Assembly: GCA_965223005.1 (NCBI GenBank)
Contig: CBDCVK010000005.1
Location: 1 to 64,000 of the forward strand
Length of the DNA: 64,000 bases
Direction: 5' to 3'
From: Terriglobia bacterium
GTDB lineage: Bacteria > Acidobacteriota > Terriglobia > JAJPHL01 > JAPKYU01
In this document: positions 1 to 64,000 of the stretch, piece after piece
How positions within the stretch are numbered: the stretch's first letter is position 1
How the letters are laid out: every line of letters begins with the position of its first letter
Notes under the pieces: model-generated
What the model saw: only the letters and a program-made list of their open reading frames with translations
What the model was told of the DNA's origin: nothing
The model's database searches: none
Made by a program: the position numbers and the translations under genes

Positions 1-2268
1 CGGGCTGCTAAGCAACTGGATCGGGTCGTGGACCGCTGGCAGCGGATGTTGAGCAGCGCCGATGCCCGGACTCGACTCTATTTCTATTTGTTTCGCCGGG
101 CCAGCCGCTTCACCGACGACGACCCCGCTGCCGGCAGCGTGGCGGCGGTGGGGCGGCGCAAGCGCCATGCGTTTCTGTCCGAACGGGTGCAGGAGATCAA
201 CTCCTACCTCGCCTGGTGCCACGATCCGGGGCTTCGGACGGTAGCCAGCGAACGAACCGGAGGGCCTTGGTGGATGGCCTATGCAAAGAACTGGATGGCA
301 AAGCAGCGCAACAAAAAAGAATCCATTTACCTCTACTCGAACATCCAGGAGGCAGCGGCGAGCTTCCGGCAGTTGGTCGAGGCCGGCCGGGCGATGGTCG
401 ATGACCTGACGCCATTGCGGTTGCTTGAAGCGCGGGAGGCGTCGCAGGTTTTGAACGAGCTCATCAACCGGCCTGGAATCGGTTGGGCCGGGGCAACCGG
501 CAGCGGGATGAACTGGCGGCTGGCCGGCTCGGAGCTGGAGGCGGAGCGCCAACACCTGCGGCTGGATGGAGAGCCGCTGATTCTCTACTCGCTGCTCTCC
601 CCGCCCGGCGCGGCCCAAGCCAATCTCCTGCAAGACCTCTACCGGCTCGACGCCACCATGACGGTTTCGCTGGAATGGCGCCCGCAACGGCTGGAGGCCG
701 CCCGGCGGAAAATCCGGGGGGCGCAGCGGCATTACTTCTCGAAACGCTACTCGATGGCCGCGCACGTTCAGGAGACCGAAGGCACCTCTGCGGCGATGGT
801 GGACTCGGCCGCCGCCGCCGAGAGCGACCGTTTGGGCGATGCGCTGGTGGAGCTTGAGACGGAGGGGATCGCCTACGGCGATCTATCCCTCACCGTGGCG
901 CTGCACGGCCCGCTCGAACAGAGCGAGCGCCTGGATGGAGATATCCGGCGCATCTTCGCAAGCCACGATGCCAAGGTAATCAGGGAAGGTTACGGGCAGC
1001 TACCGGCGTTTTTCTCGCGGATGCCCGGTCAGCCCCGGAAAAGGCAAGTCCGGTCCGTGTTCCTTTCGGCGGGCTCGGTCGCGTGCATGGCTCCGGTATT
1101 CGGTCCTCCGTTCGGAACCCCCATCAGCGACCACCTGGACAAGCCCGCGCTCGCCATCCTGGAAACCCAATGGAGGACGCCTTATCACTACGACCTGTTC
1201 AAGGGCGACGTCGGGCACACACTTATGTTGGGCGCGACGGGCGCGGGCAAGAGTTTCGCGCTGAACTTTCTGCTGGTGCAGGCGCTTCAGTACGACCCCC
1301 GCGTTCTCATTCTGGACCTGGGAGGCTCCTACCGCTGGCTGACGAGCTTTTTAGGCGGCGGGTACATGGAGCTTTCGCCGGAGAGCAATGCCGGTCAGGG
1401 CTTTCGGCTCAGGCCCTTCGCCCTGCCGCCCGGCGAGCGCACCTTCCAGTTTCTCACCGGATGGGTCACGCGCCTGTTGCGGATCGGCGGTTGGAAACTC
1501 TCCGGTGAAGATCCCAGCGAGATCCGAGCCCGCGTGGAAGACCTGTATGCCTTTCCGCCCGAACGGCGCGCTCTGCACGTTCTGGTTCGTTCCCTACCCT
1601 CAAAGATGTGGCCCGCGATGGGCCGCTGGCACGGCCACGGCGCATGGGGCCGGTATTTCGACAACGCGGCGGATGGCGACGATCTCAACTTTCAAGACTG
1701 GCAGGTGATCGACCTGGCCGGGGCGGCGGAGCATGAAGACCTCTGCGAGGCGGCGTTGTTCTACCTTCTGGAACGTCTACGCTTGGCGCTGGAAAACCCC
1801 AATGAGGTCGCCCGCGTCAAGCTCATGGTGGTCGATGAAGCATGGCGTTACCTCGAAGACCCGGCGGTATTGAGCTATCTGGCGGAAGCGGCCAAGACGT
1901 GGCGGAAAAAGAACGCGGCGCTGATTATCGCCACGCAGAGCACCGTGGACGTGACCGGAACCGCCGGGGCCGATGCGTTGCTCGAATCCATGCCCACCAA
2001 GCTGTTTCTCGCCAACCCCGACCTGCCCGACAAGGCCGCCGAGACGTTCCGGTTGAACCCTTCGGAAGTGAACACCATCCGGGGGCTCATTCCCAAACGC
2101 GAGCTTTATCTACGCCGCACCGATTCAGCCGGGGTCTTGCGGCTTGAAGTGGACCCGGCCAGCTATTGGCTCTACACCTCATCCCCCGTCGATGCACAGA
2201 AGCGGGCGGAGGCGGTAAAGAAATACGGCCTGGTCGAGGCCATTGAACATCTCGCAAAACGGAGGTAG
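1..2268 (+). CDS. virB4: Type IV secretion ATPase VirB4/TrbE-like (5'-truncated; frame open from base 1)
   Basis: Walker A GATGAGKS, Walker B LMVVDEAW, 'KTWRKKNA...ATQS' motif typical of VirB4; first gene of a T4SS cluster. Confidence 0.92.
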   Translation, partial: RAAKQLDRVVDRWQRMLSSADARTRLYFYLFRRASRFTDDDPAAGSVAAVGRRKRHAFLSERVQEINSYLAWCHDPGLRTVASERTGGPWWMAYAKNWMAKQRNKKESIYLYSNIQEAAASFRQLVEAGRAMVDDLTPLRLLEAREASQVLNELINRPGIGWAGATGSGMNWRLAGSELEAERQHLRLDGEPLILYSLLSPPGAAQANLLQDLYRLDATMTVSLEWRPQRLEAARRKIRGAQRHYFSKRYSMAAHVQETEGTSAAMVDSAAAAESDRLGDALVELETEGIAYGDLSLTVALHGPLEQSERLDGDIRRIFASHDAKVIREGYGQLPAFFSRMPGQPRKRQVRSVFLSAGSVACMAPVFGPPFGTPISDHLDKPALAILETQWRTPYHYDLFKGDVGHTLMLGATGAGKSFALNFLLVQALQYDPRVLILDLGGSYRWLTSFLGGGYMELSPESNAGQGFRLRPFALPPGERTFQFLTGWVTRLLRIGGWKLSGEDPSEIRARVEDLYAFPPERRALHVLVRSLPSKMWPAMGRWHGHGAWGRYFDNAADGDDLNFQDWQVIDLAGAAEHEDLCEAALFYLLERLRLALENPNEVARVKLMVVDEAWRYLEDPAVLSYLAEAAKTWRKKNAALIIATQSTVDVTGTAGADALLESMPTKLFLANPDLPDKAAETFRLNPSEVNTIRGLIPKRELYLRRTDSAGVLRLEVDPASYWLYTSSPVDAQKRAEAVKKYGLVEAIEHLAKRR

Positions 2269-2276
2269 TTGATCCC

Positions 2277-3113
2277 ATGAAACTCATTCGACTCGTGGGC
2301 GCTCTGCTGCTCGCCGCCGGCACGGTATTCGCGCAGACCGATGGCCCGGTGCTGCGTGTTGCCGACGCCGAAGATCGGATCGTTCGAATCCGCGCCAAGA
2401 CCCGCCACACCACCGTCATTGTCTTACCCGCCACCGAAACCGTGTTGGATTTTGTGGTGGGGGATTCCGAGTATTGGCATCTGACCGGCGCGGCGAATAT
2501 CGCTTTCCTGAAGCCGGTCGCGGAAGGCGTCACCACCAACGTCGCGCTGGTGTGCGCCTCCGGTCGCATCTACTCGTTCCTGGTGACAGAGCGGGGCGGA
2601 AGCGATCCGCATCTGGTTGTGCGGATCGAAGCACAGGAGCAAAACGGTCCGGGAATCTCCACTGCAAGGCATGAACCCGCCTTCGTGGCTCGCGGGCAGG
2701 TCGCGGCTTATCAACAGATGGCCGACACCGCCATGAAGACCGCCAAGGCGGCGCAGGTGGACGCGGATTCGCGCATCGCCGATGCGGCCGCACTGGCGGC
2801 GGGAGAAACCGAGGCGTTCCGGGCGGACTATCCCACGCGTCTGAAATTCCCCTACCGGCTAGCTGACAAGGCGCTCAAGTGGCCGTTCCTGGTTCAAGGG
2901 ATGTGGCACGACGGGCAGTTTACCTACCTGCGCTCCAACGCTCAGGAGTCTCCGGCGTTGTACGAAATCAAAGACGGGAAACCGGCGCTGGTCGCCTACG
3001 ACCTGACCGAGGACGGCCTGTATGTAGCTCGGCACCTGTTAGGCGATGGATGGCTACAGATCGGAAAACAAAAGGCTCAGTGGAAGGTTGAAAAGCGGGA
3101 GCTCGGGCCGTGA
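2277..3113 (+). CDS. virB9: VirB9/TrbG-like T4SS outer-core protein
   Basis: Signal peptide; 'TTVIVLP..E.V..FVVGDSEYW', 'NIAFLKP', 'HDGQFTYL' motifs; position between virB4 and virB10. Confidence 0.85.
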   Translation: MKLIRLVGALLLAAGTVFAQTDGPVLRVADAEDRIVRIRAKTRHTTVIVLPATETVLDFVVGDSEYWHLTGAANIAFLKPVAEGVTTNVALVCASGRIYSFLVTERGGSDPHLVVRIEAQEQNGPGISTARHEPAFVARGQVAAYQQMADTAMKTAKAAQVDADSRIADAAALAAGETEAFRADYPTRLKFPYRLADKALKWPFLVQGMWHDGQFTYLRSNAQESPALYEIKDGKPALVAYDLTEDGLYVARHLLGDGWLQIGKQKAQWKVEKRELGP

Positions 3114-4423
3114 GCGGGGTCTGGAAAAGGCTACACCCGAAGGCAGCCGGATCACTCCCTGGCAATCTGATTACCCAGTGGGGGGTTGCCATTACGGCTT
3201 TGCTGATCCTTGGATTCCTAACCGTCTGGATCTTCCTTGGAGGCGGGGAACAGGCAACCGCACCCGGTCCGGGTGCGAATGGCGAACGGCAATCGCCACG
3301 CGATTTTGCGGCGCAGATGGCGGCGCGTGTCGAAGAAGAAGGGTTGCGGGAACAACAGCGGCAGAGCGCGAGAGACAGGGATCAGATGCGGCGGCAAGCT
3401 GACCAAACGGCGGCGGGACTTGCAGGCGGACGGGTGTCGACAGGCGGTGGGGCGCGCCCAGGAAACGAGGAAGGCGCTGCGGCCGGTGCCGCCTATACCG
3501 AAGATGAATGGCGGCTGCGGGAAACACTGCGCCTCGAAGAGATGGAGCGGCGCAGCCGGTCGCTTCGCAGTACGCCGGTGGCGCAGACCTACCGGGGAGC
3601 CGGAGGTAGTGCGCCGGGACAGGCCCCGGAGTCTCAAGAGGTCGCGGCGGCGGCCCAGGTCGGGCCAAGCTCCACTCTGGAACAGCTGCAAAAGACATTT
3701 GAAGAAGCGACCGCCGGGATTAACGCCGAGGCCGATGCGGCGGTCGCGGCGGAGGTAGCCCGGATTCAAGCAGAGAGCACGGGAGGGCCGGTAGCCGTGG
3801 CGGCCCCCCCGCGAGATTACACCGACCCGCCCCGCATCGGAGCGCCCGAAGCCCCGCCCGGATGGGAACGCATCCATGAGGGATCGTTTTTGGAGGCGGT
3901 GCTGGTGACGCAGCTCTCCGGTGACTTTCCCGGCCCGGTGCTGGCAACAGTTTCGGTGCCGTTTTACTCCGCTGACCGGCAGCGCATTTTAGTCCCTCGT
4001 GGGTCGCGGGTTGTCGGCACTTCACAAGCCGTTGCCAACCAAGACCAATCCCGACTTGCGGTTAGTTTCCACCGATTGCTCTTACCGGATGGACGCTGGG
4101 TTTCGCTGGAATTTCACGGCCTCAATCAACTCGGTGAGGGGGCACTGAAAGACCAAGTGAACCGCCATTACTTCTCCATGTTCGCCGCCGTCGGTGCGGT
4201 CGGTATCGTGAGCGGGCTGACCTTGCGCGGCTCCAATCCTTATGGGGGCGGCCAGGAGAGTTTCCAGGCCGGCGCCGGACAGGGGCTCGGCCAAGCGGCA
4301 ATGCAGATTTTGGATCGCTTTCTGAATCGTTTACCCACCATCACCATTCGGGCCGGGCATCGGTTGCGTATCTGGTTCACCTCCGACGTGCTCGTTCCCC
4401 GGCCTCAAAGAAAAGGAGACTGA
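3110..4423 (+). CDS. virB10: VirB10/TrbI-like T4SS core protein
   Basis: N-terminal TM helix, low-complexity linker, C-terminal 'GSFLEAVLVTQLSGDFPGPV...ILVPRGSRVVG...DQVNRHY...PTITIRAG' TrbI domain. Confidence 0.9.
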   Translation: MSGVWKRLHPKAAGSLPGNLITQWGVAITALLILGFLTVWIFLGGGEQATAPGPGANGERQSPRDFAAQMAARVEEEGLREQQRQSARDRDQMRRQADQTAAGLAGGRVSTGGGARPGNEEGAAAGAAYTEDEWRLRETLRLEEMERRSRSLRSTPVAQTYRGAGGSAPGQAPESQEVAAAAQVGPSSTLEQLQKTFEEATAGINAEADAAVAAEVARIQAESTGGPVAVAAPPRDYTDPPRIGAPEAPPGWERIHEGSFLEAVLVTQLSGDFPGPVLATVSVPFYSADRQRILVPRGSRVVGTSQAVANQDQSRLAVSFHRLLLPDGRWVSLEFHGLNQLGEGALKDQVNRHYFSMFAAVGAVGIVSGLTLRGSNPYGGGQESFQAGAGQGLGQAAMQILDRFLNRLPTITIRAGHRLRIWFTSDVLVPRPQRKGD

Positions 4424-4426
4424 CAC

Positions 4427-5338
4427 ATGAAAACCCGAATCTTTACCGTCGCGATCCTGGTTCCGGCGCTCATCGTCCTTACCACCACGCCCGCCCACGC
4501 CATTTTCGGCAGCATCCTGGCGGGCATCCAGCGGGCACAGATGATCATCAATCAGGGCGTCCAAATCTATGAGGCGCAGATTGCGAAACTGACTATGGAC
4601 GGGCAGCTATCAGAACTCACAGATCAATTCAGCCACCTGCAGGATCAAGCGCTCGGCAGCGTGGGGGCGATCACGCAACCCTTCAGCGACTTGGCCTCAC
4701 GCCCCGCGCAGATACTCGGATCGGGCCTATCGTGGAAAGACGATTTCACCGGAGTGGCGGCGGAACTCGCATCATCGGTGGAACAGATGGGCCAATCCGG
4801 CAAGAGCTTCAGGGAATCCTGGTCGCAACGCCTCACAGATACCGACACGGTGACGGAAAGCGACATCGTGGGGCTGCTGCAGGATTATAGCCCCGAAATC
4901 TCCGAGGCCGGAGCTCGGCGCTATCGCGAAACCCGAGAGCGCGGGGACAAGCGGCTGGTGCTCGATCACGCCATGAGCGATTCAGCGGCGAATCTCATGG
5001 TTTCGGCGAGAGAGGCCGTGGAGGCCTACGAAGGACTCACCAATAATTCAAACCTCTCGAACACGGCCCTGCAACAAGCCGCTATTGCCGGGCAAGTCAC
5101 AGGCGGGAACCTAACCGCCGCGATGGCGCAACTTTTAGCGTTCCAAGCCGCCCGCGGGGCCGCCGAGGATTACGAACGAGAGATCGAGCGGCGGGAGCGG
5201 CTGGCTGAATGGCTGGCGGCGCAGCAGCGCGCCCAGGCCAACTTTGATACTCAACAAGCCGATCTCGATGCGCGGCGCGACGCCATGCGCGAGGGTCTGC
5301 TTTTTTCTCCGCACCCGTTCTACACCGACGGGCAGTAG
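4427..5338 (+). CDS. Secreted helical T4SS protein, VirB5/TrbJ-like
   Basis: Signal peptide ending 'PAHA', Gln/Ala-rich helical sequence, immediately upstream of virB6; AAGGAG RBS. Confidence 0.6.
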   Translation: MKTRIFTVAILVPALIVLTTTPAHAIFGSILAGIQRAQMIINQGVQIYEAQIAKLTMDGQLSELTDQFSHLQDQALGSVGAITQPFSDLASRPAQILGSGLSWKDDFTGVAAELASSVEQMGQSGKSFRESWSQRLTDTDTVTESDIVGLLQDYSPEISEAGARRYRETRERGDKRLVLDHAMSDSAANLMVSAREAVEAYEGLTNNSNLSNTALQQAAIAGQVTGGNLTAAMAQLLAFQAARGAAEDYEREIERRERLAEWLAAQQRAQANFDTQQADLDARRDAMREGLLFSPHPFYTDGQ

Positions 5339-5355
5339 GCCCCACGTGAACAGAT

Positions 5356-6339
5356 ATGTTCTGGCAAATAACACCCCCGACGGCTCCCATCCCCACCGAG
5401 CAACTGCGGGATTTTAAGAGTGGGCTGGATGAAGCGTGGCAAGCTGCCACCGGCACCGTGGCCCCGGAGTTGCTTGCTCTAGGAAACGACCTGTGGGAAG
5501 GGATGGCGGTGATCGTGGTCGTTTGGACCGGGCTGCGCATCGCATTTTCCGGGGACATCCAGCCCTGGGATTTCGTGCGGCTCATCATCGGACTTTGGAT
5601 TCCCTGGGTACTGCTCCAATTTTACAACCAGCCGATCCCCGGTATGGCCATGTCCTTTCCCGTGATGATTTCTTCGGGGGGCACGTGGGTTCAAGCTTTT
5701 TTCATCGGCGATATCGCCTACGACATGCAGACCGCAATGGGCAACCTCGTGGATACGCTCGGGGTATCGGTCCAAACAGCCTACGAAGCCGGTAGCGTGT
5801 GGGATTTGGTTCTCTCGGGCGGGCATGCGGCGCTGTCGTTGATTGGCGGCACCCTGATTATCGTATTGGTCGTCATCTCCCTGCTCATCCTTTTTGCCAT
5901 CACCTACGCACAGGTGATCTGGGCTCAACTGGCCGTGGCCATCCTGATCTTGCTGGGGCCGCTTTTCATCCCCTGGCTGGTGTTCGATCCGCTGGCGTTC
6001 CTGTTTTGGGGATGGTTCAAGGGGCTCCTCACCTACTCCATCTATGGAGTGATCGCGGCGGCGATCATGCGCGTATTCACCGATGTCAGCTTGAGCTTCA
6101 TCGCCCGGCTGGCGATTACCCCTATGAACTGGTCATCGCTTTCCGACACGGGCCTTTGGGTATTGGCGGTTATCCCGCTGGCCGTGGCCGGGATTTTGGC
6201 GGCGCTCCAGGTCGGGACGGTTGCCTCGATGCTCGTCACCGGGGGCGGAGCGGCAGGCAGCGGGTTGATGGGGGTGAGCGGGGCCGCCTCTTCGGCCTCG
6301 AAAGGGGCCACGAAGGTAGCGACGAAGGGGGCCGTATAA
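5356..6339 (+). CDS. virB6: VirB6/TrbL-like polytopic membrane protein
   Basis: Multiple TM segments, 'ILLGPLFIPWLVF..LAFLFWGW' motif, Gly/Ala-rich tail. Confidence 0.85.
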   Translation: MFWQITPPTAPIPTEQLRDFKSGLDEAWQAATGTVAPELLALGNDLWEGMAVIVVVWTGLRIAFSGDIQPWDFVRLIIGLWIPWVLLQFYNQPIPGMAMSFPVMISSGGTWVQAFFIGDIAYDMQTAMGNLVDTLGVSVQTAYEAGSVWDLVLSGGHAALSLIGGTLIIVLVVISLLILFAITYAQVIWAQLAVAILILLGPLFIPWLVFDPLAFLFWGWFKGLLTYSIYGVIAAAIMRVFTDVSLSFIARLAITPMNWSSLSDTGLWVLAVIPLAVAGILAALQVGTVASMLVTGGGAAGSGLMGVSGAASSASKGATKVATKGAV

Positions 6340-6349
6340 GGGGGCAAAA

Positions 6350-7021
6350 ATGAGCGAGAAACAGACCCAGGATGCAGGGGCGGAATACGCCGAAATATGG
6401 GGTGAGGCGGTCCACTCCAACCGTCATCTGCGGGTGCTCTCTATCGGACTGGGGGCGCTTTGCCTTCTGCTTGCCGCCGTCATCATCCGCATTGTTACCA
6501 TCGACCCGCCCAAGCCTATCGTGGTGCGGGTTGACGAAGTCGGCCGGGCCGAGGCCGTCGCCTATGAGGCGATGGAAGCCCAGGCGGACCCCCTGGACCC
6601 CACCACCAAGTATTTTCTGAACCGCTTCATCCATGACTTCTATTCCCGCCGCCGGGCCACCGTGCAACAGAATTGGAGCCGGTCGCTACGGTTTCTCACC
6701 ACCGACTTGGCCAACGCCTCCTTTCGCGTAGAGAGTCAGAACGTGGCGCTCCTGGCGGCGGGAGGGGCGCGAGACGAATTGCAGGTGGAAAACGTCATAC
6801 TGCGCGTCCAGGCAAACCCCCAGGAGCCCCACGGCGCAACCGCCGACTTTGACCTGGTCCGGCTGGTGGCTCAAAACGAGGTTTCGCGGGAACGCTGGTC
6901 TCTCTCGCTGCAATTCCTGTTTCTTGAGCAGATTCCCCCGGATTTGATCGTCTACAACCCGATGGGAATCGTTATCACCTATCTGCAGGGGGATCGCGCC
7001 GTGGTCACAAATCCCCGATGA
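6350..7021 (+). CDS. virB8: VirB8/TrbF-like protein
   Basis: Single TM helix, 'PIVVRVDEVG', C-terminal 'NPMGIVIT' motif. Confidence 0.88.
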   Translation: MSEKQTQDAGAEYAEIWGEAVHSNRHLRVLSIGLGALCLLLAAVIIRIVTIDPPKPIVVRVDEVGRAEAVAYEAMEAQADPLDPTTKYFLNRFIHDFYSRRRATVQQNWSRSLRFLTTDLANASFRVESQNVALLAAGGARDELQVENVILRVQANPQEPHGATADFDLVRLVAQNEVSRERWSLSLQFLFLEQIPPDLIVYNPMGIVITYLQGDRAVVTNPR

Positions 7022-8087
7022 TTGAGCATCTACGGGGCCGGGAGAAAGCACTGGAACCGCTCGGCTGGTCTGGGCCGGAGGCCGAGTGGATCGCTCTGGT
7101 GTGTCTTCACAGCGGCATCTTTACGCGGGCGCAGTTCTGTCACTACTTCGATGCGTGGCGCAGCCGGGCACAGCGATTCGTGGAGGCGCTGTTAGATCGG
7201 GGGGTCGCTACCGAGGCTACAACCTCTATGGTCGCTGGTGGCGCCAGGGCTTGCCAGATAACAAGCAAGCCGATCTACCGGGCGCTCGGGGTCGAGAACA
7301 TCCGCCACCGGCGAAAGGCCAGCCCCGCCGTCGTCATGCGGCGGTTGCTCTCGCTCGATTACGTTCTGGAACATCCGGGCGTGGCCTGGCTTCCCACCGA
7401 GCCGGAGAAGGTCGCGTTGCTTTGAAAAACTCGGGCTCGATCGGCGGCTGATGCCCGCGGCGGATCTACTCGGGGAACTGGTCGGCAACAGAAAACGCTA
7501 CTTTGCGCTCAAACTTCCCATTGCCGTGGACGCTGAAACCGTCACCTTCGCCTACGTCGATCCGGGGAACCAAACGGACACCGAGATGCACTCCTGGGGA
7601 GCTCGCGCATGGGCGGCTTTGGGATGCGCTGCGGGAAAAGGGAATCCGGGTCCGGGTCGATCGGGATCGCCGCCGAACATAAGAACGTGGAGCGGGCCGA
7701 ACGGAGGCTACGGGCGTGGGCGGCGGGTGTCCCCAGGGAGCACGGCGCGAGGCTGACGGTGCGGCAGGAAGATCAAGGGCGCTCATTGAGCGGGCAATGG
7801 ATCGATGATGATCGGGACGTTCTGGACAGTTACGGGGGGCTGAATCCGGCGCATCCAACGGTCGGCGGCAACTGGCCTCGATGAGCGAAGATGAAGTGGG
7901 CGAAGGTGTCTCGATTGACGACTACGCCACCTGGCGGGCAACCCGGTTTGCTAGTCCCGAAGAGGGGTTTGCGAGCGCTGCGGAGGACTCCTGGAAATGT
8001 GTCGGAAGTCGAGGTCAAATGGGGTCTTTTCGCTGGTACTGGGGCCGTGATCGGATGGTACAGGGACAAAGGGGGGGTGTACCATGA
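7018..8087 (+). pseudogene. Multiply frameshifted hypothetical gene (wHTH-like N-terminus; possible relaxase/replication-relaxation-type protein)
   Basis: ATGA overlap with virB8; coherent protein can be threaded through ORFs 7018-7425, 7451-7756, 7609-7884 and 7881-8087 across many 1-bp shifts; relaxase role inferred only from position; end coordinate approximate. Confidence 0.45.
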
Positions 8088-8191
8088 TTCGGCCAAGCGA
8101 TGTTTCAAACCGATATTCCACTATCCCTCTCATTCTTCTTGGGTTATCCATGCTAACCGGCCTCCATCGTGCCGATCCAGGAAAATCGGGG

Positions 8192-8294
8192 AGGACGGGA
8201 GCGACCCCACCAAAAAAGGGGGTGTCCTGTGGCCCCGATAGCGGCCACGTGTTCCACGCCTCTACTGTGCCCTCCAGGGGGTCGCTCCCGTCCT
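8192..8294. repeat. Perfect 17-bp inverted repeat, oriT candidate
   Basis: AGGACGGGAGCGACCCC (8192-8208) and GGGGTCGCTCCCGTCCT (8278-8294), with an inner GTGGCC/GGCCAC repeat; intergenic, upstream of the coupling protein. Confidence 0.6.
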
Positions 8295-8425
8295 TATTTA
8301 TCCCTGCGGGAAGGCTCGGAAAAGACCCACAGACTCGGCGCTGACGCGCCTGAGAAAGACTCTATGCTCTGGCAAAATCCGATCCCATGTTTCGAATGCG
8401 CCGGGGGCGCCATCCAGCCGGGCCG

Positions 8426-10640
8426 ATGAACTGGCGAAACCCGATTCGGGTGGCGGCGGTCTTGGGCGGGCCGGTGATCCGGGCGGCCGCGCTTATCGGT
8501 TGGATCAGTTGGCGGACGATCCGGTTTTTTGTGGGGCTCCCGGCTCCGGTGATCCTTTTTCTGGTCGGCCTGGCATGGTCTGTGTGGGGCTTCATCTACC
8601 GGCCATTCCCCTTGCTTGAGACCGATCCCCTGCTCGACCTCGTGGCCTACCATACTCCCCGCTTCTACCTCTGGATGGTCTGGTGGTACTACCTCTCTCC
8701 CACCGTCGCAGTCATGCTTGGAAGGACTCATTCTCCTGGCGGTCTGGCGGGTCTTTTTCGAGTCCCGCACCCGGAGCCTCGCCCCCTTGGGGATGCTTCC
8801 GGATTGGCCCCTGAACCCCAACGATCCCGGCCCCGGAATCGTGGTCGGGGAAGTCCATCATCCGGTCGCCATCCGGCAAATCTCCAACCCTTCCTGGCTC
8901 ACCATCCCGGAGCGGGGCCTGTACACCGGCGTGGCCATCTTCGGGGCCGTCGGGTCCGGGAAGACCTCGGCCTGCATGCATCCGTTCGCCAAGCAACTGC
9001 TCGGCTGGCAAGCCGACAAACCGCACCTGCGGGCGGCGGCCCTGGTGCTGGAAGTCAAGGGAGATTTCTGCCACGACATCCGCCAGATCCTCTTGGACGA
9101 GGGCAGGGGGGATGACTATATAGAACTCAGCATGAACGGCGAATGGCGGTGGAACCCGCTCTCGGCCTGGTGGCTCGATTCCTACTCGCTGGCCTACACC
9201 GTTTCTTCGCTGCTCAATCAGCTGTTCGGCAAGGGCAAGGAGCCGTTCTGGCAGCAGGCATATACCAATCTGGTCCGCTGGATCATCGAGCTTCACCGGG
9301 TATTGCCCGAGAACGGTGGGTCACGCTCCAACAGGTCTATTACTGCGCCATCGACCCGGAGTTTTTCGCGGAAAAGATCAAGCAAGCGGAGGCGTTTTCT
9401 GACGAAATCAATACCGGCACGGTGAGCATCCCGGCCTCGGTGTTTGGAAAAAACTCGGCGCTGCTTCACAAGTGGGCCTGGACAAGAACCCCTACCCAAG
9501 ACGAAATGCGGGCGGGGTTTAGCGGGTCGCTGCAGGAAAAACTCACGGAATTGAAATTGACCTGCCGGGTCGATTGGGAGCCGGGAGCCGGGGAGGACGT
9601 TCGGCGGCGCGTCGAGGCCGTCAAGCGCTGGTACATACATGATTGGCAAAACCTGGACAACAAAGATCAAATCCTCGATTGTCGAAGGCGTCTCCGTGTT
9701 TCTCTCCATGTTCGACATGCCGGACGTTGCCAGGGTTTTCTGCCCGCCCGCGCCGCCGAAGCGGGCCGTGGTGGAAGCCCGAAAAGCCGAGGCGGAGCGG
9801 CAAGTCAGCAGATCAGCGGCCCAAGCGCAAGCCGGTGAAGTGGACGGCCGGCCGGAAGCTGATCCCGTGCCTCCCGTCGAGCAGGCCCGGCCCGCACTCT
9901 CCCGGCACTTGCCGTCGATTAATGAACTGATCGAGGACGGCAAGGTGCTGGCCTTGAACATGCCGGCCGGGGCGAATCCGGCGCTGGCCCGCGCCATCGG
10001 CGTGATGCTCAAAAACGCCTGGCTCCAGGCGCTGTTGAGACGGCCCGTCAAGATGAAGGAATCGCCAGGAAGCTACTTCCGCCCGGCGGTTTTCATCTGC
10101 GACGAGTATCAGGCGTTTGCTTCGGTGGGCGAGGACGATCCCTCCGGCGATGAGAAGTCCTTCGCCCTCACCCGGCAGTGCCGCTGCATCCCGATCGTCG
10201 CCACACAATCCATCTCTTCGCTGCGCTCGGTCTTGGGTAGCTCGGAGGCGTGGCGGACGCTTCTGCAAACGCTGCGCACCCGGATTTTCCTGTCTTTGAG
10301 CGATGACGTAAGCGCCAAGATCGCCTCGGAACTCTGCGGGCAGGTGGCGAAGATCAAGGGTTCCTACACCATCAGCGAATCCTCCAGGCGCGCCGAAATC
10401 TCCCCGCTATCGGGCCGCGCCGGAGGCGGCGGCGGGAGCATCGGCGCCACCAAATCCTTCCGGGAGCAGCGGGAGGCGATCTTTCACCCGCGTGACTTCG
10501 CGCTGCTCTCGAACTGTCAGGCCATCTGTCTGCCCTATGACGGCGCACAGTCGCTGGAGGCGTGCAGGGTCTATCTCAAGCCGCACTATCTCCCCAGAGA
10601 GCGCTCCTACTGGACGGCTCGGAAAGCGGGGCGGATATGA
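8426..10640 (+). CDS. virD4: Type IV coupling protein VirD4/TraD-like, split by three apparent 1-bp insertions (~8720, ~9313, ~9663)
   Basis: N-terminal TM helices; Walker A GAVGSGKT; Walker B FICDEYQ; 'ATQSISSL', 'SAKIASELCG' TraD C-terminal motifs distributed over four overlapping ORFs. Confidence 0.82.
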
Positions 10641-11581
10641 GCGCCGCCAGCGGCCTGGAGCACCTGAAACCGTTTTTGCCGGGACTGGAGGACATCCTGG
10701 CCGACCCGGACGTGAGCGAGATCATGATTAACGGCCCCCATAACGTCTGGGTCGAGCGGAGAGGGAAGCTCGTATCACACGATGTTCCCCGCCTCGATGC
10801 GGCGGCGCTGGAGAGGGCCGCTATCCATATCGCCCGGCCCTTGGGCCTGGACCCGGCCCGGTCGCCCATCGTGGATGCCCGCCTGGAGGATGGCTCGCGG
10901 GTCGCAATCTGTGTCCCGCCCGCGAGCCCCACAGTTGCAATTACCGTTCGCCGCTTCGGCAAGCGCTCGTTTTCCGCCGATGATCTGGTGGGGCAAGGCG
11001 CACTCCCCGAAAACGTGCGGGCGGAAGCCGAGCGGGTGTTGCGCTCCCGGCGGAATATCCTGGTTTCAGGCGGCACCGGATCGGGCAAGACCACCCTGCT
11101 CAATGCGCTGATCGAACTACTACCGGATGACGAGCGAATTGTCGCCATCGAGGACACGCTGGAGCTTCGCATTGATCGCTCCAATTGCGTCCGATTCGAG
11201 GCGCGTGGGTTGCAGGAAGGAGCGGTAACGATCCGCGACCTGGTGCGCCACGCGCTGCGTCACCGCCCGGATCACATCGTGGTGGGCGAGGTCCGGGGCG
11301 GCGAGGCCGCTGATCTATTGCAAGCCCTCAACACCGGACACGGCGGCTCGCTCACCACCGTACACGCCAACAACGCCGAGTCGGCCTTGTCGCGCATCGC
11401 CAGTTGCGCCATGCAAGGCGGCGGCGAGCTTCCCTGGGAAGTCACCTGCCGGGGCGTGGTGGACGGCATCGCTATGGTGATTCACATGACCCGCCGAGAG
11501 GGACGTCGGTTCGTGGAGGAAGCGCTGCTCGTCCAGGGCTACGACGCGCCACAGAACCACTGGATCATCCAGCCGATCTAG
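10637..11581 (+). CDS. virB11: VirB11/TrbB/CpaF-family secretion ATPase
   Basis: 'DVSEIMING', Walker A GGTGSGKTT, 'IEDTLEL', 'ALRHRPDHIVVGEVRG', 'NTGHGG.LTTVHA'; ATGA overlap with virD4. Confidence 0.92.
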   Translation: MSAASGLEHLKPFLPGLEDILADPDVSEIMINGPHNVWVERRGKLVSHDVPRLDAAALERAAIHIARPLGLDPARSPIVDARLEDGSRVAICVPPASPTVAITVRRFGKRSFSADDLVGQGALPENVRAEAERVLRSRRNILVSGGTGSGKTTLLNALIELLPDDERIVAIEDTLELRIDRSNCVRFEARGLQEGAVTIRDLVRHALRHRPDHIVVGEVRGGEAADLLQALNTGHGGSLTTVHANNAESALSRIASCAMQGGGELPWEVTCRGVVDGIAMVIHMTRREGRRFVEEALLVQGYDAPQNHWIIQPI

Positions 11582-11664
11582 AGGGAACACCATGACGGAT
11601 GAAGACTCTCGAGGACTTCGACCGGGAGCTCGGACGGGGCGGCGTGGAGAGTAGAGGCGGAAGG

Positions 11665-11883
11665 ATGAGCCTGGACACAGAAGCGAGGGAAGCCCCGATC
11701 ACGGTGAAGGCCGCCGCCCGTTTCCTGGGCGTCAGCCCCTCGCTGGTGTATGCTTACGTCGAGCGAAAGCAGATTCCCCATTACCGCATGATGGGCCGCT
11801 CGATCCGCTTCCGGCTGTCGGAACTGGTCGAGTGGCGCCAGCAATTTCATGTGAATGGAGGAATCGATGAACAACACAGGTAG
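11665..11883 (+). CDS. xis: Excisionase / HTH_17 DNA-binding protein
   Basis: 'TVKAAARFLGVSPSLVYAYV...IPHYRMMGRSIRF...EL.EW'; overlaps integrase start. Confidence 0.85.
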   Translation: MSLDTEAREAPITVKAAARFLGVSPSLVYAYVERKQIPHYRMMGRSIRFRLSELVEWRQQFHVNGGIDEQHR

Positions 11884-13027
11884 ACCGAGAAATACCTCCG
11901 GTAGCCTGTACCTCCGGCGCGATTCACGCGTCTGGTGGATGAGCTACCGGGACCAGAACGGGAGGTTCAGACAGGAGTCGACAGGGCAGAGGGAAACAGG
12001 CGAAGCCGAGAAGGTGATGCGCAAGCGGTTGGTGGCTCGCGATGAGGGGCTGCTAGAGAGCGCCGCGCCGGGCGGTGGGATTACCTTCAACGAGTGGGCG
12101 GACTGGTTCCTGGAGAACCGTTCCCAACCGCCCTTCCGGAGCGAGAACACCCACCTGCAAAACCTCGGCGCGCTGAAGTTCCTCAGGCCTCGGTTCGGCA
12201 AGAACAGACTATCGGACATCACATTGGAAGATATAGAAGCGTACCTGATGACCAGATTGAACACCGGCAAGCGGGTGCACACCAAGTTGGGGCTGCAACT
12301 TCGCGGCAGGCTCAAACCTGCCACCGTGCATCAGGAGTTTCGCGTCCTGCGACGCATCCTGAACGTGGCGGTGAAGAAGCGGCGGCTGGCGGTCAATCCG
12401 TGCGGCGGTGTGGAGTTTCCGGTCGCTCTGGCTGGTTCGACGCGCAAGCCGCACTATCTGACCGCCTCGGAGCAGGCCCGGCTGGAAGCCTGCGCACCTC
12501 TGTACCTGCGCAACATCATTGCGATCATGGTGGAGATGGGGCTGCGGCCCTATCGCGAGTTGATCCCGATGCGAAAGGAACAGGTCGATCTGCAGAACGG
12601 GATCGTACATCTGCCGGATTCAAAGACGGTGAACGGCATCGCGGACATGCCGATGACGGACAGAGCCCGCCAAGCGTTCGCCTCCCAGATGAAGCAGAGC
12701 GGCGATTCCGACCACCTGTTCCCGAGCCCGCGGATGGGGTCAAGCAAACCGCACATCGCGACGGTGTGCAAGCTGTGGAACCGGACGCTCCGGCGTACCG
12801 GGCTGCCCCATTTCTCGTTATACGAGTTGCGCCACACGTTTGCGACCCGGCTCAGCGCCGGGGGCGTCGCGGATCATTTCGTGACGCAGATGCTCAGACA
12901 AGGCGACGCCGCGGTGTTCAAGCGCTACAGCCAGGCGAAGCTGAACATGATGCGGGAAGCGCTGTCCAAGCTCGACCGGCAGGCGAACGAGCACGGCGCG
13001 ACTTCCTTTACGGTGCTGGCCAACTAG
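11867..13027 (+). CDS. int: Tyrosine recombinase / phage-type integrase
   Basis: N-terminal arm-binding segment 'GSLYLR...WWMSY', 'MGLRP', 'DSKT', 'YELRHTFATRL', 'KRYSQ'. Confidence 0.93.
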   Translation: MNNTGRPRNTSGSLYLRRDSRVWWMSYRDQNGRFRQESTGQRETGEAEKVMRKRLVARDEGLLESAAPGGGITFNEWADWFLENRSQPPFRSENTHLQNLGALKFLRPRFGKNRLSDITLEDIEAYLMTRLNTGKRVHTKLGLQLRGRLKPATVHQEFRVLRRILNVAVKKRRLAVNPCGGVEFPVALAGSTRKPHYLTASEQARLEACAPLYLRNIIAIMVEMGLRPYRELIPMRKEQVDLQNGIVHLPDSKTVNGIADMPMTDRARQAFASQMKQSGDSDHLFPSPRMGSSKPHIATVCKLWNRTLRRTGLPHFSLYELRHTFATRLSAGGVADHFVTQMLRQGDAAVFKRYSQAKLNMMREALSKLDRQANEHGATSFTVLAN

Positions 13028-13055
13028 AGCCAGTTTCTTGACGGTTTCTTTACGA
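13003..13055 (+). repeat. Three ~11-bp direct repeats, probable integrase arm-type sites
   Basis: TTCCTTTACGG (13003), TTTCTTGACGG (13034), TTTCTTTACGA (13045) between int and the att core. Confidence 0.55.
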
Positions 13056-13112
13056 TTCCGTCTTCGGCAATGAGAGGGAGAGCAGACGGGTGCTGAAAAC
13101 CAAGAAGTTGAG

Positions 13113-13150
13113 TGGCAGGCGGTGCAGGACTCGAACCTGCGACCCTCTGC
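13113..13150 (-). tRNA. 3' half of a tRNA (Val-like), att site; not a complete tRNA gene
   Basis: Minus strand GCAGAGGGTCGCAGGTTCGAGTCCTGCACCGCCTGCCA: anticodon-stem 3' strand, T-arm GGTTCGAGTCC, acceptor strand and CCA; no anticodon loop or 5' half present; identity as Val inferred from stem sequence. Confidence 0.75.
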
Positions 13151-13152
13151 CC

Positions 13153-13251
13153 AAGAAGTATCTGGACAAGGACAAGTACCCCTTCAGGCAGCCGGGCGAG
13201 GTGCGCGTACTCTACAAGATTGAACCTCAGCACTTCACCTCGATGAGTTAG
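13153..13251 (+). pseudogene. C-terminal fragment of a PPOX-class (pyridoxamine 5'-phosphate oxidase-like) oxidoreductase
   Basis: Reads KKYLDKDKYPFRQPGEVRVLYKIEPQHFTSMS*, matching the usual C-terminus of this family; no start codon, begins at the att junction. Confidence 0.7.
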
Positions 13252-13333
13252 CGGGCGGATTCAGTCCCCCCGCACCAGGTTGCGTGTTCGCCGTGCAGCA
13301 GGTACCTAGCCTGCCACTGCGTGTTGGGAATCC

Positions 13334-13373
13334 TTGACTTGTGGGGTAGGGCTTTGTAGAGTTACTAAACTCT
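13334..13373 (+). promoter_or_regulatory. Sigma70-type promoter with overlapping palindrome, upstream of the lipid operon
   Basis: TTGACT-N17-TAGAGT (13334-13362); AGAGTT-ACTA-AACTCT palindrome at 13358-13373. Confidence 0.6.
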
Positions 13374-13610
13374 TGTCGGAGGCCGGGTTGCACTACAAAG
13401 AGCTGCAGCACGAAAACGCCCCGCGACGAGTTTTTTTTCAGTTGGAGCTGCATGGCCTGGGAGGAGGCCAGCGGGCGAAGCAAGCTCCTAAGTGGCTCAA
13501 TCCAAGACAGGATGAGCCCTATCCCGACTTCTGCTGCTCTGGAGGGGGAGTTTGTCGCCCCTACCTGTCAGGGTCGGTGCTCGTCGTCCAGGTAGCAATG
13601 GTAGGTAGCA

Positions 13611-14282
13611 ATGGACGGAATCCGAAAAGCAGCTTTCATTGACCTGGACGGAACGCTGGTCCATTCCACCCTCGTGCACGCCTACGCCTACTATGCGCGC
13701 AACCACCGGTCGATCTTCAAGTCGCTCTACAAGTTTACCAAGGTACTGGCGAGCGTGCCCCTGCTGCTGCTGATTGACCTCTACTCTCGGCGGGCGTTTA
13801 ACGTTTACCATTTCAGACGCTACAAAGGCATCGAGCGCGACCGGCTGATCGGGCTGTCGGACGATCTTTTTGAAACCGTGACCAAGCCGGCCATCTATCC
13901 CCGCGCCTACGACCTGGTGCACGGGAATCGAGCGTCCGGCTACCGCAACGTCTTGGTGACGGGCACGCTGGATTTTACTGCCCAGCCAGTGGCTGCGGAA
14001 CTGGGCTTTGACGATTTGATCTGCAACCGGCTGGAATACACGGACCAGGTGGCCACCGGCCGGGTCGTCCCTCCGCTGATTGCCGAGGAAGCAAAAGTCG
14101 CCGCCATCGAGGACTACTGCCAGAAACAACAGATTGACCTGAGCCAATCGCGGGCCTATTCGGACAGCTATTCCGACCTGCCGATGCTGAAAGCTGTGGG
14201 GGAGCCGATTGCCACCAATCCCGACCGGCGCTTGAAGAAGTTGGCGGCCGAAAGCGGCTGGCCCGTCATTTACCTGGACTAG
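13611..14282 (+). CDS. HAD-IB family hydrolase (ElbB-like)
   Basis: 'FIDLDGTL', 'LVTG', 'AK', 'AYSDSYSDLPML..VG.P.ATNPD' HAD motifs I-IV. Confidence 0.9.
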   Translation: MDGIRKAAFIDLDGTLVHSTLVHAYAYYARNHRSIFKSLYKFTKVLASVPLLLLIDLYSRRAFNVYHFRRYKGIERDRLIGLSDDLFETVTKPAIYPRAYDLVHGNRASGYRNVLVTGTLDFTAQPVAAELGFDDLICNRLEYTDQVATGRVVPPLIAEEAKVAAIEDYCQKQQIDLSQSRAYSDSYSDLPMLKAVGEPIATNPDRRLKKLAAESGWPVIYLD

Positions 14283-14283
14283 T

Positions 14284-15981
14284 ATGGGCGAGGCGCAGAA
14301 TTCCACCACCGGGACGATGGCGCAATTGGGCCGCGGGCTCCGGGACGCGTTGAAACCTCGTTGGGCGTCCACCAACACCGAGAAGTTCAGCTCCAACTGC
14401 GTCGTCCACCTGGAGGAAAACTCCGCCCCGCGCATCCTTTGGTCGGGCGAAGACCTGGTGGAGGCGAAGTTGCCGGCCGGCACGCGCGTCGTCTACCCCA
14501 AACCGCCCATGACCCCGGTGCCCAACCGCGAGGCGGCCATCGAGTATGCCATCCGCCATCCGGAGAACATGGAGCCGCTGCCGGCGCTGCTGCGCCCGGG
14601 CATGAAGGTGACGATCGCCATTGACGATATCTCGCTGCCGTTGCCCCCTATGCGGAAGCCCGACATCCGGCAGTCAGTGCTGACCGTGCTGCTGCGGCTG
14701 CTGGGCGAGCGCGGCGTGGACGATGTACACATTGTGATCGCCAATTCCTTCCACCGGCGCATGACCCCCGCCGAGATGAAGCGCTGCGTGGGGAAAAGAA
14801 TCTTCAACGCCTTCCACCCCGACCGCTATTACAACCACGACGGCGAGGATCGGGAAGGGATGGTCGAGATGGGGAGTACCGAGTGCGGCGAGCGGGTGCG
14901 GGTCAACCGACGAGCGGCCGAGTCCGACCTGCTGATCTACGTGAATATCAACCTGGTCTCGATGGACGGCGGTCACAAGTCGGTGGGGACCGGCTTGTGC
15001 GACTACCCCACCTTGCAGGCCCACCACACGCCGCAGGCAATCCTGGATTCGGATTCCTACATGGACCCGGACCGCTCCGCCCTGGCCGCCTCCTGCAGTC
15101 GGATCGGCCGGGTCATTGACCGCCACCTGAAGGTCTTTCACATAGAGACCACCGTCAACAACCGGATGTTCGCCGAACCACTAAGCTTTCTCACCAAGAA
15201 CGAGGACGAGTTCACCGGGTCGGAGCGCCTCAAATTCCGGGCCCTGCAGAAGACGCTGGTCGTGCTGCCCCGATCGTGGAAACGCAAACTATTTTCCGGC
15301 ATCCCCTCGCCCTACGAAATGACCTCCGTTTTCGCCGGGGAAACCGAGGCCACGCACAGGAAGGTCCTGCGCAAGTGCTACGAGCAGTACAACGTGGCTG
15401 TCCAGGGCCAGTCGGACGTGGTGATCACTGGCATCCCGTTCGTCTCTCCCTACAATGTCAACTCCATCATGAACCCGATCCTGGTGCAGGTGATGGCCAA
15501 CGGGTACTTCTTCAACTTTTACCGGCACCGCCCTCTGGTGAAGAAGGGTGGGGTGATGATCATTACCCACCCGCTCTACGACGAGTTTGACCCGACATTC
15601 CACCCCTCCTACATCGAGTTCTTCCACCGGCTGCTGACCGAGACACGGGATTCGTTCGTCTTGCAGGAAAAATATGAGGAGGAATTTTCCCGTGATCCCC
15701 GGTATATTGCCATGTACAGGGAGGGCTACGCCTACCACGGCGTCCACCCCTTCTACATGTGGTATTGGGGAGAAAACGGGCGGGCGCACTTGGGCAAGAC
15801 CATCGTAGTGGGCGCCGAGAATGACCACGTGGCGCCGATTCTAGGCTGGTCGAATGCGCGCACCATGGAGGAGGCGCTGGCCATGGCCGAGTCCCACCTG
15901 GGGCGGCGGCCCACGGTGACGATGCTGCATATGGCGCCGATCGTAATGACCGATGTGCTGGAAGAAGCGCCGGCCACGTAA
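14284..15981 (+). CDS. Lactate-racemase-domain (LarA/DUF2088-like) protein (ElbC-like)
   Basis: 'KVTIAIDDIS.P', 'ANSFHRRMT..E', 'NHD', 'GGHKS' LarA N-terminal-domain motifs; operon context. Confidence 0.8.
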   Translation: MGEAQNSTTGTMAQLGRGLRDALKPRWASTNTEKFSSNCVVHLEENSAPRILWSGEDLVEAKLPAGTRVVYPKPPMTPVPNREAAIEYAIRHPENMEPLPALLRPGMKVTIAIDDISLPLPPMRKPDIRQSVLTVLLRLLGERGVDDVHIVIANSFHRRMTPAEMKRCVGKRIFNAFHPDRYYNHDGEDREGMVEMGSTECGERVRVNRRAAESDLLIYVNINLVSMDGGHKSVGTGLCDYPTLQAHHTPQAILDSDSYMDPDRSALAASCSRIGRVIDRHLKVFHIETTVNNRMFAEPLSFLTKNEDEFTGSERLKFRALQKTLVVLPRSWKRKLFSGIPSPYEMTSVFAGETEATHRKVLRKCYEQYNVAVQGQSDVVITGIPFVSPYNVNSIMNPILVQVMANGYFFNFYRHRPLVKKGGVMIITHPLYDEFDPTFHPSYIEFFHRLLTETRDSFVLQEKYEEEFSRDPRYIAMYREGYAYHGVHPFYMWYWGENGRAHLGKTIVVGAENDHVAPILGWSNARTMEEALAMAESHLGRRPTVTMLHMAPIVMTDVLEEAPAT

Positions 15982-15989
15982 AGGAACCT

Positions 15990-17597
15990 GTGTCCGTGAT
16001 CGCGAACAAGACGCATCCAACCGACGGCCCCATTGACGCGGCCGCTGCTTTCCGCCAAAACGGCGTCCTGCTGATCGGCGCCACCGGCTTTATGGGAAAG
16101 GCAACGGTGGCGCTATTGCTGGACCGCTATCCCGACTTGAAGAAACTGTACGTGCTGTGCCGGGCCAAGCCCGGCCGGTCCGGCGAACAGCGCTTTTATG
16201 GTGAAACAGCCCACTCGCCAGCTCTGACGCCCATCGTCGAAAAGCTGGGTTTGGATTTTGTGCGGCGCAAGATTCAGGTGCTCGAAGGCGACGTCAGCGA
16301 GCCCCTCTGCGGGCTTTCCCGAAACCAGATCGAAGAATTGAAGGGCGCGGTAGGTGTCGTCATCAACTCCTCCGGTCTGGTTGATTTTTCTCCACCTCTG
16401 GATGAGTCCCTGGCCACTAACCTGTACGGCACGAAGAACGCGATCCAGCTGTGCCGCACCTTGGGCGCACGCCTGGTGCACATCTCCACTTGCTATGTCG
16501 TGGGCGCCTACGACGGGATGGTGCCGGAGGACGGCACCATCCCGGGTTTTTATCCTGGACGCAACGGGCCGGCCGATGATCGCTTCGATTGCCTCAAAGA
16601 GATGAAATACTGCGAACAAGCAATTGAGTCGGCACACCGGAGCTACCAACACGACCCTCTCGAGCTCCGCAAGGAACTGGTGCGACTGGGAATGGAGCGG
16701 GCCCAGCACTGGGGTTGGATCAACACCTACACCTATATGAAAAGCCTTGGCGAACAGTTCCTGTCGCGAGAACGGGATCTGGCCTATACCATCGTCCGAC
16801 CGGCTATTGTGGGGACCGCGATTCGCTTCCCCTTCCCCGGCTGGACTGAGGGGTTCCGCACCACGGCGCCGCTGATCCTGATGGCGGCGGCGGGGGTGAA
16901 AAGCTGGCCGGTGCGAAAGGAGGATCCGCTGGAAATTGTGCCGGTGGATTTGGTCTCGGCAGGGATGCTGATCGCCAGCGCCGCCATTCTGTGCAACCGG
17001 CACCATCAGGTCTACCAGCTCGGGACCGCCGACGTGAACCCGGTCCTCTACCGTCGGCTGGTGAATTTTCTGGGCATGTATGCCCGCAAGATCAACCGCA
17101 GGAGAAGCGAGGGCAGCAAGATCCTGAACATGGCCCGGGCCTACATCGAGACTCGAGCGGTCACCGAACAAGAACTGAAGGTGCAGCGCGGCCTCAAGCG
17201 GAAGCTGCTCAGCCTGAGCAAGCGCGCCGTTTCCCGCCTATCGGGCCTTTCCCAGCGCCGCCGCCTGCCGGGCAAGGAGCGCCTGCAGGAATTAAACCGG
17301 CGCCTGCGAATGCTCTCGCGGGAGATTGCCTTGCGGGAACAAACTCTGGACCAGTACCTGCCCTTTATGGTGCGCTGCCGGTTCATCTTCGAATCGCGCA
17401 ATATCCGCGATACCTACGCCCAGCTAACCGAGGCGGATCGCCAGCGGTTGACCTGGGACCCGGAGAATATTGACTGGGCAGATTACTGGGTACACAAACA
17501 CACCAAAGGCATCGAGAAATGGATCCGGCCCGAGTTCGTGCGGAGCATGAAGGCGCCGCGCGCCAGCAGAGCCAAACAAACCGCTTCGGCCAGCTAG
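15990..17597 (+). CDS. Fatty acyl-CoA reductase (male-sterility/NAD_binding_4), homologous to the ElbD N-terminal domain
   Basis: 'GATGFMGK', 'HISTCYV', 'GWINTYTYMKSLGE', 'IVRPAIV...FPFPGW.EG', 'VPVDLV', 'IDWADYW'. Confidence 0.88.
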   Translation: MSVIANKTHPTDGPIDAAAAFRQNGVLLIGATGFMGKATVALLLDRYPDLKKLYVLCRAKPGRSGEQRFYGETAHSPALTPIVEKLGLDFVRRKIQVLEGDVSEPLCGLSRNQIEELKGAVGVVINSSGLVDFSPPLDESLATNLYGTKNAIQLCRTLGARLVHISTCYVVGAYDGMVPEDGTIPGFYPGRNGPADDRFDCLKEMKYCEQAIESAHRSYQHDPLELRKELVRLGMERAQHWGWINTYTYMKSLGEQFLSRERDLAYTIVRPAIVGTAIRFPFPGWTEGFRTTAPLILMAAAGVKSWPVRKEDPLEIVPVDLVSAGMLIASAAILCNRHHQVYQLGTADVNPVLYRRLVNFLGMYARKINRRRSEGSKILNMARAYIETRAVTEQELKVQRGLKRKLLSLSKRAVSRLSGLSQRRRLPGKERLQELNRRLRMLSREIALREQTLDQYLPFMVRCRFIFESRNIRDTYAQLTEADRQRLTWDPENIDWADYWVHKHTKGIEKWIRPEFVRSMKAPRASRAKQTASAS

Positions 17598-18316
17598 GAA
17601 CCGGTACGGTAAGTTCCCTCTCCAACCATCTGGAAGATACTTATCCGCTACCCCGGTCCTTGGCGGCTCTCACCCACTGGACCGTGGATCTGGCCGAAGA
17701 GCTCGTGTTCAGCCTGGCGTTCCAGGTGCGGGTGGAGGGCCGGGAGCAGATTCCCCAGAACAGCAACTTCCTGGTCGTCAGCAACCACGCGAGCCACCTC
17801 GATTACGGGTTGGTAGCCCACATTTTGGGCCGGCAAAGGAAAAAGTTGTACGTGCTGGCTGCCAGCGACTACTTTTTCAACAACAAGCTGAAACGCACCT
17901 ACTGCCAGAAGTGCACCAAGCTTCTGCCCATGGACCGGGAGATTCCGCTCCACCGGGCTCTGCCTTACGGCGATGCCTGCCTGGCTGCCGGAAACAACCT
18001 GTTGGTGTTCCCGGAAGGGACGCGGAGCCCGGATGGACGCATGGGCCGGTTCAAGCGTACAGCCGCTGCTCTCTGCCTGAGAAATCAGGTGGATGTGCTG
18101 CCCATGTATCTCCACGGCACCTACAAGGCGCTTCCCAAAGGCAAGACGCTGTTGCGATCGCGGCGACTGGGGGCTTGCGTTGGCACCGTCCTCAGCTATG
18201 AACAAATGGCGGCGGAGACCCTTGGGCGGGCAATGAAGTTCAACGCGGCCACTTTGCGAGTGACGGAACGAATCCAGCAGGCCGTGGAACAACTGCGCGA
18301 GGGCGGGCAGGCTTGA
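17519..18316 (+). CDS. PlsC-type acyltransferase, homologous to the ElbD C-terminal domain (start uncertain, may be ~17660-17684)
   Basis: 'NHASHLD', 'VFPEGTRS.DG.MG.FK', 'LPMYL.GT..ALPKG'. Confidence 0.85.
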   Translation: MDPARVRAEHEGAARQQSQTNRFGQLGTGTVSSLSNHLEDTYPLPRSLAALTHWTVDLAEELVFSLAFQVRVEGREQIPQNSNFLVVSNHASHLDYGLVAHILGRQRKKLYVLAASDYFFNNKLKRTYCQKCTKLLPMDREIPLHRALPYGDACLAAGNNLLVFPEGTRSPDGRMGRFKRTAAALCLRNQVDVLPMYLHGTYKALPKGKTLLRSRRLGACVGTVLSYEQMAAETLGRAMKFNAATLRVTERIQQAVEQLREGGQA

Positions 18317-19299
18317 GCAAGATCCTGATTACCGGTGCCACCGGTTTTCTGGGCACTCACCTGCTGCGCTGGATACACGAGTCTAGCTGCAGCGCGGGCT
18401 TGCGCCTGCTGACTCGCAGCGGGCGCTGGAGCGAAACCCAGACGGGCGCAGAGGTGGTGCAGGGAGACATCTGCGATCGCGCTACGGTTCGCAAGGCGAT
18501 GTGCGACGTCTGGCGCGTTTATCACCTGGCCGGGCTGGTCTCCCGCGAGCCGAGCCAAGCGCCCCTGCTCTACCGCACGCACGTGGAGGGGACGCGCAAC
18601 CTGTGCGAGGCCGCCTTGGAGTTTGGTGTCGAAAAGATGGTTCTGGTCTCCTCTTCCGGAACGATAGCCGTCAGCCGCTCGCCGGACGTCCACCGGGAGG
18701 ACGAGCCGTTTGCCAACGACGTGGTAGGACGCTGGCCCTACTATTTGAGCAAGATCTTCGAAGAGAAACTGGCCCTGTCGTATCACCGCGCACGGGGACT
18801 GCCTGTGGTGGTTGTCAATCCCAGCCTGCTGCTGGGGCCCGGCGACCAGAAGGGCCGTTCCATCCGGGAAGTGATCCTGTTCCTGCGCCAGAAGGTTTTC
18901 GCCGTGCCGCCAGGAGGGTTGAATTTCTTGGACGTGCGCGACGCGGCAGCGGCCCTGGGAGCAGCGATGGAGAAAGGAAATACCGGCGAACGGTATTTCC
19001 TTGGAGGACCCAACTGGACCTTTGCCGAGTTTTTCTACCGCCTGGAAATCCTTTCGGGAGTGAAGGCGCCCCGGACAAGAGTCTCAGCGAACCTCTCCAG
19101 CTGGGTAGCCCGCCTGAACCCCGTCGTGCGCGCGTTGGCCCCGAGGTACTTCCCGGTAACGCAGGCCGAAGTGGAGATGGCCTCGCATTTCTGGTACCTG
19201 GATAACAGCAAAGCGAGCCAGGCACTGGGGGCTACCTTCCGCGACCCGGCCGACACCTTGCGCGCCACCATTGAAGACGCCCGCCGGCTGCTGGCCTGA
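18313..19299 (+). CDS. NAD-dependent epimerase/dehydratase (ElbE-like)
   Basis: 'ITGATGFLG', 'YHLAG', 'YYLSK', 'VNPSLLLGPGD', 'DVRDAA'. Confidence 0.9.
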   Translation: MSKILITGATGFLGTHLLRWIHESSCSAGLRLLTRSGRWSETQTGAEVVQGDICDRATVRKAMCDVWRVYHLAGLVSREPSQAPLLYRTHVEGTRNLCEAALEFGVEKMVLVSSSGTIAVSRSPDVHREDEPFANDVVGRWPYYLSKIFEEKLALSYHRARGLPVVVVNPSLLLGPGDQKGRSIREVILFLRQKVFAVPPGGLNFLDVRDAAAALGAAMEKGNTGERYFLGGPNWTFAEFFYRLEILSGVKAPRTRVSANLSSWVARLNPVVRALAPRYFPVTQAEVEMASHFWYLDNSKASQALGATFRDPADTLRATIEDARRLLA

Positions 19300-19361
19300 G
19301 CACGTGTGTCCATTTCCGTTATCTGAGATTTTCTTCCAGTAGCATCGCTGCCCCTTAATCT

Positions 19362-19370
19362 TGCTATAAT
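19362..19370 (+). promoter_or_regulatory. Extended -10 promoter for korAB
   Basis: TGcTATAAT ~38 nt before the ATG at 19408. Confidence 0.55.
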
Positions 19371-19407
19371 GAAGGTTTTGGAGCCGGCAGTCACTCCGGG
19401 AGAGGGC

Positions 19408-21276
19408 ATGTCCACCACGGCGACCGTCACACGCGAAGCCGACTTTCAGCAACTTCAGCGGGACCGCATCATTAACGACCTGAGTATTCAGGTCGCCACC
19501 GTGAACGGTTCCGGCAGCCAGACGGCCAATATGATCCTGCTGCGCGCCATTTTCCAGATGGGCGTGCCCGTTTCCGGCAAGAACTTGTTCCCCTCCAATA
19601 TCGCTGGGCTTCCCACCTGGTACACCATCCGCGCCAACAAACATGGATACGTTGCACGCAAAAAGGAAATTGATTTCCTGGTGGCAATGAACCCGGAAAC
19701 AGCCAGGGAGGACGTTCAAGGCTTGGCGCCAGGCGCCGCCGTCGTCTACGACGAACCGCTGAACCTGAACCAGCTACGCGACGACTTGGTGTTTTACCCA
19801 GTCCCCTTTGGCAAGCTGGTGGCTACCTGCTGCCCCGACGCCAAGCTCCGCAGGCTGGTCCGGAACATGATCTACGACGGGGTGGTTGCGCGCCTGCTGG
19901 GCATTGACATAGACCAGGTCGAGAGGGCACTCCGCAAGCAGTTCAAGAAAAAGGCCAAGGCCGCCGAGCTCAACTGGAACGCCGCGAAGGTAGGCCACAG
20001 CTACGCCGAACAGAACCTTCCCAAGCGCGACCCCTACTGGGTTGAGTCAATGAACGCCACCCGGGGCAAGGTCATCATTGATGGGAACTCCGCGGCGGCG
20101 CTCGGCTGTATGTTTGCCGGCGTCACGGTAGCCACCTGGTACCCCATTACGCCTTCCTCGTCGCTGTGCGAGGCCCTGGCGCAGTACATGGAGCGCTACC
20201 GCACCGACCCGGAAACCGGCAAGGCCACCTTCGCCATCGTTCAGGCGGAAGATGAACTTGCCGCCATCGGCATGGTTCTGGGAGCCAGCTGGGCCGGGGC
20301 TCGCTCCATGACCTCCACTTCCGGTCCCGGAATCTCACTGATGTCGGAATTCGTCGGTCTGGGCTACTACGTGGAATTGCCGGCGGTGATCTTTAACATT
20401 CAGCGCGTCGGGCCTTCCACCGGCCTGCCCACCCGCACCATGCAAGGCGACATCCTGTCTACTGCGTTCCTCTCCCATGGCGACACCAAACACGTGATGC
20501 TGTTTCCGTGCTCGGTCGACGAAGTCTTTGCCATGGCCCAGGAGGCATTCAATCTGGCCGACGAGCTGCAGACGCCGGTGTTCATCATGAGTGATCTGGA
20601 CCTGGGGATGAACAATTGGATGTCGGACCCGTTTCCCTATCCCGCCAAGTCCCTGCGGCGGGGCAAGGTCCTCTCAGCGGAAGACTTGGACAGAGTGAAG
20701 CAATGGGGGCGCTACAAGGACGTGGATGGCGACGCCATACCGTACCGCACACTGCCCGGTACGCGTCATCCCCGCGCCGCCTGGTTTGCTCGAGGCAGCG
20801 GCCACAACGAGAATGCCGAGTACACCGAGCGCTCCGCCGACTATGAGGACAACATGGACCGGCTGGCCCGCAAGTTCGAAACCGCGCGCCAGATGCTGCC
20901 AGCTGCGGAGGTGGACGAGCATGGTGCGGAGGTGGGCATCATCGCCTTTGGCACTACCCACTGGGCCATCGTCGAAACACGCGACCAGCTTCGCGCTGAG
21001 CATGGCATGGAAACCGATTACTTGCGCCTGCGCGGCTACCCGTTTACCAGCACAGTCAAGGAGTTCATTCACCGCCATCGGCGCGTTTACGTGGTGGAAC
21101 AGAACCGCGACGGCCAGATGTACGACCTGCTCCGGGTTGACCTGGCTTTGGGCGACCTGGAGAAGCTGCGCAGCATTCGCCACTACAACGGCCTCCCGGT
21201 GGATGCCCGCAGCGTGACCGACGGCATCCTCGCCCAGGAAGGAATCCCCGCCGAGCAGAAAGCAGCGGCAAGATGA
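19408..21276 (+). CDS. korA: 2-oxoacid:ferredoxin oxidoreductase alpha subunit
   Basis: 'TVNGSGSQ', 'WYPITPSS', 'QAEDELAAIG', 'TSGPGISLM', 'QRVGPSTGLPT', 'VEQN..GQ'. Confidence 0.95.
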   Translation: MSTTATVTREADFQQLQRDRIINDLSIQVATVNGSGSQTANMILLRAIFQMGVPVSGKNLFPSNIAGLPTWYTIRANKHGYVARKKEIDFLVAMNPETAREDVQGLAPGAAVVYDEPLNLNQLRDDLVFYPVPFGKLVATCCPDAKLRRLVRNMIYDGVVARLLGIDIDQVERALRKQFKKKAKAAELNWNAAKVGHSYAEQNLPKRDPYWVESMNATRGKVIIDGNSAAALGCMFAGVTVATWYPITPSSSLCEALAQYMERYRTDPETGKATFAIVQAEDELAAIGMVLGASWAGARSMTSTSGPGISLMSEFVGLGYYVELPAVIFNIQRVGPSTGLPTRTMQGDILSTAFLSHGDTKHVMLFPCSVDEVFAMAQEAFNLADELQTPVFIMSDLDLGMNNWMSDPFPYPAKSLRRGKVLSAEDLDRVKQWGRYKDVDGDAIPYRTLPGTRHPRAAWFARGSGHNENAEYTERSADYEDNMDRLARKFETARQMLPAAEVDEHGAEVGIIAFGTTHWAIVETRDQLRAEHGMETDYLRLRGYPFTSTVKEFIHRHRRVYVVEQNRDGQMYDLLRVDLALGDLEKLRSIRHYNGLPVDARSVTDGILAQEGIPAEQKAAAR

Positions 21277-22304
21277 GCGCCACACCTCAGAAACTGAACC
21301 GCGTCGGGTTGGATCTGGCCGTCTACCGTGGCGGCAAGACTACACTGTGCGCCGGCTGCGGCCACAACGCCATCTCCGAGCGCATCATCGACGCCTTCTA
21401 CGATCTGGGGGTCGACCCCTACCAGGTAACCAAGTTCAGCGGGATCGGCTGCTCCAGCAAGACGCCCGCCTACTTTCTGCAAGGCTCGCACGGCTTCAAT
21501 AGCGTCCATGGCCGGATGCCTTCTGTGGCGACCGGGGCAGCGCTTGCCAATCGCAACCTGGTTCAAATCGGGGTCAGTGGCGACGGCGACACCGCCTCGA
21601 TCGGCATCGGACAGTTTGTCCACCTCATGCGCCGCAACCTGCCCATCATCTACGTCATCGAGAACAACGGCGTCTACGGGCTCACTAAAGGCCAGTTCTC
21701 GGCCACGGCCGACACGGGGTCGAAGCTGAAGAGCGGCGCGGTCAATGACCTGCCAACGATTGACTGCTGCGCCCTGGCGATTCAGTTAGGTGCCACTTTC
21801 GTGGGCCGTTCGTTCTCCGGCGACAAGAAGCAACTGCTGGCCCTGCTGAAGGCGGCCACCTCCCACCGCGGCGCCATCCTGCTGGACATCATTTCCCCGT
21901 GTGTCGCCTTCAACGACCACGAGGGTTCAACCAAGAGCTACTCCTACATGAAGCAGCACGAGGAGCCGCTGCACGAGATTGACTTCATTCCAACCTATAA
22001 AGAGATCGACGTGGATTATGAGCCCGGCCAAACGACGGAGGTCGAGATGCACGACGGCTCGCGAGTGGTGCTGCGGAAGCTCGGCCACGACTACGATCCC
22101 ACCAGCAAGTCTGGCGCGCTTGGGGCCCTACTAGAATCGCAGCAGACAGGGCACGTCCTCACGGGTTTGCTCTATCTGGAAACCCGCCAAAAGAATTTTC
22201 TGGATTTACTGAACATGGTGGACGCACCACTGGCCTCTCTGCCCGAAGACAGTGTCCGGCCAAACAAAGAGGTGCTGGACGAGATCATGGAAGAACTCCG
22301 CTAG
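21273..22304 (+). CDS. korB: 2-oxoacid:ferredoxin oxidoreductase beta subunit
   Basis: 'LCAGCGH', 'SGIGCS', 'HGR', TPP motif 'GDGD...NNGVYGLTKGQ', 'SPCV'. Confidence 0.95.
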   Translation: MSATPQKLNRVGLDLAVYRGGKTTLCAGCGHNAISERIIDAFYDLGVDPYQVTKFSGIGCSSKTPAYFLQGSHGFNSVHGRMPSVATGAALANRNLVQIGVSGDGDTASIGIGQFVHLMRRNLPIIYVIENNGVYGLTKGQFSATADTGSKLKSGAVNDLPTIDCCALAIQLGATFVGRSFSGDKKQLLALLKAATSHRGAILLDIISPCVAFNDHEGSTKSYSYMKQHEEPLHEIDFIPTYKEIDVDYEPGQTTEVEMHDGSRVVLRKLGHDYDPTSKSGALGALLESQQTGHVLTGLLYLETRQKNFLDLLNMVDAPLASLPEDSVRPNKEVLDEIMEELR

Positions 22305-22552
22305 CCCGACGCATTTCTTAACTCACTGTCAGGTCCGGTCTAGGCATAGCTGAACATCCTGGAAATCTCCTGTTCTAGCTCGTTCTGCTGCACGACGGTG
22401 CAGAGCGCAAGAGCCATGACTGGCGCGGGTTTCATCAGGTTGGACCGGGCGACGCTGCCGCTCCGGGCAGAGCTTGCCAAAGCCGTGATTGCATTGCTGC
22501 ACGAAGAAGCCTGCGGATTTCTTACGTGTTGAAAAGAAAGAGAATAGAATTC

Positions 22553-22581
22553 TTGACTCATTTTTGCGCGAAGAGTAAAAA
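22553..22581 (+). promoter_or_regulatory. Sigma70-like promoter of the putative large ncRNA
   Basis: TTGACT-N17-TAAAAA preceded by an A-rich tract (22531-22552); predicted start ~22588-22589 coincides with the first base of the terminal stem. Confidence 0.6.
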
Positions 22582-22588
22582 GACGCCC

Positions 22589-23331
22589 GGGTTCCGAGAG
22601 ATCTGGAAGGCAGGCTAAGCCTTCTGCTGAAGATTGCGGATCCCGAACAGCTGATCTCAGCCGCAAGGTTGGGATCAGAAGGACCTGAAGGGAACCTGTG
22701 GACGACTGGTTCGCAAGTCATTGCGGGCCGGCAGGAACCCAGGGGAAATCCCGGACGGCCAGTCAGAGCGCCCGCAAGGGTGACCCGACTGGAAAAACCC
22801 AGGGAGGAACTGGAAGCGCGGCGGCGTTAGCTGAAAGGCTCCGCCGTCGAAGAACTGAGCAGGAAGCGCAGGCTGGCTCGGGGCCGCAAGGCGCCGGGTT
22901 GGAACTGCAGAGATGGCTCGGTCACCGAACCTCGCTGCAAGGCGCGGGGCAGGGATAGCCAGGGAAACCACTGGGGGCCTAAATCCCGATCGAAAGGTCG
23001 GGAGGAGGGTCGGACCGGAGGACCCTTGGACGCCAACCCGGGGAGCTGAAGAGGTTTTTCGGGAAGGATCGACAGGAGAATATCCGGCTGTGAAAAGGCT
23101 GGAGTCGCAAGATTTCAGCTGAGTAAGAGTCGGGGATACCGTACGCGGCAACCCTGATTTCGGTGCCTTTCTGCCGCAAGGCAGGAAGGTCGAGCGTCGA
23201 CGACGAGCGGAATCGGGGAAGAGCGCACGCGGAGCTTCAGGCGCCTATCCTGGGAGAACCGGGAACGGACGTTCGGGGGATCGTAGTCGAGACGGAAGAG
23301 GAGAGCTTGCCCGAGAGGTCACTCGGGACCC
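22589..23331 (+). ncRNA. Large highly structured non-coding RNA (~743 nt), class unassigned
   Basis: Six nested 5'/3' long-range helices, at least 8 GCAA/GAAA-capped hairpins with many G-U pairs, purine-rich linkers, upstream promoter, no credible ORF. Confidence 0.82.
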
Positions 23332-23358
23332 AATTTCATTGAGCCACCCGCGACCGAC

Positions 23359-23384
23359 GAGCCGCGATCGTGAGGGAGCGGCTC
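23359..23384. terminator. GC hairpin directly after the stop of the convergent gene
   Basis: GAGCCGC-N12-GCGGCTC; no clear U-tract. Confidence 0.35.
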
Positions 23385-24704
23385 CTACTTCTTCTCCAGC
23401 GAAGCGCAGAGGATTTCTTTGTCGTTACGTGCGAAGATGTGCTTGTTCGCGTAAGCGGGATGCGACCAGTTCACCGCGCCAAGTTCGCGACGCCTGCTGA
23501 CGCGGGACGTCGGCTGAATCAGCTTCGTGCGACTGATTTCCCGATACCCTGCGGGCGACAACTTTGCAATGATCAACTCGCCGCGGTCGTTGTTAATGAA
23601 GTAGCGATCCCCGTGGCGGACGATAAACCCTGCCGCCCATCTGGCTCGTTCTTTCGTCACCGCAAGGGTTTCCCAAATGCGCTCACCCGTTTTGGCGTTC
23701 AAGCAACGTAATTGGCCATAGCTGCAGATGCCATAGATGTAATCTCCGGCAATGACGGGCGTCGAAATGAGCGCGTGCAAACCGTCGGTTTTGATCTCGC
23801 TGCCGCTCTTGCCCTTCCATCTCAGGCGGCCGCGAGGTTTGGCCGGATTGAGTTCCAGCATCATGCTGCCGTTGTAAAACGAGGAGACCAGCAGGTGCGC
23901 CCCGCTCCGTACCGGAGTTGCGACTGTGAGGCCGGAGCGAACCTTGAAGGGTTGCTCCCAGTAAATCTTGCCGGTCACCGGGTTCAGGGAGGTTAGCGCC
24001 TCAGGATGCCAGATCAGCAGTTGCCGCGTGCCGCCAGCCTGGATGAGGACCGGCGGGCAATACCCAGGCTCGCTGCTCGAAGGAAGGGACCGCCAGATTT
24101 CTTTCCCAGTCATTTTGTCGAACGCCACCACCTTGGCGTCCGGCTTGCCTCCCACCAGGGCGATGAGTCGCGCCCTGTCCACCACCGGCGCGCCGGTCAT
24201 TCCCCAGACCGGTATCTCGGTCCCGTAATCGTTCACAAAATCTTTCTTCCACAGGATCGCACCGTCCTTGACGCTGAGGCAGAGGAGAATGCCGGTGGTG
24301 CCCAGGGCGTACACGCGATCGCCGTCCACCGTCGGCGTGGTTCGCGGCCCGATCGCATACATTTCCATCAGGCCCGTATAGTCGGACTCCCACTCTCGCG
24401 TCCAAAGAATGCGGCCTGTTTCTTCGTCTAGACAGAGGAGTCGCTCGATCCCTTTGTTCGCTTCCGTAGGAGAGAAATCCAGGACAAACACCCGACCTCC
24501 CGCCACGGCCGGGCCGCTGTAGCCTCCCTTGATTGGGGTCCGCCACTTAATCTGCAGTCCCTTTTCAGAGAAGGTTTCCAGAACCCCGGTTTCCGTCCAC
24601 ACACCGAGTCGGCCCTTCCCCCGCCATTCCGGCCACTCCTCAGCCCGCACGGAAACCGCTACAAGGAGCAGCAAACTCCACCCCAGGAGGCATCGGCGAT
24701 CCAT
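23385..24704 (-). CDS. PQQ-like (BamB-like) beta-propeller repeat protein, secreted
   Basis: Signal peptide, 'EWPEWRG', repeated 'L.CL...TG.ILW' blades, 'WSHPAYAN..IFAR'. Confidence 0.88.
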   Translation of the reverse strand: MDRRCLLGWSLLLLVAVSVRAEEWPEWRGKGRLGVWTETGVLETFSEKGLQIKWRTPIKGGYSGPAVAGGRVFVLDFSPTEANKGIERLLCLDEETGRILWTREWESDYTGLMEMYAIGPRTTPTVDGDRVYALGTTGILLCLSVKDGAILWKKDFVNDYGTEIPVWGMTGAPVVDRARLIALVGGKPDAKVVAFDKMTGKEIWRSLPSSSEPGYCPPVLIQAGGTRQLLIWHPEALTSLNPVTGKIYWEQPFKVRSGLTVATPVRSGAHLLVSSFYNGSMMLELNPAKPRGRLRWKGKSGSEIKTDGLHALISTPVIAGDYIYGICSYGQLRCLNAKTGERIWETLAVTKERARWAAGFIVRHGDRYFINNDRGELIIAKLSPAGYREISRTKLIQPTSRVSRRRELGAVNWSHPAYANKHIFARNDKEILCASLEKK

Positions 24705-24788
24705 GGCAGGAAAGTATATAAGCTAATCTGACAGGATGCTGAAAGAGTTGCGCGTTACGGTTCTCATGATCGAGACCAGCGCCGTGGT

Positions 24789-25532
24789 TTACCGTGCCTC
24801 CGCTGGATTGAGTTTGGAGGAGTCTGGCAGGCGGATCTGCATGCAGAGATTCATTACAGGGGTGACTTCATGATAGATCGCCAGCATGGCCTCCACCAAG
24901 TCCAGCCCCGTGGAGCTTCGCACCTCGGGCTCCTCCATGCGGTAGTAGAGCTGGAAGCCGCACCAGTCGCTCGCCGGGGCGCTCTGCAAGGCACGCCGCA
25001 GCCGGGCGGCCCCGGGAAAATTCCTCTGCCCGTAGCTCTGGGGCTGGTCCCAGCTTCCGGCATGGAGCCAAAAGCCTTCGCGCTCGACCAACCGGCGAAG
25101 TTCCCGCTCCAGCGGGCTGCGCGGCGTTAAGCCCTGAAGCAGCCGGTGCCAGTCCCAATCTGAGCGCAGCCGGGCCTGGGGAAAGCCACGTGGCGCTCTC
25201 AGGTATCCACGCTCGACCTGCATCCCGCATTTGAATTGCCGCTCTTCGGTATCAACCATGAGGAAAAACTTGGAACAGCCGAAATTGATGTGGTTCGATT
25301 CCGGTTTGGCCAGACGGTTGGCGCGGAGCAGGAAACAGATCCACTGCCAGAAGACGCCGCGGCCCCAGCGGTCGGTGACGAAAGGCTGCTGATAGCGGCT
25401 CTCCAGGGCCAGCTTCAGGATCCGGGTGATTCGCTCGTGCGGTTCCAGGTTCCCTACCCGGATGCCGCGGCGGAAGTCCAGGAACTCCGGACGAAACCCA
25501 ATGGCCACACGGGGAATGGGTAATTCTGCCAC
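24789..25532 (-). CDS. Hypothetical protein (247 aa)
   Basis: Long ORF with globular composition, GTG start, fills the space between two co-oriented genes. Confidence 0.7.
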   Translation of the reverse strand: MAELPIPRVAIGFRPEFLDFRRGIRVGNLEPHERITRILKLALESRYQQPFVTDRWGRGVFWQWICFLLRANRLAKPESNHINFGCSKFFLMVDTEERQFKCGMQVERGYLRAPRGFPQARLRSDWDWHRLLQGLTPRSPLERELRRLVEREGFWLHAGSWDQPQSYGQRNFPGAARLRRALQSAPASDWCGFQLYYRMEEPEVRSSTGLDLVEAMLAIYHEVTPVMNLCMQIRLPDSSKLNPAEAR

Positions 25533-25578
25533 AGCCTTGTCGCTTTCTAGTTCGGACGATGGTTAGCCCGTGCTGCGG

Positions 25579-27417
25579 CTAGCCCGGACGATGGCCGAGA
25601 GTGACCCTGGCAGTGATCCTCTGCTGCTTCCGTATCACCACGATCCCCACTTCATCACCCGGCTGGTGAGCCCGGAGCAGGTAGGTGAAGTCGTAAAGGT
25701 TCTTCACGGCCTTGCCATCAAACTCCACCAGGATGTCACCCGCCTGGAGTCCGGCGCTGGCAGCGGGACTGCCATCTTTGATGTCGGCGAAGCGCACGCC
25801 GTTTTCCACTTCGGCGAAGTCTGGAATGCTTCCAAAATAAGGCCCGTAGCCGCCGCCGCTGGGAGCGGAACTGGAGGCAATACCTGGCTCAGCCACCCGG
25901 ACAAAGAGGGGGCGCTGGGGATGGGCGTTTAGCCGAAGCGCCACCCGCCGGACCAGTCGGAGCACGTCGGCTGCACCAGGAGCATTGATCTTTTCCCAGG
26001 TATCGCTGGGCTTGTGGTAGTCCGAGTGCAAGCCGGAAAAAAAGAACAGCACCGGCACCTGGCGCGCCGTAAAGGAGGAGTGATCGCTGGCGCCGTATCC
26101 TCCCAGCGAATACTTCAGCGTTAGCCCAACATTCTTGTTCTCTTCTTCCACCAGTGCGCGGAACTCCTGGGACGTCCCCACACCGCCCACGTAAACCCTG
26201 CGGTCTTTCGGGCGGCCTATCATGTCCAAATTGATCATGGCGATCGTCTTCTCCATGGCGACCAGCGGATTGCGGGCGTAATGGCCGGAGCCGAGCAGGC
26301 CCAGCTCCTCCGCGGCGAAGGCCAGGAACACGATACTGCGCTTCAGTTTCCCAGGCTGCTGCTCAGCCCGGCCAGACAGGTCGCAGGCCAGCTCCAACAG
26401 TCCAGCCGTTCCGGAGGCATTGTCGTCAGCTCCGTAGTGGATTTTCCCGACCTTCCGACGGGCCAGCGAGCTGCGCCGGCCCAGGCCGAGATGATCATAA
26501 TGCGCGCCGATTACCACGGCTTCGCCGGCCAGCACCGGGTCATTGCCGGGCAGGATGCCGACGACGTTTTCCAGCTCCCGTGTGCGCCGGGTTACGTCCA
26601 CCTTCAATTGGACCCGGACAGGAAGGGCTACGGAAAGGTTGGACAGATCGTGGTCAATGGCTTCCTGTACAGCTTTCAGACTCCTGCGGGTCGTCGCGAG
26701 CAGCGCATCGGCAACCTTCCGTTTCACGTGAATGGCCAGCAGCCCCAGGTGCTCGGGTCCCATCAGCGCGCCCACTTTCAGCAGCGGATCCTTATCGCCA
26801 GGGTGCTGGTTGGGGTCGTTCACCAGGAGCAGCGCCGCCGCTCCGTGCAGCCGCGCGTTGATGGTCTTTTGCACGATACCTGCGTGGCTGGTGTACTCGC
26901 GGCCCATGAACACGCTCTTGTCGTCCCGCTCTTGCGGCTCGTGGCGAAGCACCAGCACGATCTTTCCCTTCACGTCCAGGTGCGCGTAATCGTCGTAGTT
27001 GTACTCGGCGGCGGTGATCCCGTAGCCGGCAAACACTACCTGACCGGAGACCGTGCCAGGATCGCTGATTCCCAATGACACGAAGTCCTTGCCACTCTTG
27101 TAGGACTTGGTGGTGTCCGGGAACCGGGCCGTCAGGCGATTGTTGCGACCGACGCTAGTACCCGTCGTCGCCCGGAATTTCTGAAAGTAGCTGCCGTTGA
27201 GCGGCTGAAGGCCGCAGGCGCGGAATTGCTTGGCCACGTATTTGGCGGCCAGTTGCAGTTCCGGCCGGTCGTTGCCACGGCCTTTCATCTCCTCACCGGC
27301 CAGCACCTTGACGTGCTCCAGATAGCGCTCCGGCGAAATGTCGGCCCGCGCGCCGCCTGGCGGAGTTGCCAGCAGTAAACAAAAAACCGCGCACCCACGA
27401 TAGAAAATGGCCTTCAT
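25579..27417 (-). CDS. M28 family aminopeptidase with PA and PDZ domains
   Basis: 'GAHYDHLG', 'GADDNASG', 'AEELGLLGS', 'NLDMIG', 'SDH', 'YHKPSD'; PA insert 'VFAGYGI'; C-terminal PDZ 'YFGSIPD...GSPA..AGLQAGD'. Confidence 0.93.
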   Translation of the reverse strand: MKAIFYRGCAVFCLLLATPPGGARADISPERYLEHVKVLAGEEMKGRGNDRPELQLAAKYVAKQFRACGLQPLNGSYFQKFRATTGTSVGRNNRLTARFPDTTKSYKSGKDFVSLGISDPGTVSGQVVFAGYGITAAEYNYDDYAHLDVKGKIVLVLRHEPQERDDKSVFMGREYTSHAGIVQKTINARLHGAAALLLVNDPNQHPGDKDPLLKVGALMGPEHLGLLAIHVKRKVADALLATTRRSLKAVQEAIDHDLSNLSVALPVRVQLKVDVTRRTRELENVVGILPGNDPVLAGEAVVIGAHYDHLGLGRRSSLARRKVGKIHYGADDNASGTAGLLELACDLSGRAEQQPGKLKRSIVFLAFAAEELGLLGSGHYARNPLVAMEKTIAMINLDMIGRPKDRRVYVGGVGTSQEFRALVEEENKNVGLTLKYSLGGYGASDHSSFTARQVPVLFFFSGLHSDYHKPSDTWEKINAPGAADVLRLVRRVALRLNAHPQRPLFVRVAEPGIASSSAPSGGGYGPYFGSIPDFAEVENGVRFADIKDGSPAASAGLQAGDILVEFDGKAVKNLYDFTYLLRAHQPGDEVGIVVIRKQQRITARVTLGHRPG

Positions 27418-27546
27418 GCCCACACCTAATGCCATCTCTAATAATTGTAGCCGAAGAATAGCCCGCTGGTCAGAATTGCCACGCACCACAGTGCCGCGCC
27501 GGCCTCTGGTCCGTCCGAGTTGAGCCTCTGGAGGGGCTGGAAGGTC

Positions 27547-28200
27547 TTACTGCTCGGCGCGGCCAAACACGCCGATCGCGAACGGCATCGGCTCGCCGCA
27601 TTTGGTGGAGACCCTGATCTTCAGGATCCAATTTTCCTCGTAGTCTTTCGTCAGGGTCGGTTCGGTCACGCTTTCGGGAGAGGCCAGCGGAAAAACCGCC
27701 GGATGGCCGGTCCCGGAGGCTTTGCGGCTCAAAGCCACAACCTCAGCGAACGGCAGTTGAGCGGCGGGGTTGGAGTCGGCGGCGAGGGGGACCAGCAAGA
27801 TGAAGTCCCGGTACTGTGCGGCGCCCATATGATTCCCATCGGCTGGCATTCGGGCGTAGCGCATGGTGTAGAGACCGGGGTTCATGGACTGGCCGCGAAA
27901 ATCAGAACCTTTGGTGACAAAGCGCCACACCCCTAGAAACGCTCCCTCAGCAAGTCCGGTGTAGAGGACGTCGCCCTCGGGAGGTTTGGCTGCCCCGGCC
28001 AGGGCCTTGTGCAGCCACAATTCGGCGTAGGGTGCATCCGCTTTCACGACCCGGAGGCCCAGCGCTTCCACCAGATCCTTCAGCGCAGCCGGAACTTCCT
28101 CCGGAGCGGCCGCTCCCTTCTCCAGCTTATAGTCGGCCACGGCGGGAACCGTGGCCAGACAGACTGCCAGCGTCAGCAAGGATGCGAATCGAATCGACAT
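27547..28200 (-). CDS. Secreted hypothetical protein
   Basis: Signal peptide from ATG 28200; conserved-looking core 'DFRGQ...PGLYTMRY..MPADGNHMG...RDF'. Confidence 0.7.
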   Translation of the reverse strand: MSIRFASLLTLAVCLATVPAVADYKLEKGAAAPEEVPAALKDLVEALGLRVVKADAPYAELWLHKALAGAAKPPEGDVLYTGLAEGAFLGVWRFVTKGSDFRGQSMNPGLYTMRYARMPADGNHMGAAQYRDFILLVPLAADSNPAAQLPFAEVVALSRKASGTGHPAVFPLASPESVTEPTLTKDYEENWILKIRVSTKCGEPMPFAIGVFGRAEQ

Positions 28201-28309
28201 GCGGTCCCTCATTCCTGTAAACACTCCTGCAAAACAAAAAGGGAGAAGCCACGACACATAGCTCCTCCCCGTTCTTGCTAAGTCAAGTCCGCCTGGCCGA
28301 AAGCCAAAA

Positions 28310-28996
28310 CTATCGCGCGAACGTCGCCACAAAGGCGCTGGGCCGGTTCGGCACGCTCCAAACCGTCCCGAGGCCGTTGCCCTTGAATTCATGCGTGGTC
28401 GCGAAAGCTGGCACAGCCTCGTTCACTTGGGCCAACGGCGGATAGTAGACCTCGGGATTGGCGCAGGAGGCATCGTCGTGCCGGAGAGCCCGAGTCACGA
28501 TACGCGCCAGGTCACCGACCACGAGCTTGGCCGTCCTCCCGTGGGACTCGTGACCGCTTCCGCTCCGCGCCTCGCTGACCTCGAATTCAATCGCTGCCCT
28601 CTCGACGTGCAGGACGCTCTCGAAAAGCTCCGGAACCTGGGAACGGGCGAAGCCCACCAGCGCCTCTTCCTGCTCCTTAGTGGCCCGCTCGTCCACAATG
28701 ACAATGGAAGAGGCCGGAAGCGCGCTGTGGTGAGGGTCTCCCAGGGTGTGGCTGGCACGAACCACGCCGACCACGGCCAGGCCAGTCAATGGAACGTCGT
28801 TCCAGCCCCCCTTGGTAACCTGCCACCCCATCACCGCCTCGTTGCCGATCAAGCCGACTTCGGAGTTGGCGAAGCAGGCTCCCACGTACACGCTGGCGGT
28901 CCGAGCCTCGAGGTAGTTGCCCGAGATCTGCGCGGCGACTGCCCCGGTGGTTGCTACCAGCACCACCAAAGCCGCTGCCAGAACTGACTTGCGCAT
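28310..28996 (-). CDS. DUF1326-like secreted protein
   Basis: Signal peptide; 'G.YLEAR.ASVY.G.CFANSE', 'IVDERAT.EQ..AL'; GGAGG RBS. Confidence 0.72.
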   Translation of the reverse strand: MRKSVLAAALVVLVATTGAVAAQISGNYLEARTASVYVGACFANSEVGLIGNEAVMGWQVTKGGWNDVPLTGLAVVGVVRASHTLGDPHHSALPASSIVIVDERATKEQEEALVGFARSQVPELFESVLHVERAAIEFEVSEARSGSGHESHGRTAKLVVGDLARIVTRALRHDDASCANPEVYYPPLAQVNEAVPAFATTHEFKGNGLGTVWSVPNRPSAFVATFAR

Positions 28997-29082
28997 GCGC
29001 TGCCCTCCTTGGGAAATCAGAACCCTTCGCCTATGTCACGCCAGGCAAAGAGACCCCCTTATTTTATCACACCACTGCTGGA

Positions 29083-29295
29083 TCAAACCCCGTCGTAACA
29101 GGACCGGCCGTGGCTGCATCCCCGATCATCGACCAGTTGGCCGTCCGGTCCCAGGCAGTTCTGTGTCAGTGCGCACCAGAACGGGCCGGAGTCAGATGCC
29201 AACTCTGACGGGTCGCGCTCGACATCGAGCAGCATCTCCTTGGAAACCAGGAAGCGACACCGATCGTGCCCTACAATGTTTAGTGATTCGGCCAT
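29083..29295 (-). CDS. Small Cys-rich protein (70 aa)
   Basis: Starts 2 nt after the FAD-subunit stop; five Cys in 'CRFL...FWC..TQ.C.GPD......C...RSCY'. Confidence 0.7.
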   Translation of the reverse strand: MAESLNIVGHDRCRFLVSKEMLLDVERDPSELASDSGPFWCALTQNCLGPDGQLVDDRGCSHGRSCYDGV

Positions 29296-29297
29296 GC

Positions 29298-30296
29298 TTA
29301 CGCTCCTTGCGCGGCTTCGAGGATTGCCCGCTTCACCGCTGTGCGCGCCAGTTGAGCCTTGTAGCCGTTGCCGCTGAGCGGCCGCGCCTTACGGACCGCC
29401 GCCTCGGCCGCCCTCGCAGCTACCGCTTCGCTGACCTCGTTTCCCTTCAGCGCCGCTTCAGCCTCCTGCGAGCGCCAGGGAATCGGCGCCACGTGTCCCA
29501 GCACGACGTGTGCGCTGCTCACGGTTTTGCCCTTGAGCCGCAGCGCCACTGCGGCAGCCGCCAGTGGCCAATCCAGCATCGTCCTCTGCCGGACCTCGTA
29601 AGTGACGTTGGGGCCAGAAGCCGGCGGCACCACGATTTCCGCCACGATTTCGTTCGGCTTCAGAACATTCTCACGCTCATGGTCGGATTTGGGAATCCGA
29701 AAGAAATCCGCTGCCAGCACTTCCCGTGCCCCTTGTGGTCCGAAAAGCTGGAGCCGGGCCTCGAGCGCGACCAGCGCCGGTGCCAGGCTAGATGGGTTCA
29801 CGAAGTAAGCCGGGCCGCCTCCGAAGATCGCATGGTAGCGATTCTCGCCCTCCGGTACCAGCGGATTGCCGTCCTGCTGAGCCAGCAAGCCAAACCCCGC
29901 CCGGTAATACCAACAGCGGGGACGTTGGCACAAATCGCCGCCCACGGTTCCCCGAGCGCGAATCTGCGGACTGGTTACGCCCATTGCGGCCTGCACCAGC
30001 GCCGGGTACTGCTCGCGGACCTCGGTGGCGTCTGCCAACTCCTGCAAAGTAACCAGAGCGCCAATATGCAGGCCAACCAGAGGGCCGATGCGCAGGCCGC
30101 TCGCTTTGGGGCCGATGCCCTGCAGTTCCCGGATGCCCTTGATGTCCACCACGCGTTTGGGGCTAGACAAGTATTCCTTCATCAGGCTGACCAGGTCGGT
30201 CCCTCCAGCCAGGACTTCCGTTTCTCCCCAGCTTGCTCCCAGGGCCTGGACGGCCTGCTCTTTGGTTGTCGGGGTGGCGTACTCGAAGACCTGCAT
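29298..30296 (-). CDS. Xanthine dehydrogenase-family FAD-binding subunit (YagS/PaoB-like)
   Basis: 'LAGGTDL', 'SPQIR..GTVGG.LCQRPRCWYYR', 'GENRYHAIFG'. Confidence 0.92.
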   Translation of the reverse strand: MQVFEYATPTTKEQAVQALGASWGETEVLAGGTDLVSLMKEYLSSPKRVVDIKGIRELQGIGPKASGLRIGPLVGLHIGALVTLQELADATEVREQYPALVQAAMGVTSPQIRARGTVGGDLCQRPRCWYYRAGFGLLAQQDGNPLVPEGENRYHAIFGGGPAYFVNPSSLAPALVALEARLQLFGPQGAREVLAADFFRIPKSDHERENVLKPNEIVAEIVVPPASGPNVTYEVRQRTMLDWPLAAAAVALRLKGKTVSSAHVVLGHVAPIPWRSQEAEAALKGNEVSEAVAARAAEAAVRKARPLSGNGYKAQLARTAVKRAILEAAQGA

Positions 30297-32431
30297 CAGG
30301 CTACCCTCCCTTTCTCCAGTGCCGCAAGCACCCGATCCGGAGTCAACGGCAGGTGCGGGACGCGCACGCCAATGGCGTTGGCAACCGCGTTGGCGATGGC
30401 CGCCCCCGGCGAAATCACCGGCGGCTCGCCCAACCCGATGATGCCACGCTCGTCATACCCCTTGCCGGTCATCATGTGGACCTGAAACGTGCCGATATCA
30501 CCGAGCCCGGCCAGCTTGTAATACTCCAGATCCGGGTTTAACAGCCGCCCAGTGACCCGATCGACGATCCGCTCTTCATACAGGGCGTAGCAGACGCCCT
30601 GTATCAAAGCGCCCATCACCTGGCTCTCGGCCAGCTTCAGGTTTACGATGAGCCCGCAGTCCTGCGCGGCGACAAGCTTATTGAGCGTAACCACTCCGGT
30701 TTCGATATCCACCGAGACGTCGGCCATCTGCACGCCGCCAACTCCGCTGTCGGTTATCTTGCCGGGGCCGGGGTTCTGTCCGCGGGTACTGATAGGGGTG
30801 AGCCCCATCTTCGCGCAGGCCAGATTCCAAGTGAGGCTCTTAGCCGGGTTGCCCTTTACCTGGATCTTGCCGCCCACTGCCTCAAGCTCTTCGGGCGGGG
30901 CGTCCAACACCGGGGCCACCTTAGCAAACAGCTGCTCGAGCGCATCGGTGGTGCCGCGGCGCGTTGAGGCACAGACGCCGCCCACAGTTGTGCTGCCGCC
31001 CGAGGCTCCCGACTGCGGGTAGCGATTGTCCCCGATGTTCACCTGGATCATTCTGAGCGGCAGGCCAAAGGTCTCGGCTGCCACCTGGGCGATCACCGTG
31101 CGGGTGCCCGTCCCCAGGTCCTGACTGCCCAGGTTCACCTTTACTGAGCCATCCGGATGAATTCTCACGTCGCACTGGCTGTTGTGGGCGCGGCCGCCCC
31201 AGGTGTGCATGGACAGGCCCAGGCCGCGCTTGATTGGCCCAGGCGTCTTGTCGCCGCGAGGGTGGACATTCTTCATCCAGTCAATCATCTCGGCGCACTT
31301 CAGTAACTCCGCCTTGTAGTCCTCGGCCCGCCCGCCGCTGGTCAGGTGAAGGTTTTTCAAGACAAGCCCCAGCGGGTCCATGTTTAGCTTGGCCGCGAGG
31401 TCTTCCAGCGCTCCCATGGTGAGCGCCGCACCCTGGGGGTGATTGGGAGCGCGCCAGGCGCGCGCGGCGCCAGTGTTGGTGGAAACGGGAGTGTAGCGCC
31501 GGCGAATGTTGGGAATCTTGGTGAAGATGTAAGGCAGTGGCGGCCCCCCCCGGCCAGCCAAGCCCCCGGTACCCCAGGCTTCACTCTGCCAGGCAACCAG
31601 CGTCCCGTCTTTCTTGGCCCCTACCTTGATCTTGGCGAAGGCCGAGGGACGGGCGCCGGCCAGCTGCAATTCGGGGCCGCGGTCCAGCATGAACTTGACC
31701 GGGCGCCCGGCCGCTTTGGCCAGCCGGGCCGCTTCAACGCCCCACACATCCGCTGCAAACTTGCTGCCGAAGCCGCCGCCCATGTAGTCGCAGAGAACGC
31801 GCACATTAGTGTTGGGGATCTTCAGAGGCTGGGCGAATTGGGTAGCCACTCCAGAGACATTCTGAGTGGAAACCCAGGCCGTGAGCTGGTCGCCCTCCCA
31901 TTCGGCCACCGTGCCGTGAGACTCCATGCAGGCGTGCGAGATCACCTCGATGCCGTATTCGCCTTCTGAGATGACTTCGGCTTCCCGGAACCCCTGATCC
32001 GGGTCGCCCGTAATCCGCTCATCCTCCGGCTTAGCCCGGTCGCCAACCTCCGCCAGGTTGGATGCCTTTACCATGTGCGGCAGCTTCTCGAACTTGACGG
32101 CAATCTTGCGGACTGCGTCCTCAGCGAGCTCTTCGCTCTCAGCTGCGACCACAGCCACGTCTTCCATTTCCCACTGAATCGCATCGCCCGGCTTCTTCAG
32201 CACTCGGACCGCCTTGACCCCCGGCATGCGCTCGGCAGCGCTGGTGTCAATGCTGAGGAGGCGAGCATGCGCATAAGGACAACGGAGGGCGCGCGCGTAA
32301 AGCATGCCCGGCCGGTTGATGTCGTAGGTGTATTTCGCCTTGCCGGTCACCTTCACCGGTCCGTCCGACCGGTCGTATCGTCCGCCGATGTGGCTACGCT
32401 TCCCTGCTTTGGGCCAGGAATAATCAGGCAT
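30296..32431 (-). CDS. Xanthine dehydrogenase-family molybdopterin-binding subunit (YagR/PaoC-like)
   Basis: 'KVTGKAKY', 'MGGGFGSK', 'WRAP', 'DLGTGT', 'SGGSTT', 'GLGEPP'. Confidence 0.93.
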   Translation of the reverse strand: MPDYSWPKAGKRSHIGGRYDRSDGPVKVTGKAKYTYDINRPGMLYARALRCPYAHARLLSIDTSAAERMPGVKAVRVLKKPGDAIQWEMEDVAVVAAESEELAEDAVRKIAVKFEKLPHMVKASNLAEVGDRAKPEDERITGDPDQGFREAEVISEGEYGIEVISHACMESHGTVAEWEGDQLTAWVSTQNVSGVATQFAQPLKIPNTNVRVLCDYMGGGFGSKFAADVWGVEAARLAKAAGRPVKFMLDRGPELQLAGARPSAFAKIKVGAKKDGTLVAWQSEAWGTGGLAGRGGPPLPYIFTKIPNIRRRYTPVSTNTGAARAWRAPNHPQGAALTMGALEDLAAKLNMDPLGLVLKNLHLTSGGRAEDYKAELLKCAEMIDWMKNVHPRGDKTPGPIKRGLGLSMHTWGGRAHNSQCDVRIHPDGSVKVNLGSQDLGTGTRTVIAQVAAETFGLPLRMIQVNIGDNRYPQSGASGGSTTVGGVCASTRRGTTDALEQLFAKVAPVLDAPPEELEAVGGKIQVKGNPAKSLTWNLACAKMGLTPISTRGQNPGPGKITDSGVGGVQMADVSVDIETGVVTLNKLVAAQDCGLIVNLKLAESQVMGALIQGVCYALYEERIVDRVTGRLLNPDLEYYKLAGLGDIGTFQVHMMTGKGYDERGIIGLGEPPVISPGAAIANAVANAIGVRVPHLPLTPDRVLAALEKGRVA

Positions 32432-33068
32432 TGGCGCTCCCTCCTCTCCGGGCCTTGGCGGCCTCTAGTACCGCCTCTTCTATACCCGCGTAAGTGCCGC
32501 AACGGCACAGGTTGCCGCCCAGGCCCTGGCGGACCTGCGCGCGGGTGGGGGTAGGATGCTTGTCCAGGAAAGCCTTGCAGGCCACGACAAAACCCGGAGT
32601 GCAGAAGCCGCACTGCTGTGCGTCGTGCTTGACGAAGGCCGCCTGGACGGGGTCCAGTTGGTCGCCCTCACCGAAGGCTTCCACTGTGGTTATGGCCTTG
32701 CCCCGGGCCTCGATGGCGAGCAGGCTGCAGGCATAAACGGGGGCGCCGTCGAGCATGACCGTACAGGCACCACAAGTTCCCCGGTCGCACACCTTCTTGG
32801 CCCCGGTGAGGTCCAGGTGATTGCGCAACGCGTCCAGCAGCGTCACCCGCGGCTCCAGTTCCACCTTTTGAACCTTGCCGTTGATGCGCAGGCTGAAAGG
32901 CACCTTGCGCGGGCCCAGCACCGGCGCCTCATGCCCGGCCGCTTCCGCCGGGCCGACTTCGCTCACCAACAACCCGGTCGGAACAGCCACACTCGCGCCT
33001 CTCAGGAAGTCGCGGCGCGAAAATCCTTTCCTGCCGGGAGGCGGTGCTTTTCGTTTCTTTTTGCTCAT
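32424..33068 (-). CDS. (2Fe-2S)-binding subunit with Tat signal (YagT/PaoA-like)
   Basis: 'SRRDFLR' Tat motif; 'CDRGTCGAC', 'QCGFC', 'NLCRC'. Confidence 0.93.
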   Translation of the reverse strand: MSKKKRKAPPPGRKGFSRRDFLRGASVAVPTGLLVSEVGPAEAAGHEAPVLGPRKVPFSLRINGKVQKVELEPRVTLLDALRNHLDLTGAKKVCDRGTCGACTVMLDGAPVYACSLLAIEARGKAITTVEAFGEGDQLDPVQAAFVKHDAQQCGFCTPGFVVACKAFLDKHPTPTRAQVRQGLGGNLCRCGTYAGIEEAVLEAAKARRGGSANA

Positions 33069-33269
33069 CAGGGCTCTCCTCTGAGGGCTGCGTCCAGCTC
33101 AATGGGAACATCGGAAATGGTCTTTTCTCAGGCAAACGGGTCGGTCGTGGACCCCCATGTTACTCAAAAAGCACCTGGGCCGGAAGCGCTTTTTTGGGCT
33201 TCTTTGGGCTGTAAGTTTTGGCCCACGGCCGCCTGCTTGCCCGTTGTATAATCCCTGCGGGAGGAGCCT

Positions 33270-34136
33270 ATGAGCGCTGCATTGGCGCTGAAGCTCACCG
33301 TTCTCTGCTCCGGTGTGGACGCAGCCGGCAAGCCTTTCGAAGAACGCACACGCACGACGGCCGTCGAGAAACGAGGCGGTCGGCTGCTCACCCAACACCT
33401 GTTAAAAAAGGGCAGCCACCTTCAATTGCGCCTGCTGGCACGACCCGATGAGGAAGCCGAAGTCGAGATTGTGAAGGCGCTGGAGACTGGCAACGAGGGC
33501 ACGGAGTGGAACTTCCAGTTCCTGGTCCCCGTGGAGAATTTCTGGGGACTCCGGTTTCCGGCTGGAACAGCGGCGACGTCGTCCCCGGAAAGCATCGACG
33601 CCACCACCGCGCTGGCTGGAGTGACCGAGGAACTGGTCCTGCTGCGGGCCCATGCCGACGATCACCTGCGCCACTGCACTCAGGAAATTGACGCACTTCG
33701 CGAGCGGTTTACCCGCGAACTTCAGGGCGCTATGGATACCGCCGGTCGGCAGTTGCAACAACTCGCCCGGAGCACGATCCAGACCACTTTCCGCAGCTTG
33801 TTGGAAGACTTGGCCCGCAGGGCCGAAGAAACGGTGGACGAAAACCTGAAGCGGCTGCGCGAAGCGGTGGACCAGACCGGCGTGCAACACGCCAAGTACC
33901 TGGACGAAGAGGCGGAAACGGAACTGCAAAGGTTCCAGGAGCGCCTGGAGAAACAGGGCCGCCAGCTGACGACCCGCCTGGAACAGTTGCGGGTCGATGG
34001 CGACCGTGCCCTGCAGCAAGCGGGGCAGGCCGCCCTGGCGAACTTCCAGGCTGGCTGTGCGGACCTGCTGCGCGACCTGCTCCACTCCGCTGAGCCCGCT
34101 AAACCGTCCCGCCCACCGGCAACGCGCCGGAAATAG
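33270..34136 (+). CDS. Hypothetical protein, PilZ-like N-terminal barrel plus long coiled coil
   Basis: 'G.D..GKPFEE.T.T..V...GG.L', 'NFWG..FP', then heptad-rich helix; GGAGGAG RBS. Confidence 0.65.
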   Translation: MSAALALKLTVLCSGVDAAGKPFEERTRTTAVEKRGGRLLTQHLLKKGSHLQLRLLARPDEEAEVEIVKALETGNEGTEWNFQFLVPVENFWGLRFPAGTAATSSPESIDATTALAGVTEELVLLRAHADDHLRHCTQEIDALRERFTRELQGAMDTAGRQLQQLARSTIQTTFRSLLEDLARRAEETVDENLKRLREAVDQTGVQHAKYLDEEAETELQRFQERLEKQGRQLTTRLEQLRVDGDRALQQAGQAALANFQAGCADLLRDLLHSAEPAKPSRPPATRRK

Positions 34137-34313
34137 CCGGCAGTACTTCATCGGCGCTCCGAGCCGACGCCGCGGTCCCCGCTGCGAGGAATCCGCTCCT
34201 CGAACGCGCAAGCCAACGAACCATTCGTTTCCCTCAAGAGGTATCCCTTTCGTCGCCCCTGGGGCGGTTGTCCAACGCCTCTGGAAGCTCGGTCTTCAGA
34301 TATCATTATCTGA

Positions 34314-35414
34314 GTGCAGAGCAGCCACCTCCAGATCCTCGAGAACGTGCCCCTGGCGCCGCTGACCACGCTGGGCATCGGCGGGCCGGCGCGTTTTTTC
34401 ATGGAGGCGCGTGACGAGCAAACTGCTGTGGCTGCGCTGGACTTTGCCGGGCAGCGCGGCCTGCCGTCGTTCATCCTGGGCGGGGGAAGTAACATCCTGG
34501 TAGCCGACGAAGGTTTTCCTGGCCTGGTCTTGCGCATGGGTGTCAGCGGCGTCTCCGAACAGCCCCAGGGCGACAAAGTGGTCGTGACGGTGGGGGCTGG
34601 AGACGATTGGGACGGCTTTGTAGCTTCCTCGGTTGAGCGCGGACTGGGCGGCGTGGAATGTCTGAGCGGAATTCCCGGCTCTGTCGGGGGGACCCCCATC
34701 CAAAACGTGGGCGCCTACGGCCAGGAGGTCTCCGAGACGATCGTGGCGGTTCGGGTGTGCGATCGGCTCAGCCGGCGCATCTTCGAACTCAGCAACTCAC
34801 TCAACAACGCCGAGTGCGGTTTTTCCTATCGGCACAGCATCTTCCTGAGTACTGCGCGGGACCGCTACATCGTGCTGTCGGTCACCTATGCTCTGCTCCG
34901 CGACGGCCAGCCGAGCTTGAAGTATCCCGAGGTGCAGAACTATTTTGCCGGTGGTGGCGGTAATCCTGGCTTGCGCGAGGTGCGCGAGGCGGTCCGCGCC
35001 ATTCGTGCCAGCAAGGCAATGCTGTTGGTCTCGGGCGACCCCGACTGCCGTAGCGCGGGCTCGTTCTTCAAGAACCCCATCGTCAGCGAGCAGCAATATG
35101 CGGAGATTTCAGCCCGCGCCCCGGCTCCGGTCCCGCGCTACCCGGTCCGTAACGGCGCCGACCGGGTAAAAGTGCCGGCAGCCTGGCTGATCGAGCGCGC
35201 GGGCTTCTCCAAAGGCTACCGGAGCGGCCGGGTTGGCCTCTCCAGCAAGCACACTCTGGCTTTGGTCAACCTCGGTGGCGCTTCGGCTGGTGAGGTGTTG
35301 GCTCTGATGCGCGAGATTCAGCAAGGCGTCGGCGACCGGTTTGGCATCCATCTGGCTGCCGAACCCCAGTTCGTGGGATTTCCAACGGACCAAAGCAGCC
35401 GCCAAAGCATCTGA
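34314..35414 (+). CDS. murB: UDP-N-acetylenolpyruvoylglucosamine reductase
   Basis: 'TTLGIGG', 'LGGGSNIL', 'GIPGSVG', 'NVGAYG', 'FSYRHS', 'SAGSFFKNP', 'KHTLALVN'. Confidence 0.96.
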   Translation: MQSSHLQILENVPLAPLTTLGIGGPARFFMEARDEQTAVAALDFAGQRGLPSFILGGGSNILVADEGFPGLVLRMGVSGVSEQPQGDKVVVTVGAGDDWDGFVASSVERGLGGVECLSGIPGSVGGTPIQNVGAYGQEVSETIVAVRVCDRLSRRIFELSNSLNNAECGFSYRHSIFLSTARDRYIVLSVTYALLRDGQPSLKYPEVQNYFAGGGGNPGLREVREAVRAIRASKAMLLVSGDPDCRSAGSFFKNPIVSEQQYAEISARAPAPVPRYPVRNGADRVKVPAAWLIERAGFSKGYRSGRVGLSSKHTLALVNLGGASAGEVLALMREIQQGVGDRFGIHLAAEPQFVGFPTDQSSRQSI

Positions 35415-35492
35415 TCGAAATGAAGCGCCGATAGTGGCCGAAAACACGCCGACAGGGTATGATGATGCCTCGAAAAAACCCCGGGAGAAGGA

Positions 35493-35744
35493 ATGGCTGA
35501 AACCAAGATTACCGCAAACAACAACGGCCCGCTGCGGGTCGAAGGGCAATTCACGATCCACGACGCACAGGGCAACGCGTTCGACATTGCCGGGCGCACC
35601 GTGCTCTCCTTGTGCCGCTGCGGGCATTCCGAGAATAAACCGTTTTGCGACGGCAACCACAAGCGGGCCGGTTTCCAGTCGGAAGTGAAGGCGCGGGCAC
35701 TTCCTCCACCGGCTCCCAAACCGCCTCTGGTCAATCCCGGCTGA
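35493..35744 (+). CDS. CDGSH iron-sulfur domain protein
   Basis: 'NGPL.V', 'LCRCGHS.NKPFCDGNH'. Confidence 0.93.
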   Translation: MAETKITANNNGPLRVEGQFTIHDAQGNAFDIAGRTVLSLCRCGHSENKPFCDGNHKRAGFQSEVKARALPPPAPKPPLVNPG

Positions 35745-35865
35745 AATCCCGGGTAAATCCAGGCTGAGAGGCCGGACGGCAGGTGCTCGCAGGGGAATCC
35801 ATTCTTATCCCCCGCGCTACTTCTTACGGTCACAATGGCTACGGCCACGATGGCTCACGATACCT

Positions 35866-36768
35866 ATGGCTACGCTAGTTGTCGGCTCAGTCGCGTTTGA
35901 CGCCGTCCAGACCTCCTTTGGACGCGTAGACCGCATGCTAGGCGGCTCGGCCACCTATTTTGCCCTGGCCGCCAGTTTCTTCACCCCGGTGCGGCTAGTA
36001 GCGGTGGTTGGCGAGGATTTTACCGACGCTGACCTGGCCGTCTTCGGCGACCGCAACATCTCAACCGACGGTCTGGAGCGGCGGCCCGGCAGAACTTTTT
36101 TCTGGTCCGGCGAGTATAGTGCCGATCTCAATGAACGCCGCACGCTGGAAACCCAGTTGAACGTCTTTGCGGAATTCCAGCCGGAGCTGCCCGCCGCCTA
36201 CCGCCAGAGTGAGTTCCTGTTTCTGGGCAACATTGACCCGGAACTGCAACAGAGCGTGCAGTCGCAAATGTCGGCGCCGAAGCTGGTGGCCGGCGACACG
36301 ATGAATTTCTGGATTGAGCGCAAGCCGGAGCAACTGCGCCGGACGCTGGCGGGCCTGGACGTGCTGCTGATCAACGACAGCGAGGTGCGTCAACTGTCGG
36401 GGGAATACAACCTGTCGGTAGCGGCGCGGCGCATTCAGGCGCTGGGCCCTCGCACGTTGGTGGCAAAGCGGGGAGAATACGGCGCAGTGATGTTCCATGA
36501 CGGGCACGTCTTCCTTGCGCCGGGATTCCCGCTGGAGCAGGTGTGCGACCCTACCGGTGCCGGCGATAGTTTCGCCGGAGGTTTCATGGGAGCACTGGCC
36601 GAGGCCGGCGCCTTGGACGAAGCGGCGCTGCGACGCGCCATGATCTACGGATCGGTGCTGGGCGGTTTTACAGTCGAGCAGTTCGGCGTGGAGCGCCTGC
36701 GTAGCCTGACGCGTCCGGAGATTGACCGTCGCTACCGCGAGTTTCGGGAGTTGACCGCGTTCGACTGA
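35866..36768 (+). CDS. PfkB-family carbohydrate/nucleoside kinase
   Basis: 'VVGSVAFD', 'LGGSA', 'N..E', 'KRGEYG', 'DPTGAGDSFAGG'. Confidence 0.93.
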   Translation: MATLVVGSVAFDAVQTSFGRVDRMLGGSATYFALAASFFTPVRLVAVVGEDFTDADLAVFGDRNISTDGLERRPGRTFFWSGEYSADLNERRTLETQLNVFAEFQPELPAAYRQSEFLFLGNIDPELQQSVQSQMSAPKLVAGDTMNFWIERKPEQLRRTLAGLDVLLINDSEVRQLSGEYNLSVAARRIQALGPRTLVAKRGEYGAVMFHDGHVFLAPGFPLEQVCDPTGAGDSFAGGFMGALAEAGALDEAALRRAMIYGSVLGGFTVEQFGVERLRSLTRPEIDRRYREFRELTAFD

Positions 36769-36782
36769 CCCGGCTCCGCCTC

Positions 36783-37610
36783 ATGCGGCACCCTATGGTT
36801 CAAGTTCCTTTCATAAAGGCACACGGCTGCGGCAACGATTTCCTGATCGTGAGTGAAGATCCCGACCGGATGGCGCCGCTGGATGGCTTTGTGCGCCGTA
36901 TCTGCGACCGCCATTGCGGCGTGGGCGCCGACGGACTCTATTTGCTGTCGGGTGCCTCGGGGGATGCTGAGGCCGAAATCCACCTCTATAACTGCGACGG
37001 CAGCCCCGCCGAATTGTCGGGTAACGGCACGCGTTGCGTGGCCGCCGTTCTGGTGGCCGAGGGACGGGCCGCCGACCCGGCGCGGCTCCGCATCCGCACC
37101 GGAGCGGGGCTCAAGGAACTGCGGTTACTGGACCGCGACGACAATCGGTTCCGCTTTGAAATGCGTCTCGGGGCAACCAGCGTTTCCCCTGGTCCGGAGG
37201 AGACGCTGGCCGTGGGGCTCGGGAACCCTCACTGTGTGGCGTTTGTGGAACGCTTCGGCTTCGACTGGGAGGCGCGCGGCCGCGCGCTGGAACGTCATCC
37301 GCAGTTTCCCGATGGCTCCAACGTGGAGTTCGTACGCGTGATCGAGTCGCACCGTGTGGAAGCGCGCTTCTGGGAACGCGGCGCCGGCCACACGCTATCT
37401 TCGGGCACCGGCGCGGCAGCAGCCGCAGTGGCTGCTATCCACGCCGGGCGCGCCCGCTCGCCAGCGACGGTTTCGACCGAAGGCGGCGACCTGGAGGTGC
37501 GCTGGGAACCTGAAACGGACGTCTCCCTAACAGGCCCTGCGGAAATTGTCTGCCGTGGAGAGTTTTATTGGGAACCCAGCTCGTCTGGGACGCTGGGCGG
37601 CCGGGCTTGA
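36783..37610 (+). CDS. dapF: Diaminopimelate epimerase family, both catalytic Cys positions Ser
   Basis: 'KAHG.GNDF', 'GVGADG', 'N.DGS.AELSGNG.RC', 'GNPHCV', 'NVEFV', 'WERGAG.TLSSGTG'. Confidence 0.88.
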   Translation: MRHPMVQVPFIKAHGCGNDFLIVSEDPDRMAPLDGFVRRICDRHCGVGADGLYLLSGASGDAEAEIHLYNCDGSPAELSGNGTRCVAAVLVAEGRAADPARLRIRTGAGLKELRLLDRDDNRFRFEMRLGATSVSPGPEETLAVGLGNPHCVAFVERFGFDWEARGRALERHPQFPDGSNVEFVRVIESHRVEARFWERGAGHTLSSGTGAAAAAVAAIHAGRARSPATVSTEGGDLEVRWEPETDVSLTGPAEIVCRGEFYWEPSSSGTLGGRA

Positions 37611-37656
37611 ACCCGCAAGCCGGGCGGAGGCATGGCCGTTTGCGCCAGTCCAGCCC

Positions 37657-38148
37657 CTAGCGCGCGTACTTCTCGTCTATGGTCTTCTTGATCTCGGGGA
37701 TCGGCATCCCCTGGTTCTGCAGTTGTTGCGCTTCCAGCGCAATCACGCGGCACAGTATTCAAGTCTCACCGTGCCTGTCCACAAAGCAATCCAAGTTATT
37801 GCCGTGTCCGGGATTGATATAGCAGCCGCAGTAGCAGGGCATCCGCTCCAGCAATCGCGGATTGTTGCGGGCCACCTCGTAGGACTTACGGATCATCGGG
37901 TCGGCGAATTGCTCGGGCGGCAGCGCCACGGGGCGGGGCCGTCGGGGAACGGCCGGCAGAATCACCTTCGCGCTCAGACTGCTCTTTGCCTTAGCCTGCG
38001 GCTTGGCTGGCGCAGACGCCGCAGGCGGCCGCAAGGATCGAACGGCCAGGTAGCTCCCAGCACCCACCAGCAGTGCCACAGCCGCCACAGCCGAAGTGAT
38101 CCATCGCCGTGAGGCGCCAGGGCCGGAACGAGCTTTCTTCTGTGCCAA
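37657..38148 (-). CDS. PCYCGC-motif membrane-anchored protein, probable selenoprotein (in-frame TGA at 37759-37761)
   Basis: TTG start with GGAGG RBS; 'PCYCGC...H..NLDCF...HGET-TGA-ILC...ALEA..L...G.PI.EIK..IDEKY'; homology pattern continues past the TGA to TAG at 37657. Confidence 0.8.
37726..37742 (-). promoter_or_regulatory. SECIS-like hairpin
   Basis: Minus strand TTGCGCT-GGA-AGCGCAA, loop ~23 nt downstream of the in-frame UGA. Confidence 0.6.
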
Positions 38149-38174
38149 AATCAAGTCCTCCCGAAACGCGCCGG

Positions 38175-38318
38175 CTACTGCTTGTTCATCTTTCTCTCCA
38201 CGATGAACAGAAACCCGAATACACCGAACAACAGGATGGTCCCCACCAGGCACACCAGGGTCAGGCCGTCCAGAAACAGAAAACTCACAGACAATGCAGG
38301 GCAACTAAGCGACAGCAA
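38175..38318 (-). CDS. Small single-pass membrane protein (47 aa), absent from the ORF track
   Basis: GAGGAGGTG RBS, TTG start, MLSLSCPALSVSFLFLDGLTLVCLVGTILLFGVFGFLFIVERKMNKQ*; extended -10 TGtTATACT at 38345-38353. Confidence 0.6.
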   Translation of the reverse strand: MLSLSCPALSVSFLFLDGLTLVCLVGTILLFGVFGFLFIVERKMNKQ

Positions 38319-38511
38319 TCACACCTCCTCTGGTTCAGTTACCCAGTATAACAGCACGCCCCCGCCGGGGGAACCCGACCGGGCGATTCTGCCCTTCGCT
38401 TTTGGATTCTGCGATTGAGCTGCAGAAGATTCAGTTACACAGACCAGTTACATAGAGAAGACCCGCCGGATGTCCTGATGAGCTTGCGGACCCGTGCCAC
38501 GAAGGCTGCGG

Positions 38512-39309
38512 TCAGAAGCGGGGAAAGGGGAGCGGGAGGCCGCGGGAGCGTTCCTGTCTGTTGGCGGGCGCTGAAGCTGCCGGAACGCTGCTCCGAAACT
38601 GGGGTCCCTCAAAGCTCACTTCTTTCTCGGTAAATACCAACTCGCGGTCCAGCACCATATCCAGTTGGGTTCCCCGCAGCAGCAGTACGTCGCGACCGCG
38701 GGTCAGCAGCACCGCAACCAGCCCGGCTGCCGCTCCGGCGGCGGCGCCGATACCCGTGCCCAGACCTGGGCGTCCGGTGGCCGAACCGGCGATGGCGCCA
38801 ATGCTGGCTCCTGTCGCAGTTGTGCTGGCGATCGTGCCTGCGTCGGCCCCCTTGGAGGATTCGCTTTCTATCTTGCCTTCCTTCTTCTCCAGCGTCTCGC
38901 CGATACCCGCCTCGACCGAACCTACCCGCCCGCGAAAATCCCGGGTCACGCCATTGGGCAGGGTCAGGGTATCAAAGCGGACGTAGAGCTCGCCGCGCCC
39001 CTTCACCCGTCCAGGTCGTTTCACCTGGGTAACGGTCCCGAGCACATAGCTGCCCGGAGGGATGACAATCTTCTGATCCACCACAATGGGGAAGCCTGTC
39101 TCCAGGTACACCCGATCGCCCTCTTGGGCGTTGCGCGTGCTGATGCTGTTGATCAGAAGCAAGGGAATGCGTGTGCCGGTCGCCACCGTATAGGTGGTCG
39201 GCTTCGGCTCCTGTTGGGTCGGTGAAGCTGCTTCCTGCGCCCACACGGGAACAGCCAGCAATAACATCATCAAGGACAGGGCCATCAAGGACAGAGTAAG
39301 TCTCCTCAT
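38512..39309 (-). CDS. Secreted protein with a VirB10/TrbI-like beta domain and glycine zipper
   Basis: Signal peptide; 'GTRI...L...IST....GD....T..P....IVIP.GS.V.G.V', Gly/Ala zipper, 'L.RG.DV.L..GT.L..VL'. Confidence 0.7.
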   Translation of the reverse strand: MRRLTLSLMALSLMMLLLAVPVWAQEAASPTQQEPKPTTYTVATGTRIPLLLINSISTRNAQEGDRVYLETGFPIVVDQKIVIPPGSYVLGTVTQVKRPGRVKGRGELYVRFDTLTLPNGVTRDFRGRVGSVEAGIGETLEKKEGKIESESSKGADAGTIASTTATGASIGAIAGSATGRPGLGTGIGAAAGAAAGLVAVLLTRGRDVLLLRGTQLDMVLDRELVFTEKEVSFEGPQFRSSVPAASAPANRQERSRGLPLPFPRF

Positions 39310-39469
39310 AGCCAACTCTCACAAAATAATAACCCGAATCGGTCGAGATAGTTACATCTTTTCCACAACCTTGAATCAGATGGGGAATTTCGTTCCTGGT
39401 GTGGCAAAGGAACCTAGCGGAGAAATCCACCAGGATTGCTAACGCCTTGAAAAAGCGGAACGCACATCT

Positions 39470-39485
39470 TGGCCACCCAATTGCT
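39470..39485 (+). promoter_or_regulatory. Possible sigma54 promoter
   Basis: TGGC-CACCCAA-TTGCT with correct -24/-12 spacing. Confidence 0.4.
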
Positions 39486-39658
39486 TAACTCTGCTACGTA
39501 ATAGCCGGGTCAATGGTTCGCCCCAGAACCATAGCTCCCTGGCTTAGGTGTCTTCATGGTATTGGTCCTCATCCTCGCGCTCCTGGTGCTGCTGCTTTTT
39601 CTAGTAAGCCTGAGCGGGCCCCCCGACCTCGGGACCGGTGCCCGCTAGGAGCGCTCAA

Positions 39659-40974
39659 CTACCATAACCTCCGGTACAGGTTGAATCCAATGCGGAGATC
39701 GTCCAGCCCGTCGGTGAGCGAGCGGGTGGTGGTGGTGGACTGCGTGTTGGAAAGGGTGAGCCCGAACACGTGCCGGTTGGTGCTGCGCTGAATGCCGAAG
39801 GCAAACGTGTTGCGCGAGCCCAGCCTGCGGAAGCCGGCCACCCGAGGGCGCCACTCGACAATCAGCGCCGTGCGAGGGCGAATCCGGATGCTGGCGCCCA
39901 GGCCAACCGAGACCATGTGATCGCGGAGTTCTCCCGGGGTCAGGTCGCGGCGGTCCCCGGGGATCAGGCCGGGTCCGAATTCCCCGGGGGGCAAAACCGA
40001 GTTCAGCGTGCGCCGTGGCACCCCGAGGTTGAAGGTGGGCACCACGAATAGCTCAGCCACGTTGCCGATGGAGCGCGAAATCACTGGAACCAGGTTGGTC
40101 GTAAAGCGCTCGCTAAAGTTGTCCTCTCCATCAACGGTGGCGCGGAAGGAGAACGACACGGGGACTCGCTGGCCTTGTTGCAGCAGATGGAAGACCGGAC
40201 CCAGCTCAATGGTCGGACCGCCGAGCCTGCGCGGAATGGGGCTGCGGTAGGTGACGAACGAGACGCGCTCCAGCAAACCCACTTCGACACCAAAGGAGGA
40301 AATGGAGAAGCTGTCGAAACCGAACAGGTTGCCAAGGCGGTCCGGCCCCTTGAACGTCGGATCATCGAAGCGGTGAGAGAAGCGCAGGTGAAGGCTGCGC
40401 GGTGGTCGCACCCGGTTGGTCGGCAGGTTCACCAGGTAGTAGTCGAAGGTAAGCCGGGGTTCCAGGACTTCCTCCGGCTCCTCGGCGCGCGGAGGCACCG
40501 CCGGCGGCGTGCGGAAAGCCTGCACCTCGGCTGCATCCACCTTCTTGACGCTGCCTTCAGCGCGGTTCAGCAGGTACTGTTCGCCACCGATTTCCACCAG
40601 GACCTCCTCGTCCTTCCCGGCCGCCCAGGTGGCCTTCAGGGGTGCTTCTTGGGGACCGGGAACTTCAGCGCTAATACTCTGCAGGAAGTGGTCGGGCCAC
40701 TGCAGGCGAAACGCCGGCGTGACCCGATAGTCGTTGCGGTCGAACGCCCGACCAAAGGCATTGCGCGGCCCGCTGCCCTCCGGATTGACGTGGCAGGTGC
40801 CACAAGAACCGCGCAGCTCCGGGCGCGAGAACGGGTCGCTAGCGTAGCGCAGCAGAAATTCCGGCCTGCCGGTAACAAAGGTTTTTCTTGGAGACATCGT
40901 AGTCAGCAACAGGCAGCCGGTAGGCCGCTTAGCAGGGCGGCACCGGCCTGGGCCGTGATTTTCAGGCGGGGCAT
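39659..40974 (-). CDS. DUF5777-like outer-membrane beta-barrel with N-terminal c-type heme motif; apparent frameshift near 40920
   Basis: 'SCGTCH..P.G.GPRN.FG', 'LVNLPT', 'FSHRF', 'HVF.L.LSN', C-terminal 'GFNLYR'; signal-like segment 'MPRLKITAQAGAALLSGL' lies in another frame, so the start is approximate. Confidence 0.7.
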
Positions 40975-41406
40975 GGAGCAGCCGTGAATTTGACCTGCAG
41001 GGGTTGGGCCAGCATTGATAGAAAACGAGCCAGCCGGTAATGCGGTCGCAAAGGCCTCGCAAAGTTCGCCGACATGGCTCCCTCGTTTCTCCAGCTGGCG
41101 AAACCGGGCAGGCTGCTGCCTGGAAAGCTTTGTGAGCTTATCTGCCTTCGGTGTTTCCTGCCCGATACATGTGGAACGGTAGCGAGACACACGCCGCAGC
41201 AGCGCTTCCCTCGCTGCCCCGTCACCCGCCGCCGTTGCAGTTCCCTGTCCACCGCGCCAACTCGATCCGCAATTCAGTCCGCTATCGCCCACAGATCAAC
41301 TTGTCTGCCACCACCTCTTCACCCCGGGACCAAGAAGCCGTGGGTGTCGCGATCGTCGCCCAACCTCTAAGACGCGCCTACCGGCTAGCCTTATGTACCT
41401 TGCAGA

Positions 41407-42328
41407 CTAGCCCCTTTCGATGAGGTAAACTCCAAGAAAAACCACGGCGGCGCCCACCAACAGATGACCCGTTACCGGTTCCTCAAGCAGAACCAACCCC
41501 AGCGGGATGGCAACCACCGGTTGCAGATAGGCCAAGGCCGCCATGCGGGTGGCGGAAATGAAGCGCAGCGCGTAGCAAAAAAAATCAGGTAGGACGCCAC
41601 AGAACCGCAGACAGCCATGTACGCCAGCGCTAGCCACGCCGTGCTGCTAGCCGCTGGGACACCACCGACGATCAGGCTGCCGACTGTGATCGGAAGGAAA
41701 ATCAAGGCCCCCAGTGAATAGATGAAGGTGGTCAGCGAAAGCGCGTCAAAGTGGGGGGTGAGTTCCTTGCCGAGTACGACGTAGCAGGCGAAAGCCAGCC
41801 CAGCGGTTAAGCCTGAATTAACAGGTCACCAAGCAGCGTGGGCCCGCGCCCCGGCGGCTGCTCTCCAGCCAGCACCGCCACCCCGACCATCGAGATGGCC
41901 AGCCCCGCGATCTTCAGCGCAGTGAGCTTCTCCAGCCCGTGGAGGCGGGCAAGGATCAGCACGAACACCGGGGTGAAGCAAATAATCAGCGAGGAATGCG
42001 CGACGCTGGTGTGCTTCAGCCCAGCTATGAAGAATAGCTGGTTAAAGACAATCCCAAACAGAGTCAGCACGCCCAGTAGCTTCCATTCGCGTCGCAGCGC
42101 CTGGAACCCTGCCACTCCTCGCCTGGCGGTAAAATAGGTCACCAGGAAAAAGGCCGCTAGCATGATGCGCAACCCGCCCAGGGTCAGGATGGGAAACTCT
42201 CGCACGGCGAGCTTGCCGATGACGAAGTTGCCCGACCATAGCAGGACCATCAGGCCGAGAAGCAGGTAGAGGCGGAGGCGAGAAATTGGTGGCGGGCGGT
42301 GCTCCGCTTCCAGCACCGCCGGCCGCAC
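41407..42328 (-). CDS. EamA/DMT family transporter, split by two frameshifts (~41812 and T-run ~41580)
   Basis: 'LLWSGNFVIGK', 'GLKHTS', 'TPVFV', 'GDLL', 'YLQPVVA...G...L.E' spread over three frames. Confidence 0.82.
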
Positions 42329-42360
42329 TTCCTCCGGCGCGGGGAGAATCCCGTGGTGCT

Positions 42361-43467
42361 TCAGTGCAGTTCCTCTTTCCTGGCAGTGAGCGCTTCGATG
42401 TAGTCCCAATCCAACTCGAAGCCCAGCCCGGCAGCCTCGCTCGCCAGGATGGTCCCGCGCGGGGTCACCTCCACGGGCGGGACGATGATGTCGCGCGCCC
42501 AATAGCGCTGGCTGGCCGAGACATCGCCAGGCAGAACGAAGTTCTCCATGGTGGAAAGGGCGATGTTGTGCGCACGGCCGATGCCCGACTCCAGCATGCC
42601 CCCGCACCAGACCGGCACGCCGGCCGCCTGCGCTGCGTCGTGAATGCGGCGCGCCTCGGCAAAGCCGCCAACCCGCCCCAGCTTGATGTTCACGATACGC
42701 GCCGCGCCCAGCTCGATGGCCTGCTCTGCCAGCCTGAGGTTCCGGATGGACTCGTCCAGGCAGATCGGCGTCTGCAAACGCTGTTGCAGGCGGGCGTGGT
42801 CCAGAAGGTCGTAGTAGGCCAGAGGCTGCTCGACCATCATCAGATAGTAATCGTCCAGCCGCTTTAGATGGTCGGCGTCGGCCAGCGTATACGCCGAATT
42901 GGCATCCACCATCAAGCGAATGGCAGGAAACCGCTCTCGTACCTGAGCCACCACATCCACGTCCCATCCCGGCTTGATCTTGATTTTGATGCGCTGGTAG
43001 CCGGCATCCAGTTCGCGCTGGATGAGCTCCAGCAACTCCTCCACTGTATTCTGAATGCCGATGGAGACCCCGCACGGAATCTCCTGTCGCCGGCCGCCGA
43101 TGTGCTGCCACAAGGGCCGGCCGTTCAGGCGCGCCTCCAGCTCCCAAGCGGCCGCTTCCACTCCTGCTTTGGCCATGTTATGGCCGCGGATGTGTCCAAG
43201 CAAACTGCTGATCTCCCCGGCGCACCCCAGCGAGCGGCCGAGCAGGCACGGCGCAACGTAGTCGCGCAGGATGTGCCAGGCGGTCTCGGTGGTCTCCTCG
43301 TTGTACAGCGGATGCCTCGGCGCCGTCACCTCGCCCCAGCCCGAACCGCCTGCGGCCTGCACCTCGACCAGCACAATCCGCCGATCCGTGGTGCGCCCAA
43401 AGCTGGTTTCAAAGAAGGAAACCAGCGGCATGCGGATTTCGCGAAGCACAATTCCTTCAAGTTTCAT
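42361..43467 (-). CDS. menC: o-Succinylbenzoate synthase / N-succinylamino acid racemase (enolase superfamily)
   Basis: 'FETSFG', 'KIKIKPGWD', 'VDANSAY', 'EQPL', 'LDES', 'NIK.GRVGG', 'CGGMLESGIGRAHN', 'PGDVSAS'. Confidence 0.92.
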   Translation of the reverse strand: MKLEGIVLREIRMPLVSFFETSFGRTTDRRIVLVEVQAAGGSGWGEVTAPRHPLYNEETTETAWHILRDYVAPCLLGRSLGCAGEISSLLGHIRGHNMAKAGVEAAAWELEARLNGRPLWQHIGGRRQEIPCGVSIGIQNTVEELLELIQRELDAGYQRIKIKIKPGWDVDVVAQVRERFPAIRLMVDANSAYTLADADHLKRLDDYYLMMVEQPLAYYDLLDHARLQQRLQTPICLDESIRNLRLAEQAIELGAARIVNIKLGRVGGFAEARRIHDAAQAAGVPVWCGGMLESGIGRAHNIALSTMENFVLPGDVSASQRYWARDIIVPPVEVTPRGTILASEAAGLGFELDWDYIEALTARKEELH

Positions 43468-43530
43468 GGCGAGGGTTTCTGCGCTGCTTGGAGATGTCCC
43501 AGTGGCTGTCCGCAAGATTGGAGATCGTGT

Positions 43531-46500
43531 TCAAAATCCGCTTTGCGCAAACTGGCCGGGGTGGAATCGCCACAAGTATTCGACTTGTTCCTCTTTTGTC
43601 AACTCTCCCCAAATGGATCCAGCCATGCAGGAGGCTGCCCAGGGAAAATTTATATTGGACGTATTGACCTCACCGGTTTCTGGATTCCAGTGTTCCACTG
43701 CTCTCCCGTCTTGTAGCGTTCCAACGGTACGTTGCACAATGTACAGATAGGGCATTTGATAACCGTAGGAGTAAAATCCATCCATCACAGGTCTTGTTGA
43801 CGCCATCCATGCTGGTCCGAGCCAATATCTGTCCGGATCGTAGACCCGATTTGAAACATACTGACCGTCAGCGTTCTGTATCATCATGGGCTGGGTGGGA
43901 ATGGGAATCCCATTCACTGGCCACCACATCCACGGGTTAACCAATTGCAATGCTAGCTGAGAGGCTCTTTCTGCGCTGGGAATATGGCCGAACATCGGGA
44001 AGAAGCCAGCAATGGCGGGCGAACGAAGCACGTCACCCTCTTCAATCCTGCGGGCGCCTTTTGCCATAAGCCCTACCGCCCGCTCATTTAGCTCGCAGTG
44101 CCTAGCGCCTTCTTGATCCTCCAGACACGTCCAGTAGTCCCCCTCCGGTTCATACCAGAGGTGTCCCGCTTCGTCCTTGTTGGGGCGGCTAAATTGTTCG
44201 ACTATGAAAGGATCTCCTGCTCGCACATTCAACCGATAACGCCCATTGCCGTGCTTGCCCGCGACCCATGTCCAATACTGCGGAGTAAATTTGTATTCGT
44301 ACCGGATCGTCCCATTCGAATCGAGGCCAACCGAAACTAGCCGCTCGTCAAGGTCCACAGACTCGCGGGCCTCTTGGGTTAGCACGCAATGTCCCCTTCC
44401 CTGTTTGGCCACTTCACAATTCCAATATTTCATTCTAGGTTCGCAAAGAATTTGACCTTGCTTCCTGACACCAGGTCGGCAGAACTGCTGTTCCACTACG
44501 CTTCGAAACATTCGCGTTACATCACGGTTGTAGTACGTCTTATCCTGCGGCTCCCAGAGGTGCTCGTTCATTGCCTTCTTCATCCGATCCAGATAGACCT
44601 GGTAGCGGACAATTTCTTCATTCCAGGAGCCCACAATTTCCCTCTTGCGCCCTCTCATCGCGCTTACGCGGAGCACGTTCGTATCCGTGCTTCTCAGTAC
44701 CTTTGCCATGGCGATTTGTGCTTCCAGACTGCGCGCCATCACCGCCGTGAGTGCAACATCCTTGGCGTTGTAGGGGCTTGCGTTGTAAACGGCCACCGGT
44801 TCCAGCTCCAGTTCCTTGATAATGCTGTAGAACACGATCTTCGACGCGTAGTAGTACTCACTGGGTCGGCCTCTCGCGAGTTTCGGATCCACGGGGTTCC
44901 CAGGCTTCTTATCAACACGATTGTCCACTCTATTCTTTTCCACCATCTCCATCGCCCAGTCAGGAATCAGGCGGTCAGGAAGATGCCTCATCATCACCAT
45001 GAGATGGTACCAAGCGTTGTCCATGCCGTTCACCCAGGCGTCTCGTCCGGAAAGAACCCCTTCGCCATAGGGATCTAATCCCGTGCGAATTGCCTCCGTA
45101 TTTGCCCGGACATAAGGGTAAACCTCCTTGAGGAAGGCCACACCGTCCTGCTCATGAATCTTCGTCAACTCCTCATACACACGCCAGACTGTCCAGCCAA
45201 AAAACGGCAGTTGCATGATCTCGCTAGTCCGATTGCGTTCTTTTTCCGAATCTATCTTTCCGGTCGGTCGAAATCGGAAATCGGGAAAGTAGTAATAAAT
45301 TTTGTTCCTGAATTTGGGCAATCTCCCCGTTTGCCTGTCCCCGAAAATGATCTGAGACAGCCACCCGTAGAGGCCGAGGCTTTTTGCTTCCTCACTCCTC
45401 CACATGCCGTGATAAATGATAAACCGCACTGCCTGAGCTGCCTCATATGGATCCACATTGGCAAGAAGCAAGGCGATATTAACCTCGTTGTCATGTTTCC
45501 ATTGATAGGGGTACGTCTCGCCGGCCACAATCATGGGAAAGTCTTCAACGAAACGATATGCCCGGTGACCTTGATTGCCTTTGAAAAGAAAGACTCCCCG
45601 GACAAAGGGAAACCGGTAAGGTTGGCCGCGACCGGCTAGTATGGTTCGTACCAGCCTTAAAACCATCTTTCTCGGGGCGTCAAGCTCCATCTTGATGCGC
45701 TGACAGGGGGCGTTACCGAGCGACTCGAGAAGTTCCTTTTTCTTACGGATGGACGTTTTTGTAGCTTTGGTTTGAGCGCTATCTTCGTTAGAAAGGATGT
45801 CCCCATAGATTCGATTCAATCGTTTTAAATCGCCAGCAAGGTCACGATCCAGGATAGCATATGCAATGAGCGGCTGCGTCTCAGCCGATTCACACGCAAC
45901 ACCCAGCGTTTGGATAATTTCAGCTGCTTCGGCGGCTGATTTATTGTTCAACTCGGCAAGGTCAGTGACAACGACAAATGGGCGCTTTCGCTGCTCGAGG
46001 GTCCTCTCCGCGTTGCGCATCATGGCGAACATTTCCGGTTTACTAAATGGTAGGCGGCGACCTGCTCTTCCCGCCGGTTGTGAGAGCAGTTGCGAAATGA
46101 CGGCACGCCACTTGGTCGCGGCGCTATCGTCGATGTCCGTTAAGGCTGCACGGCGCTTTTCTTCAAGAGCACGGAGCAAATCCCGATCCTGCGGCGTCTG
46201 CGGTCCAAAGCCGTCCTTGGCCACGACAGTATCCCGGAGGGTGGCAAACTCCTCTTCCTCGCAGTGTCGAAGGGCATACTCCAGTTCGTGGGGAGCCACG
46301 CTTGCCTTGACCAACTCAACTCTGCCTGCTCGGCCAGTGGTCGTCTCGCTAAAGTTCCGGACAAACTCGTAGTAGCTTTCCCTCCGGCGCATCCTGTTAA
46401 TCTGTGCTAGGACCTCCAGTTCAATATCGTTTCGGTTGTCGGGGTCAATTCCATAACGTTGTAGGAATGCTTCAAAACCGGTCTCACCTACCTGCGCTCG

Positions 46501-46833
46501 GACAAAAGTGTAGAGTGGTTCGGGTTTCAGTTCTTCTTTCTCAACCATCCCGCGAAGAAAAGTTCCCCGTTTTTGTGGTTGGTTTCTAAGGGCGATTTCC
46601 CGTTCATGCGCGCTGAGCCGTCTTAGTTGTTCCGCTTCCCGCAAAAGGACATAAACCTCTTTCAAGAATTGGGGATACTGATCAGGGAAAATGTTGTCAT
46701 CGAGAGGGCGGATTTGTGCTTGAGTGGAATTGGCCGCGGACGCGCCCGGTGTTAAGTATGCGGTGAGGTGAGCTAGGCAGGCGACCCGGATAAGAACCAG
46801 GATAAGAAAGAGAGCCGACCGAGATGCCCTCAT
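43531..46833 (-). CDS. Large secreted GH63/MGH1-like (alpha/alpha)6-barrel glycoside hydrolase homolog
   Basis: Signal peptide; 'YPYQW..D', 'GMDN', 'LWE....YY..D', 'YW.GP.W', 'E.WNP.TG', 'F.W.A' motifs; long N-terminal extension and inserts; visibly lower GC. Confidence 0.7.
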   Translation of the reverse strand: MRASRSALFLILVLIRVACLAHLTAYLTPGASAANSTQAQIRPLDDNIFPDQYPQFLKEVYVLLREAEQLRRLSAHEREIALRNQPQKRGTFLRGMVEKEELKPEPLYTFVRAQVGETGFEAFLQRYGIDPDNRNDIELEVLAQINRMRRRESYYEFVRNFSETTTGRAGRVELVKASVAPHELEYALRHCEEEEFATLRDTVVAKDGFGPQTPQDRDLLRALEEKRRAALTDIDDSAATKWRAVISQLLSQPAGRAGRRLPFSKPEMFAMMRNAERTLEQRKRPFVVVTDLAELNNKSAAEAAEIIQTLGVACESAETQPLIAYAILDRDLAGDLKRLNRIYGDILSNEDSAQTKATKTSIRKKKELLESLGNAPCQRIKMELDAPRKMVLRLVRTILAGRGQPYRFPFVRGVFLFKGNQGHRAYRFVEDFPMIVAGETYPYQWKHDNEVNIALLLANVDPYEAAQAVRFIIYHGMWRSEEAKSLGLYGWLSQIIFGDRQTGRLPKFRNKIYYYFPDFRFRPTGKIDSEKERNRTSEIMQLPFFGWTVWRVYEELTKIHEQDGVAFLKEVYPYVRANTEAIRTGLDPYGEGVLSGRDAWVNGMDNAWYHLMVMMRHLPDRLIPDWAMEMVEKNRVDNRVDKKPGNPVDPKLARGRPSEYYYASKIVFYSIIKELELEPVAVYNASPYNAKDVALTAVMARSLEAQIAMAKVLRSTDTNVLRVSAMRGRKREIVGSWNEEIVRYQVYLDRMKKAMNEHLWEPQDKTYYNRDVTRMFRSVVEQQFCRPGVRKQGQILCEPRMKYWNCEVAKQGRGHCVLTQEARESVDLDERLVSVGLDSNGTIRYEYKFTPQYWTWVAGKHGNGRYRLNVRAGDPFIVEQFSRPNKDEAGHLWYEPEGDYWTCLEDQEGARHCELNERAVGLMAKGARRIEEGDVLRSPAIAGFFPMFGHIPSAERASQLALQLVNPWMWWPVNGIPIPTQPMMIQNADGQYVSNRVYDPDRYWLGPAWMASTRPVMDGFYSYGYQMPYLYIVQRTVGTLQDGRAVEHWNPETGEVNTSNINFPWAASCMAGSIWGELTKEEQVEYLWRFHPGQFAQSGF

Positions 46834-46910
46834 GATGTTGCCTCCGATTCATATGTTCCGCACCCTGCCTTCTAATCTTAAGAGCTCTGCCAGCCAGACG
46901 AGCTTTGCCG

Positions 46911-47651
46911 CTACAACGAAACTGTTTCCCCTTTTTGCAACAAATACGCGCCCTTCCGGTCAAAGCCGGTCACGATCCATCCTTCGGCGAAGGCCTTTTC
47001 GAACTCGCACCGGACGCGCTGTTGAATTTCAAGCGCCCGCTCCCGGTCCGCACGCTTGATCTCCCCAATCTCTGGCGGTACATGCAGGCGAAGCACCGGG
47101 TCGCAACTGCCCGACCCGCCCCCGAGCACCCGGGCCACGCGGGGCGTATCTACCCACCACTCGGCTACCAGCCGGTCGGTCGGCAAGCCTGCCTGAAGCG
47201 CCGAGGAGCTCGCGCCATACAGGTTGGGAACGTAGCGACTCACCACCACTCCCAGGCGCTCCAGATTGATGAAGGCGTTTTTCAGCTCCAGCGGATCGAA
47301 GGTCCACTCCACCGAGCGAATGCCGCGTGCCAACGCGTCGTCGCGTTGCATCAGCTTGAGTCGGCGGCCCACCCCCCGGTTCTGGTACTCGGGCAAAACG
47401 CCCAGCATGTGGGAATGTAAATAGGATTGACCCCTGCGGATCCCCGGCAGCGCCACCAAGAAGCCCACCATCCGCGCGCCTGGCGCAAACGCCCCGAAGA
47501 CCTGGCCGCCGATTTTCCGCGCCACCACGAACAGGCGGGCCGGAACCACCTCCGGGTCGGCATAGCCCCACACGGCTTTCTGCACCTGCACACACTGGTG
47601 AAAGTCGTCCTCGCTGGTGCAGGCGCGACAGGTGAGTTCCCCCTGGCTCAC
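46911..47651 (-). CDS. GNAT-family acyltransferase (putative D-amino acid N-succinyltransferase)
   Basis: 'Q..VWG', 'YLHSHMLGVLPEYQNRGVG..LK..QR', 'WTFDPL...NA..N..RLG', 'LPTDRL.AEW'; GTGA overlap with mazG. Confidence 0.88.
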   Translation of the reverse strand: MSQGELTCRACTSEDDFHQCVQVQKAVWGYADPEVVPARLFVVARKIGGQVFGAFAPGARMVGFLVALPGIRRGQSYLHSHMLGVLPEYQNRGVGRRLKLMQRDDALARGIRSVEWTFDPLELKNAFINLERLGVVVSRYVPNLYGASSSALQAGLPTDRLVAEWWVDTPRVARVLGGGSGSCDPVLRLHVPPEIGEIKRADRERALEIQQRVRCEFEKAFAEGWIVTGFDRKGAYLLQKGETVSL

Positions 47652-48475
47652 CGCAGCGCCTCGCTCTTGGAGCGCTGCCACAACTCGTCCATCTCCTCAA
47701 GCGTGGACTCAGCCGGCTTCTTGCCCCCCTCGGCCAGGCGCGCCTCCAGCCAACCAAAGCGCCGGCGGAACTTCTCATTGGCGCGGCGCAAGGCGGTTTC
47801 CGGTTCCAGCCCCAGGAAGCGGGCCACGTTAACGGCCACGAACAACAGGTCCCCCACCTCTTCCTGGCAGTTCTGGCGCCGGTGCTCGGGCTCGGGCTCG
47901 GCCTCGGCCAGCGCCTGGCGCAGTTCGCCTAGCTCTTCGCTGACCTTCTCCAGCAGCTCTTCGATACGCCGCCAGTCGAAGCCCACAGACGACGCGCGGG
48001 AGTTAAGCTGGTAGGCTTCCAGGAGCGCCGGCATCGCGCGCGCCACCCCGTCCAGCAGCGTCGCGCCCGTCGGCGCTTCGCCGTGTCGTTCAGCATGTTC
48101 CCGCTGCTCCTCGGCCTTGAGTTCCTCCCAGCGGCGAAGCACCTCGCCAGGGGTCCGGGCCTCGGCGCCACCAAATACGTGTGGGTGCCGGCGCACCATC
48201 TTGGTGTGAATGCGCTGGACCACGTCATCCATCGTGAAGCGACCCTGCTCGGCCGCCATCTGGGAAAAGAAGACTACCTGCAGCAGCAGGTCGCCTAGCT
48301 CGCCTGCGAGTTCCTCAAAGTCGCGCCGGTCAATGGCGTCCACCACTTCGTAGGTCTCTTCCAGCAGGTAGGGTTTGATGGAATCAAAGGTTTGGGCGCG
48401 GTCCCAGGGACACCCGTCGGGCGCCCGCAGCCGCGCCATCAGCGTCACCAATTCGGCAAATCGCTCACCCGGCAT
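47648..48475 (-). CDS. mazG: Nucleoside triphosphate pyrophosphohydrolase
   Basis: 'LR..GCPWD..QT', 'EETYEV', 'ELGDLLLQ', 'RRHPHVF', 'GFDW', 'EVGDLLF', 'KF.RRF'. Confidence 0.96.
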   Translation of the reverse strand: MPGERFAELVTLMARLRAPDGCPWDRAQTFDSIKPYLLEETYEVVDAIDRRDFEELAGELGDLLLQVVFFSQMAAEQGRFTMDDVVQRIHTKMVRRHPHVFGGAEARTPGEVLRRWEELKAEEQREHAERHGEAPTGATLLDGVARAMPALLEAYQLNSRASSVGFDWRRIEELLEKVSEELGELRQALAEAEPEPEHRRQNCQEEVGDLLFVAVNVARFLGLEPETALRRANEKFRRRFGWLEARLAEGGKKPAESTLEEMDELWQRSKSEALR

Positions 48476-48579
48476 ACGTTGTGAAGACAAGCGAACAAGA
48501 CTAACAGAGGGTCGCGCCCAGGACAACGTAGTCGGCCGCACAAGCGGTCGCCGGCTCCCACAGCCCGGCGACGCAGCTG

Positions 48580-48624
48580 TGCTAGACTTAGAATCTAACT
48601 GGGAATTTAACTGAGAATTCACTG
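48580..48624 (+). promoter_or_regulatory. Extended -10 followed by three 12-bp tandem repeats in a divergent promoter region
   Basis: TGcTAGACT, then AGAATCTAACTG / GGAATTTAACTG / AGAATTCACTG. Confidence 0.5.
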
Positions 48625-48641
48625 GAAGCGTGCAGGGGCCG

Positions 48642-49172
48642 ATGGACGAGGAGAAAGAGCCGGAATTTCAGGTCACTGACCGGCGTAGGCTGACGTCGGA
48701 AGGAGACCCGCGCGAAGGGGCCCAGTATACTCCTCGTCCGGAGCCTACGCCTCCACTGCCGCTCTCGCGCCCGGCGGCGCAGCCAGCCGGGCCCACACCC
48801 TCAGCACCCACACTCTTAGAACCAGTACCTTCTGCACCGGCACCCTCGGCCCCAGCACCTTCAGTCGAAGCCGAGCAGGCTGCACAGAAATACGCAGCCG
48901 TCGGAACTGGCATTGGTCCCTCCTTTGACAAGATTGTGGTCTTCTTCACTCAGACGGCCATGCTGCAACTGGGCCTGCTGACCACCGACCCGAGCCAGCC
49001 GCTCGAGCCGGACCTGTTCGGGGCCCGCGACACGATTGACATGCTGGCCCTGCTCGCGGATAAGACCCGTGGCAACTTGACGCCAGGCGAGCAGCGCCTG
49101 TTGGATAGCAGCATCTACGAGCTGCGCATGGCCTGGATGGAACTCAACCGTAAGTACTCGAAAGCGCCGTGA
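48642..49172 (+). CDS. DUF1844-like protein
   Basis: 'F.VTDRR', Pro-rich linker, 'A..QLG......DL..AR.TID.L..L..KT.GNL...E..LL.....ELRM'. Confidence 0.85.
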   Translation: MDEEKEPEFQVTDRRRLTSEGDPREGAQYTPRPEPTPPLPLSRPAAQPAGPTPSAPTLLEPVPSAPAPSAPAPSVEAEQAAQKYAAVGTGIGPSFDKIVVFFTQTAMLQLGLLTTDPSQPLEPDLFGARDTIDMLALLADKTRGNLTPGEQRLLDSSIYELRMAWMELNRKYSKAP

Positions 49173-49939
49173 CCGGGCTACTGACAGTGCTAGGCTCGGG
49201 AACCTCACTGGGGGTGCCCACCATTGGCTGCCGCTGCCGCGTCTGCCTTTCCCAGGATCCGCGGGACAAACGCACCCGTCCGTCGCTCCTGGTGCAATAC
49301 GGGGGGCGCAACGTGGTCATTGACACCACCCCCGACTTCCGCTGCCAGGCCCTGCGCGCCGGTCTGTCGCGGCTGGATGCCGTGCTGTTCACGCATCCCC
49401 ACGCGGACCACATCTTGGGGCTGGACGACGTCCGACCCTTCAACTTCCACCAGAAGAGTGCGGTCCCCATTTACGGCAGCCGCAAAACGATTGAGTCCAT
49501 CCGCCGGACTTTCCACTACATCTTTGGCGGCAACGCGCCCTTTGGGGGAGTGCCGGAGGTGGCGGCCCACGTGCTGGACGGACCGTTGGAGCTGTTCGGC
49601 GCGAGCTTCATCCCCGTCCCGTTGCTGCACGGGTTCATGGAGGTGCTGGGCTTTCGTTTTGGCAGCGCCGCCTACCTGACCGACTACGGCCAGATTCCGG
49701 AGGGCTCCTACGGGCTGCTGGAAAACCTGGACGTGGTTTTTCTGGACGCGCTGCGCCACGCTCCGCACCCCACGCACTGCACCGTCGAGCAGGCGCTGGA
49801 GCACGTCGCCCGCCTCGCGCCGCGGCGCGCTTTCCTCACCCACATCGCCCACGACCTCGCTCACCAGGAAACCAACGCCAGCCTGCCGGAGCACGTCCAG
49901 CTCTGCTACGACGGCCTGCAGGTGGAGGTCGATCTGTGA
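49169..49939 (+). CDS. MBL-fold metallohydrolase (PhnP-like)
   Basis: 'LGSGTS.GVP.IGC.C.VC', 'THPHADHILG', 'YLTD', 'THIAH'. Confidence 0.92.
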   Translation: MTGLLTVLGSGTSLGVPTIGCRCRVCLSQDPRDKRTRPSLLVQYGGRNVVIDTTPDFRCQALRAGLSRLDAVLFTHPHADHILGLDDVRPFNFHQKSAVPIYGSRKTIESIRRTFHYIFGGNAPFGGVPEVAAHVLDGPLELFGASFIPVPLLHGFMEVLGFRFGSAAYLTDYGQIPEGSYGLLENLDVVFLDALRHAPHPTHCTVEQALEHVARLAPRRAFLTHIAHDLAHQETNASLPEHVQLCYDGLQVEVDL

Positions 49940-50886
49940 GGGTGTGGCGCAGCCTGTCGGAGTTTCCCAGGGGACTGCCCTACCCCATTTTCACCATCGG
50001 CAACTTCGACGGAGTTCATCTGGGCCACCGGCGCATCCTGGAAATCGTCTGCCGTCGAGCCACCGAGGCCGGCGGCACGCCGCTTCTGCTCACCTTTGAT
50101 CCGCACCCGACCCGGATTGTGGCTCCCGAGCGCGTGCCTCACCTGGTCACCCCGCTGCCCATGAAGCTCGCCCTGCTGGAGCAAGCGGGCCTGGCCGGCG
50201 TGCTGGTGCTGCCCTTCACTCGGGAGCTGTCGCAACTGACCCCGGAACAGTTTGCGCGCCAAATTCTGACGGAGCGTCTGGCCACGCGGGAAATCATTGT
50301 CGGCGGAAATTTCCGCTTTGGGCACCGGCAGGCCGGTGACGTGCACGCGCTGGTGGACCTGGGCCGGCGGTCCGAATTTGCGGTGAAGATGGTACCGGCC
50401 GTGCGTCTGCGTGGCCAGGCGGTCAGCAGTACGCGCCTCCGCCAGCTCATTGCGGAAGGGCAACTGGGTTTGGCCAACCGCCTTCTGGGACGTTGCTTCT
50501 CGGTTCAAGGCCGGATCGTGCCGGGGCGCGGCATTGGGCGAACGGAGGTCGTCCCCACGCTGAACCTGGAGCCCTATGCCCATCTGCTGCCGGCCTGCGG
50601 CATCTACGTCACCGAAACCATCTGCGACGGGCAGCGCGCCACTTCGGTGACCAACGTCGGCTACAGCCCCACCTTCGACGTAAACCAATTGCGCGTGGAA
50701 TGCTTTCTTCTGGAAGCGCCACCGCCGCCCGGAGCCAGCCAGATGGAAGTGGTGTTCTGGCACCGGCTCCGCGATGAGCTGAAGTTCTCCTCCGCCGAAG
50801 AGCTCAAGGCCCAGATCGCCCGGGACATCGAAGCCGCACGCGCCTTTTTCCGCCGCCTACGCAAACCCCAAACCGCCCCCCGGTGA
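49936..50886 (+). CDS. ribF: Bifunctional riboflavin kinase / FAD synthetase
   Basis: 'IGNFDGVHLGH', 'TFDPHP', 'NFRFG', 'SST', 'G.GIG....PTLN', 'NVG.SPTF', 'LRDE.KF'. Confidence 0.96.
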   Translation: MRVWRSLSEFPRGLPYPIFTIGNFDGVHLGHRRILEIVCRRATEAGGTPLLLTFDPHPTRIVAPERVPHLVTPLPMKLALLEQAGLAGVLVLPFTRELSQLTPEQFARQILTERLATREIIVGGNFRFGHRQAGDVHALVDLGRRSEFAVKMVPAVRLRGQAVSSTRLRQLIAEGQLGLANRLLGRCFSVQGRIVPGRGIGRTEVVPTLNLEPYAHLLPACGIYVTETICDGQRATSVTNVGYSPTFDVNQLRVECFLLEAPPPPGASQMEVVFWHRLRDELKFSSAEELKAQIARDIEAARAFFRRLRKPQTAPR

Positions 50887-51041
50887 ACTTCGAAGGATGG
50901 CCCTTTCGGCTCGCTTGCAGTCCGGTTGAGGAAGCCGTGTTTTCTGCCTGCCACAATGCATGGCCTGCCAACCGCGAACTGAGGCGAGCAGTTCCGGAAC
51001 TCCCAACGCTGGTTCGCCAGCGCCGCTTCGCCGACCTGGTT

Positions 51042-51087
51042 GATTCACAGGTGAATCCACGTTAATCGAGGTGGCACGCCGCCTGCT
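51042..51087 (+). promoter_or_regulatory. Sigma54-like promoter with upstream palindrome
   Basis: TGGCAC-GCCGC-CTGCT (51072-51087); GATTCAC-AG-GTGAATC (51042-51057). Confidence 0.5.
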
Positions 51088-51175
51088 GCTGTTACGACGC
51101 AGCGTGGTAGCATCACTCATCGATCTTGCTTGTAGTCGATTCTGCTTTGGCCGATTCTGCATGTGAGGAGCGTGC

Positions 51176-52648
51176 GTGAGGCTGGGCTATGTGGATTTGG
51201 CGGTGATCGTTGTCTATCTGCTTGGCATCACCGCCTTTGGCGCTCACTTCCGCAAGTCCCAGCACTCTCTGAAAGACTACTTTCTGGGTGGTCGCACTGT
51301 CCCCTGGTGGGCGATTGCGCTCTCCATCGTTTCGGCTGAAACCAGCATCCTGACCATCATCGGCACGCCGGGCATTGCCTACTACGGAAACCTGGGCTTC
51401 CTCCAGGTGGTGTTTGGCTACCTGCTGGCGCGGGTGGTCATCAGCACGCTGCTGCTGCCGCACTACTTTAAGGGTGAGCTGTTCACGGCTTACCAGCTGA
51501 TCGAGCGGCGCTTCGGCTCGCGGCTGAAGCGTGTCACCGCTGCGGCGTTCCTGGTAATCCGAAGCCTGGCCGAGGGAGTGCGCGTGTTTGCCATCGCCAT
51601 CCTGGTGGGCGTGGTGCTCGGCACGGGGGAGCTGGCCTCGGTGGTGCTTATCACTGCGCTAACGATTTTTTACACTTTCGAAGGTGGCCTGACCGCTGTG
51701 ATTTGGACCGAAGTCATCCAGATGTGCATCTACATCGCCGGCGCACTGCTCAGCTTTTGGATGCTGCTCCAGTTGGTGCCCGGCGGCTGGAGCGAGGTCG
51801 TGGCGCTAGCTAACGAGCATGGAGATAAGCTGTCGGTCTTTGATTTTACCTTCTCCGTTACCAAGACCTACACCTTCTGGGCAGGCATCCTGGGCGGAAT
51901 GTTTCTAACCACGGCCAGCCACGGCACCGATCAGTTAATGGTGCAGCGGCTGCTGGCCGCTCGCGACGAGCGGCAGAGCCGCCGGGCCTTGTTCGCCAGC
52001 TGGGTGGTCATCTTCTTCCAGTTCGCCCTGTTCCTGGTGATCGGGGTCATGTTGTTCGCCTACTACCAACATTTTCCGCCGGCGCAGCCGTTCCCGCGCC
52101 CCGACGCCATCTTCCCCATCTTCATCGCGGAACATTTCCCGCCGGTGCTAGCCGGCCTGGTGGTGGCCGCCATCCTGGCGGCCGCCATGGCCAACCTGAG
52201 CGCCGCGCTGAATGCGCTGGCCTCCACCTCGGTGGTGGACTTCTACCGGGCACACCTGGCACCCGGCCGCAGCGAGGCGCACTACCTGAGAGCCTCGCGG
52301 GCAGCCACGCTGCTGTGGGGCGTCATCCTGATTGGGATTGCCATGGCCGCCGCCCAGTGGCGCACCTCGGTATTCGAAATGGGACTGAGCATTGCGTCGG
52401 TTGCCTTCGGCTCTCTGCTGGGCACTTTCATGCTAGGTGTGCTGACGCGGCGCGCGAACGAGAACGGCTCCATCATAGGCATGGTCGCCGGGCTGGCGGT
52501 GATGATCTACGTGTGGCAGTGGACCCCAATCGCCTGGACCTGGTACGTGCTGATCGGAACCACCGTCACCTTTTCCGTGGGCTACCTTGCCAGCTTGCCT
52601 TGGACTCCCGCCCTGGTAAGCCCCTCAGCAGACACCGATGCTGCCTAA
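51176..52648 (+). CDS. Sodium:solute symporter (SSS family)
   Basis: 'DYFLGGR.VPWW', 'SAETS', 'GG..AVIWT', 'G.DQLMVQR.L', 'AAAM..LS..LN.LA'; many TM helices. Confidence 0.93.
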   Translation: MRLGYVDLAVIVVYLLGITAFGAHFRKSQHSLKDYFLGGRTVPWWAIALSIVSAETSILTIIGTPGIAYYGNLGFLQVVFGYLLARVVISTLLLPHYFKGELFTAYQLIERRFGSRLKRVTAAAFLVIRSLAEGVRVFAIAILVGVVLGTGELASVVLITALTIFYTFEGGLTAVIWTEVIQMCIYIAGALLSFWMLLQLVPGGWSEVVALANEHGDKLSVFDFTFSVTKTYTFWAGILGGMFLTTASHGTDQLMVQRLLAARDERQSRRALFASWVVIFFQFALFLVIGVMLFAYYQHFPPAQPFPRPDAIFPIFIAEHFPPVLAGLVVAAILAAAMANLSAALNALASTSVVDFYRAHLAPGRSEAHYLRASRAATLLWGVILIGIAMAAAQWRTSVFEMGLSIASVAFGSLLGTFMLGVLTRRANENGSIIGMVAGLAVMIYVWQWTPIAWTWYVLIGTTVTFSVGYLASLPWTPALVSPSADTDAA

Positions 52649-54005
52649 GTCCAACAGCGAGCTAGTACGCGGCCTGGGCATCTGGGCTGCCGCTTCGTTG
52701 GTCGTAGGCAACATCGTTGGCAGCGGCATCTTCCTGGTTTCCAGCTCGATGATGCGCGGCGTAGGAACGCCGGAAGCGGTCTTCCTAGTGTGGATCTTTG
52801 GCGGCCTGCTCTCGCTCAGCGGGGCGCTGGCCTACGCTGAGCTGGGGGCGATGCTGCCGCACTCGGGCGGTGACTACGTCTACCTGCGGGAGGCCTACGG
52901 CCGGCTGTGGGGCTTCCTCTACGGCTGGACGAAGTTTTTGGTGATGACAACGGCGGCGATGGCGACGCTGGCGACAGCTTTCGCCTTGTACTTGACAATT
53001 CTCTTCCCTTCCCTTCATTTAAAAGTAGTTGCAATTGTAGTCATTGCCGTGCTCGGGGCCGTCAACTACTTCGGCGTCCGCACCGGTGGCGCTGTACAAA
53101 CCGTCTTTACCCTCCTGAAGGTGGCCTTGCTGCTGGCCCTGGTGCTGGCCGCGTTGGTCTTCGGGGCCGAGTGGGGAGACGCCCAATGGAGTCACCTGCG
53201 GACCTCGATACCCGTTCAGGCGCCGGTCGCCGGTTTCGTGCTGGCTCTGGTGGCCGCGCTGTGGGCCTACCAGGGGTGGAATGACCTGAACCTGGCCGGG
53301 GGCGAAGTGGCCGACCCACAAAAGAACATTCCCCGCTCGCTGCTGCTGGGAACTGTGGCCGTGGGACTGCTCTATCTTCTGACCAACCTAGCCTACTTCT
53401 ATGTCCTACCCGCGGCCGAGGTGGCCGCCTCGGAGCGGGTGGCCGGCGATGTGGCGCGGCGCTTGTTCGGCGGGTGGGGTGGTGACGCCGTTGCCTTGGC
53501 GGCCTTGATTTCCATCTTTGGCGCCCTCAACGGCTCGATCCTCTCGGGCGCGCGCGTGCCCTACGCTATGGCGCGCGATGGGTTGATGTTCGGCCAGTTG
53601 GCAGCCGTGCACCCGCGCTTCTACAGTCCTCACGTCGCCGTGGTCGTCCAAACCATTATAGGAGCGTTGATCAGCCTGACTGGAACCTTCCAACAGTTGT
53701 TCACCTACGCGATTTTTGCCAATTGGTGCTTCTACGGACTGGGTGTCGGCTCGCTCTTTGTACTGCGGCGCAAGCATCCGGAGTGGCCGCGGCCCTACCG
53801 CGCCTGGGGTTACCCGGTGCTCCCGGCGCTGTTTGTGGTTGTCAGCGCAGCCCTGGTGGTGATGATCCTGCGCGAGCAGGAGTGGTGGCGCTCGCTGGTG
53901 GGCCTGGGGATGATCGGCCTGGGCGTCCCCGCTTACTTCTTTTTCCGCAGCCGGGCCTTGGGGAGGAATGAAGCTAGAATTGCAGATGAATATGAAGCTC
54001 AGTGA
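52638..54005 (+). CDS. APC-family amino acid permease
   Basis: 'VG.IVGSGIF', 'YAELG...P.SGG.Y.YL', 'AY.GW', 'AR..YAMARDG', 'RPYR.WGYP'. Confidence 0.93.
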   Translation: MLPKSNSELVRGLGIWAAASLVVGNIVGSGIFLVSSSMMRGVGTPEAVFLVWIFGGLLSLSGALAYAELGAMLPHSGGDYVYLREAYGRLWGFLYGWTKFLVMTTAAMATLATAFALYLTILFPSLHLKVVAIVVIAVLGAVNYFGVRTGGAVQTVFTLLKVALLLALVLAALVFGAEWGDAQWSHLRTSIPVQAPVAGFVLALVAALWAYQGWNDLNLAGGEVADPQKNIPRSLLLGTVAVGLLYLLTNLAYFYVLPAAEVAASERVAGDVARRLFGGWGGDAVALAALISIFGALNGSILSGARVPYAMARDGLMFGQLAAVHPRFYSPHVAVVVQTIIGALISLTGTFQQLFTYAIFANWCFYGLGVGSLFVLRRKHPEWPRPYRAWGYPVLPALFVVVSAALVVMILREQEWWRSLVGLGMIGLGVPAYFFFRSRALGRNEARIADEYEAQ

Positions 54006-55098
54006 AGCTATCGGCGTTGCCCGCCTGGCCGGCCGAGCGGTGCTGGCGGCCGTGGTGGCCTGTCTGGCGCTCAACCCGGCCACCGGGCAATGTGGGGACA
54101 GGGCTGCTGGACTGTCCCGAAGTGCGGTGCGCGGAGCGGCAGTGGACGGAAGGAAGGCGCTCCCCAGCCCAGGCGCCGGCAAAGAAGTTGTCTTGTTTGC
54201 GCTGAACGAGGAAGTCGGGCTGGCATCGCTTCGGCTGTACGGCGACCGTGCGACCTCGGTTTCCCCGCAGTGGTTCGCCGCTCATGCCAACGGCAGCCTT
54301 TCCGGCGAACCCTGGACGCCGCTGCTGGACCATTGCCGTCAGTCGCGGATTCCTCTGACGCCTCTGGTCATAAACCGCGACTTCTCGCCGGAAGTGGCGG
54401 CCCAGCTGCTGCGCTCACGCCAGGCGCGAGCGCGGCTGGTCCGCGAACTGCTGGAGCGGGCGCGCCGCTATCACTTCCAAGGATACGTGATAGACTTTGA
54501 GAGTCTGCGGGCCGACGCAGCTCAGCGGCAGCAGTTTTCCGAGTTCCTTGCTGAGATGCGCGCAGCTCATTCCCGAGCTGGGCTATCCCTGGGAGTAGCG
54601 TTGCCAGTTCCTTCGCCACGTCACCGGAAGACCTTTGACTACCGCGCGGCCGGACGCTTGGCTGATCGCGTCGTGCTGATGGCTTATGACCAGCATAGCC
54701 GCCTTGGCGCTCCGGGACCGATCGCCGGCTACCACTGGGTGGAGGAGGCGGTACGTGAAACCGTGGCTCTGGTTCCGCAGCGCAAGTTACTCTTGGGACT
54801 CGCCTTCTATCACCGCAAGTGGGGCGAGGCTGAAGGCAGCTCCGGAAGCTACTATGAAGCGCTAGCTCTGCAACGGGAGCATGGAGCCGACTGGCGCTGG
54901 GACCCGACGCACCGCGCGCACTGGTTCGGCTTCATGTGCCAGGGCCAGCGACACACGGTCTGGCTAGAAGACGGTTGGAGCATCGCTGAAAAGTTAGCTC
55001 TGGCCTGGCGCAATCAACTGGCCGGCGTGGCCGGCTGGCGTTTGGGGCAGGAAGACCCGGCCATCCGGGTCTTGTTGCGCCAGTTCCAAAGCAATTGA
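53968..55098 (+). CDS. Glycoside hydrolase family 18 protein (start uncertain)
   Basis: 'SPQWF', 'GYVIDFE', 'LMAYD', 'KLLLG..FY', 'W.ED..S', 'GV..WRLGQE'. Confidence 0.85.
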   Translation: MKLELQMNMKLSEAIGVARLAGRAVLAAVVACLALNPATGQCGDRAAGLSRSAVRGAAVDGRKALPSPGAGKEVVLFALNEEVGLASLRLYGDRATSVSPQWFAAHANGSLSGEPWTPLLDHCRQSRIPLTPLVINRDFSPEVAAQLLRSRQARARLVRELLERARRYHFQGYVIDFESLRADAAQRQQFSEFLAEMRAAHSRAGLSLGVALPVPSPRHRKTFDYRAAGRLADRVVLMAYDQHSRLGAPGPIAGYHWVEEAVRETVALVPQRKLLLGLAFYHRKWGEAEGSSGSYYEALALQREHGADWRWDPTHRAHWFGFMCQGQRHTVWLEDGWSIAEKLALAWRNQLAGVAGWRLGQEDPAIRVLLRQFQSN

Positions 55099-55598
55099 TG
55101 AAGCTCGTGCGTACCGGTTGGCTGGCCCTCATCTTGGTCATGTTGGCAGGCGTGGTGGCCGCTTTTTTGTGGGGCCGTCGCCCAGCCGCGCCCGAGCAGC
55201 CGGTCACCTTTGACCACAGCCTGCATCTCGAGCAAAACCTGAAGTGCACAGATTGCCATCGGCTCGTCGAACATTCCGAGAAGGCAGGCCTACCCACAGC
55301 CAACCTGTGTATGACCTGTCACCAGGTGATCAAGAGCGACAGCCCCGAGGTACAAAAGATTGCGCAATTCCAGCAGACGCGGCAGTTTATTCCCTGGGTG
55401 CGCCTCTACGAAGTGCCTGAGTTCGTTTATTTCAACCACTCGCGTCATGTGAAGGCAGAGATCGAATGCGCTGAGTGCCACGGCAACACCGGCACTACAG
55501 TGGTCTCAGCCCCCGAAAAAGAATTCACTATGGCCACCTGCATGGATTGCCACCGGGTTCGAGGGGCGTCCAATGACTGCCTGACGTGCCACAAGTAG
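55098..55598 (+). CDS. Membrane-anchored pentaheme cytochrome c (ActA/QrcA-like)
   Basis: N-terminal TM; 'QPV.F.H..H'; five CxxCH motifs. Confidence 0.92.
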   Translation: MKLVRTGWLALILVMLAGVVAAFLWGRRPAAPEQPVTFDHSLHLEQNLKCTDCHRLVEHSEKAGLPTANLCMTCHQVIKSDSPEVQKIAQFQQTRQFIPWVRLYEVPEFVYFNHSRHVKAEIECAECHGNTGTTVVSAPEKEFTMATCMDCHRVRGASNDCLTCHK

Positions 55599-55661
55599 CT
55601 CCGCGGATCAAAGTCGTGAGTGACTCCGAACCTTCGACCTCGGACTTTAGGATTTCGACTC

Positions 55662-57698
55662 ATGGATAGACGCGACTTCATCAAGATTTCCAGTGTGCTG
55701 ACCGCCGGCAGCACGATGCTGACCAGTTGCGGCAAGGGCATGCGTCAGACCATGCCTGTGCTGGTCCCAGAGGACCAACTGGTTCTGGGTGAAGAGAAGT
55801 GGGTGAAAAGCGTATGCGGCGGCTGCGGTGCCGCCTGCGGGATGGAAGTCCGCCTGGTAGACGGGCGCGCCGTGAAGCTGGAAGGGTTAGCCGATCACCC
55901 CATCAACGCCGGCCGTTTGTGCGCGCGCGGGCAGGCTGAACTCCAGGCGCTATATAACCCTGACCGCATCCAGGCTCCCCGCCGCGGCGGGCAGGAAGCG
56001 GCGTGGGAAGAGGCGCTGGAGGCCGTCGCCGAAACGTTGCGTGAGGCCCTCGCGGAACCCCAGCGCATTGTGCTGGTGACGCGCCGGCTGAACGGGCTGC
56101 GCGGCCAACTGCTAGGAGAGTTTCTCAGGGCGCTGGGCGGGGCCAGCCATCTCATCGCCGAACCGCTGGATGACGCCGCGATCCTGGAAGCAAACCGCCT
56201 CACTTGCGGCCACGCTTCGCATGCCGCCCCGGATTTCGGCAACGCCAACTATGTGCTGTCGTTCAGCGCCCCGTTGGTCGAGGCCGGACCTTCGCCGGTT
56301 CGCACGCAGCGTCTGCTGGCTCACATGCGGCAGGGACGGGCGGGCCGTCGCGGCAAGTTGGTTCAGGCGGATGCACGTTTTTCGCTGACAGCCGCCTACG
56401 CTGACGAATGGTTGCCCTTGAAGCCGGGAACCGAAGGAGCGCTGGCGCTGGCCATCGCCCACGTGCTGCTGCGCGACTCGCTACTGGACCAGCAGTTTCT
56501 GTCCCGCAACGCGCAGGGCCTGGACCGTTTCCGGCAGATCGTGGCGGCCTACCCGCCGGAGGCAGTGGCGGCTACTACTGGCCTGGACGCCAAACGTATT
56601 GAGCGCGTGGCGCGCGAATTCGCCGCGCACCGGCCGGCGGTGGCGGTCGCGGGCGGCAGTGCCGCGGGCCACTCCAATTCCCTCCCCGCACTGGTGGCCA
56701 TTAATGCCCTCAACGCGCTGGTAGGCAGCTACGGAGTGCCCGGCGGGCTCTGGTTTGCCCCAGGAAAGCCGGTACCGCCAGCGCGAAGTCTCTCCAGTAG
56801 CCTCGGGCAGGCGCTGCTCAGCTCGGCGCGCGTGGTCCTGGTCTACGGCGCGAATCCGGTCTACGAATTCCCCACTCTTCCCTGGGACAAGGTTCCCTTT
56901 CTCATCAGCCTGTCCGCATTCCCCGACGAAACTGCCGAGCGGGCACACGTGGTTTTGCCTGACCACACCGCGCTGGAGCGCTGGGACTCGCGCTCGGCGG
57001 GCGGCGGCCCGATCGGTGCGGTCCGATCGGTGGCGCGGCCGGCGCTGACACCGCTTTACCAGACACAAGACGCCGCCGACTCTCTGCTGGCCCTGGCGGC
57101 GCGGGTGGCTAAACCGCTTCCTTACGAGAACTGGGAAAGCGCCATCGCCGCGTCGTTCACCTCCGAAGACGAACTCTCGGACGCTCTGGAGCGTGGCGGC
57201 GCATGGACCGAGGAGCCGGTGCCTTTCGCCTTTGCCACTTCGTCGAAAAAGTACCAGTTTGTACCCAGCCTGGAATCGGGTGAGTTGGGCCCCGCCTTTG
57301 AGCCCCCGCACTGGACGGGCGAAGCGAGCGGGCTGGCGCTGCTAGTCTACGCCGGAGTGAATCTGGGAACGGGCGAAGGGGCCAACCTGCCATGGCTCCA
57401 GGAATTGCCCGACCCTTTAGCGCAAGCAGTGTGGACCACGGCCGCAGAACTGAATCCCAACACGGCTGTACAGCTCGGCGTTGCCCATGGCGAGAGGATC
57501 TGGCTGGAGTCGCCGCAGGGAAAAATCGAGGTGCGTGCGGCGATCTCGCCTGCCGTTCCGCCCGATTCGGTGGTCGTCGCCACCGGCCAGGGGCACACTG
57601 CCTACGGACGTTATGCGCGCCACCGCGGCGCCAACGTGTGCGCGTTGCTGGATCCGGCGGCGTGGGCTGCAACTCGTGTGAAAGTCAGCAAAGTTTAG
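55662..57698 (+). CDS. Molybdopterin oxidoreductase-family subunit (QrcB/ActB1-like) with Tat signal
   Basis: 'DRRDFIK', lipobox-like 'LTSC', 'C.GC.AAC...G.LCARGQ', 'Y.PDRI', 'N.PWLQE.PDP'. Confidence 0.88.
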   Translation: MDRRDFIKISSVLTAGSTMLTSCGKGMRQTMPVLVPEDQLVLGEEKWVKSVCGGCGAACGMEVRLVDGRAVKLEGLADHPINAGRLCARGQAELQALYNPDRIQAPRRGGQEAAWEEALEAVAETLREALAEPQRIVLVTRRLNGLRGQLLGEFLRALGGASHLIAEPLDDAAILEANRLTCGHASHAAPDFGNANYVLSFSAPLVEAGPSPVRTQRLLAHMRQGRAGRRGKLVQADARFSLTAAYADEWLPLKPGTEGALALAIAHVLLRDSLLDQQFLSRNAQGLDRFRQIVAAYPPEAVAATTGLDAKRIERVAREFAAHRPAVAVAGGSAAGHSNSLPALVAINALNALVGSYGVPGGLWFAPGKPVPPARSLSSSLGQALLSSARVVLVYGANPVYEFPTLPWDKVPFLISLSAFPDETAERAHVVLPDHTALERWDSRSAGGGPIGAVRSVARPALTPLYQTQDAADSLLALAARVAKPLPYENWESAIAASFTSEDELSDALERGGAWTEEPVPFAFATSSKKYQFVPSLESGELGPAFEPPHWTGEASGLALLVYAGVNLGTGEGANLPWLQELPDPLAQAVWTTAAELNPNTAVQLGVAHGERIWLESPQGKIEVRAAISPAVPPDSVVVATGQGHTAYGRYARHRGANVCALLDPAAWAATRVKVSKV

Positions 57699-57707
57699 GG
57701 GGTATAG

Positions 57708-58415
57708 ATGCGCTGGGGAATGGTCATTGATCTGGATCGCTGCACCGGCTGCGAGGCCTGCGTGGTGGCTTGCCGAGCCGAAAACAACGTGCCGGTTGTG
57801 GGCGAGGAAGAATGCGAAAAGGGGCGGATGCTGTCCTGGATTCGCATCGAGCGCTACTACGAGGGGGAGTTCCCCGACGTCCGGGCCCGCTTCATGCCGG
57901 TGCTGTGCCAGCACTGTGGCCAGGCGCCTTGCGAGCCGGTTTGCCCGGTCTACGCCACCTATCACAACGAGCAGGGTCTGAACGTGCAGGTGTACAACCG
58001 CTGTATCGGAACGCGCTTTTGCGCCAACGCCTGCCCCTACACGGTGCGCTACTTCAACTGGTTCGACTACTCGACGGATCCGCCGCTCGACCTGCAGCAC
58101 AACCCGGACGTCTCCCGGCGGAGCCGCGGCATGATGGAGAAGTGCACCTTTTGCTCCCATCGTATCCAGCGCGCTCAAATGAACGCCAAGAACGAGGAGC
58201 GCCCGTTGCGCGACGGCGAGGTAACGCCGGCCTGCGTGCAGGCCTGTCCGGCCGAAGCGATGTACTTCGGCGACCTGGACGATTCCGAAAGCCGTGTCTC
58301 GCAGACGGCCCACTCAGGCCGCAACTTCAAGCTGATGGAGGATTTGGGGACCGAGCCGGCGGTCATTTACCTGAAACGTGATGACTGGAAGGGCACGCCT
58401 GATGCAGCAGAGTAA
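57708..58415 (+). CDS. 4Fe-4S dicluster protein (QrcC/ActB2/NrfC-like)
   Basis: 'CTGCEAC..AC', 'CQHC..APC..VCP', 'CIGTRFC..ACPY', 'KCTFC', 'PAC..ACP'. Confidence 0.93.
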   Translation: MRWGMVIDLDRCTGCEACVVACRAENNVPVVGEEECEKGRMLSWIRIERYYEGEFPDVRARFMPVLCQHCGQAPCEPVCPVYATYHNEQGLNVQVYNRCIGTRFCANACPYTVRYFNWFDYSTDPPLDLQHNPDVSRRSRGMMEKCTFCSHRIQRAQMNAKNEERPLRDGEVTPACVQACPAEAMYFGDLDDSESRVSQTAHSGRNFKLMEDLGTEPAVIYLKRDDWKGTPDAAE

Positions 58416-59838
58416 CTCCAGTCCCGGCGCAGAAACGCTCGGCACCGTCAATGAAAGCCGGCGGATCAACGCTGACCTGCTGCGTCCGCTTCTCGAAACC
58501 ACGCCCCGGTTCTGGATCGCCATCGGCCTGCTGAGCCTGGTGATGGCCTGGGCTCTGGTGGCTTTCTCCTACCAGGTGACGACCGGCATGGGGGTTGCGG
58601 GCATCAACCAGCGGGTGATGTGGGGCGTCTACATCGTCAACTTTGTCTTCTGGATCGGCATCAGCCACGCCGGCACGTTGATCTCCGCTATCCTTCGGGT
58701 GACCAACGCAGGTTGGCGCCACCCCATTACCCGTGCTGCCGAAGCAATCACCGTATTCGCGTTGATGATCGGCCCCATGTTCATCCTGATCCACCTGGGC
58801 CGCGTCTGGTTGTTCTACTGGGTGATTCCCTACCCCAGCCTGCGCGACCTGTGGCCGAACTTCCGCTCGCCGCTGCTGTGGGATTTCTCCTGCATCAACG
58901 CGTACCTGTTGGGCAGCCTGACTTACCTCTACCTGCCGATGATCCCGGACTTGGCGCTCGCGCGCGATGCACTGCCCAGCGGCGGCTGGCGCCAGCGGCT
59001 CTACCGGCTGCTGGCGCTGGGCTGGGTGGGCAGCAGCCGCCAGTGGGCGCTGCTGGAGAAGACCATCGCGGTGATGGCCATCATCATCATGCCCCTGGCG
59101 GTTTCGGTGCACACGGTGGTGTCGTGGGTCTTTGGCATGACGGTGAACCCCATGTGGCACAGCACCATCTTTGGACCCTACTTCGTGGTGGGCGCCATCT
59201 TCTCGGGCATCGCCGCCGTGATCGTCGCGCTCTATGTGATCCGGCGCTCCCTGAAGCTGGAGAGGTACCTGGAGGACGCGCATTTCAACAACCTGGGATT
59301 GCTGCTGCTGGCCTTCTGCCTGCTGTGGAGCTATTTCACTTTTGCCGAGTACCTCACCGTCTACTACGGTCACGGCGAGCACGAGATGCCGGTGTTCTTG
59401 TACAAGATTTCCGGCGGGATGGCTCCCTACTTCTGGACCATGGTGGCCTGCTGCCTGCTGATTCCGCTGCCCATTCTGGCCTTCCGGCGAACGCGCACGC
59501 CGCTGGGGACCACGGTGGCTTCCCTGTTCGTGGTGGTGGGGATGTGGTTGGAGCGCTTCACCATCGTGGCCGGCACGCTGTCCCACCCGCGCCTCAGCTT
59601 CATGTGGCACGAATACCGGCCAAGCTGGGTTGAGCTGTCCATCATGGCCGGTTCCTTCGCCTACTTCATTCTCCTTTACGTGGTGTTCTCCAAGCTGTTT
59701 CCCATCGTCGCCATATGGGAGTACAAGGAAGGCCGGCGGTTGCTGGGGCAGCGGTCGGAAACTGCGCCCCACAGAGAGCTGGCGCCCTCACCCTCCTCAG
59801 TGACCGCCTCGCCCGCTGGCTTGGAGGCAGGAACATGA
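58402..59838 (+). CDS. NrfD/PsrC-family membrane subunit (ActC/QrcD-like)
   Basis: 'WG.YIVNFVFWIGISHAGTLISAIL', 'HLGR', 'NFRSPL.WD', 'SVHTVVS', 'GMWLER'. Confidence 0.93.
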   Translation: MQQSNSSPGAETLGTVNESRRINADLLRPLLETTPRFWIAIGLLSLVMAWALVAFSYQVTTGMGVAGINQRVMWGVYIVNFVFWIGISHAGTLISAILRVTNAGWRHPITRAAEAITVFALMIGPMFILIHLGRVWLFYWVIPYPSLRDLWPNFRSPLLWDFSCINAYLLGSLTYLYLPMIPDLALARDALPSGGWRQRLYRLLALGWVGSSRQWALLEKTIAVMAIIIMPLAVSVHTVVSWVFGMTVNPMWHSTIFGPYFVVGAIFSGIAAVIVALYVIRRSLKLERYLEDAHFNNLGLLLLAFCLLWSYFTFAEYLTVYYGHGEHEMPVFLYKISGGMAPYFWTMVACCLLIPLPILAFRRTRTPLGTTVASLFVVVGMWLERFTIVAGTLSHPRLSFMWHEYRPSWVELSIMAGSFAYFILLYVVFSKLFPIVAIWEYKEGRRLLGQRSETAPHRELAPSPSSVTASPAGLEAGT

Positions 59839-60338
59839 GCAACGAGGCGCAAGTGTGGGCGGTGTTCCATGACGAGCGCGCGGCGCTGTCTGTGGCGGCG
59901 CGCTGGCCCGATGCGGAACTGTTTTCCTCCGCCCCGCTGGAAATTCCTCATGGGACTCCAGACAAGGTGAAAGCGCGCCTGGGGCTTGCCACAATAGCGG
60001 GCGGCACCTTGGGCGGTCTCTTGGGAGGCTTGCTGGCTGCAGCCACCGGCATCTGGATGGGCCTGGACGTCGGTGGCCTACCCCGGCTTCCTGCGCCCCC
60101 GATCGGTATTGTCACTTTCGCCGGTGCTGCCCTGGGAGCCATCGGGGCCGCGCTAATCGTGCTGCTGGTCCGCGGGCGCATCCTTAGCCTGAAGCTGGAG
60201 GTGCCGGAACCTACGCGGCGCCAAGTGGCCGACGGTGCCATCGCGGTGATGCTGCGAGCGCGGCCAGAGGAGCGCGCTGCCCTCCTCAGGGAGCTGGCGA
60301 CAACGGGCGCGGAAGTGCAGGTGCTCGAGGTAGAATAG
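59835..60338 (+). CDS. ActD/DUF3341-like membrane subunit (divergent)
   Basis: ATGA overlap with the NrfD gene; 'AVF', 'S..P', two TM helices around 'L.VGG.P....PP..I.TF'. Confidence 0.7.
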   Translation: MSNEAQVWAVFHDERAALSVAARWPDAELFSSAPLEIPHGTPDKVKARLGLATIAGGTLGGLLGGLLAAATGIWMGLDVGGLPRLPAPPIGIVTFAGAALGAIGAALIVLLVRGRILSLKLEVPEPTRRQVADGAIAVMLRARPEERAALLRELATTGAEVQVLEVE

Positions 60339-60344
60339 AACAGC

Positions 60345-61298
60345 ATGACCGGTGCCGGGACACTAGGACAGGCACACGAACACCCACACCCTGACTGGCG
60401 GTCGCAGAACCGGCGTCGCCTGCTCACAGCTTTACTCATCACCTTTGGCGTCTTTGTCGCCGAAGTCATCGGCGGCTTCCTCTCGAACAGCCTCGCCCTG
60501 CTGGCCGACTCCGGGCACGTACTGACGGACCTGGCCGCTATGGGGTTGAGCCTGATCGCCATGCGGCTGGCCGAGCGTCCGCCCACGCCCCAAAAAACAT
60601 ACGGCTATCGCCACGCGGAAACCCTGGCCGCCTTCGTCAACGCCCTGCTGGTGATGCTGCTGGCTCTGGTGATCGTTTGGAAGGCGTTCGGCCGCCTCAA
60701 CGCGCCCGAGCAGGTCCACGGCGGACTGATGCTGACGGTGACGCTGGCCGGGTTGGCGGGCAACGCGGTCGCCGCCATGCTGCTGTTCCGAGGCCAGAAG
60801 ACCAGCATCAATCTGCGCGGCGCTTTCCTGCACGTCATCGGGGATCTGCTGGGGTCGGTGGCCGCACTGGTGGCCGCCGCTGGTATCTTCCTGTTTGGCA
60901 CCATGATCCTGGACCCGCTGGCCAGTATGGTGGTCGCCGCCTTGATCCTTACCAGCTCCTGGACCCTGCTGCGCCGCAGCGGCTCGCTGCTGATGCTGTC
61001 AGTGCCGCCGCACATCGCCTTTGACCAGGTGGAAACGGCGCTGCGGGGAATTCCCCGCGTGAACCGAATTCACGATCTGCACGTCTGGTCAGTCGGCGAA
61101 GGCGCGGTGGCGCTGAGCTGCCACCTAGTGGCCGACGATGCCGCCAGCCGCTCCGACCTGCTGGCGAGCGCGCAGCAGGTGTTGCGGGAGCGGTTTGCCA
61201 TCGCCCACTCGGTCATCCAGATCGAATCGGGCCGCTTGAACTGCCCGGCCGAAGAATCCTGCTTTGTGTCGCAGGAAGACCCAAGGGCGCTGACCTGA
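60345..61298 (+). CDS. Cation diffusion facilitator (CzcD/ZitB-like Zn/Co/Cd efflux)
   Basis: 'SLALLADSGH..TD', 'TYG..R.E.LAA..N', 'N.RGAFLH..GD.LGS', 'HDLHVW'. Confidence 0.93.
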   Translation: MTGAGTLGQAHEHPHPDWRSQNRRRLLTALLITFGVFVAEVIGGFLSNSLALLADSGHVLTDLAAMGLSLIAMRLAERPPTPQKTYGYRHAETLAAFVNALLVMLLALVIVWKAFGRLNAPEQVHGGLMLTVTLAGLAGNAVAAMLLFRGQKTSINLRGAFLHVIGDLLGSVAALVAAAGIFLFGTMILDPLASMVVAALILTSSWTLLRRSGSLLMLSVPPHIAFDQVETALRGIPRVNRIHDLHVWSVGEGAVALSCHLVADDAASRSDLLASAQQVLRERFAIAHSVIQIESGRLNCPAEESCFVSQEDPRALT

Positions 61299-61383
61299 GG
61301 CTGCTCTTGTGATATAAAAGGAGGGGAGACGGCAGTATGACCGAATCGTGGGAACCCCACCCGGCTCCTGGCCGTCTTCACAT

Positions 61384-61412
61384 TTGACAATCTCACGAAA
61401 AGACCTTACTTT
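61384..61412 (+). promoter_or_regulatory. Sigma70-type promoter
   Basis: TTGACA-N17-TACTTT upstream of the cytochrome c gene. Confidence 0.55.
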
Positions 61413-61458
61413 GCCCTGTGCCCGAGGCGGTCTTACTGTGGTTGGAGGATCAAAGACG

Positions 61459-61833
61459 GTGAAACCAAACTTCCTCAAGTTCCTGGTGCTGATCCTAGCG
61501 GCGGCTCTCACTCTAGCCGCTGCCGACAAGAAACCCGCCGAGAAGAAGAAAGGCGCCAAGGCTGATGATGCCAAAGCTGCCAAAGCCGGCGATGCGATCT
61601 TCTCCAAGAACTGTGCGATCTGTCACAACACCGACAGCACCGCTGAGAAGTTTGGCTCCCCAGGGCTAAAAGGTGTTTACAAAGGCAAGAAGCTGCCCCA
61701 CTCCGGCAAGCCTGTCAGCGATGAGAACGTGAGTGAGCGTATTCTTAAGGGCAGCGACAAGATGCCCCCGTTCGAAAAGAAGCTGAGCAAGAAAGAGCTG
61801 GCCAACGTGCTGGCCTACCTGAAAACTCTCTAG
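61459..61833 (+). CDS. Monoheme class I cytochrome c
   Basis: GGAGG RBS and GTG start; signal peptide; 'CAICH', 'PGL.G', 'MPPF', 'YLKTL'. Confidence 0.92.
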   Translation: MKPNFLKFLVLILAAALTLAAADKKPAEKKKGAKADDAKAAKAGDAIFSKNCAICHNTDSTAEKFGSPGLKGVYKGKKLPHSGKPVSDENVSERILKGSDKMPPFEKKLSKKELANVLAYLKTL

Positions 61834-62004
61834 CAACGAATTGTCCAGGCAGTTCGCGCGGGCCTCGATTCAGGTGGGGCCCCACTCCGTGTTCCCTGCG
61901 AAAGTAGTTCTCCCGCTGGCCTTCTGCCATCCTCGGAAGTGTCGTACCAGAGGACAGGATCTCTATGCTTCTTGACACACTTAGCCACGCGGTATTATCA
62001 TGAG

Positions 62005-63846
62005 ATGAGCGTGTTCCTCGTGTCGAGAAAGCCTCAGTTGAAGACTTGGTTTGTCCTTGTTTTTCTGGTCAGCGGCTTCGTGGGCCTTCTCCGCGCCCAA
62101 GATGAGAAGACCGGATCTGCGAGTACTCCCCAGGTCTTTTCCATTTTTCCTTCTGGCGGGCAGCAAGGCACAAGTTTACAGGCGGAGGTCCGGGGAATGA
62201 ATCTGGGCGAAGCCTACGCTGTCTGGTCTGGTACCCCGGGCCTGAAAGCCAGCCTGCGTAAGGTTGAAGAGATTGCAGCCCCAGAGGGAGAGAAAAAGGC
62301 AGCAACGGGTAGCTTGCCCGGACCGCACCCGGCGGCAAGTCACCGCGCTCTGTTGCAGGTGGAAATCGACGCCAGCGCCAAGATCGCCGTTCACTCGTTG
62401 AGGCTCGTTTCGTCCGCAGGAGTTTCCAATGCGCTGAAGTTCTTCGTCAACTCTGAATCCCTGATTGCCGAAAGCAAAGATCCTCATGATCAAGCTCACG
62501 AGGCACAGGTGGTGAACATTCCCTGTGTGGTGGCAGGAAGGATCAGCAACAGGGGGGATTTGGATTATTACGCTTTTGAAGTCTCCGAGGGGCAAGAGAT
62601 CGCGTTTCGGGTTATCTCCAGCAGGCTGACCCGACAGAACGCGCGTGTGGCTGCTCAACTAGCTCTTTACAAAGTGACTGGCAGCTGGTTTGACCCGAAT
62701 CGCCCAACACAACTCGCATCCAGCAGCAGCAGGGGGCGATTCATCTACAAGTTCGGCCAAGAAGGCCGCTACGTGGTGAAGGTTAGCTCGTTCTTGGGGA
62801 CGGGTGGGCCGGATTTCACCTACCAACTGCGAATCGTTCCGATTGACGTCATTCCGAAACAGGAGCTTCGTACCGCCCGACTGAAACAGTTCCGCTATGC
62901 GACCCCGTGGGACCCCTCCAAGTGGGAGGAACGCGCCTGGGACAGGCGACTGGAGCAGACGCGGCTCTCGGCACTGGCATCCAGAGCGGTGGTTACGGAC
63001 GAATTGGAGGAAGTTGTAAACCAAGACCTCTCCGTACTCTTGGTAAAGGAAAACGCGACGGAACTAAAGCTCCCAGCTCTCGTGGAGGGAACTATTGAAG
63101 AGCCGGGCGATCTGCATACCTTCAAGTTTCATGTGAAGGCGGGAGAGCAGTTAGCGTTTGAACTGGAGACTCCTGATCTGGTGCCACCCGACTTTAATCC
63201 TCATTTCGTGATTCTTGACAGCGATGGCAAAGAGCTGTCCTCGAATATTCACCGATGGGTATCGGGGGCTGGCAACGAGTACGCTAAGGAGATTCAACCC
63301 AAGACGATTCACGCTTTCCCGCGGCAAGGCGCCTACACCTTGAAGATCGGTGATATTACGTCTCGACACGGCAACCCACACTTCACCTATCGGCTCCTGA
63401 TCCGGCCACAAATTCCGCACGTTGGTAAAGTCGAGTTGAGCGAAGATCACATCAACCTCGTGCCTGGACAGGCAAGCAAGTTGACTATCATCAGCGATCT
63501 GGAAGAAGGATTGTCCGGTGGTATCGTTTTCGCTGTTGAGAATCTCCCCGCGGGGGTACAGGCCTTCCCCAGCTCGGGGAACAAACCGGTGCTTTCTCGA
63601 GGCGCAATCGTGGATGCAGGCAGAAGAGAGCTTTATCTTCCGAAAACCGAAAAAATAGTCGTCATGCTCTTAGGCAGCGAGAACGCTCCGGCTACGAGGA
63701 TGCCCCAGATGGTTCGGGTCAGCGCAAGACCGGTGGTTGAGGGCAAACTGGGCGCGCCCGTCACAGTGCGGGAATTTCCCCTTATGGTCATCCGGCCGAG
63801 CGAAGGTAGGAAGGCATCTGCTCGGCTGCGAGAGGAAAACGATTAA
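62005..63846 (+). CDS. Secreted protein with pre-peptidase C-terminal (PPC)-like repeats (start approximate)
   Basis: 'SIFP.GGQ.GT', 'G.SN...F', 'P.VV.G.I...GD.DYY.F', 'Y.L.I' repeats. Confidence 0.78.
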   Translation: MSVFLVSRKPQLKTWFVLVFLVSGFVGLLRAQDEKTGSASTPQVFSIFPSGGQQGTSLQAEVRGMNLGEAYAVWSGTPGLKASLRKVEEIAAPEGEKKAATGSLPGPHPAASHRALLQVEIDASAKIAVHSLRLVSSAGVSNALKFFVNSESLIAESKDPHDQAHEAQVVNIPCVVAGRISNRGDLDYYAFEVSEGQEIAFRVISSRLTRQNARVAAQLALYKVTGSWFDPNRPTQLASSSSRGRFIYKFGQEGRYVVKVSSFLGTGGPDFTYQLRIVPIDVIPKQELRTARLKQFRYATPWDPSKWEERAWDRRLEQTRLSALASRAVVTDELEEVVNQDLSVLLVKENATELKLPALVEGTIEEPGDLHTFKFHVKAGEQLAFELETPDLVPPDFNPHFVILDSDGKELSSNIHRWVSGAGNEYAKEIQPKTIHAFPRQGAYTLKIGDITSRHGNPHFTYRLLIRPQIPHVGKVELSEDHINLVPGQASKLTIISDLEEGLSGGIVFAVENLPAGVQAFPSSGNKPVLSRGAIVDAGRRELYLPKTEKIVVMLLGSENAPATRMPQMVRVSARPVVEGKLGAPVTVREFPLMVIRPSEGRKASARLREEND

Positions 63847-63867
63847 CAAAGTTTAGAGGAACTTGTA

Positions 63868-64000
63868 ATGGAAAGACGGAACGGTAGATTTGGCTGGTTG
63901 GCTCTGATGGGGATGCTAGTTCTGAATTGCTGGGGCGTCCCTGTGGTCAGTGCTGCGACGAAACAGCCGCGGTCCGGCTCTGCCGGGACAGCCAAGCTGC
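63868..64000 (+). CDS. Start of a secreted protein (3'-truncated)
   Basis: GAGG RBS, ATG, signal-peptide-like MERRNGRFGWLALMGMLVLNCWGVPVVSAA; open to the window end. Confidence 0.6.
   Translation, partial: MERRNGRFGWLALMGMLVLNCWGVPVVSAATKQPRSGSAGTAKL

Follow-up and report, generated by a model that had tools for sequence, protein, structure and literature searches.

We identified a gene for a large structured non-coding RNA of roughly 745 nucleotides in a Terriglobia bacterium (Acidobacteriota; GCA_965223005.1). The RNA matches no catalogued family, folds into an elaborate conserved shape and is present at high depth in environmental RNA libraries. The gene occupies positions 22589-23331 of the + strand in the window, the 64,000-nt stretch of contig CBDCVK010000005.1 that was analysed. 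Homologs, of about 745-820 nt, occur in 9 of 11 genomes of the organism's order and on 30 metagenome contigs. Although its function is untested, and no partner protein, ligand, target or activity is indicated, we consider it slightly more likely than not (probability about 0.55) that this is a stand-alone gene for a new class of large, very abundant RNA that acts in trans as a folded scaffold or particle. The parts of this reading are not equally secure. That it is a real, expressed and structured non-coding RNA gene is close to certain, that it belongs to no described family is very likely, and the scaffold or particle mode of action is only tentative.

Structure of the RNA and its conservation

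The RNA in this genome is 743 nt long (G 37%, A 24%, C 25%, U 14%), and its ends are predicted from the promoter, the stalk and the U-tract. Its minimum free energy (MFE) was -377.1 kcal/mol against -299.2 +/- 8.4 for 20 dinucleotide shuffles (z -9.33, 0 of 20 as good), whereas the - strand gave a z of only -1.91 (1 of 20 as good). Two members that are only 58-59% identical to this copy fold to the same closed-stalk shape with z -7.25 and -6.52. The preliminary description had proposed six nested helices that pair the two ends, and each of these is fully paired in the MFE fold (10/10, 5/5, 8/8, 6/6, 8/8 and 8/8 positions), as is the helix 23152-62/23208-18 (11/11). Of the nine hairpins it listed, eight fold as described. 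The ninth, 22930-48, folds slightly differently in the MFE, but the consensus fold gives it a GCU-GCAA-GGC hairpin. The MFE has 7 GNRA tetraloops among 14 hairpin loops, against 0-2 in 12 mononucleotide shuffles.

The structure is conserved by compensatory change. In an alignment of 33 sequences and a model of 161 pairs, 96.4% of 5062 cells are paired, against 88.2% in shuffles. In the same model 65 pairs change on both sides, against 46.1 +/- 3.1 in shuffled and 16-22 in slid controls, and the covariation score is 0.365, against 0.223 shuffled and 0.057-0.101 slid. None of 500 shuffles reached any observed measure. The argument of the preliminary description that the G-U pairs work only on the + strand holds across the family: 876 paired cells (17.3%) are G-U and 57 (1.1%) are A-C, and the same pairs read on the - strand would therefore fall from 96.4% to 80.2% standard pairs.

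The outer stalk (helix 1) pairs GGGUUCCGAGAGAUC at 22589-22603 with GGUCACUCGGGACCC at 23317-23331 over 14 bp. It does not covary: 8 pairs never vary, 6 vary on one side only (G-C/G-U) and 0 covary, with 99.4% of cells paired, and the sequence is invariant in lineages that are only 58-59% identical overall. However, the 30 metagenome copies were found with a 20-base motif, so that invariance at the positions of that motif is partly circular and relatives lacking the motif would have been missed. The inner stalk (helices 2-4 in window numbering, helices 2-5 in the table of the covariation analysis) pairs 22610-22646 with 23273-23310, with 4 of 5, 5 of 6 and 5 of 9 covarying pairs. Next to the stalk lies a GCAA-capped hairpin at 22651-22678, fully paired in the MFE, in which 7 of 10 pairs covary. 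It is followed by the 5' strand (22680-22689) of long-range helix 6, which pairs with 23236-23246; 4 of its 8 pairs covary and 98.8-100% of cells are paired (helices 8-9 of the covariation table). A central multi-branch domain at 22695-23076 is closed by helix 7 (22695-99 with 23072-76) and holds hairpins 22706-31, 22759-92, 22854-22922, 22934-43 and 22978-23008, with covariation in most. The arm at 22759-22792 is expandable: its closing helix covaries (4 of 6 pairs) and it carries one GCAA hairpin here, while other lineages add 1, 2 or 3 further GCAA-capped hairpin modules at this point (alignment columns 195-285). A GCAA-capped two-helix arm at 23083-23134, preceded by the conserved AGGAGAAKAUC, consists of helices 23 and 24 (3 of 8 and 5 of 8 pairs covarying). 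The 3' domain at 23139-23232 (helices 25-28) contains the conserved GAUAC and CAACCCUG segments and covaries. It is the core of our covariance model R1, which scores 141-195 bits on family members. No pseudoknot or tertiary contact could be supported, since only 4-bp runs appeared and these conflict with helices already supported.

Promoter, U-tract, expression and distribution

Each copy examined carries its own promoter. In this copy the -35 box TTGACT (22553-22558) and the -10 box TAAAAA (22576-22581) are separated by 17 nt, as the preliminary description had noted, and end 7 nt before G22589. A simple promoter scan did not list this promoter because its rule demands T at the last -10 position. 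Nevertheless, TTGACN and TAnAAn are present in 25 of 25 copies with a spacer of 17 nt (15 copies) or 18 nt (10 copies), and the distance to the first G of GGGUUCC is 7 nt in 21 of 25. An A/T-rich block (TTGAAAAGAAAGAGAATAGAATTC, 22529-22552) lies upstream of the -35 box and is possibly an UP-like element, a function that is inferred. A TGAAA block is found 14-22 nt upstream of TTGAC in 24 of 25 copies, and of 43 sigma-70-like matches in the whole genome this one has the highest upstream A+T (0.62, in a genome of 61.5% G+C). At the other end, the U-rich tail AAUUUCAUUG (23332-23341) is the presumed termination point. At least 6 T are present in the 10 nt after the stalk in 21 of 23 copies, although the tract of this copy is weak, as this copy and that labelled G001 have 5.

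Metatranscriptome contigs from four studies cover the RNA and not its flanks. In run X7, one 883-nt contig at depth 2513 is identical to 22601-23304, with flanks at 0-4.7. In run X17 the depth is up to 1.4e5 inside the RNA, against 3.2 upstream, over the 285 nt after korB, and 3.7-14 within 240 nt downstream (56 in the last bin, 23576-23600). Run X20 gave 8-525 inside and 0 outside, and run X18 gave low depth (0.2-4.0), inside only. These are assembled contigs, which cannot show strand, start, end or true level, and the depths sum all organisms that match at 90% or more. The RNA-library contigs do not extend into 23312-23355 in any of the four runs, but gaps of this kind were not used as evidence on their own. 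Of the 20 public runs that hold the stretch, 8 are RNA libraries. In addition, 4 of 9 short metagenome-collection contigs join this RNA to rRNA or MISL RNA, which we interpret as chimeras between abundant transcripts. Contigs in two studies leave the genome sequence at 23303/23304 and one leaves it at 22601, with unlike sequence beyond. It is therefore possible that the mature ends lie inside the stalk, which would weaken the picture of sealed ends for this species, although contigs of other lineages do reach the last bases of the 3' stalk. These breakpoints and the scattered 5' limits of the chimeric contigs are not consistent with one cut site.

The RNA does not code for protein. Two - strand ORFs overlap the region (22329-22721 and 22675-23151), but they have no Pfam hit and are not conserved. 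No conserved neighbouring gene was found. In this genome a TPP_enzyme_C (korB-like) gene ends at 22304 and a convergent PQQ_2/BamB-like beta-propeller gene occupies 23385-24704 (-), whereas neighbouring genes differ between genera. A recurrent pair of genes of 257 and ~680 aa downstream of arrays in one metagenome clade resembled the window's 247-aa protein plus M28 peptidase, but is unrelated to them (BLASTP E 1.9 and 0.34). The gene is single-copy in this genome but is frequently tandemly duplicated elsewhere. Tandem arrays occur in 3 genomes and on 12 of 30 contigs, with up to 3 copies in a row.

As far as searched, the family is confined to one order of Terriglobia. All carriers are metagenome-assembled genomes, and the two genomes of the order without a strong hit are 71% and 77% complete, so absence from them is not shown. 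A strict 20-base motif scan of 185,579 species genomes returned 9 loci, of which 5 are the known Terriglobia copies and 4, from other phyla, have no homology beyond the motif. Model R1 over 151 genomes of the class gave 4 weak hits (21.6-25.6 bits) outside the order, the best of which lies in a DHDPS-family gene, and a 22.1-bit secondary hit next to the true copy in genome G002. Over 151 genomes of the phylum it gave one 30.9-bit hit, inside a 773-aa ORF. We regard all of these as chance.

Comparison with known RNAs

The preliminary description inferred either a new class or a divergent member of OLE, GOLLD, ROOL, MISL or the self-splicing introns, and our results support the first alternative. 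A search with all 4227 Rfam 15 families at E<=1 gave no hit on 21500-24500 or inside the RNA copies of four divergent loci, and nothing over the whole window at gathering threshold. No paper describing this RNA was found (among those searched PMC12286853, PMC11109978, PMC2864571, PMC5737381, PMC12968392, PMC9723947, PMC3413148 and the Ribonanza preprint), although supplements, which may hold unnamed candidate motifs or the original MISL description, and subscription journals were outside this search.

OLE RNA is likewise a chromosomal, stand-alone, intricately folded RNA of roughly 600 nt or more, of unknown biochemical function and exceptionally highly expressed (PMC9723947, PMC3413148). However, it is described in Gram-positive extremophiles and anaerobes and works with Oap proteins at the membrane (PMC12286853), whereas here the host is an acidobacterium, no conserved partner gene is adjacent and the gene is often tandemly duplicated. 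ROOL and GOLLD are large ornate RNAs of unknown function with many conserved helices that form RNA-only homo-oligomers, a precedent for what a particle of this size might do, but they are encoded in phages and prophages, often near tRNA islands (PMC12286853). The present RNA sits among metabolic or envelope genes, with only single tRNAs about 2.8 kb away in 2 of the 4 loci checked. MISL RNA (RF03079; 751 model positions, gathering score 274.6 bits) is of almost the same size and occurs in one of the same samples, as contig L063 joins the 3' end of this RNA to an internal point of a MISL transcript. The MISL model scores 210.9 bits on this half-length MISL, which shows that it works, but the alignment is confident only after the match to our RNA ends, and we read the contig as a chimera. 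The same model gave nothing at E<=1 on this RNA, on the four divergent loci or on the whole genome, and nothing in 151 genomes of the class. No description of MISL was found in the papers searched. The raiA motif RNA is much smaller and found in other phyla, and it is probably represented in Rfam, which gave no match here. Acido-1 and Acido-Lenti-1 (RF01686 and RF01687; PMC2864571) gave no hit, nor did group I or group II introns or other Rfam ribozymes. RNase P RNA, SRP RNA, tmRNA and 6S RNA are also abundant, trans-acting structured RNAs with their own promoters and paired 5'/3' ends. This RNA is not a replacement for the first three, as canonical RNase P RNA (299.7 bits, C2:412472-412863), SRP RNA (67.2 bits, C2:390877-390974) and one tmRNA (found by ARAGORN) are encoded elsewhere in the genome. 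The 6S model gave no hit on the region.

Possible modes of action

We infer that transcription starts at G22589 and ends just after C23331, so that the paired 5' and 3' ends form a long stalk that seals the molecule and shields it from exonucleases. The eight or so GNRA tetraloops and the A-rich, sequence-invariant junctions would pack the ~620-nt interior into a compact particle. The outer 14 bp are conserved in sequence and not merely in pairing, which suggests a handle read by a partner such as a protein, a processing enzyme or another copy of the RNA. The strong promoter and tandem gene copies would be explained if the dosage of this scaffold or particle matters.

It is also possible, but unlikely, that the RNA is an abundant decoy or regulator that titrates RNA polymerase, as 6S RNA does, or a global RNA-binding protein, with the invariant outer stalk or purine-rich junctions as binding sites. 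Its very high abundance, strong promoter, gene dosage and invariant outer stalk are compatible with this, and the Rfam 6S model finds nothing in this 96% complete genome, although that negative is weak because the model detects 6S in only 5 of 14 control genomes. However, a decoy does not need about 160 conserved pairs in about 30 helices, the shape is a multi-domain core and not a rod with a central bubble, and no candidate protein is linked by gene neighbourhood. About as doubtful is a large ribozyme, in which invariant junction segments (for example GGAACCUG, ACCGAACC, AGGAGAAGAUC, GAUAC, CAACCCUGAU and CGCCUAYCC) would form an active site acting on the RNA itself or in trans. The size and complexity are typical of large ribozymes, GNRA-rich architecture is present, and many unpaired positions are invariant across lineages that are 58-59% identical overall. 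The contig breakpoints at 22601 and 23303/4, and a contig (L083) in which a 3' end is joined to about nt 31 of another copy, could in principle reflect cleavage or ligation. However, the breakpoints carry unrelated sequence, 4 of 9 such contigs appear to be chimeras with rRNA or MISL, and their 5' positions are scattered (profile positions 11-38). Moreover, no Rfam ribozyme or intron family matches at E<=1, and there are no flanking exons, no intron-encoded protein and no mobile-element context.

An RNA of a mobile element, phage or defence system, comparable to ROOL and GOLLD, group II introns or transposon guide RNAs, is largely refuted. Copy number varies (1-3), the arrays are tandem, and in genome G005 the copies lie at contig ends. 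However, there was no match in 50,697 phage records or 72,556 plasmid records, the family motif had 0 hits in viral contigs, and the 8 hits of a 5'-stalk motif there show no further homology. Synteny is fixed across the genus between korAB and a BamB-like gene, and no transposase, reverse transcriptase, integrase or nuclease lies next to any copy examined. Upstream and downstream array copies are orthologous between contigs (97.7% against 96.1% within an array), which indicates an old duplication and not recent mobility. A cis-acting part of a neighbouring mRNA, either a long 3' UTR of korB, which ends 285 nt upstream on the same strand, or an antisense or leader element for the downstream gene, is also largely refuted by the separate promoter in 25 of 25 copies in unrelated contexts, the differing neighbours, the depth profile in X17 and the convergent orientation of that gene. 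A protein-coding or dual function of the - strand ORFs (130 and 158 aa) is the least likely, since no frame stays open across the 23 full-length copies, few indels are multiples of three (4/25, 0/9, 0/7, 1/9, 1/10), substitutions are compensatory in helices, and long spurious ORFs are expected opposite a G-rich, U-poor strand.

A more speculative reading, which we consider unlikely although it is not excluded, is that this RNA is the founding member of a class of chromosomally encoded, housekeeping-level RNA particles. The folded ~745-nt monomers would assemble through the invariant outer stalk and GNRA/receptor contacts into an RNA-only or RNA-rich higher-order complex, as ROOL, GOLLD and OLE do, but in the core genome of a free-living bacterium and not in a phage. 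The old, separately promoted A and B paralogs in tandem arrays could even supply two kinds of subunit. Alternatively, the invariant junctions could form the active site of a new large ribozyme.

Bacterial RNAs of this size and structural complexity are very rare, and each described class, such as ribosomal RNA, RNase P, the self-splicing introns, OLE, and ROOL and GOLLD with their RNA-only cages, has opened a new line of biology. What is new here is the RNA family, as the loose category of large bacterial RNAs of unknown function already exists. For a purely computational find the evidence is unusually clean, with about 65 covarying pairs, a conserved dedicated promoter and terminator, and depths in environmental RNA libraries that are 10^2 to 10^4 times those of adjacent genes. 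The RNA turns up in sponge, seawater and sediment metatranscriptomes and belongs to Acidobacteriota, an abundant but poorly cultured phylum for which very little RNA biology is known. At 745 nt it is of a size well suited to cryo-EM, so that the question of what large ornate RNAs do becomes directly testable on a chromosomal, non-phage example.

Fold and conservation of the RNA

The region 22589-23331 lies in the 1.08-kb gap between a korB-like gene (21273-22304, +; TPP_enzyme_C) and a convergent BamB/PQQ_2-like beta-propeller gene (23385-24704, -). When folded as RNA, the + strand gave -377.1 kcal/mol, against -299.2 +/- 8.4 for dinucleotide shuffles (z -9.33, 0 of 20 as good), while the - strand gave a z of only -1.91. 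The preliminary description had proposed six nested helices pairing the 5' and 3' ends, and all of these were fully paired in the MFE, as was the helix 23152-62/23208-18. Of the nine hairpins listed there, eight folded as described. The MFE contains 7 GNRA tetraloops, against 0-2 in 12 shuffles, and an eighth (GCAA, 22937-40) appears in the consensus fold. The two - strand ORFs that overlap the region have no Pfam hit.

The sequence is single-copy in its own genome. BLAST followed by an nhmmer profile search identified full-length copies in three further genomes of the genus (97, 97 and 89% identity), in another genus of the family (78%) and in three genomes of a second family (about 59%). A further genome of the first family, G005, has only fragments that run into contig ends (contigs C34 and C69, loci L006 and L015), which is what collapsed multi-copy repeats look like in short-read assemblies. 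In all, 9 of the 11 genomes of the order that were searched carry the RNA, and the two without a strong hit are 71% and 77% complete. A conserved 20-base junction motif found the same Terriglobia/Acidobacteriota MAGs among 185,579 species genomes, plus four chance hits. It also found 34 metagenome contigs, of which 30 are true homologs by profile. However, since these metagenome copies were selected with the motif, the invariance at those 20 positions is partly circular, and relatives without the motif would be missed. A covariance model of the 3' domain (R1) scores 141-195 bits on members. Beyond the order, it gave only chance-level hits in 151 class genomes and 151 phylum genomes, and the two hits that we examined in detail lie inside coding sequence.

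To assess whether the structure is held by selection, we aligned 33 sequences (23 non-redundant full-length copies and 10 long partial ones) and counted on this alignment a 161-pair, 32-helix model derived from the full-length rows. Of 5062 cells, 96.4% form standard pairs, against 88.2% in shuffles. Changes on both sides were observed in 65 pairs, against 46.1 +/- 3.1 in shuffles and 16-22 when partners were slid by 1-3 columns, and the covariation score was 0.365, against 0.223 in shuffles and 0.057-0.101 when slid. None of the observed measures was reached in 500 shuffles. Although the slid control is somewhat generous to the model because the model was derived from these same sequences, the margin is large. 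RNAalifold gave 51 of 171 pairs with double changes on 11 copies, and 61 of 140 on 33 sequences. Members only 58-59% identical to the window copy fold on their own to the same closed-stalk architecture (z -7.25 and -6.52). G-U pairs make up 17.3% of paired cells and A-C only 1.1%, so the + strand is the RNA. No frame stays open across copies, and few indels are multiples of three (4/25, 0/9, 0/7, 1/9, 1/10).

The closing stalk has two parts. The outer 14 bp (22589-22603 with 23317-23331) never covary, as 8 pairs are invariant and 6 differ only as G-C/G-U, whereas the inner stalk helices covary freely. The outer stalk is thus conserved as sequence and not merely as pairing. Inside the stalk lie a GCAA hairpin (22651-78), a long-range helix (22680-89 with 23236-46), a central multi-branch domain closed by 22695-99 with 23072-76, a two-helix GCAA arm (23083-23134) and a 3' domain (23139-23232), and these are joined by invariant purine-rich junction segments. 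One arm (22759-92 in the window copy) is expandable, since other lineages insert one, two or three further GCAA-capped hairpin modules at that point. No pseudoknot could be supported. Interestingly, the invariant internal GGAACCUG (22691-22698) is complementary to the invariant 5' GGGUUCC (22589-22595; 7 bp, one of them G-U), as is the 3' terminal GGGACCC. The 5' end could therefore pair first with the internal site during transcription and be displaced later, although this is read from the sequence only and the internal motif was part of the search pattern.

Transcription unit and genomic context

All 25 copies examined have TTGACN, a 17- or 18-nt spacer and TAnAAn, ending 7 nt (in 21 of 25) before the first G of the stalk. 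In addition, 24 of 25 have a TGAAA-containing A/T-rich block upstream. In the window, the A/T-rich block is at 22529-52, the TTGACN element at 22553-58 and the TAnAAn element at 22576-81. Among 43 sigma-70-like matches in the genome, this one has the most A/T-rich upstream region. At the other end, 21 of 23 copies have at least 6 T in the 10 nt after the stalk, while the window copy has 5, the U-tract being weak in this genus. Short C-rich tandem repeats follow the U-tract of many copies (L069:11915-11956, and downstream of copies in the loci L070, L064, L077 and L020, the last being copy G008a). On the RNA strand they include CCACCTG-type units of period 14/21, TTTCGGC heptamers and CCCATCTTT units. 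It is possible, though speculative, that such C-rich, G-poor tracts serve as Rho-loading sites.

Tandem arrays occur in 3 genomes and on 12 of 30 contigs, with about 1.11-1.16 kb start to start in the two genome arrays measured, and one contig has three copies in a row. Each copy in a tandem array has its own promoter. In one clade, upstream copies on different contigs are more alike (97.7%) than the two copies within an array (96.1%), so the duplication is old. On the other hand, the two copies in the genomes G004 and G008 are 99.7% and 96.5% identical, which suggests some homogenisation.

The gene order korAB, the RNA, the BamB-like gene, a 247-aa protein and an M28 peptidase holds only within the genus. 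In G004, which represents the other genus of the family, only the M28 peptidase is retained, directly downstream of the array, and a hemerythrin lies upstream. Elsewhere, the neighbours are CreD, an aspartyl protease and a PEP-CTERM protein; DUF507 and an aldehyde dehydrogenase; an AMP-binding enzyme; or a Cps4B-like protein and a Crp/Fnr regulator. No mobile-element, phage or defence gene is adjacent to the copies examined, and no copy was found in phage records, plasmid records or viral contigs. Upstream of korAB, a cluster at 15990-19299 (+) comprises a fatty-acyl reductase-like protein (NAD_binding_4 plus Sterile domains), an acyltransferase and an NAD-dependent epimerase/dehydratase, and may be a lipid-modification operon. 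Near-palindromic elements at L020:10040-10129, next to a tRNA, and at L019:7147-7224, in another divergent locus, match several plant and animal microRNA models on both strands, well below their gathering scores (29-41 bits). They are probably inverted repeats or terminators.

Presence in RNA libraries

Of 20 public runs that contain part of a 1101-nt query, 8 are RNA libraries. Four sponge metatranscriptomes contain 0.66-0.71 of its words, and the RNA makes up 0.67 of the query. We aligned the contigs of four RNA runs from four studies to 22300-23600. In the first run (X7), one 883-nt contig at depth 2513 is identical over 22601-23304, with flanks at 0-4.7. In the second (X17), 146 contigs at 90-100% identity reach a summed depth of up to 1.4e5 inside the RNA, against 3.2 upstream, 3.7-14 within 240 nt downstream and 56 in the last bin (23576-23600). 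The depth was 8-525 inside and 0 in the flanks in the third run (X20), and low inside (0.2-4.0) and 0 in the flanks in the fourth (X18). These are assembled contigs, which cannot show strand, exact ends or true level, and the depths include related organisms. However, the contrast with the flanks does rule out DNA carry-over as the source. Contigs from two studies leave the genome sequence at 23303/23304, and one leaves at 22601, with unrelated sequence beyond. These points are 27 nt inside the predicted 3' end and 12 nt inside the predicted 5' end, respectively.

Several short contigs from the metagenome collection join this RNA to bacterial LSU rRNA, to eukaryote-type LSU or SSU rRNA, or to MISL RNA (4 of 9 checked), which is typical of assembly chimeras between very abundant transcripts. 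In one of them (L063:694-1116), a truncated MISL RNA (RF03079, 210.9 bits, model positions 1-454 of 751) follows directly on the 3' end of this RNA. The alignment is confident only from about position 770, so the contig is a chimera of two abundant large RNAs from one sample. In another contig (L083:2-1174), the 3' end of one copy (…GGAACCC UU) is joined directly to about nt 31 of another copy, with no spacer, promoter or first 30 nt. This could be an assembly or template-switch artefact, or a head-to-tail RNA junction.

Relation to known RNAs and possible mode of action

No Rfam 15 family matched at E<=1 on this copy or on four divergent loci, and that library includes OLE, GOLLD, ROOL, MISL, Acido-1, Acido-Lenti-1, the introns, RNase P and 6S. 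The MISL model is shown to work by its hit on the MISL half in L063, yet it found nothing in this genome or in 151 class genomes. Canonical RNase P RNA, SRP RNA and tmRNA are present elsewhere in the genome. The 6S model (RF00013) found no 6S RNA in this 96% complete genome, although this is a weak negative since the model gave a hit in only 5 of 14 control genomes. No description of this RNA was found in the literature searched, which did not extend to supplements and subscription journals.

The evidence shows a stand-alone, strongly transcribed, structurally constrained non-coding RNA gene that belongs to no catalogued family. How it works is a matter of inference. A ribozyme or a protein-titrating decoy remains possible, while mobile-element, cis-regulatory and coding explanations are largely excluded. 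The paired ends, the many GNRA loops and invariant A-rich junctions, the very high level and the gene dosage all point away from an antisense or cis regulator, and toward a stable, compact, trans-acting particle, namely a scaffold for proteins or for copies of itself. The sequence-invariant outer stalk, although the reason for its invariance is unexplained, is the best candidate for a recognition handle.
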